From Candidatus Curtissbacteria bacterium (GTDB taxonomy: Bacteria; Patescibacteriota; Microgenomatia; Curtissbacterales; GWA2-41-24), in the NCBI GenBank assembly GCA_038326365.1, contig JBBQJY010000003.1:1-52665 (forward strand): a stretch of DNA of 52,665 bases, in the 5' to 3' direction. The notes beneath the pieces are model-generated. The model worked only from the letters and a program-made list of their open reading frames with translations, ran no database searches and had not been told where the DNA came from. A program made the position numbers and the translations under genes. Shown piece by piece: positions 1 through 52,665 of this stretch. Numbering within the stretch: the stretch's first letter is position 1; each line of letters starts with the position of its first letter.

Positions 1-96
1 TTTTCTTTTCCAAAAAATCCTCAACTCACGAGTCCTAAATTCATCTCCAGTTTTCCCATTTTATCCCAGAGATAATATAATAAAAAGCTAGAGCAA

Positions 97-543
97 ATGA
101 GAAATCAAAAAGAAAGATTCAAAGTTATTGCATCAATTTATTTATTGCTTATAAAGAACAACAAAATTCTGCTTCAAAAAAGAGCAAACACTGGTTATGA
201 AGATGGTAATTATGGCTTACCTGCAGGTCATTTAGAAAACAACGAATCTCTAAAAGACGGTCTTATCCGAGAAATATCTGAGGAAATAGCCATAAAACTT
301 GATAAAAAGGATGTCAAACTCGTTCATTCTATGCACAGGAAAGAGAAAGACATTAGGATCGACTTTTTCTTCACTGCTAAAAAATATATAGGGACACCAA
401 TTAACAACGAACCTGAAAAATGCGAGGAAATTAAATGGTTTTATTTGGAAAAGTTACCAAAAAACACCATTCCATATATTAGAAAAGCCATACAATTAGC
501 ATTGGACGGACAATATTTTTCAGAAATAGGGTGGAATACATGA
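97..543 (+). CDS. NUDIX hydrolase
   Basis: Nudix box GHLENNESLKDGLIREISEEIAI fits GX5EX7REUXEEXGU with the last G replaced by A; stop TGA overlaps the alaS ATG. Confidence 0.9.
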   Translation: MRNQKERFKVIASIYLLLIKNNKILLQKRANTGYEDGNYGLPAGHLENNESLKDGLIREISEEIAIKLDKKDVKLVHSMHRKEKDIRIDFFFTAKKYIGTPINNEPEKCEEIKWFYLEKLPKNTIPYIRKAIQLALDGQYFSEIGWNT

Positions 544-2309
544 ACTCGACTGAACTCAGACAAAAATATTTGAAATTCTTTGAAGACAAGGGACACAAAA
601 TAATCCCTTCGGCATCTTTGATTCCACCCCAAGAAGTTGAACTTGCCGGAACCGAACGTGTTCTGTTTACAACTGCAGGTATGCACCCCTTAATTCCATA
701 TCTTCTCGGCAAAGAACATCCTCAAGGCAAGCGTTTAGTAAACGTACAAAAATGTCTCAGGACAGATGATATCGATGAGGTGGGAGATAAGACTCACAAT
801 ACATTTTTCGAAATGCTCGGTAACTGGTCCCTAGGAGATTACGGCAAAAAAGAAACAATTTCTTGGTCCTGGGAATTCTTAGTCAATGAATTGAAACTTG
901 ACCCAAAAAGAATATATGTCTCTGTTTTTTCTGGAGACGACGACGCCCCGTTTGATGAAGAGTCCCACAATATCTGGAAAAAAGTGGGAGTAACACAAGA
1001 CCACATTTTTAAATACGGCAAAGAGGACAATTGGTGGCCAACAGGTGGCAAAAAACCAGGTCCCCAAGGTCCCGATACCGAAATGTTTTACGACACAAAC
1101 CCAACCGGTTCAGGGCCTATCGATCTTGTATTAAACTCCCGTTTTGTAGAAATTTGGAACGACGTCTTCATGCAGTACGGGCGAAATGAAGATGGGTCAT
1201 ACAGCGAACTGAAGCAGAAAAACGTCGATACTGGCATGGGACTCGAACGTATCTTGAAAGTGCTTCAAAACGCTCCCTCTATTTATGAAACCGATGTTTT
1301 TCTTCCTCTTGTTAAAAAAATCGAGGATTTATCACAATATTTCATTGATACCTCGGCGCGAATTGTGGCCGATCACATCAGAGCATCAGTTTTTTTAATT
1401 TCTGATGGCGTCAGTCCTTCAAATATAGAACGCGGGTACATTCTTCGCCGCCTAATTCGCCGCGCAATCAGACATGCATCTCTTCTGAAAATTGACGCCG
1501 ATTTTCTCGCAGAAACTGCTTCGGCTGTTATCAAAACTTACGAGTTTGCCTACCCCATGTTGGTTGAGCACAAAGAGCTAATAATCAAGGAACTTAAAAC
1601 AGAGGAACAAAAATTCAAAAAAGCCCTAGCCTCCGGTATCCGTGAATTCGAAAAAATCACATCTGATATATCCGGAAAAAGCGCTTTTGACCTCTTTCAG
1701 AATTTTGGCTTTCCGATTGAGCTGACCGTCGAACTGGCTCAAGAAAAAAACAAAAAAGTAGATACGATAGGCTTTGAAAAATTACTATTGGGCCATCAAC
1801 AAAAATCTCGCTCAGCGCAATCCAGCGCAAAAGGCGGGTTGGCCGTACAAACAGATATCGCCGCAAAGTTTCACACGGCAACCCACTTGATGCACCAAGC
1901 GCTCAGGGACGTTTTAGGGAATCACGCCCACCAAACCGGGTCGCATATAACAAACGAAAGATTACGCTTTGATTTTACTCACAACGCTAAAATGACCGAT
2001 GAGCAAATAAGGGAAGTTGAGAATATTGTCAACAAGAAAATAGAAGAAAATTTAACAGTTTACAAAAAAACTATGCCCAAAGATGCGGCGGACCAGTTGG
2101 GTGCAATTGGACTCTTCAATGACAAATATGGAGATATGGTAAATGTATATTACATTGGCGCCACCAATTTAATTGACAAGGCCTTTTCAAAAGAATTTTG
2201 CGGAGGACCTCATGCAGGTGCGACGGGAAAATTGGGCAAATTTAAAATAAATAAAGAAGAATCCGCGGGTTCTGGAATTCGGCGAATTTATGCTACAATA
2301 AACGAATAA
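540..2309 (+). CDS. alaS: Alanine--tRNA ligase, shortened form without C-Ala domain
   Basis: N-terminal ELRQKYLKFFEDKGH, FTTAGM, HNTFFEMLGNWSLGDY, VDTGMGLER; editing motifs HTATH and CGGPH; ends just after GIRRIYA. Start set at ATG 540 (ATGA overlap) rather than GTG 531. Confidence 0.97.
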   Translation: MNSTELRQKYLKFFEDKGHKIIPSASLIPPQEVELAGTERVLFTTAGMHPLIPYLLGKEHPQGKRLVNVQKCLRTDDIDEVGDKTHNTFFEMLGNWSLGDYGKKETISWSWEFLVNELKLDPKRIYVSVFSGDDDAPFDEESHNIWKKVGVTQDHIFKYGKEDNWWPTGGKKPGPQGPDTEMFYDTNPTGSGPIDLVLNSRFVEIWNDVFMQYGRNEDGSYSELKQKNVDTGMGLERILKVLQNAPSIYETDVFLPLVKKIEDLSQYFIDTSARIVADHIRASVFLISDGVSPSNIERGYILRRLIRRAIRHASLLKIDADFLAETASAVIKTYEFAYPMLVEHKELIIKELKTEEQKFKKALASGIREFEKITSDISGKSAFDLFQNFGFPIELTVELAQEKNKKVDTIGFEKLLLGHQQKSRSAQSSAKGGLAVQTDIAAKFHTATHLMHQALRDVLGNHAHQTGSHITNERLRFDFTHNAKMTDEQIREVENIVNKKIEENLTVYKKTMPKDAADQLGAIGLFNDKYGDMVNVYYIGATNLIDKAFSKEFCGGPHAGATGKLGKFKINKEESAGSGIRRIYATINE

Positions 2310-2313
2310 TTAG

Positions 2314-2901
2314 ATGGACCCAACTGCCCCAAACAACCCAGATAATCAAAACCCGCCAGCGCCTCCAAACCCTATTCAGCCAGGGCAATTTGTAGTGGCG
2401 GGTGAGGACGCTCCACCAGCTGCAAACCCACAAATTACAGCCCAACCCGCCCCAACTCCCCAAGCACCTCAGCCGACAATGAACCTGGCTCAAGATAAAG
2501 CTGCTCCTACTCAAGTATTCCCTAACGCCCCCGTTGGGCCAACCGCAGTTCAGCCTGACCCGACGCCCTTTACGTCACCACCAGGCGCCACACCAAATTT
2601 AGCAGGAGTACCACCGACCGGAGCTGCAGCACCTAAAAGCAGAAACAAAATGCTTATTATTTTAATTGCTTTAATCGTGCTTGTTGCGATTATCGGAGCT
2701 GTCGTGTACTTCGTCGTTCTGCCAAAAGCAAAAACAGGCACTAAACCCACAACCGACACGCAGGTTGATGAACCTTCACCGTCTCCAACCCGAACAGACG
2801 GAGGTTTTGGAACTCTGCCGGAAGCAAGTGGTTCGACAGCCTTACCAAGTCCCACCCCAAGTGGCCTGCCAGCCAGCTCCACCACAAACCCGGGCCCCTG
2901 A
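2314..2901 (+). CDS. Pro/Ala/Thr-rich single-pass membrane protein, unknown function
   Basis: 195-aa ORF 4 nt after alaS; Pro-rich N-terminal half, one hydrophobic helix (MLIILIALIVLVAIIGAVVYFVVL) after basic residues, Ser/Thr/Pro-rich C-terminus. Confidence 0.85.
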   Translation: MDPTAPNNPDNQNPPAPPNPIQPGQFVVAGEDAPPAANPQITAQPAPTPQAPQPTMNLAQDKAAPTQVFPNAPVGPTAVQPDPTPFTSPPGATPNLAGVPPTGAAAPKSRNKMLIILIALIVLVAIIGAVVYFVVLPKAKTGTKPTTDTQVDEPSPSPTRTDGGFGTLPEASGSTALPSPTPSGLPASSTTNPGP

Positions 2902-2925
2902 CTTGGTCTGTAAAATTAATTTAAT

Positions 2926-5154
2926 ATGGGTGCACTAGATTTGCTTGGTAATTTTTTCAAGAAACAAACCCCTCAAGAAACAAATTACCTCTCTCTCACC
3001 ATAACTTCTGACCAGATACTCGCAACCATTTGGCAACTGGAGGGGAAAACTTTAAAGTTTATTGGTCATTCGGAAAAAGGATTCCACAATATAGATTCAT
3101 TAATTCACGAAACCGCGGTCGTCATAGACGACGCGGCAACAAAAGTTAAAAACGATGTAAGCCAAGTCGTCTTCGGCCTCTCTTACTATTGGTTTGAGGA
3201 TGGTCAAATATCCAAAGAAACTTTAAATATTCTAAAGAATCTTGCAGATGAGCTGGAGCTTGAAGCCCAGGCGTTTGTTCCGATAGCTGCCTCCATTAAC
3301 CATTTTTTAAAAATAGAAAAATCGGCTATTCCCAATGTTGTTTACCTGGGTTTATTCAAAGACTTCACTGAAGCAGCCCTAATAGCTGACGACAAAGCAA
3401 CGCCACAAACTTATAAAGGCGAAGCCAACGAAGATAACATCGTCCACATTCTGGAGCAGTTAAAAACAAAGTCCGGCAAAAAGTTACCCCATGAAATCAT
3501 GCTTTTTTCAACAAATCAAAAGGATCATTTAGCCAAGGAACTGAAAAAAATGGATCTTGCCCAAATTTTTGAACAAGATATCACTGTCAAAATTTTGTCA
3601 GCAGAAGAAATTGCCAAATGTGTTGCTTACTCTCAGGCGGCAGATGTTTTAGGCTATGAGCCTACGTTGTCGCTTCCACCAGGCCACGAACAAATTGTTG
3701 AAAACGCTGAAACAATTTCTCAAAAAGAAGATGTTACCGTGCCGAGCGGCGGCTTTGACTTTCGTGAAGGAGAAGATGTTCTGGCTGCGGAAATTTTAGA
3801 AAATGCTGCATCAGAAGTGGAGACAAAACAAGCAGAAGAAATAAGTAATGTTTCTGCACCCAAAAGAGCTGAGGATTATGCCGTAGAACTACCAGCCCAA
3901 GAAGATGAGCATGTATATGAATCTCCTAAAGAAATGGTTGAGCAGAGAAGCCAGAAACATAAAAAAAAGTTTTTAGATTCATTGCTAACTTTGTCCTGGC
4001 TTAGTAATCTTCGATTACCAATAGGTTCGGGAAATTCAAAGAAATGGCTCCTGGCGGGTGCAGCAGCAGTTGTTGTTGTTTTAGTTGGAGTTTTTTTCTT
4101 GGCAAGTACCATAACGAGCGCACAGGTAATTCTCAAAGCAAATACCCAATCATATGAAAGCGATTTTGACGTTTCAGCAATTGCCGATGCAGCCCTGGAT
4201 CCAACCCAAGATCGCATCCCTGCACAGTTAATTTCCGAAACAGTCGCCGACAGTCAACAAGCTCAAGCGACTGGAACCAAAAAAGTAGGCAATAATGCCA
4301 AAGGCGCAGTAACAGTTTTTAACTGGACAACAAATGCGACAACTTTTGATAAAGGGACAATTATCATTTCTAAAAATGGTGTGAAATTTAACTTGGACGA
4401 CGTTGTTCAAGTAGCCTCCAGAAGTGCTTCAACTCCTGGCCAGGCTACAGTGCCGGTAGTCGCTCAAGATTTTGGATCATCTGGCAATATCAGCGGCGGG
4501 ACAGACTTCACGTTCCAAAAATACGACGAGTTGCTCTATAGTGCAAAAAATGACAATGCCTTCGCAGGTGGCGATGAAAAACAAATCACTGTCGCCTCTG
4601 CCGATGACGTTGGCAAGCTAGAAAAGACACTAACGGAGTCGCTCAAACAAAAAGCCAAAGGCGTCCTGCAGGGAAAAAATCAGCAGCAGCAAATCGACGA
4701 CAACGCAATCGATCTCAAAGTTACCAAAAAGCAATTCGATAAAAAAATCGATGACGAAGCGACAATTATAAAGCTAGACATGGAAGTCGAGGCATCTGTA
4801 TTGGTTTATGACCAAGGAATCCTTAAAGATCTGCTTTCTCAAAAAGCTAGCCAAACACAAAGCAAATTAGAATCAAAAAGCGAAAACATAGAACTTTTAC
4901 AGACAAATGTTAAGCGCAATAAATCAAGTTTGATAATTAGCGGCAACTATAGAGCAAATCTAACACCAAAGCTTGACGAAGATGATATAAAAAATAAAAT
5001 AGCGGGAAAAAGTGTCAAGGGGGCCAAAGCCGCAGTTCAAGCAACAGGAGACTTTGTAGATCTGGAAGCAAAATTTACACCAAACTTGCTTTTCTTCTCC
5101 ACAATACCTAAAAACAAGTCAAAAATTACTTTAAAAGTTGAAGTAAATAAGTGA
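2926..5154 (+). CDS. Membrane protein with degenerate FtsA/PilM-like N-domain, acidic linker, TM helix and baseplate J/gp47-like C-domain
   Basis: 742 aa; N-terminal YLSLTITSDQILATIW resembles the first actin-fold strands; TM WLLAGAAAVVVVLVGVFFLA at ~4045-4110; C-terminal AKGAVTVFN...KGTIIISKNGVKF...ATVPVVAQDFGSSGNI resembles baseplate-J-like beta domains. Domain calls are by eye. Confidence 0.7.
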   Translation: MGALDLLGNFFKKQTPQETNYLSLTITSDQILATIWQLEGKTLKFIGHSEKGFHNIDSLIHETAVVIDDAATKVKNDVSQVVFGLSYYWFEDGQISKETLNILKNLADELELEAQAFVPIAASINHFLKIEKSAIPNVVYLGLFKDFTEAALIADDKATPQTYKGEANEDNIVHILEQLKTKSGKKLPHEIMLFSTNQKDHLAKELKKMDLAQIFEQDITVKILSAEEIAKCVAYSQAADVLGYEPTLSLPPGHEQIVENAETISQKEDVTVPSGGFDFREGEDVLAAEILENAASEVETKQAEEISNVSAPKRAEDYAVELPAQEDEHVYESPKEMVEQRSQKHKKKFLDSLLTLSWLSNLRLPIGSGNSKKWLLAGAAAVVVVLVGVFFLASTITSAQVILKANTQSYESDFDVSAIADAALDPTQDRIPAQLISETVADSQQAQATGTKKVGNNAKGAVTVFNWTTNATTFDKGTIIISKNGVKFNLDDVVQVASRSASTPGQATVPVVAQDFGSSGNISGGTDFTFQKYDELLYSAKNDNAFAGGDEKQITVASADDVGKLEKTLTESLKQKAKGVLQGKNQQQQIDDNAIDLKVTKKQFDKKIDDEATIIKLDMEVEASVLVYDQGILKDLLSQKASQTQSKLESKSENIELLQTNVKRNKSSLIISGNYRANLTPKLDEDDIKNKIAGKSVKGAKAAVQATGDFVDLEAKFTPNLLFFSTIPKNKSKITLKVEVNK

Positions 5155-5873
5155 GCTTATCAATTTATCTTAAAGATCCGCCACCTGATTATGAAGGAGC
5201 TGCTCGAAGCAAAAGAAAAGACAAACTTTTTGGCGCTGTAATTTCGGCAATTGGGCTTGCTTCTCTTGCTTTTGCTGTATGGCCGCTTTTTATTTGGGTT
5301 TTTGCAACTGCCCCGCAACTTTCAGGAAGAATAAGCATCGCACCGATTCCAAAAGGCAAGGTGTTATCCGTGCAAAGTCTTGTAAATCAAAACATACAAA
5401 TTGTTAAAGACAATGAGGGATTTTCATATTTCACAACGGATTTTAAACCCAAAGGCAACAGACCTAAAGATTTTTACCTCACAATTCCTAAGCTAAAAAT
5501 AGAAAAAGCGCACGTCCTTGTAGACAGTACGAAGTTAGACGAGAACCTTTCTCATTTTCCGGGCACCGCCCTGCCCGGTGAGGTAGGAAATGCATTTATA
5601 ACGGGCCATTCGGTTCTCCCGCAATTTGCCGACCCAAAAAACTATCGAGCAATTTTCTCAAAATTGCCAGAGTTAGAAGTGGGTGACACAGTTAAAGTTG
5701 AATCAGATGGGAAAAAGTTCGAATACGTAGTTCAGTATAAGAAAATTATCGACCCTAAAGATTTATCTGTCCTGGCGCCGATATCCGCTGGAGGTAAAAA
5801 CTTGACCCTAATGACTTGTGTTCCGCCGGGAACTAGCCTGCAAAGAATGGTCGTTATTACAAGTTTAATTTAA
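5151..5873 (+). CDS. Sortase (class D/E-like)
   Basis: N-terminal TM; HFPGTALPGEVGNAFITGHS (catalytic His), LTLMTC (catalytic Cys), downstream Arg in LQR; GTG start overlaps the upstream stop. Confidence 0.93.
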   Translation: MSLSIYLKDPPPDYEGAARSKRKDKLFGAVISAIGLASLAFAVWPLFIWVFATAPQLSGRISIAPIPKGKVLSVQSLVNQNIQIVKDNEGFSYFTTDFKPKGNRPKDFYLTIPKLKIEKAHVLVDSTKLDENLSHFPGTALPGEVGNAFITGHSVLPQFADPKNYRAIFSKLPELEVGDTVKVESDGKKFEYVVQYKKIIDPKDLSVLAPISAGGKNLTLMTCVPPGTSLQRMVVITSLI

Positions 5874-5888
5874 AGTTCCAAACTTTAA
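5870..5888 (+). terminator. AT-rich hairpin at the sortase stop, possible weak terminator
   Basis: TTAAAGTT-cca-AACTTTAA, 8-bp stem; no strong U-tract. Confidence 0.3.
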
Positions 5889-5910
5889 TCCCCTTTGAGG
5901 TTGAATCATT

Positions 5911-5919
5911 TGTTATACT
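5911..5919 (+). promoter_or_regulatory. Extended -10 promoter for the deacetylase gene
   Basis: TGtTATACT ending 22 nt before ATG 5942. Confidence 0.5.
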
Positions 5920-5941
5920 TTAAAGCTGATAAATTAGAATA

Positions 5942-6769
5942 ATGAAAAAAATTCTGGCCTCATATTTTTTGATGATAATTGCTCTGAGTTTAATTTTGGC
6001 AGTTAATAACTTAGCGTATCCGAAGCAAATTCTTGCGAAAAACACAAACCTACCTCAGGCGGTCGCTTCACTTCAAAATATTCAAAACACCACCCAAACA
6101 ACTCCAAGGATACCAATTCTCATTTATCATTATGTTGAAATTGTTCGTGACAAAAAAGATGCTACTAGAAAGTCGTTAGATATTCAGCCACAAGTTCTTG
6201 AAGCTCAAATCGTAACGCTTCAAAAAGCTGGTTATACATTTATCACTCCAGGTGACATCGTTCAAATTAAATCAGGACAAATCAAAAATAAAAGGCCGAT
6301 AATTTTATCTTTCGACGACGGCTACCGCGATTTCTATACTGACGTTTTTCCAATTTTAAAAAAATACCGTGTTAAATCAATAGCGTACATTGTACCTGGT
6401 TTTTTAGGTCACCCCAACTATATGTTCTGGAGTCAGATAAAAGAGTTAGACACGAGTGGACTAGTTGAACTTGGTGCTCACACAATGCATCACACAATGC
6501 TCGATACACAAACCCCACAAATAGCTGAACAGGAGATTTTCCAAAGTAAGCTTGCGATACAGCTTTATCTAGGACACGACATCAGATCTTTCGCTTATCC
6601 TTATGGGCATTTTAATGCCACCGTAGAGAATTTAGTTAAATCTGCAGGTTTCACAACAGCAGTGACTACTATGTCTGGATCAAATACAGTTTCTGAGGAT
6701 ATGCTAATACTAAGGCGAATCCATCCCGGAGCAAGCACGGGCGTCGCTTTACTTTCCAAGATAGAATAA
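5942..6769 (+). CDS. Secreted or membrane-anchored polysaccharide deacetylase (NodB/CE4 family)
   Basis: N-terminal hydrophobic signal; PILIYHYV, ILSFDDGYRDFY, ELGAHTMHH, SFAYPYG motifs. Confidence 0.93.
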   Translation: MKKILASYFLMIIALSLILAVNNLAYPKQILAKNTNLPQAVASLQNIQNTTQTTPRIPILIYHYVEIVRDKKDATRKSLDIQPQVLEAQIVTLQKAGYTFITPGDIVQIKSGQIKNKRPIILSFDDGYRDFYTDVFPILKKYRVKSIAYIVPGFLGHPNYMFWSQIKELDTSGLVELGAHTMHHTMLDTQTPQIAEQEIFQSKLAIQLYLGHDIRSFAYPYGHFNATVENLVKSAGFTTAVTTMSGSNTVSEDMLILRRIHPGASTGVALLSKIE

Positions 6770-6773
6770 ATTT

Positions 6774-7192
6774 ATGTTTGAATCAGAACCTAAATCAGTT
6801 GCCATTATGTGCTCGGCAAACGAGGTCGAAGCAAAATACGCTGAACCAGCATTGGAGCTAGTTCGCCAGAATGCAAACAGCATGATTATTGCCAAAGATT
6901 TAGGGAACGCAAAGCAACAATGCTTAAAATTGCCGACGCGATTGTAATTTTAGTCGGAGGGCTAGGAACAATAGATGAAGCAACGGACATGTTAGAGCAT
7001 AAAAAGCACAGAAGGCATAACAAACCAATGATAGTACTAAATACGGACAATTTTTACGAAGGGCTAAAAGTCCAACTCTTGAAAATGCATACGGAAGGCT
7101 GCTTGCCCAGGCCGATCGATGATTTAATTATTTTTGCTGAAAATCCTAGCGATGCAATCAACCAGATTAATAATGAATTAAAAGTAGATTGA
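6774..7192 (+). pseudogene. LOG family (cytokinin/nucleotide phosphoribohydrolase-like) pseudogene
   Basis: ATG 6774 gives MFESEPKSVAIMCSANEVEAKYAEPALELVRQNANSMIIAKDLG; a missing G in the GGG run at 6903-6905 shifts frame to ERKATMLKIADAIVILVGGLGTIDEA...NKPMIVLNTDNFY; the usual GG-motif segment of about 45-50 aa is absent. Confidence 0.8.
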
Positions 7193-7217
7193 CAACGAAT
7201 CGACTGCGATTCACAAT
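7189..7217 (+). promoter_or_regulatory. Sigma70-type promoter, probably giving a leaderless ruvX mRNA
   Basis: TTGACA (7189-7194), 17 nt, CACAAT (7212-7217); GTG start 6 nt further on. Confidence 0.6.
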
Positions 7218-7223
7218 TAGCCT

Positions 7224-7610
7224 GTGATTCTAGGCATTGATCTTGGCAAGAAAACAACTGGAATGGCAATTTCTTCCGGCACAATTGCTTCCCCATACAA
7301 AACAATTACCAATAAAAATTTGGAAGAAGCAGTTGAAAAAATATCCCATATCGCTGACGAGGAATCTGTCAGTCAGCTTATTCTTGGCTTCGTAGATGGC
7401 AAGATTAAAAAATACTTTGATGATTTTGCTTTTGAATTTCGTAAAAAAAATCCTCATATCGAGCTGATTATGATTGACGAAACTTTAACATCTAGACAAG
7501 CAAGTGAGACAATGATTAATATCAATATGCCCAAAAACAAACGCCGCAAAAAAGAGCACGAAATTGCTGCCTGCCACATTCTTGAAAGTTACTTAAATAG
7601 GGATAAATGA
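7224..7610 (+). CDS. ruvX: Holliday junction resolvase-like / pre-16S rRNA nuclease RuvX (YqgF)
   Basis: ILGIDLGKKTTGMAIS, IDETLTSRQA, HEIAACHILESYL motifs. Confidence 0.93.
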   Translation: MILGIDLGKKTTGMAISSGTIASPYKTITNKNLEEAVEKISHIADEESVSQLILGFVDGKIKKYFDDFAFEFRKKNPHIELIMIDETLTSRQASETMININMPKNKRRKKEHEIAACHILESYLNRDK

Positions 7611-7813
7611 TTAAGAAAATTTTTGCTCCGGTTCAAGCCTGGATACTGCTTCAGGGAAAATGTGTTGGTTGCGGTAAAAATTTATCGACGGGCAAACGTT
7701 ACCGAAAAGCAGATAATACAGACAAAATTGTCTGCAATTGTGGCCGAATTTTTATTTTTGACAAAAGAAATGGTAAATATAAGAGAGCACAACAAGAAGA
7801 GGCAAATGGTTAA
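7607..7813 (+). CDS. Small Zn-ribbon protein (CxxC...CxC)
   Basis: 68 aa, KCVGCG and VCNCG; overlaps the ruvX stop (ATGA) and the mltG start. Confidence 0.75.
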   Translation: MIKKIFAPVQAWILLQGKCVGCGKNLSTGKRYRKADNTDKIVCNCGRIFIFDKRNGKYKRAQQEEANG

Positions 7814-8807
7814 ACCAACTAAAAAAACTCTAATATTCGCTGTTTTTTTTATTATTCTGATTGTGGCACCCGTTGTTCTTAATCAGTATTATTTATACCT
7901 ACTGAGTCCCGTTTCGACGCAAAAAAATGAGGCAGAAAATATTTTTGTAATAACCCCTGGTCAGGGAATTGGAGCTATATCCCAAAATTTAAAAAAACAA
8001 AACTTGATTCGAAATGCCTTCGCGTTCCGGCTTTTGGTCGCCCAAATGGGTATCGGAAAGTCAATTCAAGCAGGAGATTTCAAAATTAGCCCAAGCTTGG
8101 GTGCCCATGATATTGCCCAGGAACTAACTCATGGGGCAATTGATGTTTGGATTACCTTGCCGGAGGGCTTGAGAATTGAAGAACAGGCAGAAAGAATCGA
8201 GCAAAAATTAAAGTTCGGTGAGAGCACGAACTACAACTTCGATAAAAAAGAATATTTAAAAATGGCTCGCGAAGGCTACATGTTTCCGGATACGTACTTA
8301 ATTCCTAAAGACGCCACAGCTCGACAGGTGGCAGACCGCTTAACGCAGACGTTTGACCAAAAGGTTCGATCCACTATTCTTGACAAGTCAAAGTCAAAGC
8401 TAACCGCAGACCAGATAGTAACATTGGCATCTTTAATAGAAAAAGAGGCGAAAACTTCAGAAGAAAAAACAACAATAGCCGGCATAATAATGAATCGCCT
8501 AAGCGCCAAAATGGCACTTCAAATAGATGCCGCCGTTGCCTACGCAAAAGGATATAACAGCGATAAAAAAACATGGTGGGATTTTGTAACTACAGACGAC
8601 TACAAAGATGTGAAATCTCCATATAATACATATTTAAATACAGGCCTGCCTCCTGGTCCAATCGATAGCCCGGGCATAGATTCAATTAAAGCCGCTCTGA
8701 ACCCAGCCGACACGGAATATCTCTACTACCTGCATGATGCACAAGGCAAAATTCACTACGCAAAGACGGCTGAGGAACACAACAAAAACATCCAAGACTT
8801 CCTATAA
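7806..8807 (+). CDS. mltG: Endolytic transglycosylase MltG
   Basis: N-terminal TM; ITLPEGLRIEE, EGYMFPDTY, LASLIEKEA, LQIDA, SPYNTYLNTGLPPGPIDSPG, YLYYLHD. Start set at ATG 7806. Confidence 0.95.
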   Translation: MVKPTKKTLIFAVFFIILIVAPVVLNQYYLYLLSPVSTQKNEAENIFVITPGQGIGAISQNLKKQNLIRNAFAFRLLVAQMGIGKSIQAGDFKISPSLGAHDIAQELTHGAIDVWITLPEGLRIEEQAERIEQKLKFGESTNYNFDKKEYLKMAREGYMFPDTYLIPKDATARQVADRLTQTFDQKVRSTILDKSKSKLTADQIVTLASLIEKEAKTSEEKTTIAGIIMNRLSAKMALQIDAAVAYAKGYNSDKKTWWDFVTTDDYKDVKSPYNTYLNTGLPPGPIDSPGIDSIKAALNPADTEYLYYLHDAQGKIHYAKTAEEHNKNIQDFL

Positions 8808-8850
8808 AAGATTCTTAAAATTGAATATCCAAAAGTTGTGTGATGATTAA

Positions 8851-9039
8851 TTGATGGACATAAAACGCTCTAGCGCAATCATAATTGTGGTCGGAATTTT
8901 ACTAATAGCCGCAATCTCTTTGGTATTTGTCCCTACGCTCGGGGCCAGGAATGTGAAGTTTTTGAAGCTAGTTTTTAGAAATTCTTATCCTCTTTACCTT
9001 ATATACATAAGGGGAGGGAATAATTTAAGCAATTCTTGA
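8851..9039 (+). pseudogene. Possible 5-prime remnant of a membrane/secreted protein gene, cut by the IS remnant at 8984
   Basis: Signal-anchor-like N-terminus (IIIVVGILLIAAISLVFV); the last ~18 codons lie inside the IS element. Confidence 0.3.
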
Positions 9040-9314
9040 ATTGGTTATGATCTTAACTTCCGCAATCTGCCAAGTAACCCTTCAAACATTTTATCCTGAT
9101 AACTTCTGTTATTGTAACGCCAATCGTATTCGTCAATGTATGCCTGTAGATACTTCTTGCTGACTTTAGTTTCTGTAGAAATATTATCTTTAAGCTGCTT
9201 TATATGCTCCAAACAAGCGTCATCATTCTTGTACTTTTCAGAAAACTACCGAGGCTAATCTTATTTCTCATAGCCTCAGATTCACGTACTTCTGACACGA
9301 TGTAAAGGGATAAG
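8984..9314 (-). mobile_element. Internally deleted IS1595-family element (MITE-like)
   Basis: Imperfect terminal inverted repeats CTTATCCTCTTTAC (8984-8997) and GTAAAGGGATAAG (9302-9314); minus strand 9271-9045 encodes transposase N-terminus (KYKNDDACLEHIKQL) fused to C-terminus (VSKKYLQAYIDEYDWRYNNR), with one frameshift. Confidence 0.8.
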
Positions 9315-9329
9315 TGCCACAATTAGTTG

Positions 9330-9359
9330 TTGACAAGACCCAGAACACAATGGTATAAA
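9330..9359 (+). promoter_or_regulatory. Sigma70-type promoter for rpoBC
   Basis: TTGACA (9330-9335), 18 nt, TGgTATAAA (extended -10, 9351-9359). Confidence 0.7.
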
Positions 9360-9365
9360 TCTCAG

Positions 9366-9536
9366 ACGCATCCTTAACGGGAGGTATTTTGTGTACCTCT
9401 AGTTTTTTGGGTGTTATCAGCTAAATTCCTGTGGGTCATCTCAACTAATAGATTCCCCTCTGCAGCTGCAGAGTCGAGTGGTCCCCATTTGCCCTGGCGC
9501 AAGTACCTGCCGTACATAAATTAGAAAGAAAAACCT
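9366..9536 (+). ncRNA. Candidate structured 5-prime leader or small RNA upstream of rpoB
   Basis: Long-range helix 9377-9389 with 9501-9513, local hairpin 9381-9399 plus T-run, nested helix 9431-9442 with 9476-9488, perfect 16-nt palindrome 9458-9473. Confidence 0.45.
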
Positions 9537-12500
9537 GTGTCTAAAAGAATATCCTGGGGACAATCTAACAACGTAAATTTACCTAATCTTGATTTGGTTA
9601 AGATCCAAAGGGATTCCTTTGCTGATTTTTTGGAAACTAATATTCGTGAAGTTATCGATGAAATTTCGCCTATCGAGGACTTCACCGGCAAGAATTTTGT
9701 TCTAGAACTGGGGAATTATACGTTTGGCAAACCTAAATACACCCCCGAAGAGTGTCTCAAAAAAGGAATCACCTACGATGTACCGCTTAAAGTTGAAGCA
9801 ACAGTAACTAACAAGCAAACTGGCGGCAAAAATTCCCAGGAAGTTTTTCTCTGCGACTTACCGCTGATGTTAGAAAAAGGTTCTTTTATAATCAACGGTA
9901 TTGAGCGAGCTGTAGTAACTCAGCTAGTTCGAGCACCGGGAGTTTACTACTCTGCCGAAATAGATCCGTCCACCGGAAAAACTCTCTACAATTGTGAAAT
10001 CAGGCCTCAGCGAGGTTCTTGGCTCGAGTTTGCAATTACCAAAAATGATCTAATAACTGTCAAAATCGACAGGCGCCGAAAGTTTCCTGTAACCACCTTC
10101 CTCCGAGCAATCGGTTTCGAAAACAATGACGACATTATCAAGCTTCTAGACCCAATTACCGACGAAAATACTCGAGAATTAGTTCAGAACACTCTCCAAA
10201 AAGATTCCACGACAAATCGTGATGAAGCACTTCTAGAAATTTACAGAAGGATGAGGCCCGGCGACCACGTAATTTTAGACAACGCTAAGGCTTTGATAGA
10301 AAACATGTTCTTTAACCCCCGCAGATACTCTTTGGGAGTTGTTGGCAGATACAAAATGCAAAAGCGCTTAAAGACTCTTAAGGAAAAACTTCCCGAAGCA
10401 AAAGACGAAGATGTAAATAGCCAAATTTTAACTTCGGCAGACTTCATAGCATCAATTGGTTACCTTTTTGAACTGATGAAAGGCAACGGCCGCCTAGACG
10501 ATATCGACCACTTGGGTAATCGCCGCCTGAGGCGAGTTGGAGAATTAGTTGCCCAAAATGCATTTCGAATCGGAATTTTGAGACTCGAGCGTGTTATTAA
10601 AGAAAGAATGAGCTTAACCCCTGTCGAAGAGGGAGTTCCCTCGCCATCTGCCTTAATCAACGCCCGCCCAATTATCTCCGCAATTAACGAATTTTTCCGC
10701 TCATCACAGCTTTCTACAATTTTGGACCAAACCAACCCACTTTCCGAACTTGATAATCTTCGTCGTCTAACGGTTATGGGAACCGGTGGAATTGCCCGAG
10801 AACGAGCTGCTTTTTCAATTCGAGATATTAACCACTCTCAGTACTCCAGAATTTGTCCAATTAGATCCCCCGAAGGTCCAAACATCGGCCTTGTTACTTA
10901 TATGGCTCTCTACTGCCGAGTTAACGACTACGGATTCCTGGAGGCCCCTTACAGAAAAGTAGTTAAAGAAATAAACGGCAAAGCCAGGGTAACGGATGAG
11001 ATTGTATATCTGGCAGCTGACGATGAAGAAGAGTTCTATATTACCCATGCCCAAATTCAAATAGACGCGAGGGGCAACATTGCTGAAGATCGTATACCTG
11101 TGCGCTATAAGGGCGAATTCACAACAGCCGAGCAAGGCATGCTCAATTATATAGACGTTGTTCCTAGACAAGTTGTCGGAACGTCTGCCTCTTTAATTCC
11201 CTTCCTCGCCAACGACGAAACTAATCGAGCTCTTATGGGTACTCACATGCAATGCCAAGCTGTACCGCTTATTAAGCCGCAGGCACCAATAGTTGGAACC
11301 GGTATGGAAGAAGTTGTCGGGGTCAATATGGGACGGGCAATTCAAGCACAAGAAGACGGAGAAATAATTTATGTTGATAGTAAAAAAATAATCCTTAAGA
11401 ATAAAAATGAAGAAATAACTATCCCAATTCAAAAATTTGCCAGATCTCCCCAAAGCACCTGTTATTCTCAAAGACCACGCGTTGCAATGGGCGACAAAGT
11501 TAAAAAGGGTGACACACTAATTGACGGCTCTGCAACAGATGATGGTGAACTTTCTTTGGGTCAAAATTTAACCATCGCCTACATGAGCTTCGATGGTCTA
11601 GGCTACGAAGACGCAATCGTTATCTCCGATCGCCTGTCTCGAGATGATGTCTTAACCTCAATTCATATTGAAGAACACGAAACATCAGTTGTAGAGACTA
11701 AACTTGGACCAGAAGAAACAACTCGAGATATCCCCAACGTCTCCGAAGAACAGCTCAAATACCTAGACGAAGATGGAATTGTAGTTGTGGGTGCCGAAGT
11801 TGGCCCCAATGACATCTTGGTTGGCAAAATTGCCCCCAAAGGAGAGACAGAACTCTCAGCAGAAGAAAGACTACTTCGCACAATTTTCGGTGAAAAAGCC
11901 AGAGAAGTTAGGGACACGTCATTGCGAGTTCCCCACGGAGAAAAAGGAACAGTAATTGATATTAAAATTCTTTCCCGAGACAAAGGCGATGAACTGGAGC
12001 ACGGAGCTCTCCAGAAAATAGTCGTCAAAATTGCCCAAATGCGCAAAGTTGTAGTCGGAGATAAAGTCGCAGGCAGGCACGGAAACAAAGGTGTTATCAG
12101 CAAGATTGTTCCAAGCGCTGATATGCCTTATCTTGAAGATGGAACGCCGATTGATATTATCATCAGTCCGCTTTCGGTTCTTTCTCGAATGAACTTAGGT
12201 CAGCTTCTGGAAACCCATTTGGGTTGGGCCGCCGAAAAATTGGGCCACAAAGTAGCATTGCCGGTTTTTGAAAGAGTCCCTGAAGAAAGAATTGTCGAGG
12301 AGCTGAAAAAGGCAGGATTACCAGCAGACGGACGAGCAATTCTTTACGATGGACGCAGTGGTTTGAAATTTGATCGACCGATTGTTGTGGGAAAAGCCTA
12401 CATCCTCAAGCTTATCCACATGGTCGAGGACAAAACGCACGCTCGCTCAACAGGCCCGTACTCCTTAATTACCCAACAGCCACTTGGTGGAAAAGCTCAA

Positions 12501-12896
12501 ATGGGTGGTCAGCGACTTGGAGAAATGGAAGTTTGGGCGCTTGAAGCGTATGGGGCAGCTTACACTTTGCAGGAAATGTTAACAATTAAATCAGACGACG
12601 TTGTCGGGCGAGCCAAAGCATTCGAAGCAATTATTAAAGGCGAAGAAATTCCTCAAGCTTTGATCCCAGAATCATTTAAAGTGCTCGTCAAAGAACTTAA
12701 CAGTTTGTCTCTTAACGTTCAAACGGTTGGCGCCAAGACAAAAGAAGAAGAAAAAATCGAACCCAAAGCAGAAGAAGCAGTTCGAGCCGCTCATGCATTG
12801 GCCGAAGCAGCTGGTGAACAAATCGTCGCCGTCGAAGGAGAATTAATAAAAGACAAAAGTCCAATGGAAGTAGAGGAGGTCAAGCAATCACTATGA
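9537..12896 (+). CDS. rpoB: DNA-directed RNA polymerase subunit beta
   Basis: GRLDDIDHLGNRRLR, SPEGPNIGL, GDKVAGRHGNKGVIS, GGQRLGEMEVWALEAYG; GTG start. Confidence 0.99.
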   Translation: MSKRISWGQSNNVNLPNLDLVKIQRDSFADFLETNIREVIDEISPIEDFTGKNFVLELGNYTFGKPKYTPEECLKKGITYDVPLKVEATVTNKQTGGKNSQEVFLCDLPLMLEKGSFIINGIERAVVTQLVRAPGVYYSAEIDPSTGKTLYNCEIRPQRGSWLEFAITKNDLITVKIDRRRKFPVTTFLRAIGFENNDDIIKLLDPITDENTRELVQNTLQKDSTTNRDEALLEIYRRMRPGDHVILDNAKALIENMFFNPRRYSLGVVGRYKMQKRLKTLKEKLPEAKDEDVNSQILTSADFIASIGYLFELMKGNGRLDDIDHLGNRRLRRVGELVAQNAFRIGILRLERVIKERMSLTPVEEGVPSPSALINARPIISAINEFFRSSQLSTILDQTNPLSELDNLRRLTVMGTGGIARERAAFSIRDINHSQYSRICPIRSPEGPNIGLVTYMALYCRVNDYGFLEAPYRKVVKEINGKARVTDEIVYLAADDEEEFYITHAQIQIDARGNIAEDRIPVRYKGEFTTAEQGMLNYIDVVPRQVVGTSASLIPFLANDETNRALMGTHMQCQAVPLIKPQAPIVGTGMEEVVGVNMGRAIQAQEDGEIIYVDSKKIILKNKNEEITIPIQKFARSPQSTCYSQRPRVAMGDKVKKGDTLIDGSATDDGELSLGQNLTIAYMSFDGLGYEDAIVISDRLSRDDVLTSIHIEEHETSVVETKLGPEETTRDIPNVSEEQLKYLDEDGIVVVGAEVGPNDILVGKIAPKGETELSAEERLLRTIFGEKAREVRDTSLRVPHGEKGTVIDIKILSRDKGDELEHGALQKIVVKIAQMRKVVVGDKVAGRHGNKGVISKIVPSADMPYLEDGTPIDIIISPLSVLSRMNLGQLLETHLGWAAEKLGHKVALPVFERVPEERIVEELKKAGLPADGRAILYDGRSGLKFDRPIVVGKAYILKLIHMVEDKTHARSTGPYSLITQQPLGGKAQMGGQRLGEMEVWALEAYGAAYTLQEMLTIKSDDVVGRAKAFEAIIKGEEIPQALIPESFKVLVKELNSLSLNVQTVGAKTKEEEKIEPKAEEAVRAAHALAEAAGEQIVAVEGELIKDKSPMEVEEVKQSL

Positions 12897-15800
12897 ACGA
12901 GTTAGTGGATTTTGAAGCCTTAAAAATAACTTTAGCCTCAACAGAGGAGATAAAAGCCTGGTCGTTTGGGGAGGTAACTAAGCCCGAAACCATCAATTAC
13001 CGAACACTGAAGCCCGAAAAAGATGGTCTTTTCGATGAGCGAATTTTTGGACCAACAAAGGACTGGGAATGTTACTGCGGCAAATATAAAAGAATTCGCT
13101 ATCGAGGAATAATTTGTGACAAATGTGGCGTTGAAGTAACCCAATCGCGTGTTCGCAGAGAAAGAATGGGCCATATCACACTTGCAGCTCCGGTTGTACA
13201 CAACTGGTTTTTCAAAGGCAGCCCCTCAAAGTTGGGACTTCTTTTGGATGTATCGCCAAGAAGTTTAGACGCCGTAGTATATTTTGCCTCTTATTTGGTA
13301 ATATCAGTCGATGATGATAAGAAAAAAGAAGTTTTGGATGATCTTGAAAAGGAACTTGATCGTAAAAGAAAAGAAGCCCAAGGAGGCTTAAAAGAAAGAT
13401 TAGACGACCAGGAAAAAGATGCAAAACGTGAAGTTGCCTCCATTAAATCTGGCCAAAAAGCAAAAGAAGCAGCCGACTTAAAAATCGAAGAAGCCCAGCT
13501 TTCTATGCGCCAAAGACAAGCCAAACTCAGGGAAGAAAATGCCACAGAGTCAGCAAGGCTTGAAGAAATTTATAAAAGCATTGCAGATATGGTTAATGCA
13601 ATTAAGCCTCTTGATCTTCTCTCGGAAGAAGAATATCTCAAGCTCGCCGATTACGACGCCGAAGTTTTTCTAAAAGTTGGCATGGGTGCCGAAGCAGTTC
13701 TTCAAGTACTAGAACACATCGATCTGGCAAAGCTTTCAGTCAAGCTCAGGGAAGAAATAACAACCACAACCGGTCAAAAACATATTAAGGCAACCAAAAA
13801 GCTCAGAGTTGTCGAAAGTATGCGCAAAGCAAGTCTCAATCCCATGTGGATGATTATGAAAGTTTTGCCCGTTCTTCCTCCGGACCTCAGACCCATGGTT
13901 CAGCTTTCTGGTGGCCGTTTTGCAACTTCTGATCTTAACGATCTTTATCGTCGTGTCATAAACAGAAACAATCGTCTGAAGAAACTAATAGAACTGGGAG
14001 CGCCGGAGATCATTTTGCGCAATGAAAAACGGATGCTCCAAGAGGCAGTGGACGCACTAATTGACTCTCAGCGAGTCAAAAGCACTCGAGCTTCCCAGGA
14101 TCTCAGATCACTTTCCGATATGCTGCGCGGAAAACAAGGCCGATTTAGGCAAAACTTGTTAGGAAAAAGAGTTGATTATTCTGGAAGGTCCGTTATCGTA
14201 GTTGGTCCGGAACTTGAACTTAGTCAAGCCGGTATTCCCAAAGAAATGGCGCTGGAAATTTTTAAACCCTTTGTACTTCGTGAGGTTATCGCCCAAGGTC
14301 ATGCTCCCAATGTAAAGAGCGCCAAACACTACCTCGAGCGTAGGTCCGGAGAAGTTTGGGATATTTTAGAGGCGATTACTATTAATCACCCCATTCTTTT
14401 GAATCGTGCACCAACACTCCACAGGCTCGGTATTCAGGCTTTTTACCCAATCTTAATTGAAGGTGATGCACTCAGGATTCACCCTTGTATCTGTGCCGGC
14501 TTTAATGCAGATTTCGACGGAGACCAAATGGCAATTCACGTACCGCTTTCTGAAAAGTCCAAAGAAGAAGCCAGAACTTTAATGATGGCTTCCAGGAATT
14601 TGGTTCGCCCAGCCGATGGTTCGCCAATTACACTTCCAAACAAAGAAATGGCGCTCGGTGTTTTCTATTTGACTTCAATCGACGAAAGCCAAGAAGAATA
14701 CGGCAACGTTTTTGTAGACGAAACCGAAGCTTTAATGGCACTGGCAACTGGAAAAATTTCTGCCCGACAGCCAATCACGGTCAAAATTGGCAAGGAAATA
14801 ATAAAAACATCAGCAGGCAGGGTGCGCTTCAATTTGCAGCTTCCCGAAAGCATGCGCTACATCAATGAAACCGTTTCCGCCGGTATGATTAAAAAACTTA
14901 TTAACTCAGCAATCGACGATATGAGCGAAGACGAAGTAAGTAAGTTAATCGACAGCCTTAAAGGCCTCGGTTTTGAAGGTGCAACGTTTTCAGGTTTATC
15001 AGTTAGCGTTTTTGACTGTCGTATTGTCCCAGACAAAGACAAAATTATTGACAAAGCCGATCAAGAGGTCGAAAAAATTGAGAAAAACTATCGAATGGGT
15101 CTTATTACCCGAGACGAGCAAAGAAGACTTTCCCAAGAAGTTTGGCTTTCTGTAACTAACGAGCTTGCCGATCTCACTTGGAGAAACCTAAATATCGATA
15201 ATTCTATTAAAATTATTTCTGATTCAGGTGGATCTCGAGCAACAGCCGAGCAGATTAAACAGCTCAGTGCGATGCGAGGACTTGTTACCGATCCTTCCGG
15301 TCAGATCGTACCTCTGCCTATTAAGTCTAACTTTCGAGAAGGCCTATCCGTCTTCGAATACTTCACCAGCGCTCGAGGTGCTCGAAAAGGTTTGGCAGAC
15401 CGCGCAATCAAAACAGCAGAATCTGGTTACCTTACCCGCAGGTTAGTAGATGTCGCCCACGATGCAATAATTAGAACCGAAGATTGTAAAACAAAAGAAG
15501 GGTTGCTCATGAGCTCCAAAGATAAACGCCAAGCCCATCTGGCCGCACGAATAGTTGGAAGAGTTGCATTGCAAGACATACTCTCTCCAAAGAGTAAGAA
15601 AGTAGTTATTCCTGCAAATATCTTAATTACAGAAGAGATGGCCCAACAAGCCATAGCGGAAGGAATAGAAGAAGCTCTAATTAGGTCTCCCTTAACATGC
15701 CAAGCAAAACCCGGTCTTTGTGGCCTATGTTACGGTAAGGATTTAGTCACTCGTGAACTTGTTGCAATTGGCACCCCCGTTGGTGTAATTGCGGCACAAA

Positions 15801-16576
15801 GTATCGGTGAACCCGGAACCCAGCTAACAATGAGAACCTTCCATACAGGTGGAATCGTTGGTCTGGACATCACCCAAGGTTTGCCACGTGTTGAAGAACT
15901 TTTTGAAGCTAGAACTCCTAAATATGTCGCCCAAATTGCCGAAATCACCGGTAGAGTGAAAATAGAAGAAGGCGAGGATGGATATACAATTCGTGTTAAA
16001 AGCACAAACGTTAAACCGCCGGAAGAACGCGAATACTTCGTTCTTCCTACAGCCGAGTTGACAGTTGCAGACGGAGATTTAATAACTGCCGGTACCCCGC
16101 TTTCGACCGGTTACCTGGACATTAAAGAAATACTTTCAATTTCCGGACTGCGAGCTTCTCAAAAATACATAATTGAAGGTGCTCAAGAAGTTTATGAAAA
16201 CCAGGGTGTTGCTATAAATGACAAACATTTTGAGGTAATTGTTAAGAAAATGAGCGAAAAAGTTAGAATTGAAACATCTGGCGATACAGTACTGTTGCCT
16301 GGAGAGCTGATTGATAAAAATCGTTTCCAGGACGAAAATGCTAAAGTTTTAGCGGAAGGCGGGGAACCGGCAACAGCCCAAGTTGTTGTTCTGGGTATTA
16401 CCCGTGCCGCACTTTATATCGAAAGCTTCCTTTCGGCAGCTTCATTCCAAGAGACAACCAGAATTCTAACCGATGCTGCAATCGAAGGTAAAACGGACAA
16501 ACTATTGGGACTAAAGGAGAACGTGATAATTGGAAGGCTAATTCCAACCTCCGAAGATCGTGCCCGAATCCAATAG
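12893..16576 (+). CDS. rpoC: DNA-directed RNA polymerase subunit beta-prime
   Basis: Zn finger CYCGKYK...CDKC, NADFDGD active site, GEPGTQLTMRTFH; ~99-aa coiled-coil insertion at 13310-13606. Confidence 0.99.
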   Translation: MNELVDFEALKITLASTEEIKAWSFGEVTKPETINYRTLKPEKDGLFDERIFGPTKDWECYCGKYKRIRYRGIICDKCGVEVTQSRVRRERMGHITLAAPVVHNWFFKGSPSKLGLLLDVSPRSLDAVVYFASYLVISVDDDKKKEVLDDLEKELDRKRKEAQGGLKERLDDQEKDAKREVASIKSGQKAKEAADLKIEEAQLSMRQRQAKLREENATESARLEEIYKSIADMVNAIKPLDLLSEEEYLKLADYDAEVFLKVGMGAEAVLQVLEHIDLAKLSVKLREEITTTTGQKHIKATKKLRVVESMRKASLNPMWMIMKVLPVLPPDLRPMVQLSGGRFATSDLNDLYRRVINRNNRLKKLIELGAPEIILRNEKRMLQEAVDALIDSQRVKSTRASQDLRSLSDMLRGKQGRFRQNLLGKRVDYSGRSVIVVGPELELSQAGIPKEMALEIFKPFVLREVIAQGHAPNVKSAKHYLERRSGEVWDILEAITINHPILLNRAPTLHRLGIQAFYPILIEGDALRIHPCICAGFNADFDGDQMAIHVPLSEKSKEEARTLMMASRNLVRPADGSPITLPNKEMALGVFYLTSIDESQEEYGNVFVDETEALMALATGKISARQPITVKIGKEIIKTSAGRVRFNLQLPESMRYINETVSAGMIKKLINSAIDDMSEDEVSKLIDSLKGLGFEGATFSGLSVSVFDCRIVPDKDKIIDKADQEVEKIEKNYRMGLITRDEQRRLSQEVWLSVTNELADLTWRNLNIDNSIKIISDSGGSRATAEQIKQLSAMRGLVTDPSGQIVPLPIKSNFREGLSVFEYFTSARGARKGLADRAIKTAESGYLTRRLVDVAHDAIIRTEDCKTKEGLLMSSKDKRQAHLAARIVGRVALQDILSPKSKKVVIPANILITEEMAQQAIAEGIEEALIRSPLTCQAKPGLCGLCYGKDLVTRELVAIGTPVGVIAAQSIGEPGTQLTMRTFHTGGIVGLDITQGLPRVEELFEARTPKYVAQIAEITGRVKIEEGEDGYTIRVKSTNVKPPEEREYFVLPTAELTVADGDLITAGTPLSTGYLDIKEILSISGLRASQKYIIEGAQEVYENQGVAINDKHFEVIVKKMSEKVRIETSGDTVLLPGELIDKNRFQDENAKVLAEGGEPATAQVVVLGITRAALYIESFLSAASFQETTRILTDAAIEGKTDKLLGLKENVIIGRLIPTSEDRARIQ

Positions 16577-16585
16577 CAACAACCC

Positions 16586-16614
16586 TCGACACAATAGAAT
16601 CAAGTTGTTATAAT
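16586..16614 (+). promoter_or_regulatory. Sigma70-type promoter of the str operon (near-leaderless rpsL)
   Basis: TCGACA (16586-16591), 17 nt, TATAAT (16609-16614) preceded by TGn; ATG 8 nt downstream. Confidence 0.75.
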
Positions 16615-16622
16615 ACTCGACT

Positions 16623-17102
16623 ATGCCGACCATCAATCAGCTAATTAGAAAAGGAAGAACTAGAAAACCGAAACGCGTTCGGGCAACTGCGCTTCGCCGC
16701 GCCTTCAATTCTCGCGCTAATCGCTATGTTTACTATCCTAGCGCCCAAAAACGGGGAGTTTGTACGGTTGTTAAAACAATGACTCCAAAAAAACCAAATT
16801 CCGCACTTAGAAAAGTTGCTCGTGTCAGGCTCAGCAACAAGCAAGAAGTGACAGCTTATATTCCTGGAATTGGCCATCAACTTGCCGAGCACTCAATCGT
16901 ATTAATCAGAGGCGGCCGTGTTAAAGATTTGCCTGGAGTGAAATACCACATAATTAGAGGCAAATATGACACAACAGGCGTCGCCAACAGAAAACAAAGT
17001 AGATCGCTTTACGGAACTAAAAAATCTGGCGCAACATCTGCAGCTGCCGCAGCAGCAGCGTCAGGAACAAGTGCGGGTACAGCTGCCGCAGGGGGACAAT
17101 AA
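16623..17102 (+). CDS. rpsL: 30S ribosomal protein uS12 with Ala-rich C-terminal tail
   Basis: [33 protein letters not shown]. Confidence 0.99.
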
Positions 17103-17600
17103 ATGCCACGAACAGGAAAAGTCCCTAAAAGAATTATTGCTGCCGATCCCATTTACCAAAACATTTTGGTTACTCGTCTTATCAATAAGGTCATGACATC
17201 GGGTAAAAAAACAGTCGCCCAAAAAATAGTTTACGAAACATTCGAAAACATTAAGGCGCAAGGTGAGGACCCGGTAAAAACTTTTGAGGACGCACTTGAA
17301 AATATTACACCCAAAATGGAAGTTAGACCAAGAAGGGTTGGAGGAGCCTCCTACATGGTTCCCATGGAAGTACGCGGAACACGCAGACAATCATTGGCTC
17401 TATCTTGGCTTGTTGACAGCGCCCGCTCCAGAGCACTCGTTGAGATCACGCAGCGACCCAAAAATAAGCCGGTTATGATTGCAAAATTAACGGCCGAGAT
17501 AATGGAAGCAGCCAAAGGCGCCGGCAAAGCAGTCAACAAAAAAGAAGAGATGAACAGAATGGCAGAAGCAAATAAAGCATTTGCACATTTCCGCTGGTAA
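17103..17600 (+). CDS. rpsG: 30S ribosomal protein uS7
   Basis: EVRPRRVGGASYMVP, MAEANKAFAHFRW. Confidence 0.99.
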   Translation: MPRTGKVPKRIIAADPIYQNILVTRLINKVMTSGKKTVAQKIVYETFENIKAQGEDPVKTFEDALENITPKMEVRPRRVGGASYMVPMEVRGTRRQSLALSWLVDSARSRALVEITQRPKNKPVMIAKLTAEIMEAAKGAGKAVNKKEEMNRMAEANKAFAHFRW

Positions 17601-17605
17601 ATAAA

Positions 17606-17854
17606 ATGATAGTTTCAAGAGGACAAAAATTAAAACAACTTAGAACAAAGCTTCACGAACTTGAAGAAGTAAAGCTTAAAGACGCCCTCGCCAAATATGG
17701 AGAGGCCTACCAAGATAGTAACGGTGCTTGGGCAGAAAATGCTGCATGGGAACTAGCAGATGAAGAAATTTCTGTACTTCGAGCGATGATTGTCGAAATA
17801 AAAAAAGAAATTAGGACTCTGGAGCTTCCCCCACAACCGGCAGTTAAAAAATAA
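17606..17854 (+). CDS. GreA/GreB N-terminal coiled-coil-only mini-protein
   Basis: 82 aa; [11 protein letters not shown]...GEA...GAWAENAAW...A...MIVEIKKEI aligns by eye with the GreA N-domain LREELDFLKSV...AEA...GDLKENAEY; no C-terminal domain; 5 nt after rpsG and 4 nt before fusA. Confidence 0.75.
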
Positions 17855-17858
17855 TCTC

Positions 17859-20009
17859 ATGGCTTCTTCTACAACAAACCGCCTTTATCCGCTAGATCGC
17901 ATCCGCAACATAGGTATCATTGCCCACATTGACGCTGGCAAAACCACAACAACAGAGCGAATCCTTTTTTACACAGGTAAATCTTACAAGCTTGGCAATA
18001 TTGACGAAGGTACGACAGTTACCGATTGGATGGATCAGGAAAAAGAAAGAGGAATCACCATTGTCTCTGCCGCAGTAACTACTTTTTGGACCCCAAAAAC
18101 GGGACCAATGAAAGGCGTCGAAATGAGGATAAACATTATTGACACTCCCGGTCACGTTGACTTTACCGCCGAAGTTGAAAGATCTCTGCGAGTTTTAGAT
18201 GGCGGCGTGACAGTCCTTGATGCAGAAGAAGGAGTACAAAGTCAAAGTGAAACCGTTTGGCGTCAGGCCGACAAATATAAAGTTCCTCGAATTTGTTTTG
18301 TTAACAAAATGGACAAACTAGGAGCAGACTATTTTGCCACTTTAAAATCCATTCGCGATAAGCTCGGAGCACCAGCTGTTCCTTACAATATTCCAATTGG
18401 CAAGGAAAACGATTTCAGGGGAGTTGTCGACTTGTTAACAAGGAGGGCATTCCTTTGGGTAGAAAACGCAGAAGGGTTAGGTAAAGAATTTAACGAAGAG
18501 GATGTGCCACCGGACATGAAGGATGAGGTTGAAAAGTATCGTGCAGAACTGGTCGAGCGAATCGCCGAAACCGACGACAGCTTAACTGAAAAGTTTTTGG
18601 CAGGGGAAGAAATTGCGGTGGAAGATCTTAAAAATGCACTCAGGGGAGCTGTTATCAAATATAAAATTGTGCCCATTCTTGCCGGTTCGTCTCTTAGAAA
18701 TAAAGGTGTCCAGCCGCTTTTGGATGCAGTTTGTGAATATTTACCTTCGCCTCAAGATATTGAAAAAATAGAAGGTACTAACCCTAAAACAGAAGAAAAA
18801 GAAATTAGAAAATTAGTACCCGAAGAACCTTTTTCCGGCCTTGCTTTTAAAGTGCAAATCGACCCTCACGTCGGAAAGCTAACTTATGTTCGGATTTATT
18901 CCGGTATTTTGAAATCCGGTTCGTCTGTTATGAATTCAACAAAACACGACCGAGAAAGAATTGGCCGAATTCTCCTGATGCACGCCAACACCAGAGAAGA
19001 AGTAACCGAAGCTTATGCAGGCGAAATTGTTGCTGTGGTTGGTCTTAAAGTCACCGGTACTGGAGATACTATGTGCGATGAAGTAAAACCGATTGTTTTG
19101 GAATCCATTTCCTTTCCTGATCCAGTTATTTCTCTTGCCATCGAGCCTCAAACAAAAGCAGATCAAGAAAAACTTGGCTACGCGTTAGGCCGCTTGTCAG
19201 AAGAAGATCCAACTTTTCGAATAAAAGGGGATCCGGAAACAGGTCAAACTATTATTTCCGGAATGGGCGAATTACATTTGGAAATTTTGGTCGATCGCAT
19301 GAAGCGCGAGTTTAATGTTGCCGCCAATGTAGGATCTCCTCAAGTTGCCTATCGCGAAACCATCAAAGGAATCGGCAAAGGAGAAGGAAAGTATATTAAA
19401 CAATCCGGTGGTCGAGGACAGTATGGTCACGCTCTTGTTCGTGTAGAACCGAAGGAACGAGGCGAAGGCTACGAGTATGTTTCTGAAATTAAAGGAGGAG
19501 CAATTCCCCAAGAGTACATTCCGTCAATCGAAAAAGGTGTTCGCGAAAAAATGGAAATGGGAGTTTTGGCGGGTTACCCAATGGTCGATATGAAAGTTGC
19601 TGTTTATGACGGTAGTTATCACGATGTCGATTCCAGCGATATTGCTTTCAAAATCGCCGGAAGCATGGCCCTTGAAGCTGCTGCAAAAGCCGCGCAAATT
19701 GTTCTTATTGAGCCTATCATGAAAGTGGAAGTGACTATACCTGAAGAATTTATGGGAGATGTTATTGGAGATCTTTCTAGCAAGCGCGCCCAAATTCACG
19801 GCAGCGAGAATCACGGGAATTCCACGATCATCAATGCTCTTGTTCCACTATCGGAGATGTCCGGCTACGTCACCACCCTTCGCTCAATGACACAAGGCCG
19901 AGGATCTGCCTACATGGAGCCAAGCCACTACGAAGAAGTCCCGCAAAACATCTCCGACAAAATCGTCTCCCGTGTCAAAGGCGAAAAGGTTGAGAAAAAA
20001 GAAAGCTAA
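17859..20009 (+). CDS. fusA: Elongation factor G
   Basis: [42 protein letters not shown]. Confidence 0.99.
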
Positions 20010-20164
20010 GAACAGCTCAAGTCTGCCACACTAAAGCAATAGGATAGCATTGACGTCCAAATAAGAGCAGCAATCAACAACAGCACAAAAATGATTGCAC
20101 GCAGAAATAAAGATTGCTTCCAATACCATTTATATGTTTGAACAATAGATTTATTTAATTTCAT
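20006..20164 (-). CDS. Small single-pass membrane protein (52 aa)
   Basis: Translated by hand: [52 protein letters not shown]; its stop overlaps the fusA stop. Confidence 0.5.
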
Positions 20165-20176
20165 TTCTGTTTTTTT

Positions 20177-20371
20177 TTAAAATATGATTTTAGCTATAAA
20201 CACACTTAAAATCGCTAAAATAATTATTACAAATATTTTCCCCAAGTGAATGAAGCAAATCTCAATAAAATGGCCAAAAAATATCCAGAACCAGTTTATG
20301 CAATAGACGACGAATCTGCAATTAAATATATCGACGGTAATATCGATATCATCTCCAAAGGTGGGTAGCAA
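20177..20371 (-). CDS. Possible small hydrophobic protein or 3-prime gene remnant
   Basis: 64-aa ORF from TTG; frame stays open upstream without an ATG up to a TAG near 20410; hydrophobic C-terminus. Confidence 0.3.
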   Translation of the reverse strand: MLPTFGDDIDITVDIFNCRFVVYCINWFWIFFGHFIEICFIHLGKIFVIIILAILSVFIAKIIF

Positions 20372-20393
20372 AAGTTCAACTGATTTTTCCTTC

Positions 20394-20423
20394 TTGACAT
20401 TTTTTTGCTATAAGCCTTAAACT
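20394..20423 (+). promoter_or_regulatory. Dedicated promoter for tuf
   Basis: TTGACA (20394-20399), 18 nt, TAAACT (20418-20423). Confidence 0.6.
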
Positions 20424-20479
20424 ATGCAGACTGAATCAGTTGAAAAGACTGATGTGTTTCTTATAATCAAAAAACTAAA

Positions 20480-21664
20480 ATGTCTGAAGGAAAATACGAA
20501 CGAAACAAACCCCACGTAAATATCGGAACCATCGGTCACGTAGACCATGGTAAGACTACTCTTACAGCGGCAATTACCACAGTCTTGTCTAAAAAGGGTA
20601 TGGCAAAGGCAAAAGCCTTTGACGAAATTGACAATGCTCCAGAAGAAAAACAACGTGGAATTACAATCAACATCACCCATGTTGAGTATGAAACTGAAAA
20701 AAGACACTACGCACACATAGATGCCCCAGGACACGCAGACTACATTAAAAACATGATTACCGGTGCCGCCCAAATGGATGGTGCAATTCTCGTTGTTTCA
20801 GCACCAGACGGCCCAATGCCTCAAACTCGAGAGCATGTTCTTTTAGCTCGACAAGTAAACGTTCCAGCAATTGTTGTTTTCTTAAATAAATGTGACATGG
20901 TTCAAGACGCAGAACTATTAGATCTAGTTGAGCTTGAAGTTCGGGAGCTTTTAGATAAATACGAATATGACGGCAAGAATGCAACCATAATTCGTGGTTC
21001 TGCTAAAAAAGCTCTCGAAGGAGATCCAGAAGCAGTTAAAGCAATCGAAGATTTAATGACAGCAGTCGACGAAAAAATTCCAACACCAGTTCGAGAGTTA
21101 GACAAACCTTTCTTAATGCCGGTTGAAGATGTTTTCTCAATCAAAGGACGAGGCACAGTTGTAACAGGAAGAGTAGAAAGAGGAGTTGTTAAAGTAAACG
21201 ACGAAATCGAGATAGTTGGTCTTACCCCAACAAAGAAAACAGTTGTTACAGGCGTTGAAATGTTTAGAAAAGAACTAGATCAAGGCCAAGCAGGAGATAA
21301 CATTGGAGTTTTATTGCGCGGAGTTGAAAAAGATGATGTAGAACGAGGTCAGGTTTTGGCAAAAGCTGGAACAGCAAAACCACACACTGAGTTTGAAGCG
21401 GAAGTTTACATCTTAACCAAAGAAGAAGGCGGAAGACACACACCATTTTTTACCGGCTACAGGCCACAATTTTATATTAGAACTACCGATGTAACCGGAG
21501 AAGCCACTCTTCCAGAAGGAACAGAAATGGTCATGCCTGGAGATAATATCAAAATGAAAATAAAGCTTATCGTCCCCGTAGCACTTGAGGAAGGCCTTAG
21601 GTTTGCCGTTCGAGAGGGCGGCCACACCGTAGGCGCCGGAGTAGTTTCCAAAGTAGTCGCCTAA
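20480..21664 (+). CDS. tuf: Elongation factor Tu
   Basis: [33 protein letters not shown]. Confidence 0.99.
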
Positions 21665-21674
21665 TAAGAAAACT

Positions 21675-21699
21675 AAAGCTCGCTGCATGCGAGTTTTTT
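21675..21699 (+). terminator. Intrinsic terminator after tuf
   Basis: AAAGCTCGC-tgcat-GCGAGTTTTTT stem-loop with U-tract. Confidence 0.8.
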
Positions 21700-21713
21700 A
21701 ATGCCTAAATAGC

Positions 21714-21743
21714 TTGCTTATTTAAGAGTGATTTTGGTACAAT
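21714..21743 (+). promoter_or_regulatory. S10 operon promoter
   Basis: TTGCTT (21714-21719), 18 nt, TACAAT (21738-21743) preceded by TGn. Confidence 0.65.
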
Positions 21744-21794
21744 TTGTCACTTGTTTAAAAACAGGTAAATTGCACATTAATAAAAGGTAGTATT

Positions 21795-22103
21795 ATGCCA
21801 AAAGGAAGAATACGAGTTAGATTAAAAGCATACGACGCGCGAGTAATCGATGCGGCGTGCAAGGACATAATAAACACTGCGCTCGGGACAGGCGCAAAGA
21901 TCTCTGGCCCAATCCCCTTGCCTACAAAGTTTACAAAATACACTGTTTTAACTAGCCCTCACACCGACAAAAATGCTCGGGAACAGTTTGAAATGCGAAC
22001 CCATAAGAGATTAATTGACATAATTGAACCGACTAACAAAACAATAGATTCATTAACACACCTGGATTTACCGGCAGGAGTCGACATTGAACTAAAGATG
22101 TAA
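21795..22103 (+). CDS. rpsJ: 30S ribosomal protein uS10
   Basis: [41 protein letters not shown]. Confidence 0.99.
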
Positions 22104-22168
22104 AATCGAAATACGAAATTTGGAATCGAAAATACTATTTTCGAATTCGAGTTTGGGATTTCGAATCT
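22104..22168. repeat. Degenerate heptamer (TCGAAAT-like) tandem and inverted repeat forming an imperfect hairpin
   Basis: TCGAAAT 22106-22112 pairs with ATTTCGA 22158-22164; TCGAAAA 22126-22132 pairs with TTTTCGA 22138-22144; ~7-nt periodicity. Confidence 0.65.
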
Positions 22169-22208
22169 TAATGAGTTCGGAGGTAATTAAAACTTAATAG
22201 AAAGAAAT

Positions 22209-22286
22209 CTTAAACGAATAAACGATCCAAATTAGATCGACGTTTAGGTGGGACACCTGAAAACATTTAAGGAGTCCTGCTTTTTT
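22209..22286 (+). promoter_or_regulatory. Two-hairpin leader with terminator-like second stem before rplC
   Basis: Stem 22209-22216/22241-22248 with inner CGATC/GATCG; stem GGGACaCCT/AGGaGTCCT (22250-22278) followed by gcTTTTTT. Confidence 0.45.
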
Positions 22287-22305
22287 GCTGTCAAAAGAGA
22301 ATACA

Positions 22306-23112
22306 ATGCAAACCTTGTTAGGAATAAAACAAAATATGACAACCCGCTATTCGCGCGTGGGCTATAAAGTGCCGGTTACCCTGATTGCAGTGGAGCCGAA
22401 CGTAGTCGTGTGGCAAAAAGAAGACAGGGTACTTGTTGGCTTAGGTAAAAAAAAGAAAATTAAAAAAACTGAATCAGCCATTGCCAAAGCCACAGGATAT
22501 ACACCCCGCTATTTAAAAGAAATAAAAGTTCTCCAAACAGAAAATTCCCAAGAAAATCAAGAAAAATTAAAAGCAGGACAACAAGTAACAGTTGCTATTT
22601 TTGAAGAAGGAGACGAGGTTAAGGTAACTGGTACTACAAAAGGACGTGGCTTCGCAGGGGCAATCAAAAGGCATGGCTTCCACGGTGGGCCAAAAACACA
22701 CGGTCAATCTGACAGGCACAGGGCTCCGGGTTCAATTGGGGCGGGTACAACCCCTGGGCGCGTTTACAAAGGCAAAAGAATGGCGGGGCACATGGGAGCA
22801 AGCCAATTCACTGTTACAAATTTAGAAGTTATACAAGTCGATGCCAGCAAAAACATTTTAGCAATTAAAGGCGCCGTGCCAGGAGCTAAAAACGGTTTCG
22901 TAATTGTTGAAAAAACAGGAAAAGTAAAAGGATATACGCCTCCCCCACCACCAAGCGAAGAAAAGCAAGTAGAAAAAGAAGAAAAAGCAGAAGCAGAGGC
23001 CAAAGAACAAAAAGAAACAAAAAGCGCCGACGGATTAGACCAGTCAAAAGAAAAAGTAGCTGAAGCTGCATCGCCAGCTGAAGAAAAAAAGGACGTAGAA
23101 AATGCCGGATAA
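22306..23112 (+). CDS. rplC: 50S ribosomal protein uL3 with acidic C-terminal tail
   Basis: TKGRGFAGAIKRHGF, HRAPGSIG, PGRVYKGKRMAGHMG; start set at ATG 22306. Confidence 0.98.
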   Translation: MQTLLGIKQNMTTRYSRVGYKVPVTLIAVEPNVVVWQKEDRVLVGLGKKKKIKKTESAIAKATGYTPRYLKEIKVLQTENSQENQEKLKAGQQVTVAIFEEGDEVKVTGTTKGRGFAGAIKRHGFHGGPKTHGQSDRHRAPGSIGAGTTPGRVYKGKRMAGHMGASQFTVTNLEVIQVDASKNILAIKGAVPGAKNGFVIVEKTGKVKGYTPPPPPSEEKQVEKEEKAEAEAKEQKETKSADGLDQSKEKVAEAASPAEEKKDVENAG

Positions 23113-23887
23113 AAAGTTAAAGGCCAAAACTACAGTGTCAAAGATAAAAAATCCAAAGGCAAAAAAGCCTGTCAGCACTAAAGCGGCAAAAAAACCACCA
23201 GTCACGTCTCAACCTATTTCAAAATCGGCACCTAAAACAACTGCGCAGACAAAAACAATAACGGCTAAACCCACAGGGCTGACTGTTCGAGTTTACGATA
23301 TAGCAGGTAAATCGACAGGTACAACAAATCTTCCAGAGAAAACATTTGGAAGCAAAGTGAACAAAGCCTTAATAGCTCAAGCCCTCCATATTTATTTTTC
23401 TAATGCCACGCCGCATGCCGGTCACACAAAAACTCGTGGTGAAGTCCGAGGCGGTGGGAAAAAACCTTGGCGCCAAAAAGGAACCGGAAACGCGAGGGCC
23501 GGATCTAGAAGATCACCTTTGTGGGTTGGCGGAGGAATTACTTTTGGTCCTAGAAAAAGAGATGCAGGACTTGAGTTGCCTAAGAAAATGAAAAAAGCTG
23601 CTTTGATTTCGGCACTTTCTTCCAAAGCGCAAGACGGATCGATAAGGATAATTTCAAATCTGGAAAAAATTCAACCAAAAACAAAAAACATGGCAGACCT
23701 TTTTTCTAAAGTTGAAGCCGAAAATCCAGTATTGGTAATTTTGGGCGAACGAAGTAAGTCTACTGACTTAGCAATTAGAAATATTCCTAACGCTTCAGTA
23801 GAACTTGTAAGCAACCTTAACGCTTATTTAATATGGAAAAACAAAAATCTACTAATTTCAAAAGATGCCCTGGAGAAATTTGCATGA
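23102..23887 (+). CDS. rplD: 50S ribosomal protein uL4 with Lys-rich N-terminal extension
   Basis: [37 protein letters not shown]. Confidence 0.98.
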
Positions 23888-24297
23888 AAACAGCACATAT
23901 CTTAAAAAAAGCACAACTTTCGGAAAAAGCATACGCGCAAATGGAAAAGGGAATTTACACCTTTTTAATCGATCGCCGAGCATCAAAAGATCAAATTAAA
24001 AAGGCAGTCGAAGCTCAATTTGCAACAAAAGTTGTCAAAGTTAATGTTTTAAACAAGTTAGGAAAAAGTAAAAGAGCAAGTGCTCGAAGTAGGAAACAAA
24101 TTATGACTGGTATGGGAAGAAAAGCTCTAGTATTTCTTGCTCCTGGTCAGAAAATAGAAATGCTTTCTCCCAAAAGGGAGGCAGTGAAGAAAATGACTAA
24201 AAATTCAAAAGAAGCTAAAGAAGAAACCAAACCAAAAGAAGAGGGTTTGCTTTCAAAGATAAGAAAATCAAAGCCGGAAGGATTAGAAGGAAAATAA
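23884..24297 (+). CDS. rplW: 50S ribosomal protein uL23 with C-terminal tail
   Basis: SEKAY...YTFLIDRRASKDQIKKAVE...VVKVNV...RKALVFL; start ATG 23884. Confidence 0.95.
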   Translation: MKTAHILKKAQLSEKAYAQMEKGIYTFLIDRRASKDQIKKAVEAQFATKVVKVNVLNKLGKSKRASARSRKQIMTGMGRKALVFLAPGQKIEMLSPKREAVKKMTKNSKEAKEETKPKEEGLLSKIRKSKPEGLEGK

Positions 24298-25119
24298 ATG
24301 GCACTCAAAATTTATAAAGGAACAACACCAGGACAAAGATTTAGAATTGGTCTTGCTTTTGAGGAGATTACAAAATCAACACCAGAAAAGTACTTAGTCA
24401 AAAATCTAAGAAGAAGCCGAGGCAGGTCCAATGGACATATCACTGTTCGTGGCAAAGGCGGTGGGCACAAAAGAAACATGAGAGAAATTGATTTTAAACG
24501 AAATAAAAGAGACATTGAATCGGTTGTTGCCTCAATTGAATATGATCCAAATCGTACGGCAAATATAGCACTATTAAATTACAGAGATGGAGAAAAGCGC
24601 TATATTCTAGCGCCAGTCGGTTTAAAGGTTGGAGACAAGATAGCAACTGGGGACAAAACGGCAGTTAAAGCTGGTAATTCTATGCCACTTATAAATATGC
24701 CCATTGGTACCCTAGTTCACAATATTGAACTAATGCCAGGTAGCGGTGGTCAAATTGTAAGAAGCGCAGGAACGGCAGCAATTGTTGCCGCAAAAGAAGG
24801 CAAATACGTTCACCTCAAACTTCCTTCCAAAGAGGTCAGGAAAATTAATGCGAGCTGTTTTGCAACTATTGGGCAGATTGGGAACATCGACTGGAAAAAT
24901 ACTTCTTTTGGAAAAGCGGGCAAAAAAAGACATTTGGGAAAAAGACCTAAAGTTCGGGGTGTGGCAATGGATCCTAATTCGCATCCTCATGGAGGTGGAG
25001 AAGGAAAATCTGGAACAGGTATGCATCCTAAAACGCCGACAGGCAAAAGCGCTTTTGGAAAAACTAGAAACAGGAATAAGCCGTCTGGGAAATTTATCCT
25101 ATCAAGGAGAAACAAATAA
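24298..25119 (+). CDS. rplB: 50S ribosomal protein uL2
   Basis: [32 protein letters not shown]. Confidence 0.99.
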
Positions 25120-25403
25120 TGGCAAGATCAAGTAAAAAAGGTCCTTACGTAGACGTAAAATTGCTAAAGAAAGTTATGGCTCAAAAAGAAGGCGGACAAA
25201 AAAGTGCAATCAAAACATGGGCTCGGCACTGTCAAATTGCACCCGAATTTGTAAATCACACATTCGCTGTTCACAACGGAAGGACTTTCATAAATGTTTT
25301 TGTCTCGGAACCAATGGTTGGCCATCGTTTAGGTGAATTTTCACCGACTAGAACTTTTCGTGGACATGGAAAAATGACCGAGAAAGCGACGGCTAAAAAA
25401 TAA
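25119..25403 (+). CDS. rpsS: 30S ribosomal protein uS19
   Basis: [31 protein letters not shown]. Confidence 0.99.
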
Positions 25404-25825
25404 TGCAAGTTATATCGACGGCTAAAAATGTTAGAGTTTCGCCCGAAAAGGTTAGGCTGGTTGTTGCTCAAATAAAGAAAATGGCACCCGCAAAAGCGAT
25501 AGAGATTTTGGAGTTCGTACCTAATAAATCCAGTAAACCACTAAAAAAGGTCATTATGTCAGCAATGGCAGACGCCAAAAATAATTTCAATCTCGATGAG
25601 AGTTCACTTGCTTTTGCAGAAATAAATGTTGGAAAAGGTATATCTTTCAAACGATTTCGTCCGATCTCTCGAGGGAGAGCGCATGCAATTTTGAAAAAGA
25701 CAAGCATAATAAGAGTTACTTTAAATGGAGAAAAAATTAAAAAGATAGAAAAACAGGAATTAACACCAAAAATTGATGGAGAAAAAATTAAATCTAATGA
25801 AGCAAAAGAGAAAGGAAAAAAATAA
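25403..25825 (+). CDS. rplV: 50S ribosomal protein uL22
   Basis: VRVSPEKVRLV, KRFRPISRGRA, ILKKTS. Confidence 0.98.
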   Translation: MQVISTAKNVRVSPEKVRLVVAQIKKMAPAKAIEILEFVPNKSSKPLKKVIMSAMADAKNNFNLDESSLAFAEINVGKGISFKRFRPISRGRAHAILKKTSIIRVTLNGEKIKKIEKQELTPKIDGEKIKSNEAKEKGKK

Positions 25826-26460
25826 TGGGACAGAAAGTTAATCCAACAGGTTTCAGAACGGGTAATCTTTTAAATTGGAACTCTCGATGGTTTGCAAAAA
25901 AAGGAGATTTCTCGATTAATCTTTTGGAAGACAGAAAAATTAGACTGTACTTGCTAGATAACCTAAAAAATGCTGGCGTGAGCAAAATAGAGATAGAAAG
26001 ATTCTTTGATAAAAGGACAGTCACAATTCACGTTTCACGACCCGGTGTTGCAATTGGCCGTGGAGGTTCCGGCGCCGAACAATTAAAGGCAACTCTGGTG
26101 AAAAATATGAAGCTTAAAGATGCTGGAAAGTTAGAAATAAAATTTGAAGAAATTAAAATCCCAGATCTGGATGCGTATTTAGTTGCAGTAAATATTGCAG
26201 AGCAACTTGCCCGAAGGATCCCTTTTCGAAGAGTTATGAATCAGTCACTCGAGAGAATAAAAAGATCAGGGGCAAAAGGAGCACGAGTAGCTTTGGCTGG
26301 TCGTTTAGGTGGATCAGAAATTGCAAGGCGCGAGATCGTCAAAGACGGAGCAGTCCCCTTGCAGACCATGAGGGCAAACATTGATTTTGCAAAAGTAGAT
26401 GCCAAAGTTCCAAAAGCTGGCATCGTTGGCATAAAAGTTTGGATAAACAAAGGAGAATAA
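25825..26460 (+). CDS. rpsC: 30S ribosomal protein uS3
   Basis: MGQKVNPTGFR, RPGVAIGRGG, GRLGGSEIAR. Confidence 0.99.
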   Translation: MGQKVNPTGFRTGNLLNWNSRWFAKKGDFSINLLEDRKIRLYLLDNLKNAGVSKIEIERFFDKRTVTIHVSRPGVAIGRGGSGAEQLKATLVKNMKLKDAGKLEIKFEEIKIPDLDAYLVAVNIAEQLARRIPFRRVMNQSLERIKRSGAKGARVALAGRLGGSEIARREIVKDGAVPLQTMRANIDFAKVDAKVPKAGIVGIKVWINKGE

Positions 26461-26865
26461 ATGTTAGCACCAAAGCGCGCAAAATATAGAAAACAATTTA
26501 GAAACAAAAGGGGAGGAATCGCAGTGAGAGGCAATTCTTTATCCTTTGGCTCACATGGATTAAAAAGTCAGGAAGCGGCTTGGATAACAGCCAGGCAGAT
26601 AGAAGCGGCTCGTCGAGCAATGACGCATTACACCAAAAGGGGAGGCAGAATCTGGATAAGGATTTTTCCTGACAAACCTGTCACTAAAAAACCTGCCGAA
26701 ACCCGAATGGGATCTGGAAAAGGGGACGTCGATCACTTTGTTGCAGTTGTAAAACCAGGGACTGTACTTTTTGAGATGGGCTCTGTTGAAGATAAAGTAG
26801 CCAAAGAAGCGATGAGGCTCGCGGCCCATAAATTGCCAATAAAAACAAGGCTAATAGTTAGATAA
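26461..26865 (+). CDS. rplP: 50S ribosomal protein uL16
   Basis: [28 protein letters not shown]. Confidence 0.99.
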
Positions 26866-26868
26866 TAA

Positions 26869-27114
26869 ATGAAAAGAAAAGATTTAAACGAATTAAAAAA
26901 TAAAGATTATAAGGACCTGAAAAAGATGCTGGATGATAAAAGACGCGATTTAACAAAAACAATAGTAGAAGCCAAAATGGGTAGTGTAAAAAATGTGCAC
27001 GAAACGAGAAATAGGAAAAAAGAAATTGCCTACATTTTGACGTTTATGAACATTAAGAAGCTAACAATAAGTGAAAAACCAAAAGAAAAGGAGACAAAAA
27101 ATGGCACAAATTAA
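26869..27114 (+). CDS. rpmC: 50S ribosomal protein uL29
   Basis: Position between rplP and rpsQ; KNVHETRNRKKEIAYILT pattern. Confidence 0.9.
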   Translation: MKRKDLNELKNKDYKDLKKMLDDKRRDLTKTIVEAKMGSVKNVHETRNRKKEIAYILTFMNIKKLTISEKPKEKETKNGTN

Positions 27115-27331
27115 AAGTGGTGTAGTAATTTCCGACAAAATGGAAAAAACAGTTGTCGTAAATATTTCTATGACCAAAAAACACCCGTTATATAAAAAGA
27201 GAATTTCTTTTTCAAAAAAAATTAAAGCTCACGACGAGCTGGGAGTGAAAACAGGCGATAAGGTGAAGATTGTGGAGACAAAACCATATTCGAAAACTGT
27301 AAATTTTAAAGTTATGGAGGTCATAAAGTAA
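27101..27331 (+). CDS. rpsQ: 30S ribosomal protein uS17
   Basis: [31 protein letters not shown]; start ATG 27101. Confidence 0.98.
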
Positions 27332-27699
27332 TGGTCGCACCAAGATCGTTTCTAAAGGTCGCAGACAATAGTGGAGCCAAAAATCTGGTAGTCATTGGTC
27401 TTGGCAAAGGCAGTGGCAAGAGATTTGGAAAATTGGGAGACACTGTAACTTGCGCAGTCAGAGGAGCAATACCTAACTCTCAAGTAAAAGATCATGAAAA
27501 GGTAAAAGCTGTGATCGTAAGAACGCGAAAAGAAACCAGGCGAAAAGACGGCACCTACATTCGATTTTCCGACAATGCCGGAGTTGTAATTGATAACAAT
27601 AATCTGCCAAGGGCAACCAGGATTTTCGGGCCGGTTGCAATTGAAATTAAAAAAAGAGGATTTGCAAAAATTGCGTCTCTTGCCAAGGAGGTTATCTAG
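27331..27699 (+). CDS. rplN: 50S ribosomal protein uL14
   Basis: [38 protein letters not shown]. Confidence 0.99.
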
Positions 27700-27700
27700 G

Positions 27701-28027
27701 ATGTTCAAATTCAAAGTAGGAGACCAAGTGATAATAACCGCCGGTCGCGATAAAGGTAAAAAAGGAAAAATCGAAAAAGTTTTTGAAAGGGACAATAAGT
27801 TAGTTGTTACTGGAGCAAATTTATACAAAAGGCACAGAAAAGCCACAAGAACTCAAGGGGCTGGTATTTTCGAGGTTACTAGGCCAATTACGGTTGCCAA
27901 TATTGCAATAATTTGTCCAAAGTGCGGAAAAGAGACTAAAGTAGGGTTTTCGCAGGAAGGCAAAACAAAAGAGCGCATTTGCAAAAAATGCGGTGGCACA
28001 ATAACAGTCGCAAGGAGTCAAAAATGA
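27701..28027 (+). CDS. rplX: 50S ribosomal protein uL24
   Basis: KVGDQVIITAGRDKGKKG KOW motif, CPKC; start ATG 27701. Confidence 0.98.
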   Translation: MFKFKVGDQVIITAGRDKGKKGKIEKVFERDNKLVVTGANLYKRHRKATRTQGAGIFEVTRPITVANIAIICPKCGKETKVGFSQEGKTKERICKKCGGTITVARSQK

Positions 28028-28563
28028 CTAATTTAAATATTTTATACAAAGAACAGGCCCTGCCAAAGCTAATGGAAGAATTCGAAATTAAGAATGCTTT
28101 TGCTGCTCCAAGGCTTGAGAAGGTCGTAATTAACGTTGGCGCTGCCGAAGCATTGTCAGCCAAAGATGTTATCGAAAAAATAAAAGAGCAAATAGCAATA
28201 ATTGCCGGCCAACAACCTAGAGTCACAAAAGCAAAGAAATCAATTTCGACGTTTAAATTGAAAGAGGGAGAAACAATCGGTGTCATGGTTACACTGCGCG
28301 GCCAAAAAGCTTGGGACTTTATGGAGAAATTTGCAAAAATAGTAGCACCCAGAATTAGAGACTTCAGAGGCATGCCAGACAATAAATTTGATAAACTAGG
28401 CAACTATAGTTTTGGGATGACAGAGCAAATTCTTTTCCCTCAAATAGAATATTCGAAAGTGGACAAAATTAGAGGTTTGGTTTTTACGGTGGTCATCAAA
28501 AACAGTAGTCCCGAGAAGTCTAAGCGGTTCTTGGAACTTATTGGATTACCATTTAAAAAATAG
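28024..28563 (+). CDS. rplE: 50S ribosomal protein uL5
   Basis: [38 protein letters not shown]; start ATG 28024. Confidence 0.99.
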
Positions 28564-28564
28564 T

Positions 28565-28750
28565 ATGGCTAAAACGTCGAAAATAGTTAAGAATAACAAA
28601 AAACAAAAGTTTGCCGTCAGGCATAGAAACAGATGCAAAATTTGCGGAAGGCCGCGAGCTTATCTTAGACGCTTTGGAATTTGTCGACTTTGCTTTAGAG
28701 AATTAGTACATAGAGGAGATGTACCGGGAGTCAAAAAATCTTCCTGGTAA
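28565..28750 (+). CDS. rpsZ: 30S ribosomal protein uS14 type Z (zinc-binding)
   Basis: [11 protein letters not shown]...ICRLCFRE, 61 aa; start ATG 28565. Confidence 0.98.
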
Positions 28751-28756
28751 AAAATT

Positions 28757-29131
28757 ATGGATCCAGTATCTGACATGATCGTTTCAGTTAAAAATGCTTA
28801 TCTTGCACAAAAAGAGCAAGTAATTCTGCCATATTCAAAATTAAAATTTGAAGTTGCAAAAGCCCTGGAGAGGGCAGGTTTTGTGGGTAAAGTACAAAAA
28901 TCTGAAGACAAAATAACTGTTGATTTAATTTATGTAGACAATAAACCAAGAATGTCAGAAATTAAAAGAGTTTCCAAGCCTGGCTTAAGGGTCTACGTCA
29001 AAAGCAAAAAAATTCAGTTAATCAAAGGCGGTCGGGGAACTTATCTTATTTCTACTCCGCAAGGAATAATGACAAGCGCCGAAGCTAAAAAGAAAAATTT
29101 AGGAGGGGAGGTAATTTGCCTTGTTTGGTAA
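28757..29131 (+). CDS. rpsH: 30S ribosomal protein uS8
   Basis: DPVSDMI, RVSKPGLRVY, ISTPQGIMT, GGEVIC. Confidence 0.99.
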   Translation: MDPVSDMIVSVKNAYLAQKEQVILPYSKLKFEVAKALERAGFVGKVQKSEDKITVDLIYVDNKPRMSEIKRVSKPGLRVYVKSKKIQLIKGGRGTYLISTPQGIMTSAEAKKKNLGGEVICLVW

Positions 29132-29140
29132 ATATAACAA

Positions 29141-29686
29141 ATGTCTAAAATAGGAAAATTGCCAGTATCAATACCAGTCGGAGTCAATGTCAATGTTATC
29201 GATGACCAAGTGGAAGTAACCGGCCCAAAGGGCAGTTTAAGATTTCAATTTCGTCCAGAAGTTAAAATTGAAATAAAAGATGACGTGCTCAAAGTGTCCA
29301 GAAAAAACGAGACAAAATTTGCAAAATCGCTGCACGGTTTAACCAGGAGTGTGATTGCCAATATGGTAAAAGGAGTAGTTGAGGGTCACGAAAAAACCTT
29401 GGAGCTAGTAGGCACAGGTTATAGAGCAGCTAAGCAGGGAGAAAATCTTGTCCTAAATGTAGGATATTCTCACCCGGTTGTTATCTCGCAAATTCAAGGT
29501 ATAGAGATAAATACTAAAGAAAATAAAATTATTGTTTCTGGTGCAGACAAAATTCTTGTAGGAGAAACAGCTGCAAAGATAAGAAGGGTTCGTCCGCCGG
29601 AGCCATATAAAGGTAAAGGAATTAAATACTCTGGAGAGTTTATAAGAAGAAAAGCTGGAAAAGCTGTTAAGGCAGGTGCGGCTTAA
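29141..29686 (+). CDS. rplF: 50S ribosomal protein uL6
   Basis: MSKIGKLPV, GYSHPV, RPPEPYKGKGI. Confidence 0.99.
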   Translation: MSKIGKLPVSIPVGVNVNVIDDQVEVTGPKGSLRFQFRPEVKIEIKDDVLKVSRKNETKFAKSLHGLTRSVIANMVKGVVEGHEKTLELVGTGYRAAKQGENLVLNVGYSHPVVISQIQGIEINTKENKIIVSGADKILVGETAAKIRRVRPPEPYKGKGIKYSGEFIRRKAGKAVKAGAA

Positions 29687-30027
29687 TGAAAAGTAAAAGT
29701 TACCAAAGAAAACAGCGCCATATGCGCGTAAAAAAAAGCCTAATTTCAAATAAGGGCTTGCATCGGCTAGTCGTTTTCAGATCAAACAAATATATATATG
29801 GTCAAATAATAGATGATCAAAGCGCAAAAACAATTGTTGCAGCTTCAGATCTTAAAAGTAAGGAAAAAAACAAAATAGAAAGAGCTAAAATCGCCGGCCA
29901 AGAGCTTGCAAAGGAAAGTGTAAAGAAGAATGTTAAAAAAGTTGTTTTTGACAGGGGCGGCTATAGATTTCATGGTAGAGTAAAAGCTTTTGCACAAGGT
30001 GCAAGGGAAGGAGGACTAACATTTTAA
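29686..30027 (+). CDS. rplR: 50S ribosomal protein uL18
   Basis: RLVVFRSNKYIYGQIIDD, VFDRGGYRFHGRV. Confidence 0.99.
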   Translation: MKSKSYQRKQRHMRVKKSLISNKGLHRLVVFRSNKYIYGQIIDDQSAKTIVAASDLKSKEKNKIERAKIAGQELAKESVKKNVKKVVFDRGGYRFHGRVKAFAQGAREGGLTF

Positions 30028-30501
30028 ATGGCAAGACCAAACAATAGACAAAACAATTTTTATTCGAACGAACCAAAGGAATTTGAAGAAAAGGTAATTT
30101 CGGTCAATCGGGTTTCGAAAAAAACTAAAGGAGGCAATCAAATGCGCTTTTCAGTTCTTGTCGTAATTGGCGACAGAAAGGGACGAGTTGGTGTGGGCCT
30201 TGGTAAATCAAAAGACGTGTCCTCTGCGATTAGAAAAGCAATTAGTTTAGGCAAAAAACATTTAATCAATGTGCCAATCCATAAAGGTACGATTCCTCAT
30301 GACATATATATTAAAAGAGGGGCCGCAAAAGTTCTTTTAAAGCCAGCACCAGAAGGAACGGGAGTAATAGCAGGTGGTGCTGTCCGCTCCGTGGTTGAGG
30401 CAGCAGGTATAAGAAATATTTCTAGTAAAGTGCTAGGTACAAAAAATCAGGCATCAAATATTTATGCGACTCTTGAGGCATTGGGGAGCTTTCTAAAATG
30501 A
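30028..30501 (+). CDS. rpsE: 30S ribosomal protein uS5
   Basis: NRVSKKTKGG, LKPAPEGTGVIAGG. Confidence 0.99.
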   Translation: MARPNNRQNNFYSNEPKEFEEKVISVNRVSKKTKGGNQMRFSVLVVIGDRKGRVGVGLGKSKDVSSAIRKAISLGKKHLINVPIHKGTIPHDIYIKRGAAKVLLKPAPEGTGVIAGGAVRSVVEAAGIRNISSKVLGTKNQASNIYATLEALGSFLK

Positions 30502-30947
30502 CAAATAACTTGCCGAAGGTAGTTGGAAAATCCGCAAAAAAACTTGGACGAGGACCAGGATCAGGTAGAGGAAAAACGTCAGGTCGTGGTACAAAAGGCC
30601 AAAATGCCCGGGGCAGATTATCCTTAACTCATTCACACTTTGAAGGTGGTCAAAGGCCTCTGATAAAAAGGCTGCCATACAGAAGAGGCAAAGGTAACTC
30701 CAAAATGTCCAAAAAACCAATTATTGTAAACCTCGATGCTTTAAATATTATTCCGAAAACTGAAACAGTTGACCTTGAGTGCCTAATTAAAAACAAAATT
30801 GTTAAAAAAGAAGATGCTCAAATTTATGGAGTAAAAATTTTAGGAGATGGCAAAATTAATATTGCGCTAACTGTAAGCTTGCCAACATCCAAGAGCGCCG
30901 CCGACAAAATAACAAAAGCAGGAGGAAAAATTATCGCCAACAAATGA
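30498..30947 (+). CDS. rplO: 50S ribosomal protein uL15
   Basis: [30 protein letters not shown]; overlaps rpsE directly with no rpmD. Confidence 0.99.
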
Positions 30948-32236
30948 AATATTTAGAGTACATCCTAAAAATATTTAGATTAAAAGATCTTCGAGGAAAA
31001 ATATTATTTACTGCATTTATTTTTTTCATATTTAGAGTGTTCGCCCAAGTACCGGTCCCTGGCGTTGACGTTGCTTCGCTAAAGCAGTTATTTGCCTCTA
31101 ATCAACTTTTATCGCTGCTAGACATTTTTTCGGGAGGCACCTTAGCTAATTTTTCTGTTCTGTCTCTTGGGCTTAATCCTTATATTAATGCCAGTATTAT
31201 CATCCAACTTTTTCAACTAGTCTTTCCAAAGCTCGAGGAGCTTTCAAAAGAAGGAGAATCCGGTCGGGAAAAAATAAATCAATACACACGCTATTTAGCA
31301 GTGCCGTTGGCAGCAATACAGGCTTTTGGGATCTACGTATTACTTCAAAATAGCAAAATCCTGACGGCTGTTACACCCCTTACTCTTCTAGCGTTGGTAT
31401 TCACGATTACGGCTGGGACCATATTTTTAATGTGGTTGGGAGAGCTGATAACTGAGCGGGGAGTTGGGAACGGAATATCTATGATAATTTTTGCTGGCAT
31501 AGTAGGAAGAATTCCCGTTACTCTGTTTCAGCAAGCGTCGGTTTTTGATCCATCGCAAATTAAAAATGTTTTAATTTTTGCGGCAATGGCTGTTTTTGTT
31601 ATCATTTCAATCGTTATAGTTACAGAAGCTCGAAGGCCGATCCGTGTCCAATATTCCAGGCGAGGCCAAGGAGCTAAAGCTTCCAGTACTTCAAGCTTCA
31701 TTCCACTCAGGCTAAACCAGGCAGGAGTTATTCCTATAATCTTTGCAGTATCCTTGATTTTACTTCCATCTACATTGGGTAAATTTTTTGAAAGATCACC
31801 CAATGTGTTTATAGCCAACTTATCTCAAACTATGCAAAGATCGTTTAGTCCAGGAAGCGTCACTTATGACGTAGTCTACTTTCTTTTAGTTGTAGCTTTT
31901 ACTTTTTTCTACACAACAGTTGCCTTCAACACCAAGCAAATTGCAGAAATGCTGATGAAGCAGGGTAGTTTTCTGCAAGGAATTAGACCTGGTTCCCCCA
32001 CTAAAAAATATCTAGATTACATCTCGCTTAGAATCACACTATTTGGAGCAATCTTTTTGGGACTGATTGCTGTTTTGCCATCAATCGGACAAAATATTAC
32101 AGGAATTAAATCCCTTCTTATTGGTGGTACCAGTTTATTAATCGTTGTCTCGGTCATTTTAGAAACTACTAAACAGATTGAATCACAGCTGGTAATGAGT
32201 GATTACGACACTTTCCTTCAAAGGAGATCAAGTTGA
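30944..32236 (+). CDS. secY: Preprotein translocase subunit SecY
   Basis: [46 protein letters not shown]. Confidence 0.99.
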
Positions 32237-32766
32237 ATATAATTTTCCTCGGTCCCCAAGGGTCTGGAAAAACAACGCAGGCAAAAATGCTCGCTGAGCA
32301 CTTAGGCCTGCCATATATCGAGATGGGCCAACTATTTAGGGATCGGGCAAACGAAGACTCAGAAGTCGCAAAGCAAATTAAATCGGCTTTAAACTCGGGA
32401 GAGTTGGTACCAGATGAAATTGCCGTCAAAGCTCTTCACGAGAAACTTGCACGGCAAGCTAATCGGGCCGGATTCGTCCTAGACGGATATCCAAGAAATC
32501 AAGCACAAATGGAGGGACTAACCACAACTATTGATAAAGTATTTTATGTAAAGGTTCCCGATGAGGAGTCAATAAGTAGACTTCTTAAACGAGGCAGGGC
32601 TGATGACACCGAAGAAGCGCTTAAAAGGAGGCTACAAATTTATCACGAAAAAACAGAACCTCTCTTGTCCCAATTTAGAACAAAAAATCTGCTAGTTGAA
32701 ATTGATGGCCAACCAGCCGTTGAAGATGTCAATCGAACGATTCTGGAAAAAATGAATGAACAATGA
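32233..32766 (+). CDS. adk: Adenylate kinase (short-LID type)
   Basis: [27 protein letters not shown]; TTG start. Confidence 0.95.
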
Positions 32767-33512
32767 ACTATCAAAAAAGCGATGAGCAAATCGAACTCAT
32801 GAAAAAATCAGGAGACATCTGCGCCAAGGCGCTAAAAAAAGTATTAGAAAATGTGAGAGTCGGTGTGAGTTGTCAAACATTGGATATGATTGCAAAAAAC
32901 GAAATTGAGCAGCAAGGAGCAACATCTTCATTTATGACCGTTGAAGATTACCAATATACTATTTGTGCAACCGTAAATGAGCAGGTGGTACACGGCCTGC
33001 CGACCAAAAGAGAACTTAAATCTGGCGACATCTTAGGTATAGATATAGGTGCGCTTTATGAAGGTTTTCATAGTGATCTTGCAATCACTGTTCCTGTCGG
33101 AAAAGTATCAGAAGACACAAAAGAATTTCTAAATGTTGGAAAGAAAACTTTAATGAAAGCGTTAAAAGCAGCAAAAGCTGGAAACAAAATCGGTGATATT
33201 TCGGCTATAATCCAAAATGGAATCGAAAGTGCAGGATATTCTATTGTTAAGAGCTTGACAGGTCACGGGGTTGGCCGCCAATTACATGAAGAGCCGATGG
33301 TTCCAGGTTTTGGGAAAAAAGGCAGTGGACATGAGCTGGTGGAGAATATGACAATTGCCATTGAAGTTATTTACACAAAAGGATCTGGCGAGGTTGGACT
33401 TGAAAGCGATGATTGGACAATTTCGTCTGCAGACGGAAGCTTGGGAGGACTTTTTGAGCAGACAGTTGTAGTAAAAAATAGCGGCCCTATAGTGTTGACG
33501 CCGTACCTGTAA
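32763..33512 (+). CDS. map: Methionine aminopeptidase type I
   Basis: VVHGLP, IDIG...HSD, GHGVG..LHEEP, IEV, FEQTV. Confidence 0.97.
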   Translation: MNYQKSDEQIELMKKSGDICAKALKKVLENVRVGVSCQTLDMIAKNEIEQQGATSSFMTVEDYQYTICATVNEQVVHGLPTKRELKSGDILGIDIGALYEGFHSDLAITVPVGKVSEDTKEFLNVGKKTLMKALKAAKAGNKIGDISAIIQNGIESAGYSIVKSLTGHGVGRQLHEEPMVPGFGKKGSGHELVENMTIAIEVIYTKGSGEVGLESDDWTISSADGSLGGLFEQTVVVKNSGPIVLTPYL

Positions 33513-33524
33513 ATTAGGTACAAT
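33495..33524 (+). promoter_or_regulatory. Internal promoter for infA-rpmJ-alpha operon, with an overlapping inverted repeat
   Basis: TTGACG (33495-33500), 18 nt, TACAAT (33519-33524); GTACCT-N7-AGGTAC at 33503-33521. Confidence 0.6.
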
Positions 33525-33539
33525 TATCGTTCAAGAATC

Positions 33540-33779
33540 ATGGCAAAAGAAGGTGTTATAGAAGTTGAAGGAGAAGTAGCAGAGGCCCTGCCAAACACCA
33601 TGTTTCGGGTTAAAATTGCAGCTGGCAAACTGCCAAGTGTTAGCGAGGAAAGAATTGTTCTCTGTCATTTGTCCGGAAAAATGAGAATTCACTATGTTCG
33701 AATTTTGCCTGGAGACAAGGTGAGGGTTGAGTTGACACCTTACGATTTAACAAAAGGTAGAATAACTTATCGAATTTAA
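33540..33779 (+). CDS. infA: Translation initiation factor IF-1
   Basis: [38 protein letters not shown]. Confidence 0.99.
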
Positions 33780-33804
33780 AATAGATGCAAAAAGTAAATA
33801 CAAA

Positions 33805-33921
33805 ATGAAAGTACAAGCAAGTGTAAAAAAAAGATGTGTTAACTGTAATATCGTTAAGAGAAAAGGTCGTTTGTATGTGATTTGTGCCACAAACCCAAGA
33901 CACAAACAAAGACAAGGATAA
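33805..33921 (+). CDS. rpmJ: 50S ribosomal protein bL36 (zinc-binding form)
   Basis: Below the ORF-track cutoff; hand translation [38 protein letters not shown]. Confidence 0.98.
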
Positions 33922-34317
33922 ATGGCAAGAATAGCAGGAGTAGATTTACCAAGTGACAAAAGACTGGAAGCAGCTCTTCCTTATATATATGGTATTGGCA
34001 TGACCCTGGGGCGCAAAATAATTAAAGATTGTCAGCTGGATCCCGAGAAAAGAACAAAAAATCTTACCGAGGATGAAGTAAACAAACTTCAAAAAGAAGT
34101 AGAAAAATATAAAGTCGAAGGAGATCTGCGACGCGAAGTACAAAGTAATATAAAAAGACTTCAAGAAATTGGAGCTTATCGTGGCATCAGACACTCTAGA
34201 AATCTTCCGGTTAGAGGTCAAAGAACAAGAGTAAACGCCAGAACTAAAAGAGGTAAGAGAATAACCATAGGAACGGTCAGGAAAGACGTTGTAGCCAAAA
34301 TGGGAGAAACTAAATAA
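33922..34317 (+). CDS. rpsM: 30S ribosomal protein uS13
   Basis: [27 protein letters not shown]. Confidence 0.99.
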
Positions 34318-34706
34318 TGGCAAAAGAAATTAAAAAAAGTAAAAAAACTATACAAAAGAAAGTTTCGCACGCACGCGCTTACGTAACTGCTACTTTTAAT
34401 AATACATTGGTTACTTTGACCGATCAAAATGGTGCAACGTTAACTTGGGGCTCAGCTGGCGCCTCGAATTTTAAGGGCGCAAGAAAAGCTACACCTTACG
34501 CTGCAACAACTGTCGTTGAATCAATAGCAAGAAAAGCTAAAGAATTTGGTGTTTCGTCTATAGAAATTTACGTTAAGGGTCCTGGACCTGGACGAGACAG
34601 TTCAATTCGTGCATTTAAGGCCGCTGGTCTCAACATCACGATGATTGCAGATGTTACTCCCATACCTCACAACGGTCCCAGAGCAACAAAAAGGAGAAGA
34701 GTTTAA
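34317..34706 (+). CDS. rpsK: 30S ribosomal protein uS11
   Basis: TFNNTLVTLTD, KATPYAA, DVTPIPHNG. Confidence 0.99.
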   Translation: MAKEIKKSKKTIQKKVSHARAYVTATFNNTLVTLTDQNGATLTWGSAGASNFKGARKATPYAATTVVESIARKAKEFGVSSIEIYVKGPGPGRDSSIRAFKAAGLNITMIADVTPIPHNGPRATKRRRV

Positions 34707-35315
34707 ATGGCAAGATACACAGGTCCGAAACACCGATTATGTCGAGCAGAAGGGACAGCGCTTTGTGGTCTTCCGACCTGCCCCGTTATCAAGAAAAATG
34801 CCGGTCCGCCAGGCCAACATGGTCAAAAGGGGAGAAGAAAACTTTCTGAATATGGTATCCAGCTTAGAGAAAAACAAAAAGTAAAAAGAATTTACGGAGT
34901 TCTTGAGCGCCAATTCGAGAAATATTTCAATATGGCATCTCGGAAAAAAGATGCAACAGGAGACGCCCTTCTAAATATTCTAGAAACTAGGCTAGATAAT
35001 GTTATTTATCGTCTAAACTTAGCTAGAACGAGATATCAAGCAAGACAACTAGTGTCACATGGCCACGTAAAAGTTAACGACAAAAGAGTGACTATTCCTA
35101 GCTTTAATGTTAAAATTGGCGACATTATTTCGTTGTCCGACAAAGCTTCAAGTTTTGATTTTATAAAAAAGATTTCGGAAGACACAAAAAGTGTAAATCT
35201 TCCCAATTGGCTCGAAAAAAAGGCGACAGTGGGTAAGATAAAGTCCTTGCCAAAAAGAGAAGACATTGATGCGGAAATTAATGAAAGGCTAATTGTTGAG
35301 TTCTACTCTCGCTAA
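34707..35315 (+). CDS. rpsD: 30S ribosomal protein uS4
   Basis: MARYTGP, PPGQHG, LETRLDNVIYR, ARQLVSHGH, IVEFYSR. Confidence 0.99.
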   Translation: MARYTGPKHRLCRAEGTALCGLPTCPVIKKNAGPPGQHGQKGRRKLSEYGIQLREKQKVKRIYGVLERQFEKYFNMASRKKDATGDALLNILETRLDNVIYRLNLARTRYQARQLVSHGHVKVNDKRVTIPSFNVKIGDIISLSDKASSFDFIKKISEDTKSVNLPNWLEKKATVGKIKSLPKREDIDAEINERLIVEFYSR

Positions 35316-35402
35316 AGAGAGCGGCAATACAAAATTTCAACAAAATGAACCAATTTAATATGAAATGCAACATAAAAAAATCAAGGGAGGTGAAAAAATA
35401 AA

Positions 35403-36332
35403 GTGTTAGATTTATCTCAAACAGCGGTAGAAACCGAAAAAGAAACAAATGATTTTGGGAAATTTATTATTGAACCCTTGGATCAAGGCTATGGTCACAC
35501 CATCGGTAATTCTCTTAGACGTGTTCTGTTAACATCACTTTCTGGAGCGGCTGTTACACAAGTTAAAATTTCAGGAGTCAGACATCAATTTACTGCACTT
35601 TCTGGCATGTCAGAAGACGTTGTCGAATTTATTCTTAGTCTAAAAAAACTTAGACTTAAAATTACAACCGATAAAACTGTCAAATTAACTCTAGACGCAA
35701 AAGGTCCCAAGGAAGTCAAAGCTTCGGACATAGAGAAGAGTGCGGGAGTTGAAATTATTAACCCAGAGCTGGTACTTGCTCATTTAGCAGACAATAAGGC
35801 AAGGCTTTCTGCAAGCATAATTGCGGAAAATGGAAGCGGATATTCCCTAGCAAACGAAAGAAAAACTGGAGAAATTGGACTCATACCTGTCGATGCTAAT
35901 TTTTCACCTGTGGTTAAGGTTAACTATCATGTGGAAGCAACTCGTGTTGGCAGATTAACCAATTTCGACAAATTAAGTCTCGAGATTACAACTGACGGAA
36001 CAATAAAGCCTTCAGATGCTCTTAAAGCAGCTGCCAAAATCTTGGTGGATCATTTTACAACGATACATGAGCCACAAAATAAGAGCAGAAAACAAAAGGC
36101 AGAACCGGTTGAAGCAAGTTCAACAATTACAGACGATGTCATAAAAACATCCCTGGAAGAATTAGATTTGCCAGTAAGACTCACAAATAGCCTTAAAAGT
36201 GGGAAAATTGAAACCATAGGCGATTTTCTTGATCGCGACAAAAAGGATTTAATGAAAATGAAGAACTTAGGTCCAAAGTCAGTGGCTTTAGTTGAAGAAA
36301 AACTCAGGGAAAGGGGCATCGAAGTAAAGTGA
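35403..36332 (+). CDS. rpoA: DNA-directed RNA polymerase subunit alpha
   Basis: EPLDQGYGHTIGNSLRRVLL, FSPVVKVNY, alpha-CTD LDLPVRLTNSLK; GGGAGGTG SD upstream of GTG. Confidence 0.99.
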   Translation: MLDLSQTAVETEKETNDFGKFIIEPLDQGYGHTIGNSLRRVLLTSLSGAAVTQVKISGVRHQFTALSGMSEDVVEFILSLKKLRLKITTDKTVKLTLDAKGPKEVKASDIEKSAGVEIINPELVLAHLADNKARLSASIIAENGSGYSLANERKTGEIGLIPVDANFSPVVKVNYHVEATRVGRLTNFDKLSLEITTDGTIKPSDALKAAAKILVDHFTTIHEPQNKSRKQKAEPVEASSTITDDVIKTSLEELDLPVRLTNSLKSGKIETIGDFLDRDKKDLMKMKNLGPKSVALVEEKLRERGIEVK

Positions 36333-36835
36333 GACACGGTATCGCCGGCAAAAAATTAAGCAGAGATACAAATTCCAGAAAAGCTTTGCTTAAAAACCTA
36401 ACCAGCGATTTGATTTTGCATGGTCAAATTAAAACGACTCTAGCAAAAGCAAAATTCGCAAGAGGTTATGCTGAAAAATTAATAACAACTGCCAAACAGA
36501 GCAAACTTGGTAAAAAACGTACTGTAGCCGCGGTACTTACCAAAAGCAGCTTTAAAAGGTTAGTGGAAGAGATCGCGCCTGGTTTTGTTGACAGAAATGG
36601 TGGTTATATTCGAATTATTCGGCTTGAGCCAAGGAGGGGTGATAACGCACCGATGGCAAAGCTAGAATTAGTTGAGTGGGATAAATCTAAGACTTTAAAA
36701 AAAGCAGTACCAAGTAAATCTAAAGCGCCCAAAGTACCAAAGGGCGCTAAAAATAAACTGTCAGCTAAACCTAAACAGGACAGTAAAGAAAAGAGTACCG
36801 AACCCAAACCTAAAACTAGCCAAAAGAAAAAATGA
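36329..36835 (+). CDS. rplQ: 50S ribosomal protein bL17 with Lys-rich tail
   Basis: MRHG..GKKLSRD, IKTTLAKAK, RNGGYIRII, RRGDNAPMA. Confidence 0.98.
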   Translation: MRHGIAGKKLSRDTNSRKALLKNLTSDLILHGQIKTTLAKAKFARGYAEKLITTAKQSKLGKKRTVAAVLTKSSFKRLVEEIAPGFVDRNGGYIRIIRLEPRRGDNAPMAKLELVEWDKSKTLKKAVPSKSKAPKVPKGAKNKLSAKPKQDSKEKSTEPKPKTSQKKK

Positions 36836-37239
36836 AAAGCTTAAAACTAAAGGACATAAAAAGAGAGTGGCACCTGATTGATGCCAAAAATAGAAGCCTT
36901 GGCCGTGTATCAACTGAAGTTGCTATGCATCTCATGGGCAAAAACAAGCCAACATATTCCACAAATCTTGATGCCGGGGATTATGTTGTAGTTATTAATT
37001 CTCGAGAGGTTAAGTTAAGCGGAAAAAAAGAGATACAAAAAAAATATTATCATCATTCAGGTTACCCGGGAGGACTTTATTCCAAAACTGTTAAGGACCT
37101 GCGGGTTCAAAAACCTAATGATTTGATAAGAAATGCGGTTTTTGGAATGATGCCAAAAACCAGAATGGGAAAAATCATGTTAAAAAAACTTTATATCTAT
37201 AGCGAAAAAGAGCATTCGCATCAGGATAAATTTAAATAA
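36832..37239 (+). CDS. rplM: 50S ribosomal protein uL13
   Basis: WHLIDA, LMGKNKP, DAGDYVVVIN, HSGYPGG. Confidence 0.99.
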   Translation: MKSLKLKDIKREWHLIDAKNRSLGRVSTEVAMHLMGKNKPTYSTNLDAGDYVVVINSREVKLSGKKEIQKKYYHHSGYPGGLYSKTVKDLRVQKPNDLIRNAVFGMMPKTRMGKIMLKKLYIYSEKEHSHQDKFK

Positions 37240-37241
37240 AA

Positions 37242-37667
37242 ATGGCAGACGAAAAAGAAATAAAAAATAAGAGTAATCCTTTCAAATTTGCTCACGGTCG
37301 CAGAAAAGAGGCGGTTGCGCGGGTGCGACTCTTCAAGGGCAAGGGTCAGTCAACCGTCAACGCTAAACCGTTTGAAGAGTATTTTCCTCTGGAAACTTTT
37401 AAATCAAATTTTATGAAACCTTTTCGCTTGACCAAAACCGAAGGCCAATATTATGTGACCATAAAGGTAACAGGCTCCGGTACAAAAGGGCAATTGGATG
37501 CGTGCGTACACGGAATTTCTCAAGTACTGAATGTAGAGAATCGAGAAGAATTCAGACCGGTTTTAAAAAGAGCCGGACTTTTGACACGTGATGCCCGAGT
37601 CAAAGAGAGACGCAAATACGGTCGTGCTCAAAAAGCGCGAAAAGGCAAGCAATCTCCAAAGCGATAA
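37242..37667 (+). CDS. rpsI: 30S ribosomal protein uS9
   Basis: GRRKEAVARV, LTRDARVKERRKYG, QSPKR. Confidence 0.99.
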   Translation: MADEKEIKNKSNPFKFAHGRRKEAVARVRLFKGKGQSTVNAKPFEEYFPLETFKSNFMKPFRLTKTEGQYYVTIKVTGSGTKGQLDACVHGISQVLNVENREEFRPVLKRAGLLTRDARVKERRKYGRAQKARKGKQSPKR

Positions 37668-37707
37668 GTAGCAAGAAGATCATATAAATAAAAATTAAAT
37701 TAGATTA

Positions 37708-38211
37708 TTAAGCCGCAGTTTTTTCGACAACTGGAGTCGTTGTCGTATTGGAAAGCTCGCTTGTTACTGATGAAGTGTCAACGGTTGTACCTGGAGCTGG
37801 AATTTTAGGATCTAGCGGTGCAGCTTCCATCCTAACTGGTCCTAAGCCGGGCATTGGGTTGCCAATATGTGCAGCTTGTGCAGACGGTCCAGGGCTAGTT
37901 CGGATTTCTTGATTTAAGCTTTTTATTGTATCTTGAGCAATCGCGTCTAAGGAAGGGCTGGCTTCGTGAACAACACCATCTCTGGCCTGCAATCCCTCGG
38001 ACGCCCCTACCCCAATTGAAGCAGAATCGGCGCTTGCCCTAGCACTGTCCGACAACGCCCCTGCTTCCCAAGCGGTCTTTGGACTTGTAGTTGTATTAGG
38101 AGTTTCAGAACGGCGGTTGCGAGCAAATCTTCCCAGAAACCCCCCCAAAAAGCTTTTTTTCTCTGGAGCCATTGGTTCTTGACTTGGGATCTCTGTTGTA
38201 GGTTCACTCAT
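37708..38211 (-). CDS. Low-complexity, probably disordered hypothetical protein
   Basis: 167 aa from ATG 38211; Ala/Ser/Thr/Pro-rich; fills the gap between rpsI and tRNA-Pro. Confidence 0.65.
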   Translation of the reverse strand: MSEPTTEIPSQEPMAPEKKSFLGGFLGRFARNRRSETPNTTTSPKTAWEAGALSDSARASADSASIGVGASEGLQARDGVVHEASPSLDAIAQDTIKSLNQEIRTSPGPSAQAAHIGNPMPGLGPVRMEAAPLDPKIPAPGTTVDTSSVTSELSNTTTTPVVEKTAA

Positions 38212-38318
38212 AACTAACAAACATTATCATATATTTTATCGCTTTGTAAAGTTTCGAAAATCAGCCAGCTTGTGTTTAAAAACGCTGAGGTTCTCACCTT
38301 AATTTTAAGTATACAATG

Positions 38319-38389
38319 TCGGGGAGGGGAGAATCGAACTCCCGATACTGCACCCCCAGCGCAGTGTGTTACCACTATACTACTCCCCG
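38319..38389 (-). tRNA. tRNA-Pro (GGG), CCA not encoded
   Basis: Minus strand CGGGGAG acceptor pairs with CTCCCCG; anticodon arm CTGCG-CTGGGGG-TGCAG; T arm GGGAG-TTCGATT-CTCCC. Confidence 0.95.
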
Positions 38390-38460
38390 TCTGCGTAAGT
38401 AGATATTTTATCAGGTCTTGTTTTTTAACAACATCTATAGTAAAACTAGCACGTACTTGA

Positions 38461-39540
38461 ATGACTAACTCCGACGCGAAAAAGCAGGCTATCGCGACTG
38501 CAATCTCTCAAATAGAAAAAGCATACGGAAAAGGCTCTATTATGAAAATGGGTGAGTCTGTTGGTAAATTTGAAATTGATGTTATTCCAACGGGAATTGT
38601 ACCCGTTGATCTCGCACTTGGTGTGGGAGGTTTACCTAGGGGCCGTATCGTTGAAATTTATGGACCAGAAGCGTCCGGAAAAACAACCCTGACACTATCA
38701 ACAATCGCCCAGGCTCAAAAAAATGGTGGAAATGTAGCACTGATTGACGCAGAACACGCGCTTGACCCTGTGTGGGCGGAAAAAGTGGGAGTTAATCTCG
38801 ACGACCTTTTGATTTCTCAACCGGACACCGGAGAGCAAGCGCTAGAAATTACTGAAACCTTAATTCGTTCCGGGGCAATTGACGTTATAGTTATCGACTC
38901 CGTGGCCGCGCTAGTTCCACGTGCCGAAATCGAAGGGGAAATGGGTGACTCCATGATTGGGGTCCAAGCCCGCTTAATGTCGCAGGCATTAAGAAAACTA
39001 ACAGGCGTTATTTCAAAATCCAAAACCATTGCGATTTTCACAAATCAGCTTCGGGAAAAAATTGGTGTTATGTTTGGAAGCCCAGAAACAACCCCTGGTG
39101 GGCGAGCACTTAAATTTTATGCGTCAGTCCGTTTGGACATTAGGAAAATAGACAATATCAAAGAAGGCGATCGTGTAATTGGATCACGTCACAGAGTTAA
39201 AGTTGTTAAAAACAAAGTTGCTCCGCCGTTTCGTCTTGCCGAATTTGACATCATGGGCGAAGAAGGGATCAGCAAAGAAGGCGGTCTAATTGATGTTGCC
39301 ATGGAACTTGGTCTTGTCACTAAAAGCGGCGCTTTTTACCGCTGGGGCGCAAAAATGATCGGACAAGGTAGAGAAAGTGCCAAAGGATATTTTGCCGAGC
39401 ATAAAAAAGATTATCAGGCTCTGGAAAAAGATATATGGTCAAAAGTTAAAAAAGGAGCTTCTACCAAACCTGCAGTCACAACTAATCACGAGTCGGAAAG
39501 CGACGAAATTCTAGAAGAAATTATTCCTGCTGCTCAGTAA
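38461..39540 (+). CDS. recA: Recombinase A
   Basis: [44 protein letters not shown]. Confidence 0.99.
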
Positions 39541-39543
39541 TTC

Positions 39544-40221
39544 GTGGCCCAGGTTAGTGCCATTGAATCCCAAAAATCCAACATAAGGCGATCAGACAAA
39601 ATCGAAAAAAGATTTAACATTTTTATCGGCGAAAAATTCGTCTTTGCGGTTGGGGAAGAAAACCTCCTTAAATTCAAGCTTAAGGTTGGAAGTTTGATAG
39701 ACGATCAAATACTTGCCGAAATTTTAAAAAAAGAAGATGAAAAAAAGCTCACAGATCAGGCGATTAACTTTCTTTCATTTAGGCCCAGAAGTCAAAAAGA
39801 AACGGAAGACTATCTAATCAAAAAAATTTCACAAAAAGAGAAATTAAAATATCATCAGGCAAAAGAAGCACCGCAAATTCCAATTATTATCGCAAAGCTT
39901 GCCAAATACGGATATTTAGACGATTTGAACTTTGCCAAATGGTGGGTGGAAAGCCGAAATAGAGCGCGCCAAAAAGGGAAAAGACTAATAAGCATGGAGC
40001 TGAAGTACAAAGGCATCGATGAGGAGATAATCTCAAGCGTATTGGAAGACTCGGAAGGAGAGTTGGAACTGGCCCTTAAGGTACTCGAGAAGAAAAAAAA
40101 CAAGCTAGCAAAACTTTCTGCAATTGAAGCTAAGCAGAAAACCTACTATTACTTAGGGACTCGTGGATTCGACACCACTATAATAAAGGAAGCATTTGCA
40201 ATTTTTTTTAAAAAGAGCTAA
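39544..40221 (+). CDS. recX: Regulatory protein RecX
   Basis: Directly after recA; AINFLSFRPRSQKE, YLDDLNFA, ELKYKGI, YLGTRGF. Confidence 0.93.
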   Translation: MAQVSAIESQKSNIRRSDKIEKRFNIFIGEKFVFAVGEENLLKFKLKVGSLIDDQILAEILKKEDEKKLTDQAINFLSFRPRSQKETEDYLIKKISQKEKLKYHQAKEAPQIPIIIAKLAKYGYLDDLNFAKWWVESRNRARQKGKRLISMELKYKGIDEEIISSVLEDSEGELELALKVLEKKKNKLAKLSAIEAKQKTYYYLGTRGFDTTIIKEAFAIFFKKS

Positions 40222-40352
40222 AATTTTTAAACAAGAAAGCAGTAAATAAGAAGTTATATAGGCTTTATGAAAAATAAAACTATAAACAGCAATATTTTTT
40301 TGTCTCACAATTCCCGCTAACCACGGCTTATTTTTACTGTTTCTAAAATAAA

Positions 40353-41831
40353 ATGAGTTATTACGACGATCAAAAATCGCCTCAAAAAAGAGGCCAAAAA
40401 GTAGTTGTTTCTGTAGGCGTGCCACGCCAAGATTTAAACAGCCCTCGAGACGCGAGAGAAATAATTCAAGACGCCAGAGACGAGGCATTCCGCATAAAAA
40501 AAGCTGCGGAAGAAGAGTCAAGAAAAGTTCGTCAGGAATCCATAGAAATTGAAAAAAGAATAGCACAAAAGGAAGAAGGACTTGACTTAAAAATTTCTCA
40601 AATATCTAAACTCGAAAAACAAACCGAAAGCCAAAAAGATGCTTACGAAAAACTGGAAAAAGAATTATCTAAAGCCAGAAATGACCTTATTGAAAAATTA
40701 TCAAAAACGGCATCTCTGACTCGGGATGAGGCAAAAAAGTTAATTCTTACAAATTTAGAACAAGAGCTTCAAGGAGAAATTGCAAAAAGAATTAAGGAAG
40801 CCGAAGAAAAAATTAAGGCCGAGAGCACTCAAAAAGCCCGAGAAATAATTGTCAATTCGATGATTGCTGGCGCCACAGACTGGGTAGCAGAATACACAGT
40901 CTCGACAGTTAAATTAGAGTCTGAAGAAATGAAAGGCAGAATTATCGGCAAAGAAGGCCGAAATATTCGAGCATTCGAATTGGCAACAGGCATCGATGTG
41001 GAGTTAGATAGTGACATTGAAGGTGAAGTCAGGCTCTCCTCTTTTGATCCAATCAGAAGAGAGGTTGCCAGAGTTGCTCTTGAGTGGCTAGTCAAAGACG
41101 CCAGAATTCAACCGACAAGAATCGAACAACTAGTAGAGCAAGCTCGTGCTCAAGTGGCTTCGGATATGTCTGAAGCTGGTAGAAAAGCGGCCACTGAGCT
41201 GGGATTATTCAATATACCCGAAGAGGCACTTGATACTCTCGGTCGACTAAAATTTCGTTATTCATACGGTCAAAATCAACTAATCGCCGCAGTTGAAACC
41301 GGCAGAATAGCTAAGAAAATTGCAGAAGAAGTCGGCGCTAATTATTTAATTTGCGCACAAGGTGGACTTTTTCACGATATTGGGAAAACTGAAATGGAAA
41401 AAGAGGGAACTCATGTTCAACTTGGAGTTCAACTTGCCAAAAAATGGAATTTTCCTCCTGAGGTTGTTAATTGTATAGCTCAGCACCATGAAGACGAACC
41501 GTTTTCCGCAATGGAGTCAATCGTTGTTCATGTGGCTGATGCTGTTTCTGGAGCTCGACCGGGTGCCAGGCACGAGGCAGTCGAAGACTATATTAAAAGA
41601 CTCAAAGATATAGAAAATGTGGCAACTTCATTTTCCGGTGTGGAAAAAGCCTTTGCAATTCAAGCAGGCCGAGAAGTAAGAGTGATTGTGCAGCCGGAAG
41701 TTGTGGATGATGACGGAGTTGTAACTCTTGCGCACAACATTAGGCAAAAGCTGGAAAGCGATTTAACTTATCCAGGCCAAATCACAGTTACGGTCATTCG
41801 CGAAACTCGAGCCATCGATATTGCCAAATAA
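40353..41831 (+). CDS. rny: Ribonuclease Y (no N-terminal TM anchor; first HD-domain His replaced)
   Basis: Coiled-coil, KH motif KGRIIGKEGRNIR, HD motif FHDIGK, SGARPGAR, AIQAGREVRV, YPGQITVTVIRE. Confidence 0.95.
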   Translation: MSYYDDQKSPQKRGQKVVVSVGVPRQDLNSPRDAREIIQDARDEAFRIKKAAEEESRKVRQESIEIEKRIAQKEEGLDLKISQISKLEKQTESQKDAYEKLEKELSKARNDLIEKLSKTASLTRDEAKKLILTNLEQELQGEIAKRIKEAEEKIKAESTQKAREIIVNSMIAGATDWVAEYTVSTVKLESEEMKGRIIGKEGRNIRAFELATGIDVELDSDIEGEVRLSSFDPIRREVARVALEWLVKDARIQPTRIEQLVEQARAQVASDMSEAGRKAATELGLFNIPEEALDTLGRLKFRYSYGQNQLIAAVETGRIAKKIAEEVGANYLICAQGGLFHDIGKTEMEKEGTHVQLGVQLAKKWNFPPEVVNCIAQHHEDEPFSAMESIVVHVADAVSGARPGARHEAVEDYIKRLKDIENVATSFSGVEKAFAIQAGREVRVIVQPEVVDDDGVVTLAHNIRQKLESDLTYPGQITVTVIRETRAIDIAK

Positions 41832-41834
41832 TAA

Positions 41835-41863
41835 TTGACTGCTCAAAGCTATTTATATATAAT
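41835..41863 (+). promoter_or_regulatory. Sigma70-type promoter for HU gene
   Basis: TTGACT (41835-41840), 17 nt, TATAAT (41858-41863). Confidence 0.8.
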
Positions 41864-41887
41864 TGCACCTAACCAAAAAAGTTCTCA

Positions 41888-42160
41888 ATGACCAAAAAAG
41901 AATTAGTTAATAGAGTTTCCAAGAAAGTGGGACTCACCAAAAAAACCGCAGAACATGCTGTTAACGCAGTCTTTGCAAACATTCGCGAATCCATGATCAA
42001 AGGTGACAAAGTTGTAATTACCGGCTTCGGAACTTTTAAGGTAAGAAAAAGGGCCACCAGAACAGGACGCAATCCCCAAACAGGCAACTCACTAAAAATC
42101 ATTGGACACAAACTTCCAGGCTTTACCGCAGGCAAAACCCTTAAACGTTTAATAAAATAA
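41888..42160 (+). CDS. hup: DNA-binding protein HU
   Basis: MTKKELV, VVITGFGTFKVRKRATRTGRNPQTG, PGFTAGKTLK. Confidence 0.97.
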   Translation: MTKKELVNRVSKKVGLTKKTAEHAVNAVFANIRESMIKGDKVVITGFGTFKVRKRATRTGRNPQTGNSLKIIGHKLPGFTAGKTLKRLIK

Positions 42161-42172
42161 TCTATTGAAATT

Positions 42173-42520
42173 CTAAGCAGCTTTATCTTTTGCTGTAGCT
42201 CGACTCGCTGCTCTGTGAGCTTGCAGTTTATTCGGCAGCCCTCTTATGGTGTGATCCCCGGATGCAGGAATCATCCTTCGAGAAGTAATGTCAATCAATT
42301 CTGCGGGAGCTCGATACGCTTCCATCGGGGCAGTAACTTCTGGTGCACCTAGCTTCCCCCCTTTTATACTGAACGGCCTAAGGGTTTCGACAGCTTGAGG
42401 CTCTTCGGAATCTCTTATCTGACCATTGACACCTGTAAGTTCATTACTCGTCCACCCGCTTGGAATTCCTGTTCCAGCTTGCTCACTGCCTCTTGATCTT
42501 TCTTTGCCGATTTTGTCCAT
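42173..42520 (-). CDS. Hypothetical, probably disordered protein
   Basis: 115 aa from ATG 42520, preceded by AGAGG SD-like sequence; converges on hup. Confidence 0.6.
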   Translation of the reverse strand: MDKIGKERSRGSEQAGTGIPSGWTSNELTGVNGQIRDSEEPQAVETLRPFSIKGGKLGAPEVTAPMEAYRAPAELIDITSRRMIPASGDHTIRGLPNKLQAHRAASRATAKDKAA

Positions 42521-42609
42521 ATTAGCCTCTTGCCAGATCAAGAATATACATCTTTTAGCTTCAGAAGTCAATTTAGGTCTCGTCTAAGCGAATGTGTTAA
42601 ATTTAAAGT

Positions 42610-43008
42610 ATGGACCAAATAGTCAAACCTCCAATAATTAGGAACCATGAGCCATTTCTGCGCCATCAAGTTAAAAGCTTCGGATATGCATTCGACGGAA
42701 TCATTTATAGTTTCGACAAAGGAACACATTTTAAAATGCAGACCATAGCACTACTGTTAGTAGTTATACTTGGCTTTGTTTACAAAATTAATAGCACAGA
42801 ATGGCTTGTACTAATCCTAATTTCATCAGCCGTAATTTCTGCTGAAGCAACCAATACAGCAATCGAGGAAGCATGTAATATGCTTCACCCTGATCAACAC
42901 CCACGAGCAAGAATGTCAAAACATTGTGCAGCCGGCGCTGTTCTGATTCTATCGATTGCTGCAATAGCCATTGGTTTGATAATTTTTCTTCCAAAAATAT
43001 TCGCCTAG
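42610..43008 (+). CDS. dgkA: Diacylglycerol/undecaprenol kinase (DgkA family)
   Basis: SFGYAFDGI, SAEATNTAIEE, SKHCAAGAVL; three TM helices. Confidence 0.92.
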   Translation: MDQIVKPPIIRNHEPFLRHQVKSFGYAFDGIIYSFDKGTHFKMQTIALLLVVILGFVYKINSTEWLVLILISSAVISAEATNTAIEEACNMLHPDQHPRARMSKHCAAGAVLILSIAAIAIGLIIFLPKIFA

Positions 43009-43021
43009 TTACTCCTGTTAT

Positions 43022-44188
43022 GTGATAAAATCAAAGCAAATGTCGGCGACTTTTTTCATAAAAACTTTTGGATGTCAGCAAAATATGGCTGATAGTCAAA
43101 GAATCTCAAGCTACTATCTTTCACGCGGCTACAAAGAATCAAAATCAATCAAAAGTGCTTCGGAGGTAGTTATAAATACTTGTATGATCAGACAAAGTGC
43201 TGAGGACCGTGTAACAGGACTTGTAAAAAATGTTGCACAAATGAATCCAAATTCCAAAATCGTGATAACTGGCTGCATGGTTGGTATGGCTTCTCGTGAT
43301 GAAACTGGAAAATATATAAAGGCCCTAAAAAAAAGAATGCCGGAAGTCGACGAATTCTTGCCTCTTGAGGAAGTGGGCTTTGATTACCCAGCTCTCAGGT
43401 CAGATTTAACTCATGCGTGGGTGCCCATTTCAAACGGTTGCAATAATTTTTGTACTTTTTGTGTGGTCCCATTTACCAGAGGTCGGGAAATTTCGCGATC
43501 TTTTGAAGATATTATTTTCGAAATAAATCATCTTGCTGAAGACGGATGCACCGAAGTTACGCTCCTCGGTCAAAATGTAAATTCATTCGGGGCAGATCTC
43601 GTTAAAAATTCAAAAGGTTTTAAGTTACCATCTGGTCGAATTGTTAAACCGGTAATTGTGAAGCATCTTGGAAAATACAGGATTCCGACACTTTTTCCTT
43701 ATCTGCTTGAAGAAGTCTGCAAAATAGAAGGTATTAAAACAGTTAAGTTCATCTCGTCCAATCCCTGGGACTTTTCAGATCAATTGATTAGCACCATCGC
43801 TAATAATCAGAAAATTGATAGAAATATTCACTTAGCCGTGCAGTCTGGTGATGATCAAATTTTAAAAAAAATGAATCGTTGGTATACGCAAAAAGATTAT
43901 TTAAATCTGGTTAAAAAAATAAAAGCAAAAATTAAAGGTGCGCAGATTTCAACGGATATAATTGTCGGATTTCCAGGTGAAACCGAAAAACAATTTAAAA
44001 ATACTGTGCAGCTTGCCCAAAAAGCTGATTTTGCCTATGGTTACGTATCAAAATATTCTGATCGGCCCGGTACGGCAGCTCATAAAGCACTTGGCGATGA
44101 CATATCTCATCAAGAAAAAGATCGGCGTTGGAAAATACTAGATAGCTTAATCAATCAAAAGCAGGTTACTAGATCCTCAGTTCGGTAG
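43022..44188 (+). CDS. miaB: MiaB-like radical SAM tRNA methylthiotransferase lacking TRAM domain
   Basis: TFGCQQN, INTC, TGC, GCNNFCTFC, LLGQNVNS, HLAVQSG, TDIIVGFPGET; alternative start ATG 43040. Confidence 0.9.
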   Translation: MIKSKQMSATFFIKTFGCQQNMADSQRISSYYLSRGYKESKSIKSASEVVINTCMIRQSAEDRVTGLVKNVAQMNPNSKIVITGCMVGMASRDETGKYIKALKKRMPEVDEFLPLEEVGFDYPALRSDLTHAWVPISNGCNNFCTFCVVPFTRGREISRSFEDIIFEINHLAEDGCTEVTLLGQNVNSFGADLVKNSKGFKLPSGRIVKPVIVKHLGKYRIPTLFPYLLEEVCKIEGIKTVKFISSNPWDFSDQLISTIANNQKIDRNIHLAVQSGDDQILKKMNRWYTQKDYLNLVKKIKAKIKGAQISTDIIVGFPGETEKQFKNTVQLAQKADFAYGYVSKYSDRPGTAAHKALGDDISHQEKDRRWKILDSLINQKQVTRSSVR

Positions 44189-45463
44189 CTATCTCCAGCT
44201 TTTCAATATCATAAACTTATCAATAGCCTCAATCCTTATTGGCAGGCCAGAAGAAATAGGATACATAAAAGCAAACATTAGAACGAACATGAGAATAACC
44301 AGAATCGCGGCATACTTATATTTAGTTTTGTAAAGATCTGCAAGGGCTATACCAATGGCGATGGTTAAAAAGGGTATAGCCGGCAAATAGTGATACAAAA
44401 AGAGAATACGAGGCGACAATATCCAAGGTACCCAAAAAATAAGATATCCCAAAAGTATTATTAACAATTTTGGATTCCTTTCATCCAAGTATTTACCAAC
44501 CAAGTAAGACACAGCAATGATTCCCGCCCAAAAAATCAACGGATTGCCAAGGGCATAGATATATCCGGCCATTCCGCTGCCGTAGTCCTCATATGAAAAA
44601 TACACTCCCCTCATGTCCAAAATCCATGGACACCAAGTCTTAGTCGCGTCTAGTCCTTGTGGTACACAAAAAAGCGGTGTTGTACCGTAAGAATGCTGAA
44701 GGTCGTGTCTATTTTGATACCACCATATTTGTTTATGCAAATCGACAAAATTTTGTACAGTATGCCCCTGTAGCCAAAATTGACCATATGCCCCTAGATA
44801 AAATAAAAGCGGAACAACAAACAGCAAGATCAAACTGAAGGATAATATTTTTTTCTTAAATTGATAAATTGCAAAAATCAAAAATACCGAAGCTATTGCG
44901 TATAAGCCCGGCCATTTCGAAGCGAGTGCTAAGCCAAGAAAAACAGAAGTTAAAAGCAGACTTACAAATCTTGGTTTTTTGATGTAAAGAGCGGCAAAAA
45001 TAAAAGCTACCACAGAAAAAAAGGTTATAAAAACATCGTTCATTGTGATTCTCGTCATCACAAAAGTTAAATTCTCAAATGCAATTGTCGTTGAAGCGAA
45101 AATAGCGACCGTGGGCCCAAAAAGTATCATTGCCAAGACAAATGTAGCTGGAATTATTGCAGTTCCAAAAATTAGACTAGGCGTTCTCCACCCAACAGGA
45201 TTGTCGCCAAAAATTTTAATTGAAGCAGCCTGAATAAGCTTAGCCAAAGGTGGATGCAACCAATCGTAAGCTGTGCCTTCCTTTGGAGCCGGAGAGAATG
45301 GATCGTAAGGAGCTGGGTTATTGTCTGCATACGCCTTAGCCGTTACCGCATGATAAACTTCATCGAAATAATAGTGATCAGGTTCGGTGTATCGATAAAA
45401 CCTCACAAGGAATGAAAATATCGTCAAAACGATAATAAAAATTATAGAAAACTTCTTTGTCAT
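44189..45463 (-). CDS. Dolichyl/polyprenyl-phosphate-mannose--protein mannosyltransferase-like (PMT, GT-C)
   Basis: YYFDEVYH (DE motif), HPPLAKLI, GWR, LASKWPG, LFLYHYLPAIPF; multiple TM helices; start ATG 45463. Confidence 0.88.
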   Translation of the reverse strand: MTKKFSIIFIIVLTIFSFLVRFYRYTEPDHYYFDEVYHAVTAKAYADNNPAPYDPFSPAPKEGTAYDWLHPPLAKLIQAASIKIFGDNPVGWRTPSLIFGTAIIPATFVLAMILFGPTVAIFASTTIAFENLTFVMTRITMNDVFITFFSVVAFIFAALYIKKPRFVSLLLTSVFLGLALASKWPGLYAIASVFLIFAIYQFKKKILSFSLILLFVVPLLFYLGAYGQFWLQGHTVQNFVDLHKQIWWYQNRHDLQHSYGTTPLFCVPQGLDATKTWCPWILDMRGVYFSYEDYGSGMAGYIYALGNPLIFWAGIIAVSYLVGKYLDERNPKLLIILLGYLIFWVPWILSPRILFLYHYLPAIPFLTIAIGIALADLYKTKYKYAAILVILMFVLMFAFMYPISSGLPIRIEAIDKFMILKSWR

Positions 45464-45490
45464 CTCTAACAATATATAATTATGTTAGAG
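45464..45490. promoter_or_regulatory. Symmetric bidirectional promoter between two divergent GT-C genes
   Basis: CTCTAACA-N11-TGTTAGAG inverted repeat; loop holds TATAAT on + (45475-45480) and TATATT on - (45476-45471). Confidence 0.55.
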
Positions 45491-45507
45491 CACAATCAAT
45501 AATTCTA

Positions 45508-47142
45508 GTGAGAAAGACACTTTTTGAAAAAATAGACTTTTTAACTTTTGGCCTGTTCGGCTTTCTTTTTTTGCATTTTGCAAAAGAAATGTTGCAAGTA
45601 AGGCCTGACGGTTGGTACGTAGGACAGGTTAATCTGTATGGAGATTTAGTTTTTCACCTAAGTTTAATCAACAAGTTTTTAGCAAGTGGAATAAATATCG
45701 ATAGTCCTATTTATGCCGGTGACAAAATAAATTACCCTATCATCGCAGATTTCTTGACTGCTCAAGTTTCAAGGGTATTCGGTATTGATTTTGCATTATT
45801 TATAGTCACCCTCGTAGTTGGAGTGCTGACTTTGATAGTATCGAGGCTATTTGTATTGAAATTTGTAAAAGACAAAAAAGTTGTTTTTTTAGCATTCTTG
45901 CTTTTCTTTCTGAATGGGGGCGTCGGCTTCTATTATTTTCTACAGGATTTTTTAATATCTAAAAAATCTATTGCTGATTTTCTTTATGCAATACCCCGGC
46001 AGTATACAGATATAAAAGAAATAGGTTATTGGTGGATTAATTCGTATCTGGCCTATTTTCTACCCCAACGAGCTTTCCTTTTTGCTTTCCCGATAACATT
46101 GATAATTTTGCTTATGCTTTATCTTGGCAGTAAAACAAATAACCTGTTTCACTTCGCCATAGCAGGTATCATGGCTGGTACTTTACCTTTAGTCCAGGCG
46201 CACAGTCTATTGGTACTCTTTCTGCTTTCTGTATTATATTTTCCGATCAACTTGATTTTTGGTAAAGAAAAGAAAAGAATAATTGTAAATTGGGCATTAT
46301 TTGGTTTTCTAACAATTATTATTTCATATCCATTATTCGGCGTTATTTCCTCTGTCGGCAGTCCGCTCAAATACATAAGATTTGCGCCAGGCTGGACAAG
46401 CAAAGAAAATCTGATTTGGTTTTGGTTTAAAAACCTTGGGTTTTTTGCACCTACTTTAATTGCCGCAGTTATTTGGCTATTTAGGAATAAAAAGCTTTTC
46501 ATTTTATATATTCCCTTTTTGTTTATATTCGTAATGAGCAATATCTTTGTTTTTCAACCCTGGGAGTTTGATAATAGTAAATTATTGATTTACTGGTATT
46601 TTGCTTCCTGCATAGTAGTTGCTTACTTTTTACGTGAAGTATTATTTAAATCAAATATATTTGCCAAAACACTAGGTTTACTATTAGTTTTTCTCATGAT
46701 ATTTGCAGGTTCCATCGATGTGATTCGCACATTCACACCAATTAGCTCTTATCAAATTTTCTCAAAGGAAGATTTACAAGTCGCCCAAGAGGTTCAAAGA
46801 CTAACGCCTAAAAACTCTGTATTTGTAACGTCTACCAATCATAATCATCCTATCCCTGCTCTTTCTGGCAGATCAACACTTCTAGGTTTCCCTGGTTGGG
46901 TTTGGAGCCATGGAACGGATTATTTGCCAAGACAAGCAGATGTCGTGAATATTTATCAGGGTGGTGACCAAGCAGAGGTTCTAATCAAGAAGTATCATTT
47001 AAATTTTGTCACTTTGGGGCCACAAGAAAAGGTTGAATATAGTGTTAATTTAAGTTATTTTGATCAATACCCTAAAGTCGCATTGAATAGTGACTGGATT
47101 TTATATGACGTTAGTTCTCTTTGGTCCAACGGCAACAGGTAA
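45508..47142 (+). CDS. Polytopic GT-C-like membrane protein, probable glycosyltransferase
   Basis: YGDLVFHL, NYP, LPQRAFLF, ~12 hydrophobic segments, C-terminal soluble domain with GRSTLLGFPGWVWSHG; start set at GTG 45508. Confidence 0.7.
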   Translation: MRKTLFEKIDFLTFGLFGFLFLHFAKEMLQVRPDGWYVGQVNLYGDLVFHLSLINKFLASGINIDSPIYAGDKINYPIIADFLTAQVSRVFGIDFALFIVTLVVGVLTLIVSRLFVLKFVKDKKVVFLAFLLFFLNGGVGFYYFLQDFLISKKSIADFLYAIPRQYTDIKEIGYWWINSYLAYFLPQRAFLFAFPITLIILLMLYLGSKTNNLFHFAIAGIMAGTLPLVQAHSLLVLFLLSVLYFPINLIFGKEKKRIIVNWALFGFLTIIISYPLFGVISSVGSPLKYIRFAPGWTSKENLIWFWFKNLGFFAPTLIAAVIWLFRNKKLFILYIPFLFIFVMSNIFVFQPWEFDNSKLLIYWYFASCIVVAYFLREVLFKSNIFAKTLGLLLVFLMIFAGSIDVIRTFTPISSYQIFSKEDLQVAQEVQRLTPKNSVFVTSTNHNHPIPALSGRSTLLGFPGWVWSHGTDYLPRQADVVNIYQGGDQAEVLIKKYHLNFVTLGPQEKVEYSVNLSYFDQYPKVALNSDWILYDVSSLWSNGNR

Positions 47143-48043
47143 AACAGCGCTTGCATTAAAAATTGCAAGAAAGTACAACGGAGAATTAATATCTGCGGAT
47201 TCTCGTCAAGTTTACAAAAATTTAGACATCGGCTCGGGAAAAATTCCTCCAGATTCATTTGTTAAAAAATACAACGGCTACTGGATAGTTAATGGGATAA
47301 GAATAAACGGTTACGATTTATTAAATCCCGAAGAGCAATTTTCTTCTTCAGACTTTGTAAACTTCGCATCAAATAAAATTAAAGAATTGAAAAAAATAAA
47401 GAAATTGCCGATTGTAGTTGGTGGAACAGGTTTTTATATTAAGTCACTAGTATCTAATCCTGAAACACTGGGAATTGTGCCCAATGCAAAATTAAGAGAT
47501 AGCCTTAAAAACATTGACGCGGCTCATTTGTATCAAAAGCTGCAGCTGCTTGCACCAGGTAAGGCCAAATCCCTAAACGATTCAGACAGAAAAAACCCCC
47601 GAAGACTAATAAGAGCAATAGAGGTAGAGGAATATAAAAAAAAATCAGTAACAAAAAATCGAAATTATAATATTAATGATAAGTACTTAATCTTGGGTTT
47701 AACTGCTCCAAATGATTTTCTTTATAAAAAGGTCGACACCTGGCTCGATTACCGACAAATAAATGGGCTAAATGATGAAGTGAGAAAATTACTTAAAAAC
47801 GGTGTGAGCTCAGGATGGCTTACTCGTCTGGGACTAGAATACAAATGGGCCACACTATCAGTTATGGGTGAAATCCCGCAAGTGGAGTCCTCAATGAGGT
47901 TGAAAGGGGATATACATTCATATGTCCGGCGACAAAAAACCTTTTTTAAACAATTTAAAGAAATTAAGCTCTACGACATAACCGTCAAAAATTACGAAGA
48001 AAAAATATTTGGTGAGGTAAAAAGTCTTTCGGGAAGCGAGTAA
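47105..48043 (+). CDS. miaA: tRNA dimethylallyltransferase
   Basis: GPTATGKT, SADSRQVYKNLDIGSGK, VVGGTGFYI, RRLIRAIEV, YVRRQKTFF; start ATG 47105. Confidence 0.97.
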   Translation: MTLVLFGPTATGKTALALKIARKYNGELISADSRQVYKNLDIGSGKIPPDSFVKKYNGYWIVNGIRINGYDLLNPEEQFSSSDFVNFASNKIKELKKIKKLPIVVGGTGFYIKSLVSNPETLGIVPNAKLRDSLKNIDAAHLYQKLQLLAPGKAKSLNDSDRKNPRRLIRAIEVEEYKKKSVTKNRNYNINDKYLILGLTAPNDFLYKKVDTWLDYRQINGLNDEVRKLLKNGVSSGWLTRLGLEYKWATLSVMGEIPQVESSMRLKGDIHSYVRRQKTFFKQFKEIKLYDITVKNYEEKIFGEVKSLSGSE

Positions 48044-48383
48044 GCCAGATTCTGTTTTTAGCGATTATCTATCTCTAAAAGATGTAACTATCAATTAGCC
48101 CCGCTTTAGGCGGGATGCCCCTACTCAGAACCTTCTGGAAACTAGTCATCGGTCCTTTTTTGGGTTGCAGCAAGTGGGATTGCCCGTTTCACTACCGCTC
48201 GTCTCTGTTGCTCTCAGGTTCTGTTAATTCATAACCTGTTTTAAACTCCGCATGCGGTTAAAGAGTTTAAACACCAGCAATTACTTGTCGGAGCTTACGC
48301 TCCATCCCTTGTTTCCTGCTGTCTGGACTTTCCTCCCACCAATATAAAAATGTTGGCGGGCAACCGCCCTTCTTCCCGAAAGA
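48025..48383 (-). ncRNA. rnpB: RNase P RNA
   Basis: Minus strand GAGGAAAGTCC (48335-48325) and ACAGAATCTGGCTTA (48055-48041) forming P4; 12-bp P1 from 48025-48036 with 48372-48383. Confidence 0.95.
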
Positions 48384-48389
48384 GCACAA

Positions 48390-48398
48390 ATTATACCA
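48390..48398 (-). promoter_or_regulatory. Extended -10 promoter for rnpB
   Basis: Minus strand TGgTATAAT, 6 nt before the P1 5-prime end. Confidence 0.7.
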
Positions 48399-48459
48399 AA
48401 AATAGGTATAAAACAAAAATACATTTGACTAAAATACCCAAAAGTGCCATAAATTAGTT

Positions 48460-48669
48460 GTGGCGAAAAAAGGATTCAAATCAAAACTTCGACCTTCAAA
48501 AAGTACGACCATCTCACAGATTTTGATTGGTTTAACCTTAGTTGCTACAATTGTAGCCGCCATCGAAGCAGTCCTACAGATAGATTTTACTGGTTTGGCT
48601 CCAACTCAGCTTTTTTTGGTTGCAGGAGTGCTGGGTATATTGGGAATTTATCTCAAAGACGAGAGATAA
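48460..48669 (+). CDS. Small two-TM membrane protein
   Basis: 69 aa, basic N-terminus and two hydrophobic helices; GTG start; TTGACT at 48425 upstream. Confidence 0.7.
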   Translation: MAKKGFKSKLRPSKSTTISQILIGLTLVATIVAAIEAVLQIDFTGLAPTQLFLVAGVLGILGIYLKDER

Positions 48670-48671
48670 CC

Positions 48672-48700
48672 TTGACATTGCTGTCTTTCGCGACTATATT
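48672..48700 (+). promoter_or_regulatory. Sigma70-type promoter for the pur operon
   Basis: TTGACA (48672-48677), 17 nt, TATATT (48695-48700). Confidence 0.75.
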
Positions 48701-48720
48701 TACCAAAACTGCTTTGCCTG

Positions 48721-49422
48721 ATGCTACAAAAAGCACGAAATAAGGCTTCCATTGTTGTCCTTATTGGTGGCGGCTCAAAACTTCCCAATCTGATCAAAAA
48801 GTCGAAAGCTCCTGACAGTAAATTCAAAATCTCGTTAGTACTTTCTCACAAAAAAACATCGCCCGGAATAGAACTAGCACTGAGAAATAACATACCAGCC
48901 GTTTTTTTTAATTTGCCAGATTTTCGTAAGCGCTTTTCAAATGGATCAGATTCAGCCCGCAAGGAATATTCAAAGCATTTGGGATGGTTCATTTCTCAAA
49001 GAGAATATTATCCGGACTTATTGGTTTTTGTGGGTTGGGATTTGATAATGGATGATAGCTTCTTCCAGTTTTTCAAAAACTCAAAAATTGGCAATGGTTT
49101 TGCGGCTATCAACTTGCACCCAGCGCTCATGACGCAAAGTCCTGAGAAAGATAAAGTATTGCTTCCGGACGGGTCTCAAATTCCAGTTATCAAAGGCGAA
49201 CAACAAATGGTTTTAGAATCTGTTTTAAAACAAAAACACACATATTTTGGCCCCAGTGTCCATTTTATGAATCCAAAAAATTATGATTCCGGAATAGTAG
49301 TTAAGCGCCAGTTCATCAAAGTCAGCAATGCCAAAACAGTTGATGGTTTAAGAAAAAAACTTATGCCAGTAGAAGACAAGATATTAATAGATTCCATAAG
49401 CGAGGTAATTAAAAAATTATGA
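48721..49422 (+). CDS. purN: Phosphoribosylglycinamide formyltransferase
   Basis: VLIGGGSKL, LVFVGWDLIM, INLHPAL (catalytic Asn/His), GPSVHFM...YDSG. Confidence 0.88.
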   Translation: MLQKARNKASIVVLIGGGSKLPNLIKKSKAPDSKFKISLVLSHKKTSPGIELALRNNIPAVFFNLPDFRKRFSNGSDSARKEYSKHLGWFISQREYYPDLLVFVGWDLIMDDSFFQFFKNSKIGNGFAAINLHPALMTQSPEKDKVLLPDGSQIPVIKGEQQMVLESVLKQKHTYFGPSVHFMNPKNYDSGIVVKRQFIKVSNAKTVDGLRKKLMPVEDKILIDSISEVIKKL

Positions 49423-50699
49423 GGGTAATGATAATTGATGGAGGGGGTAGAGGTTCAGCCCTAGCCGCTGTTTACGCAAAAAGCAAGCAAGTTACAGAAA
49501 TCAGCGCTGTGCCGGGAAACGACTTTATGAAGTACGCTCAAAGCGTTACAACATTTCCAAAATTAAAGACTACGGACACAAAAGATATTATAAAAATAGC
49601 AAAAAATCTTAAAATAGATCTGGTTGATGTCGCGCAAGACGATGCAGTAGCCGCTGGCTTGGTCGATCTTCTTAAAAAAAACAAAATAAAAGCTTTCGGA
49701 CCAACAAAAGCTGCCGGGCAAATTGAATGGGATAAAGCCTGGAGCAGAAATTTTATGGAAAAGTTCGACTTGCCATCGCCAGCTTATGTTGTTTGCAAAT
49801 CTCAAAAGGAAGGGCTTGATTTTATCAACAAACAAAAAGAATCGAAATGGTTCGTAAAAGCAGCCGGTTTAGCAGCCGGTAAGGGAGCAATTTTTGCAAA
49901 GAATGAAGAGGAGGCCAAAAAGGCAATTTATAAAATGAAACAATTTGCAAAAGCAGGTGAGACTTTCTTGATTGAACAATGTCTTGAAGGAGAAGAATTT
50001 TCAGCATTTGCAATCTGTGCAAAAGATAAATTTGAAATCGTCGGTTATGCCCAAGACCATAAGAGAGTTTTTGATGGAGATTTAGGACCGAATACGGGAG
50101 GAATGGGTTGCTCTTCTCCCCCCAAAATTGTCACAAAAAATATTGATAAACAAGTTAAACAAATAGTAAGAAAAACAATTAAAGGACTTGTTTCGCTCAA
50201 ACGACCATATGTCGGTATTCTATATTTAGGGGCAATGGTGGATAGAAATGACAAAGTATGGATAATAGAGTTTAACGCAAGGTGGGGAGATCCCGAGGCT
50301 CAAGTTATCCTGCCTGGCATAAAAAACAATTATTTTGAACTTGTAAATGAATTGTTAAAAAATAATGTGCACAGGATAAAAAATGATAACAAGCACAGAA
50401 TAGTCGTGGCGGCCACCTCCAAAGGATATCCCGATTCTTATTCAAAAGTTATTGGGAAACCGATTTTAGGTTTCGATAAGATATTGAAATCAAAAGTTAG
50501 CATATTTGGAGCAGCGATTAAAAAGTCTGGTCAAAAGTGGACAGCCAACGGTGGAAGGCTATTTTATCTTATGGCAGAAGGAAAAAGTATTAAAGAGTCT
50601 TCAAAAATGGCTTACTTAGCGCTCAATAACATGTCTAGTCCCGGGAAAAATCTTCACTATCGAAAAGATATTGGTTGGCGCGATTTAAAAAGAAAATGA
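49419..50699 (+). CDS. purD: Phosphoribosylamine--glycine ligase
   Basis: GGRGSAL, FGPTKAAGQIEWDKAWS, VKAAGLAAGKG, GPNTGGMG, EFNARWGDPEAQ. Confidence 0.97.
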   Translation: MRVMIIDGGGRGSALAAVYAKSKQVTEISAVPGNDFMKYAQSVTTFPKLKTTDTKDIIKIAKNLKIDLVDVAQDDAVAAGLVDLLKKNKIKAFGPTKAAGQIEWDKAWSRNFMEKFDLPSPAYVVCKSQKEGLDFINKQKESKWFVKAAGLAAGKGAIFAKNEEEAKKAIYKMKQFAKAGETFLIEQCLEGEEFSAFAICAKDKFEIVGYAQDHKRVFDGDLGPNTGGMGCSSPPKIVTKNIDKQVKQIVRKTIKGLVSLKRPYVGILYLGAMVDRNDKVWIIEFNARWGDPEAQVILPGIKNNYFELVNELLKNNVHRIKNDNKHRIVVAATSKGYPDSYSKVIGKPILGFDKILKSKVSIFGAAIKKSGQKWTANGGRLFYLMAEGKSIKESSKMAYLALNNMSSPGKNLHYRKDIGWRDLKRK

Positions 50700-52665
50700 T
50701 TACTACTCTTAAAGTTATTTCAAAAGTGGGAAGCGACCCCAAAGGCCAGGATCTTTTAGTCGAGATTCAAAGAACCTTAGGAATTCGATCAATTGAAAAA
50801 ATAAGAACCGCAAAAATTTACCGATTAGAAGGTGTCAGCAAAGAACAGGCCCACCAATTTGCCAAAGTTGCACTTTACGAGTCTATTGACCAAGAGTTAT
50901 GCACAAATGATCCATTTCCTGGTGCTGACCAAAAGATAGAGGTGTCTTATAAGCCAGGTGTTATGAATCCCGAAGTGGCATCCATTATTAAAATAGCAAA
51001 AGATTTAAAAGTTCACCTCAAAGCTGCAGATACCTCTACTGAGTATGCATTTTTTGGAAACATCTCGAAAGAAAAAATCAAAGAAATTGTAAATGGCTTA
51101 CTTGTCAATGACACGGTAGAACAAATAGTAGAAAAAGAGCCCAAGACACTAATAATCTCAGGTAAAAAAGTAAAAACAAAGACAATACCAATTCGAAGCG
51201 CAACAGATGGAGAGCTTTTAAAGCTCTCCGGGGACAATCTTTTTCTAAATCTAGAAGAAATGAAAGTAATACAGAACTATTTTAAAAAAATTAATCGCGA
51301 TCCGACAGATTGTGAGTTAGAAATATTAGCCCTCACCTGGTCGGAGCACTGTGGGCATAAAACTTTCAGAGCTAATTTAACAATAGACGGTATTAAAAAA
51401 GAGTCTTTAATTTCCAGAATTAAAAAAACCGCGAAATACAATAAAAATATTATAGTTTCGGCTTTCGTAGATAACTCAGGTGTAATTGAGTTTGACCAAA
51501 AATGGGCAATCAACGGCAAAGTGGAGACGCACAACAGCCCTTCGGCGATCGAACCTTATGGCGGGGCAATGACCGGCTCGGGCGGAGTATTCCGGGATAT
51601 TTTAGGAACAGGCCAAGGGGCAAAACCAATCATATCCACCGATATTTTTTGTTTCGCACCACCAAATATGTCTCAAAAATTAGTGCCACCTGGTTGCCTT
51701 GCGCCGAGTTATCTGCTCAGAAAAGTTGTCTACGGAGTTAGGGATTACGGCAATAGAGTTGGTATACCAACCAATAACGGATCAATCCATTTTCATAACG
51801 ATTTTCGTGCCAAACCGACTGTTGCAGTTGGGGCATATGGACTAATTGAAAAGAAAAAAGCCAAATTTTTAAAACCTAAGCCAAACGATCTAATTTTTAC
51901 GCTTGGCGGTAGAACAGGTCGAGACGGAGTTCATGGGGCTACCTTTGCATCTGGCGAAATGACTCATCAGACAATCAACACTTCCGGCTCTCGTGTCCAA
52001 ATAGGCAATGCGATCGAGGAAAAAAGAGTTATCGACCTATTACTTCATCTATCAAAGCTGAATTTAATTAGCGCCATGACCGATTGTGGTGCTGGAGGCT
52101 ATTGTTCTGCAATTGGAGAAAAAACTAAGGAGACAGGCGCAGTTGTTAATTTGGAAAAAGTTTTACTTAAATATCAAAATCTTGCTCCCTGGGAAATATT
52201 CTTGTCTGAGTCTCAAGAAAGAATGGTGATTACAGCAAAGCCAAGAGATGCAAAGAAAATTAACGATATAGCCAAAATTTATAACGTCGAGGTAACTGTG
52301 ATTGGCAAAGTGACAGACAATAAGAAGTTGGTTGTGAAATATAAAAACGAAACAGTTGCAGACCTAGCCATGAATTTTATTCATGAAGGTTTGCCACAAA
52401 GACATATGATGGGGAGGTCCTTGAAAAGAAAAATTATCACTCGAAATCCACAAGCACCGAACAAAATTGAAAATGTTCTCCTTAAAGTTCTGGCAAATCT
52501 CAATGTCGCCTCAAAAGAACCAATAATTAGAATGTACGATCACAACGTTCAGGGTACGAATGCACTCCACCCATTTGGTGGAGTTAATTATGATGGACCA
52601 AACGATGGTGCAATTGTCAAAACTGACTTAACTAAGGGCGCAGGTTTAGCAACCGCACATGGCCT
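50696..52665 (+). CDS. purL: Phosphoribosylformylglycinamidine synthase PurL with N-terminal PurS-like region (partial, runs off the window)
   Basis: Absent from the ORF track because no stop falls inside the window; in frame from ATG 50696: TWSEHCGHKTF, KVETHNSPSAIEPYGGAMTG, GGRTGRDGVHGATFAS, DCGAGG, SESQERM. Confidence 0.95.
   Translation, partial: MITTLKVISKVGSDPKGQDLLVEIQRTLGIRSIEKIRTAKIYRLEGVSKEQAHQFAKVALYESIDQELCTNDPFPGADQKIEVSYKPGVMNPEVASIIKIAKDLKVHLKAADTSTEYAFFGNISKEKIKEIVNGLLVNDTVEQIVEKEPKTLIISGKKVKTKTIPIRSATDGELLKLSGDNLFLNLEEMKVIQNYFKKINRDPTDCELEILALTWSEHCGHKTFRANLTIDGIKKESLISRIKKTAKYNKNIIVSAFVDNSGVIEFDQKWAINGKVETHNSPSAIEPYGGAMTGSGGVFRDILGTGQGAKPIISTDIFCFAPPNMSQKLVPPGCLAPSYLLRKVVYGVRDYGNRVGIPTNNGSIHFHNDFRAKPTVAVGAYGLIEKKKAKFLKPKPNDLIFTLGGRTGRDGVHGATFASGEMTHQTINTSGSRVQIGNAIEEKRVIDLLLHLSKLNLISAMTDCGAGGYCSAIGEKTKETGAVVNLEKVLLKYQNLAPWEIFLSESQERMVITAKPRDAKKINDIAKIYNVEVTVIGKVTDNKKLVVKYKNETVADLAMNFIHEGLPQRHMMGRSLKRKIITRNPQAPNKIENVLLKVLANLNVASKEPIIRMYDHNVQGTNALHPFGGVNYDGPNDGAIVKTDLTKGAGLATAHG

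Follow-up and report, generated by a model that had tools for sequence, protein, structure and literature searches.

The window analysed here, a stretch of 52,665 nucleotides from the 0.97-Mb assembly of a Candidatus Curtissbacteria bacterium, carries rpoB with a GTG start codon at 9537, followed in order by rpoC, rpsL, rpsG, a small Gre-like gene and fusA; the transcription unit downstream of the rpoB leader is long, and S10 (NusE) is encoded in it. The leader, 9364-9536 (+), makes up the 170 bases before rpoB. As an earlier note on this DNA had stated, rplKAJL does not stand in front of rpoB: the upstream genes are mltG/yceG and an IS1595 remnant, and rplJ sits on a separate contig (C7), away from rpoB. 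The remnant, a C-terminal DDE fragment of an IS1595-family transposase (9045-9212, -), lies directly upstream of the rpoB promoter, in a place that the end of mltG occupies in most relatives. The good promoter that the same note had seen ahead of the leader is there, with near-consensus elements (Table 1); in an alignment of 29 family genomes TTGACA is invariant and a TGnTATAAT-like -10 element nearly so, and transcription is predicted to start at about 9364-9366.

Table 1. Features of the rpoB promoter and leader, in window coordinates.
Feature	Position	Strand	Details	Basis
Promoter	9330..9359	+	-35 TTGACA 9330-9335, 18-nt spacer, extended -10 TGgTATAAA 9351-9359	sequence
5' single-stranded segment	9364..9375	+	AGACGCAUCCUU; conserved AUCC and P0 5' arm	family alignment
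P1 hairpin	9376..9404	+	core GGAGGUAU/GUACCUCU 9380-87/9393-9400, loop 9388-92, lower stem AAC/GUU 9376-78/9402-04	
U-rich tail	9403..9414	+	UUUUUUGGGUGU; family consensus UUUUUGUUGUG, class consensus UUUGUUUGU	
CCUGUG box and 5' strands of P2 and P2b	9428..9442	+	P2 5' strand GGGUCA 9433-38, bulged U9439, P2b 5' strand CUC 9440-42	
Asymmetric internal loop	9443..9457	+	AACUAAUAGAUUCCC (15 nt); family consensus AACAACUAGAUUUAAA or UCAACUUGAUUUAA	
P3 hairpin	9458..9473	+	perfect palindrome CUCUGC-AGCU-GCAGAG	
3' strands of P2b and P2	9476..9484	+	P2b GAG 9476-78, P2 UGGUCC 9479-84	
Proposed long-range partner	9501..9513	+	AAGUACCUGCCGU; contains CUGCC box 9507-11	
Shine-Dalgarno-like element and rpoB start codon	9521..9539	+	UUAGAAAG 9521-28; GUG 9537-39	

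Every structural element listed in the earlier note was found in its place, which confirms the observation itself. The local terminator-like hairpin, P1, is formed by GGAGGTAT/GTACCTCT (9380-9387/9393-9400), followed by AG and T6 (9403-9408), and is flagged by a terminator scan; it has eight perfect pairs plus the lower stem, and its energy in this sequence is -11.9 kcal/mol. The small competing hairpin upstream of it, P0, is possible through pairing of 9371-74 with 9379-82 (-2.6 kcal/mol), and the nested helix and the perfect palindrome farther downstream are both exact. P1 and its tail have the anatomy of a terminator, a stable hairpin and a U-rich tract on the transcribed strand, set between a promoter and rpoB. 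Under a lax pattern, a hairpin followed by a T-run occurs at 384 sites in this AT-rich genome, and 26 such sites follow stop codons against 15 in the control, a weak enrichment from a pattern too lax to decide. Because the pattern is this common and only weakly enriched after gene ends, terminator shape says little here about termination, and we rest the case for the leader on conservation and covariation in relatives rather than on the fold of a single sequence.

A blastn search with the leader as query matched its 5' half in front of rpoB in three further genera. Our family sample comprised the rpoB upstream regions of 29 of the 32 species genomes, all of which share TTGACA, the extended -10 element, the AUCC segment, P0/P1 and the tail UUUUUGUUGUG, together with the box CCUGUGGAUCAUCCC, the loop motif AACAACUAGAUUUAAA or UCAACUUGAUUUAA and a P2 3' closing strand of the form GGG-n-GAUCC; a variable hairpin at the P3 position also belongs to the common plan of these leaders. 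We searched 401 genomes of the class with a full-leader covariance model (R1). It matched 26 of the 27 sampled family genomes, 25 of them exactly once; in another (G023) an insertion splits the match into two adjacent partial ones within the rpoB leader. Wherever the coordinates of both are listed, the match lies just upstream of rpoB. The approximately 374 other genomes of the class held no true R1 match, and the lone match outside the family falls within a coding region on a contig different from that of rpoB. On metagenome contigs, every rpoB at 73% identity or above carries the leader by R1, as does fragment L250, whose rpoB match is just 54 residues long at 67% identity; no other metagenome rpoB locus below 73% has it. 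Gathering the rpoB upstream regions of relatives, the check that the earlier note had proposed, reveals a leader conserved in sequence and structure, present once per genome and always before rpoB.

Covariation was assessed on a model-based alignment of 71 leaders, 52 of them distinct. In this alignment 88.3% of cells are paired, as against 81.2% in shuffles, and double-sided change occurs in 12 of the 18 pairs and in 57 cells; on each of five measures all 500 shuffles stayed below the real alignment, and pairing dropped to 46-59% in controls with a slid partner. All five modelled P2 pairs (9433-37 with 9480-84) change on both sides, giving variants such as GGCGC/GCGCU, GGAC/GUCC, GGAUA/UAUCC, GGGU/ACCC and AGAGC/GCUCU. 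Both modelled P2b pairs covary as well (CUC/GAG here, ACC/GGU and UUCA/UGAA elsewhere), as do the three lower pairs of P1 (for example, CAAG/CUUG versus AGAU/AUCU). P3 keeps its place but varies in sequence: most relatives have a hairpin of differing sequence and length there. These data support pairing in P1, P2 and P2b, and the G-U pairs in P1 and in P2 (for P2, G9435-U9482 and U9436-G9481) point to an RNA of the + strand only.

Across leaders, the P1 stem has 8-12 bp and a median energy of about -12.4 to -12.7 kcal/mol, and the 9 nt that follow it contain a median of 6 U residues against a U background of 33%; the family consensus is CAAGGGGGUA-loop-UACCUUCUUG with the tail UUUUUGUUGUG. P0 can form in 53 of 53 leaders, at -1.4 to -6.4 kcal/mol, and is weak (median z = -0.85 versus shuffles). 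In genus g17 and in G022 its arms read CCCAU/AUGGG instead of CCUU/AAGG; few lineages show a clear compensatory change. P0 overlaps the P1 5' arm and is the sole conserved competitor of P1.

The P2/P2b/P3 domain varies more in its layout. In genus g2 the loop motif forms the terminal loop of P2b and P3 is missing, while the sister family f2 has a similar loop, a CAACUUGUUUUAA hairpin loop. The domain lies at a variable distance, 50-150 nt, from the start codon, which argues against simple masking of the ribosome-binding site. Its asymmetric loop is conserved, but the domain is placed after the terminator-like hairpin, and no known riboswitch class was matched. Several leaders carry insertions of 40-90 nt (L031/L205-L208 in G014, L023/L183 in G009, L034 in G013, L039 in G023, and L189), some of them GC-rich hairpins; these fall between P1 and P2 or inside the P2 loop, which marks both places as tolerant spots of the leader.

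P1 reaches well beyond this family. In sister and distant families, a consensus promoter is followed by (A/G)G(A/G)CGUAC-loop-GUACGUCU and then by UUUGUUUGU or UUUUUGUGU. An alignment of 30 sequences across the class has the P1 stem 88.5% paired; the apical GUAC...GUAC is conserved in sequence and the lower stem covaries, the pair directly below the apex being CG in 15 sequences and GC in 13. A model of P1 only (R2), run on the 401 Microgenomatia genomes, matched 95, nearly always once each, and in 37 of 40 checked genomes from outside Curtissbacteria the match lies 50-250 nt upstream of rpoB on the same strand. Family f30 (G316, G130) has a hairpin with a GUUCAUU loop, and both of its R2 matches lie approximately 60-100 nt upstream of rpoB. 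As a control, we ran R2 at E ≤ 0.01 on about 360 genomes from other classes of the phylum: 17 were matched, and in none of the 16 with a detectable rpoB was the match near that gene. These results identify P1 and its tail as an rpoB-specific leader element of class Microgenomatia. Judged by this distribution, P1 is older than the Curtissbacteria family and the P2/P2b/P3 domain is a Curtissbacteria elaboration, although the CAACUUGUUUUAA loop of f2 and the GGAAUCAUCCAACA box of Woykebacteria-like leaders suggest that its origins go back further.

In those Woykebacteria-like leaders the GGAAUCAUCCAACA box adjoins the AUG. Metagenome contigs of this kind (L228-L243) have a conserved (U)AGGAAUCAUCCAACA(U/C)AAGG box 5-30 nt before the rpoB AUG; its UCAUC can pair with GAUGG, AUG included, and the box resembles the Curtissbacteria P2 5' strand GGAUCAUCCCAACA.

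The region around the rpoB start has features of its own. GUG is the start codon in 53 of 58 Curtissbacteria leaders, and ATG in 24 of 26 leaders from other families. GGAGG is absent before rpoB; a subclade that includes this genome has UUAGAAAG 8-12 nt upstream of the start, which is complementary to the distal 16S tail CUUUCUAA (16S 3' end on contig C2), and AGAAAG is found in 16 of 58 leaders where 0.4 would be expected. Between the structured domain and the ribosome-binding site lies a CUGC(C/U) box that rpoB leaders across the class have more often than expected: counted between P2 and the start, 27 of 58 Curtissbacteria leaders contain it against 5.3 expected, as do 11 of 26 leaders from other families against 2.1; relatives that carry it include L185, L189, L195 and L228-L237. 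A search for a pairing partner of this box found none.

We read 9364-9536 as a cis-acting rpoB leader that combines an attenuator at P1 with a Curtissbacteria-specific domain for binding a partner, and assign this reading a probability of about 0.6. An attenuator or autoregulatory leader is the best reading because a terminator-like hairpin is accompanied by a small competing hairpin upstream. The earlier note had arrived at the same kind of leader; the conserved structured leader and both hairpins bear it out, but the three-way switch that it attached to them is not supported. The leader would head the rpoB-rpoC(-rpsL-rpsG-fusA...) transcript and act on it as a cis-regulatory RNA. In this model the near-consensus promoter would fire constitutively, and P1, located approximately 15 nt into the transcript, would together with its U-rich tail form an attenuator of the intrinsic-terminator type, at which a fraction of polymerases would stop near 9405-9410. 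How many polymerases read through would depend on P0 or on an influence upon P1, such as NusA/NusG-type factors, the speed of polymerase or the supply of NTPs. Transcripts that read through would fold the P2/P2b/P3 domain, and the asymmetric loop of P2 would most likely bind a partner in trans, which would adjust how well the rpoB message, with its GUG start and poor Shine-Dalgarno sequence, is translated or how stable it is. We infer termination at P1, its modulation, and binding to P2/P3 from the conserved architecture; a leaky attenuator is the simplest account and a plausible one, and the leader probably meters polymerase synthesis.

A comparable arrangement exists in the rplKAJL-rpoBC cluster of E. 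coli, where a partial intrinsic terminator (attenuator) between rplL and rpoB has been proposed to meter polymerase synthesis. The leader described here is like it in placing a terminator-shaped hairpin and a U-run directly upstream of rpoB, with presumed metering of beta/beta'; it is unlike it in having its own consensus promoter, no rplJL upstream and no sequence or structure homology, and in its class-wide, sequence-conserved GUAC apex and, in Curtissbacteria, a second structured domain. Leaders of the RAT/terminator kind (BglG/LicT type) have an antiterminator-terminator arrangement. Here, too, the terminator shares part of its 5' arm with a small 5' hairpin, P0, so that only one of the two can form at a time, but P0 has just 3-5 bp and no known binding protein, and no PTS-type antiterminator is implied.

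A search of Rfam, which the earlier note had suggested with 6S, the L10 leader and others in mind, matched no family: 9200-9650 had no match at E ≤ 10, nor was there one at gathering score in the window. The L10 (rplJ) leader, RF00557, was among the families without an Rfam match, and the position is not upstream of rplJ. The loci of eight relatives were likewise unmatched at E ≤ 1, except for a sub-threshold alignment of the G038 leader (L082 2120-2164, -) to Acido-Lenti-1 (RF01687), at 23 bits against a gathering score of 37. That one leader is like Acido-Lenti-1 in its hairpin with a palindromic apex, U/A-rich linker and small hairpin; unlike it, the window and the seven other leaders are unmatched, and RF01687 is listed as not cis-regulatory. 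We regard this as a resemblance only.

Lacto-rpoB (RF01709, PMC2864571) and Rhodo-rpoB (PMC5737381) are lineage-restricted rpoB leader motifs whose mechanism is unexplained, and their authors remarked that the RNAs which regulate polymerase genes may differ among diverse bacteria (PMC2864571, PMC5737381). The present leader is, like them, a lineage-restricted structured RNA found consistently upstream of rpoB; unlike them, it belongs to a different phylum and has an unrelated fold, and neither Rfam model matches the window at E = 10. A literature search returned nothing on rpoB leader RNAs in Patescibacteria, and the existence of a real, previously undescribed structured rpoB leader is strongly supported. 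A third rpoB leader, unrelated to Lacto-rpoB and Rhodo-rpoB, is now defined in the ultra-small Patescibacteria. It consists of two separable modules, an ancient rpoB-specific hairpin-plus-U-tail of Microgenomatia and a well-covarying add-on domain of Curtissbacteria, and is short enough for direct in vitro work. How a constant level of RNA polymerase is maintained in bacteria is, to our knowledge, still poorly explained, E. coli included. Transcription factors are very few in ultra-small Patescibacteria; regulating the core transcription genes through RNA may therefore be a main layer of control in them.

Several other readings of the same elements have to be weighed against an attenuator with a partner-binding domain. 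P1 could be a hairpin bound by a protein (RNA polymerase, sigma, a Nus factor or a ribosomal protein) or an mRNA stabiliser, with control exerted at translation or decay. Its GUAC...GUAC apex is conserved in sequence across many families above a covarying lower stem, its tail retains G residues (UUUGUUUGU, UUUUUGUUGUG) that a U-tract does not need, and in this genome there is no clear sign that gene ends make use of terminator-shaped sites. Since a plain terminator needs no GUAC apex, conservation of the apex hints at specific recognition, and together with the conserved tail G residues the invariant apex suggests recognition beyond plain termination. Yet the U-rich tail right after the stem is kept class-wide, and the hairpin does not sit at the extreme 5' end, unlike classic stabilisers; further, in a mismatch search of the genome's own 16S and 23S rRNA nothing resembled P1, the P2 box or the loop, which leaves ribosomal-protein mimicry without support. 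We consider this reading unlikely, while granting it a fair hearing. It is a good deal more doubtful that the P2 loop, the P1 3' arm or both are Nus-factor sites (boxA/boxC-type) that load a processive antitermination complex for the very long rpoBC-str-S10 unit. The genome's own rrn boxA is UUGUACCUUAACAACUGA. One half of it, UUGUACCUU, is shared with the P1 3' arm of the family consensus, where the window has UGUGUACCUC; the P2 loop of the family resembles the 3' half, with AACAACU(A)GA, and the long downstream operon encodes NusE. But the usual boxA of the family is GCUCUUUAACAAC, so that the first half matches only in G000 and G003; boxA and the rpoB leader of each genome do not co-vary, the proposed site is partly base-paired in P2b, and the shared 7-9-mers could have arisen by chance. 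A boxA pattern search with 3 mismatches returned mostly noise.

The remaining alternatives fare worse. A translated mini-ORF, GUG GGU CAU CUC AAC UAA (9431-9448), might control rpoB by ribosome-dependent attenuation or re-initiation; its family version is GUG GAU CAU CCC AAC AAC UAG. In 43 of the 52 distinct leaders the codon here is GTG or TTG, 23 encode the six-codon VDHPNN, and the CCUGUG context resembles that of the rpoB start. Six aligned leaders, however, have no ATG, GTG or TTG (TTA in three; AAG, CTG and GTT in one each), the start column being misaligned in three further rows, and the length ranges from 3 to more than 30 codons. The GUG lies inside P2 with no Shine-Dalgarno sequence in front, and substitutions show no synonymous-site bias; the changes for which the P2b 3' strand compensates are those at the first position of codon 4, so the constraint is on the RNA. 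We rejected a leader peptide, there being no coding signature, and find control by this mini-ORF very unlikely. The leader, or its P1-terminated 5' part of ~45 nt, could also be a trans-acting small RNA, for example one that mimics an open promoter as 6S RNA does and so sequesters RNA polymerase; a 6S-like rod that mimics an open promoter was the alternative offered in the earlier note. A strong promoter, a conserved single-stranded 5' segment and a terminator hairpin with a U tail do make up small-RNA anatomy, and the P2 loop contains UAGAUU, which is like a -10 element. Against this, no 6S or other Rfam family matched to E = 10, the UUGAUU loop variant lacks the A of the -10-like motif, and occurrence once per genome, only before rpoB, is the signature of a cis element. 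Nor does the 6S-like rod survive comparison: the global rod-like fold is not conserved among relatives, the 5'/3' helix that would close it is found in 8 of 57 leaders, and the 3' end overlaps the rpoB start codon. We judge a small RNA to be highly improbable.

The last reading to be set beside the P1 attenuator is a three-state switch in which 9377-9389 toggles among the terminator hairpin, the 5' hairpin and a helix with 9501-9513 that encloses P2/P3, and thereby regulates rpoB. The long-range pairing that the earlier note had described (9377-89/9501-13) is real in this sequence: 12 of 13 positions pair, at -15.8 kcal/mol (z = -2.7 versus shuffles), which is stronger than P1 (-11.9), and the duplex belongs to the minimum-energy fold (-52.2 kcal/mol, z = -2.3). 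It is not conserved, however. Among 53 distinct relatives it reaches z < -2 in just 2, with a median of -8.9 kcal/mol against -12.4 kcal/mol for P1, and the closest relatives (G015, G009) have unrelated sequence at the position of 9501-13 and no duplex. The conserved feature at 9507-11 is the CUGCC box, not complementarity to P1. Further, 9501-9513 is transcribed approximately 110 nt after the terminator, and so too late to prevent termination. The long-range state is specific to this sequence, and we put the chance of the three-state switch as very low.

Beyond the cis-acting leader with an attenuator at P1, the RNA might act as a direct sensor of the transcription machinery, with polymerase, NusA or NusG reading P1, with its class-wide invariant GUAC apex and a U tail interspersed with G, as a factor-dependent pause site or terminator and the P2 loop binding holoenzyme or a Nus factor; we advance this speculatively, as an improbable but not negligible reading. 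If it were true, the abundance or activity of polymerase would feed back on rpoBC synthesis through one compact RNA, and the leader would offer a minimal and tractable system for studying how RNA polymerase regulates its own synthesis, a problem long unsolved.

Two further pairings were considered and set aside. The 5' end AGACGC (9364-9369) can pair with GUGUCU (9537-9542), the start codon and codon 2, at -9.2 kcal/mol (z = -3.2), and the G007 clade has AGACAC/GUGUCU pairing of up to 8 bp; closure of the leader in this way is significant in the 8 of 57 leaders in which codon 2 is UCU. A pseudoknot between the tail GUUGUG and the loop CAACAAC was rejected on account of GUCG variants, which are uncompensated.

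Hairpins followed by a U-run also occur elsewhere in the genome, at C2:75053-75072 (-), C7:7619-7637 (+), C25:12454-12471 (+), C26:10242-10259 (+) and, in the window, 21677-21695 (+). Such sites precede rpsA (193 nt upstream) and rplJ (27 nt upstream); the sites at these two genes differ in sequence from P1, and we discarded the idea of a regulon of leader terminators. On contig C2 (-), the rrn leader has, about 200 nt upstream of 16S, a hairpin and then UUUUUGUACCUUAACAACUGAAAAG, a variant boxA. Two CCUCCC...GGGAGG hairpins with U7 stand directly before start codons, and the site at 21677-21695 (+) lies approximately 100 nt before a 103-aa ORF in a ribosomal-protein cluster.

Follow-up and report, generated by a model that had tools for sequence, protein, structure and literature searches.

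Ribonuclease Y of Candidatus Curtissbacteria lacks the membrane anchor and carries an altered set of HD-domain residues at its putative metal site

The open reading frame at 40353..41831 on the + strand of the stretch of DNA analysed here (52,665 nucleotides, hereafter the window; all positions are counted from its first letter) is, judged by its sequence and setting, the orthologous ribonuclease Y (RNase Y) of Candidatus Curtissbacteria (Microgenomatia, Patescibacteria), and it departs from characterised members of the family in two features, the transmembrane (TM) anchor and the first ligand of the HD domain. Ala312 occupies the place of the first HD histidine, and a histidine not found in sister lineages, His393, stands one helical turn from the distal aspartate. 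The enzyme has probably been rebuilt rather than inactivated. The reading that we favour, with a little more belief than doubt, is of an active, anchor-less RNase Y in which metal site 1 has been remodelled and His393 replaces His312.

Identity, genomic setting and domain architecture

The 492-residue product of rny scores 516.2 bits against TIGR03319, the NCBIfam equivalog model for ribonuclease Y (cut-off 454.35), and matches, in order along the protein, the Pfam domains RNase_Y_N (PF12072), KH_1 (PF00013) and HD (PF01966), followed by a C-terminal domain; the predicted secondary structure is concordant. A six-frame search of the genome (966 kb in 64 contigs, rated 99.9% complete) with the same model scored this gene at 520.9 bits and found no second rny. 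Orthology follows from the score above the equivalog cut-off, the single copy and the recA-recX-rny-hup synteny, and in a tree the protein is nested within the RNase Y of its class. The sequence-only reading, which had named the gene RNase Y and proposed a search for a second copy, was thus right about its identity, and the search returned one match in the genome. Public records label near homologues plainly 'ribonuclease Y'.

Upstream on the same strand lie recA (38461-39540) and recX (39544-40221), both recognised by Pfam; an AT-rich spacer of 131 nt (40222..40352) that encodes no TM segment separates recX from rny, and hup, the gene for HU (41888..42160, + strand, Pfam), lies downstream. 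A weak promoter-like site at 40195-40224 covers the end of recX and the start of the spacer, and a strong one at 41835-41863 is that of hup. The genes recA and recX precede rny in 37 of 39 loci that encode alanine at position 312 (Ala-type) and in most loci that encode histidine there; the recA-recX-rny order pointed out in the sequence-only reading is indeed present and, with hup added, is common to Microgenomatia.

Residues 31-172 (40443..40868, + strand) make up the coiled-coil region, matched by PF12072 over residues 34-171 and modelled as long helices (31-120 and 124-172, pLDDT about 76-90) that are likely a dimerisation stalk. The KH domain (residues 183-250, 40899..41102; PF00013) has an intact GKEGRN (GxxG) loop at 40947-40964, of which G199, G202, R203 and N204 are invariant. 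The HD domain (residues 300-408, 41250..41576) is delimited by PF01966, by alignments and by the predicted structure, in which residues 301-400 have block-mean pLDDT values of 81-97. The predicted structure assigns residues 409-492 (41577..41828) to a beta/alpha C-terminal domain, which in B. subtilis RNase Y is a probable dimerisation region (PMC9775385). Like B. subtilis RNase Y (Rny/YmdA), the Curtissbacteria protein has the coiled coil, KH, HD and C-terminal domains in this order, possesses the HD, H, HH and D motifs together with the GARPGAR loop, and is encoded next to recA; it presumably has the same endonucleolytic role. It is 47-57% identical to the RNases Y of Woyke-, Gottesman-, Roizman-, Davies-, Woese- and Collierbacteria, which share its recA-recX-rny-hup neighbourhood.

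The metal-binding motif of the HD domain

The stretch GQNVLKHSMEV of B. subtilis RNase Y aligns ungapped with GQNQLIAAVET, which places Ala312 (GCC, 41286-41288, + strand) beneath the first His of GQNxxxH. This alignment combined 30 relatives with the B. subtilis sequence and is gap-free in this stretch; a second alignment, of 260 sequences (150 representatives of 50%-identity clusters and 110 loci), puts Ala312 at the same position. The first His lies outside the Pfam HD match, which opens only at residue 314 (profile position 6). The other canonical ligands are in place: the HD doublet H341-D342 (CAC GAT, 41373-41378), invariant in all alignments; H354 (CAT, 41412-41414), aligned with a ligand of the site-2 type in the dinuclear motif (PMC8177086); the HH doublet H378-H379 (CAC CAT, 41484-41489); and the invariant distal Asp, D396 (GAT, 41538-41540), on a modelled helix of residues 387-400. 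Codons and alignments alike therefore uphold the earlier observation of an alanine in place of the first HD histidine and of unaltered HD, HH and distal Asp residues.

The helix of D396 also carries H393 (CAT, 41529-41531), specific to the clade of Ala-type sequences and situated three residues before the distal Asp, where B. subtilis RNase Y has no such histidine; the motif accordingly reads A...HD...H...HH...H..D in place of H...HD...H...HH...D. Two further residues, on the face of the first-His helix encoded at 41277..41300, are changed relative to B. subtilis: Q309 (CAA, 41277-41279), which is M or L in sister lineages, and T316 (ACC, 41298-41300), which is E. Within the clade H341, D342, H354, H378, H379, D396 and the GARPGAR loop are invariant, as are 45 of the 108 positions of the HD domain, and the HD and KH domains (81% and 85% mean pairwise identity, respectively) are the best-conserved parts of the protein.

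Distribution and origin of the substitutions

The GTDB order of this genome has 3 families, 25 genera and 34 species genomes, of which 33 yielded an RNase Y; the remaining genome is 83% complete. All 33 rny genes encode both Ala312 and His393. Among 120 homologues of at least 70% identity, which come from independent metagenome assemblies, Ala312 is present in every one and His393 in at least 116, the other four not having been parsed at position 393; His393 is also found in all 40 Ala-type sequences of the 260-sequence alignment (VH[VIL]AD). Fixation across the order and in independent assemblies excludes a sequencing error or a private mutation.

Outside the clade, the first His is retained in all but two of about 220 RNases Y, the exceptions being a multiply degenerate homologue (P0267) and a gapped fragment (P0240), and His393 occurs in only 5 of about 220. 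Unlike the Curtissbacteria protein, other Microgenomatia RNases Y retain His312, E316 and Y/W393; position 393 is Tyr or Trp in the sister Microgenomatia (VYIAD), and among RNases Y in general it is Gln, Ala, Ser or Ile. All seven canonical ligands are combined with His393 in only two sequences (L057 and P0182), both unrelated to the clade, and no intermediate with His312 and His393 was found near the clade among the sequences aligned or placed in the tree. The Ala-type sequences are monophyletic in a maximum-likelihood tree (SH-aLRT 100, stem length 0.27), which indicates a single origin: as reconstructed from the sequences, one event at the base of the order changed His312, Tyr/Trp393, M/L309 and E316. 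Since the pairing of Ala312 with His393 arose in one evolutionary event, it has the statistical weight of a single co-occurrence. No paper on Patescibacteria RNase Y or on this HD substitution was found in a literature search of incomplete coverage.

Coupled substitutions and the possible role of His393

A screen of the catalytic half for residues that are constant in the clade and uncommon outside it recovered eight substitutions, here given as sister residue, position and clade residue: Y177W, I271D, M/L309Q, H312A, E316T, I/V321K, Y/F365W and Y393H (Tyr or Trp in the sisters). On the first-His helix (modelled helix 309-327), positions 309, 312 and 316 share one face, as do positions 393 and 396 on the distal-Asp helix. 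With substitution 312 itself omitted, three of the seven others are within four residues of the two site-1 ligand positions, where chance alone would place about 0.4 (hypergeometric P = 0.004). Column 393 covaries best with columns 321, 313, 317 and 310, a face of the first-His helix (APC-corrected mutual information), which suggests that the two helices are in contact; this signal is only suggestive because it is confounded by phylogeny in an effective sample of about 176 sequences. The sequence-only reading had remarked on neither the change of Tyr/Trp to His393 nor those at Q309 and T316.

Searches of the PDB with the single sequence gave no match, and a profile search gave HD and KH domain relatives only, with no solved RNase Y catalytic domain among them. 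The HD domain of Listeria PgpH (PDB 4S1B/4S1C) is the best solved match both by sequence profile (E = 1.6e-7 against 4S1B) and by fold (Foldseek probability 1.00, with an E-value of about 0.009 that is weak because the query was the full-length model). PgpH and the dinuclear HD phosphodiesterases have the seven-ligand pattern of RNase Y, H...HD...H...HH...D, which in PgpH consists of H514, H543, D544, H580, H604, H605 and D648 (PMC8177086). PgpH, a c-di-AMP phosphodiesterase, differs from the Curtissbacteria RNase Y in keeping the first His, in its cyclic dinucleotide substrate and in having a 7-TM receptor module instead of the KH domain and coiled coil. On the PgpH template, Ala312 would cost site 1 one of its four protein ligands, with site 2 unaffected.

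The second-best PDB sequence match (E = 4e-6) is the HD nuclease domain of Cas10/Csm1, which shares LLHDIGK and a Y-I-A-D-x-I-x-S-G stretch with the Curtissbacteria RNase Y. The HD motifs of Cas10 are described as permuted, and the Cas10 chains of this alignment start a few residues before the HD doublet, with no equivalent of the first-His helix ahead of it. Cas10 is a precedent for an HD nuclease site built without an upstream His; it belongs to a different protein family with a DNA substrate, and the homology is confined to the HD domain.

His393 may itself be a direct metal ligand, a proposal that the sequence comparisons leave somewhat short of an even chance. Position 393 varies across the wider RNase Y family (Q, A, S, I, Y, W), which implies that it is not normally a ligand. 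It is also conceivable, if rather unlikely, that the enzyme is active and His393 is not a ligand: site 1 would then be one protein ligand short, with water or the amide of Gln309 filling the position, and the site might be loosened or shifted towards Mg2+, or the enzyme might run on site 2 alone, and His393, Gln309 and Thr316 would do no more than fill the space vacated by His312 and Tyr393. Such an arrangement agrees with a position 393 that varies across RNase Y and is a ligand nowhere else, with the fixation of Q309 together with the other changes, with the use of Mg2+ by RNase Y, which favours oxygen ligands (PMC9775385), and with the HD site of OxsA, in which water can replace a His ligand (PMC8177086); all the evidence for continued function fits it equally well. 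Two observations speak for His393 as a replacement ligand instead: its strict invariance, which in over 150 Ala-type sequences exceeds what a packing residue would be expected to show at a site so variable elsewhere, and the identity of the residue type gained with the residue type lost.

The N-terminus and the loss of the membrane anchor

The single-pass N-terminal TM anchor typical of characterised members, B. subtilis RNase Y included, is absent from the Curtissbacteria RNase Y, the N-terminus of which reads MSYYDDQKSPQKRGQK. An in-frame TAA at 40344-40346 is two codons 5' of the start, and the 131-nt spacer between recX and rny contains no + strand open reading frame, hence no upstream frame that could encode a TM segment. 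Ahead of the KH domain, the Kyte-Doolittle maximum (19-residue mean) is 0.05, versus 1.7-2.4 in TM-bearing relatives. The TM segment of the TIGR03319 profile is left unmatched, the alignment opening at position 47; the anchor is not among the scoring requirements of this model. By model and hydropathy, the head (residues 1-30, 40353..40442, + strand) is hydrophilic, with neither a TM nor an amphipathic helix: it is modelled as disordered (pLDDT 38-39), and its hydrophobic moment (muH 0.25) and mean hydrophobicity (-0.57) are not those of an amphipathic segment. The absence of a TM helix, and of any upstream frame supplying one, therefore stands as first described, and the cytoplasmic location proposed with it is plausible. 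With no hydrophobic or amphipathic N-terminal segment, the protein is probably a truly cytoplasmic one. There is a precedent for activity without the anchor: B. subtilis RNase Y deprived of its TM domain still works in vitro, but the fate of hundreds of transcripts is altered (PMC11313650).

Residues K16-G22 of the head (KVVVSVG, 40398..40418, + strand) constitute a family-specific conserved motif. The pattern [KR]V[VI][VI]S[VI]G, in a few variant forms, begins some 16-40 residues into the protein in those sequences of family f1 of the order with a complete N-terminus, and was not found in families f2 and f3 or in the other Microgenomatia sampled. It could serve for tethering to a partner.

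Loss of the TM helix from RNase Y is, on the sequences compared, old and widespread in Microgenomatia and not special to this gene. A TM helix is present in only a minority of the Microgenomatia RNases Y sampled (Woykebacteria-like sequences, L027 and L065), and alignment for its loss, one of the checks proposed at the outset, thus finds the loss spread beyond the order in which Ala312 is fixed. Most other Microgenomatia heads are short and amphipathic, of the MSFFxNLSxLF type or similar (MSFFGNLSSLF, MSFLQKLSSLFKGG, MLPKLLQKLF), with a median hydrophobic moment of 0.49 and a mean hydrophobicity of 0.26, values comparable to those of a MinD-type membrane-targeting helix; the amphipathic head is thus a candidate peripheral membrane anchor. 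The order's two small families retain an MAI[VL]GKIL head, and in family f1 the head decays from MAIINVF and MVSLGIF to MSYYDDQ and MFD (median moment 0.25, hydrophobicity -0.44). Across Microgenomatia, the anchoring of RNase Y grades naturally from a TM helix through an amphipathic head to nothing.

Ribonuclease complement and probable retention of function

The genome, 99.9% complete, encodes RNase III and PNPase but neither RNase J nor RNase E/G nor RNase R; B. subtilis, in contrast, has RNases J1 and J2. None of the 25 genomes of family f1 encodes RNase J, whereas families f2 and f3 do, as do 13 of the 14 other families sampled in the class; nearly all other Microgenomatia compared have it. 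Because f2 and f3 carry Ala312 and His393 together with RNase J, family f1 evidently lost RNase J after the change of His to Ala, and with RNase E/G also missing RNase Y is the sole enzyme of the E/J/Y class left in f1.

In family f1 the loss of RNase J coincides with the decay of the amphipathic head. The authors of the B. subtilis study rationalise the tethering of RNase Y as a matter of competition with RNase J (PMC11313650), and the coincidence fits this idea, the correlation being weak. Loss of the anchor as a consequence of the loss of RNase J was considered and is countered by families f5, f6 and f8, which have short non-amphipathic N-termini and still possess RNase J.

The Curtissbacteria RNase Y is quite likely to be catalytically active, as judged from its sequence conservation and this complement of ribonucleases. 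The sequence-only reading had suggested altered or reduced catalysis, possibly with a role as an RNA-binding scaffold, and a dead or crippled RNase Y retained for RNA binding or scaffolding through its KH domain and coiled coil would explain the missing canonical ligand; replacement of metal ligands abolishes activity in other HD enzymes (YfbR; PMC8177086), conserved pseudo-enzymes exist, and RNase III and PNPase are still encoded. We nevertheless regard this as improbable. Throughout the order there is no variation at six of the seven ligands, in the GARPGAR loop or at 45 of 108 HD positions, HD domains average 81% pairwise identity within the clade, and a His was gained beside the site, with the changes to Q309 and T316, at the same time as one was lost. 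With RNase J lost after the change and RNase E/G and RNase R absent, a dead RNase Y would leave no endonuclease able to initiate decay of single-stranded RNA. Degenerate RNase Y homologues elsewhere (P0242, P0253, P0267) are of another kind, having lost several ligands at once, whereas here one ligand was lost and one His gained; several lost ligands and relaxed constraint, the pattern of dead HD pseudo-enzymes, are not seen in the Curtissbacteria protein. An artefact, whether codon 312 was misread or misassembled or a wrongly placed start hides a TM segment, can safely be discounted, since over 150 independent assemblies show this Ala and an N-terminus of this type, two bases must change to turn His into Ala, a stop precedes the start by two codons, and near relatives (L015 and L024) share MSYYDDQ...KVVVSVG.

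Proposed mechanism

In an active RNase Y with a remodelled site 1, His393, on a helix apparently packed against the first-His helix, would assume the lost ligand or a second-shell role at metal site 1, and Gln309 and Thr316 would assist it in replacing His312. The enzyme would still bind metals, though its preference among them may have shifted, would cut single-stranded RNA, and would act in the cytoplasm as a coiled-coil dimer, held by neither a TM helix nor an amphipathic head. In family f1 RNase Y would be the sole decay-initiating endonuclease of the E/J/Y class, and PNPase would receive the fragments and finish their decay. A fuller scenario, which we put forward tentatively and with the balance of probability against it in its entirety, is that in the whole order the sole RNase that initiates decay works on a rewired HD metal site, the first-His ligand having moved to the distal-Asp helix, that RNase Y became a free cytoplasmic enzyme with KVVVSVG as its partner motif, and one family later dropped RNase J.

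Implications for RNase Y and HD-domain metal sites

For annotation, 'ribonuclease Y' is the correct name, and motif rules demanding H...HD...D would wrongly mark the gene as inactive. The anchoring series and the loss of RNase J in one family bear on why RNase Y is membrane-tethered (PMC11313650), although the link is not clean, several families combining an anchor-less RNase Y with RNase J. The finding should interest researchers of RNA decay and of HD-domain metal sites. The metal site of RNase Y has so far only been modelled, the structure of the catalytic domain being unsolved, and the order provides a natural variant under strong selection, in which one canonical ligand has been removed and a His added one turn from the distal Asp. 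This variant offers enzymologists ready-made reciprocal mutants for learning about the construction of the RNase Y HD site and about which of its metal sites is responsible for catalysis. If true, the relocation of the ligand would be the first natural example in an HD-domain nuclease.

Relatives and variants of the RNase Y HD domain

The RNase Y HD profile, compared with structures in the PDB, matched the HD domain of Cas10/Csm1 (E about 4e-6; 7uzw_F, 9g9a_A, 6xn3_A), the Cas10 chains beginning, in these alignments, just ahead of the HD doublet. Common to the two are LLHDIGK and a Y-I-A-D-x-I-x-S-G stretch, in which a tyrosine stands three residues before the aspartate, the position occupied by His393 in the window RNase Y. 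Two RNase Y sequences unrelated to the Ala312 clade, each with a transmembrane helix (the locus L057:395-1840 and the cluster representative P0182), have the canonical first histidine together with a histidine at 393, and thus the new histidine is compatible with the old site. A search of the representatives also returned a few RNase Y-like sequences in which several HD ligands have been lost together (P0242, P0253 and P0267, with the ligand patterns HHEAANSN, HHAYHNHH and QYNHQYEV); these are candidates for true pseudo-enzymes or else alignment artefacts.

Amphipathic heads and labels of public records

Most Microgenomatia RNase Y proteins that lack the transmembrane helix begin with an amphipathic head (L030, L066-L109 and others) of the form MSFFxNLSxLF, MSFLxKLxxLF or MLPxLLKKLF. 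Its hydrophobic moment resembles that of MinD-type membrane-targeting helices, and the head may be a peripheral anchor that substitutes for the lost helix. Many of the metagenome-assembled records among L031-L110, in which rny and its flanks are clearly of Patescibacteria by phylogeny and synteny, are titled 'uncultured Gammaproteobacteria', 'Pseudomonadales', 'Nanoarchaeia archaeon' or 'Bathyarchaeia archaeon', titles that look like mislabelled public taxonomy.

Surroundings of rny

Directly 3' of the rny stop codon and upstream of hup lies a predicted near-consensus sigma-70-type promoter (41835-41863; TTGACT, 17 nt, TATAAT; 11 of 12 matches to consensus); upstream of rny there is only a weak promoter-like site (40195-40224). 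Between rpsI and recA, on the opposite strand, a putative ORF of 170 codons (37708-38220, reverse strand) would encode a protein rich in proline, serine, threonine and alanine, with no Pfam match.

RNA decay in the family

None of the 25 genomes in the GTDB family to which the window belongs (G000, the window's own genome, and G001-G024) has RNase J (TIGR00649); the two sister families within the order have it, as do 13 of the 14 other families sampled in the class. Restricted to the family without RNase J is a conserved motif in the N-terminus of RNase Y, [KR]V[VI][VI]S[VI]G (K16-G22, 40398-40418; also in L003-L026 and L112-L118), which is disordered in the predicted structure of the window protein and may provide a strand on which a partner docks. 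RNase E/G and RNase R were likewise not found in the whole genome G000, and thus, with RNase J also absent, its RNA-decay kit consists of RNase Y, RNase III and PNPase.
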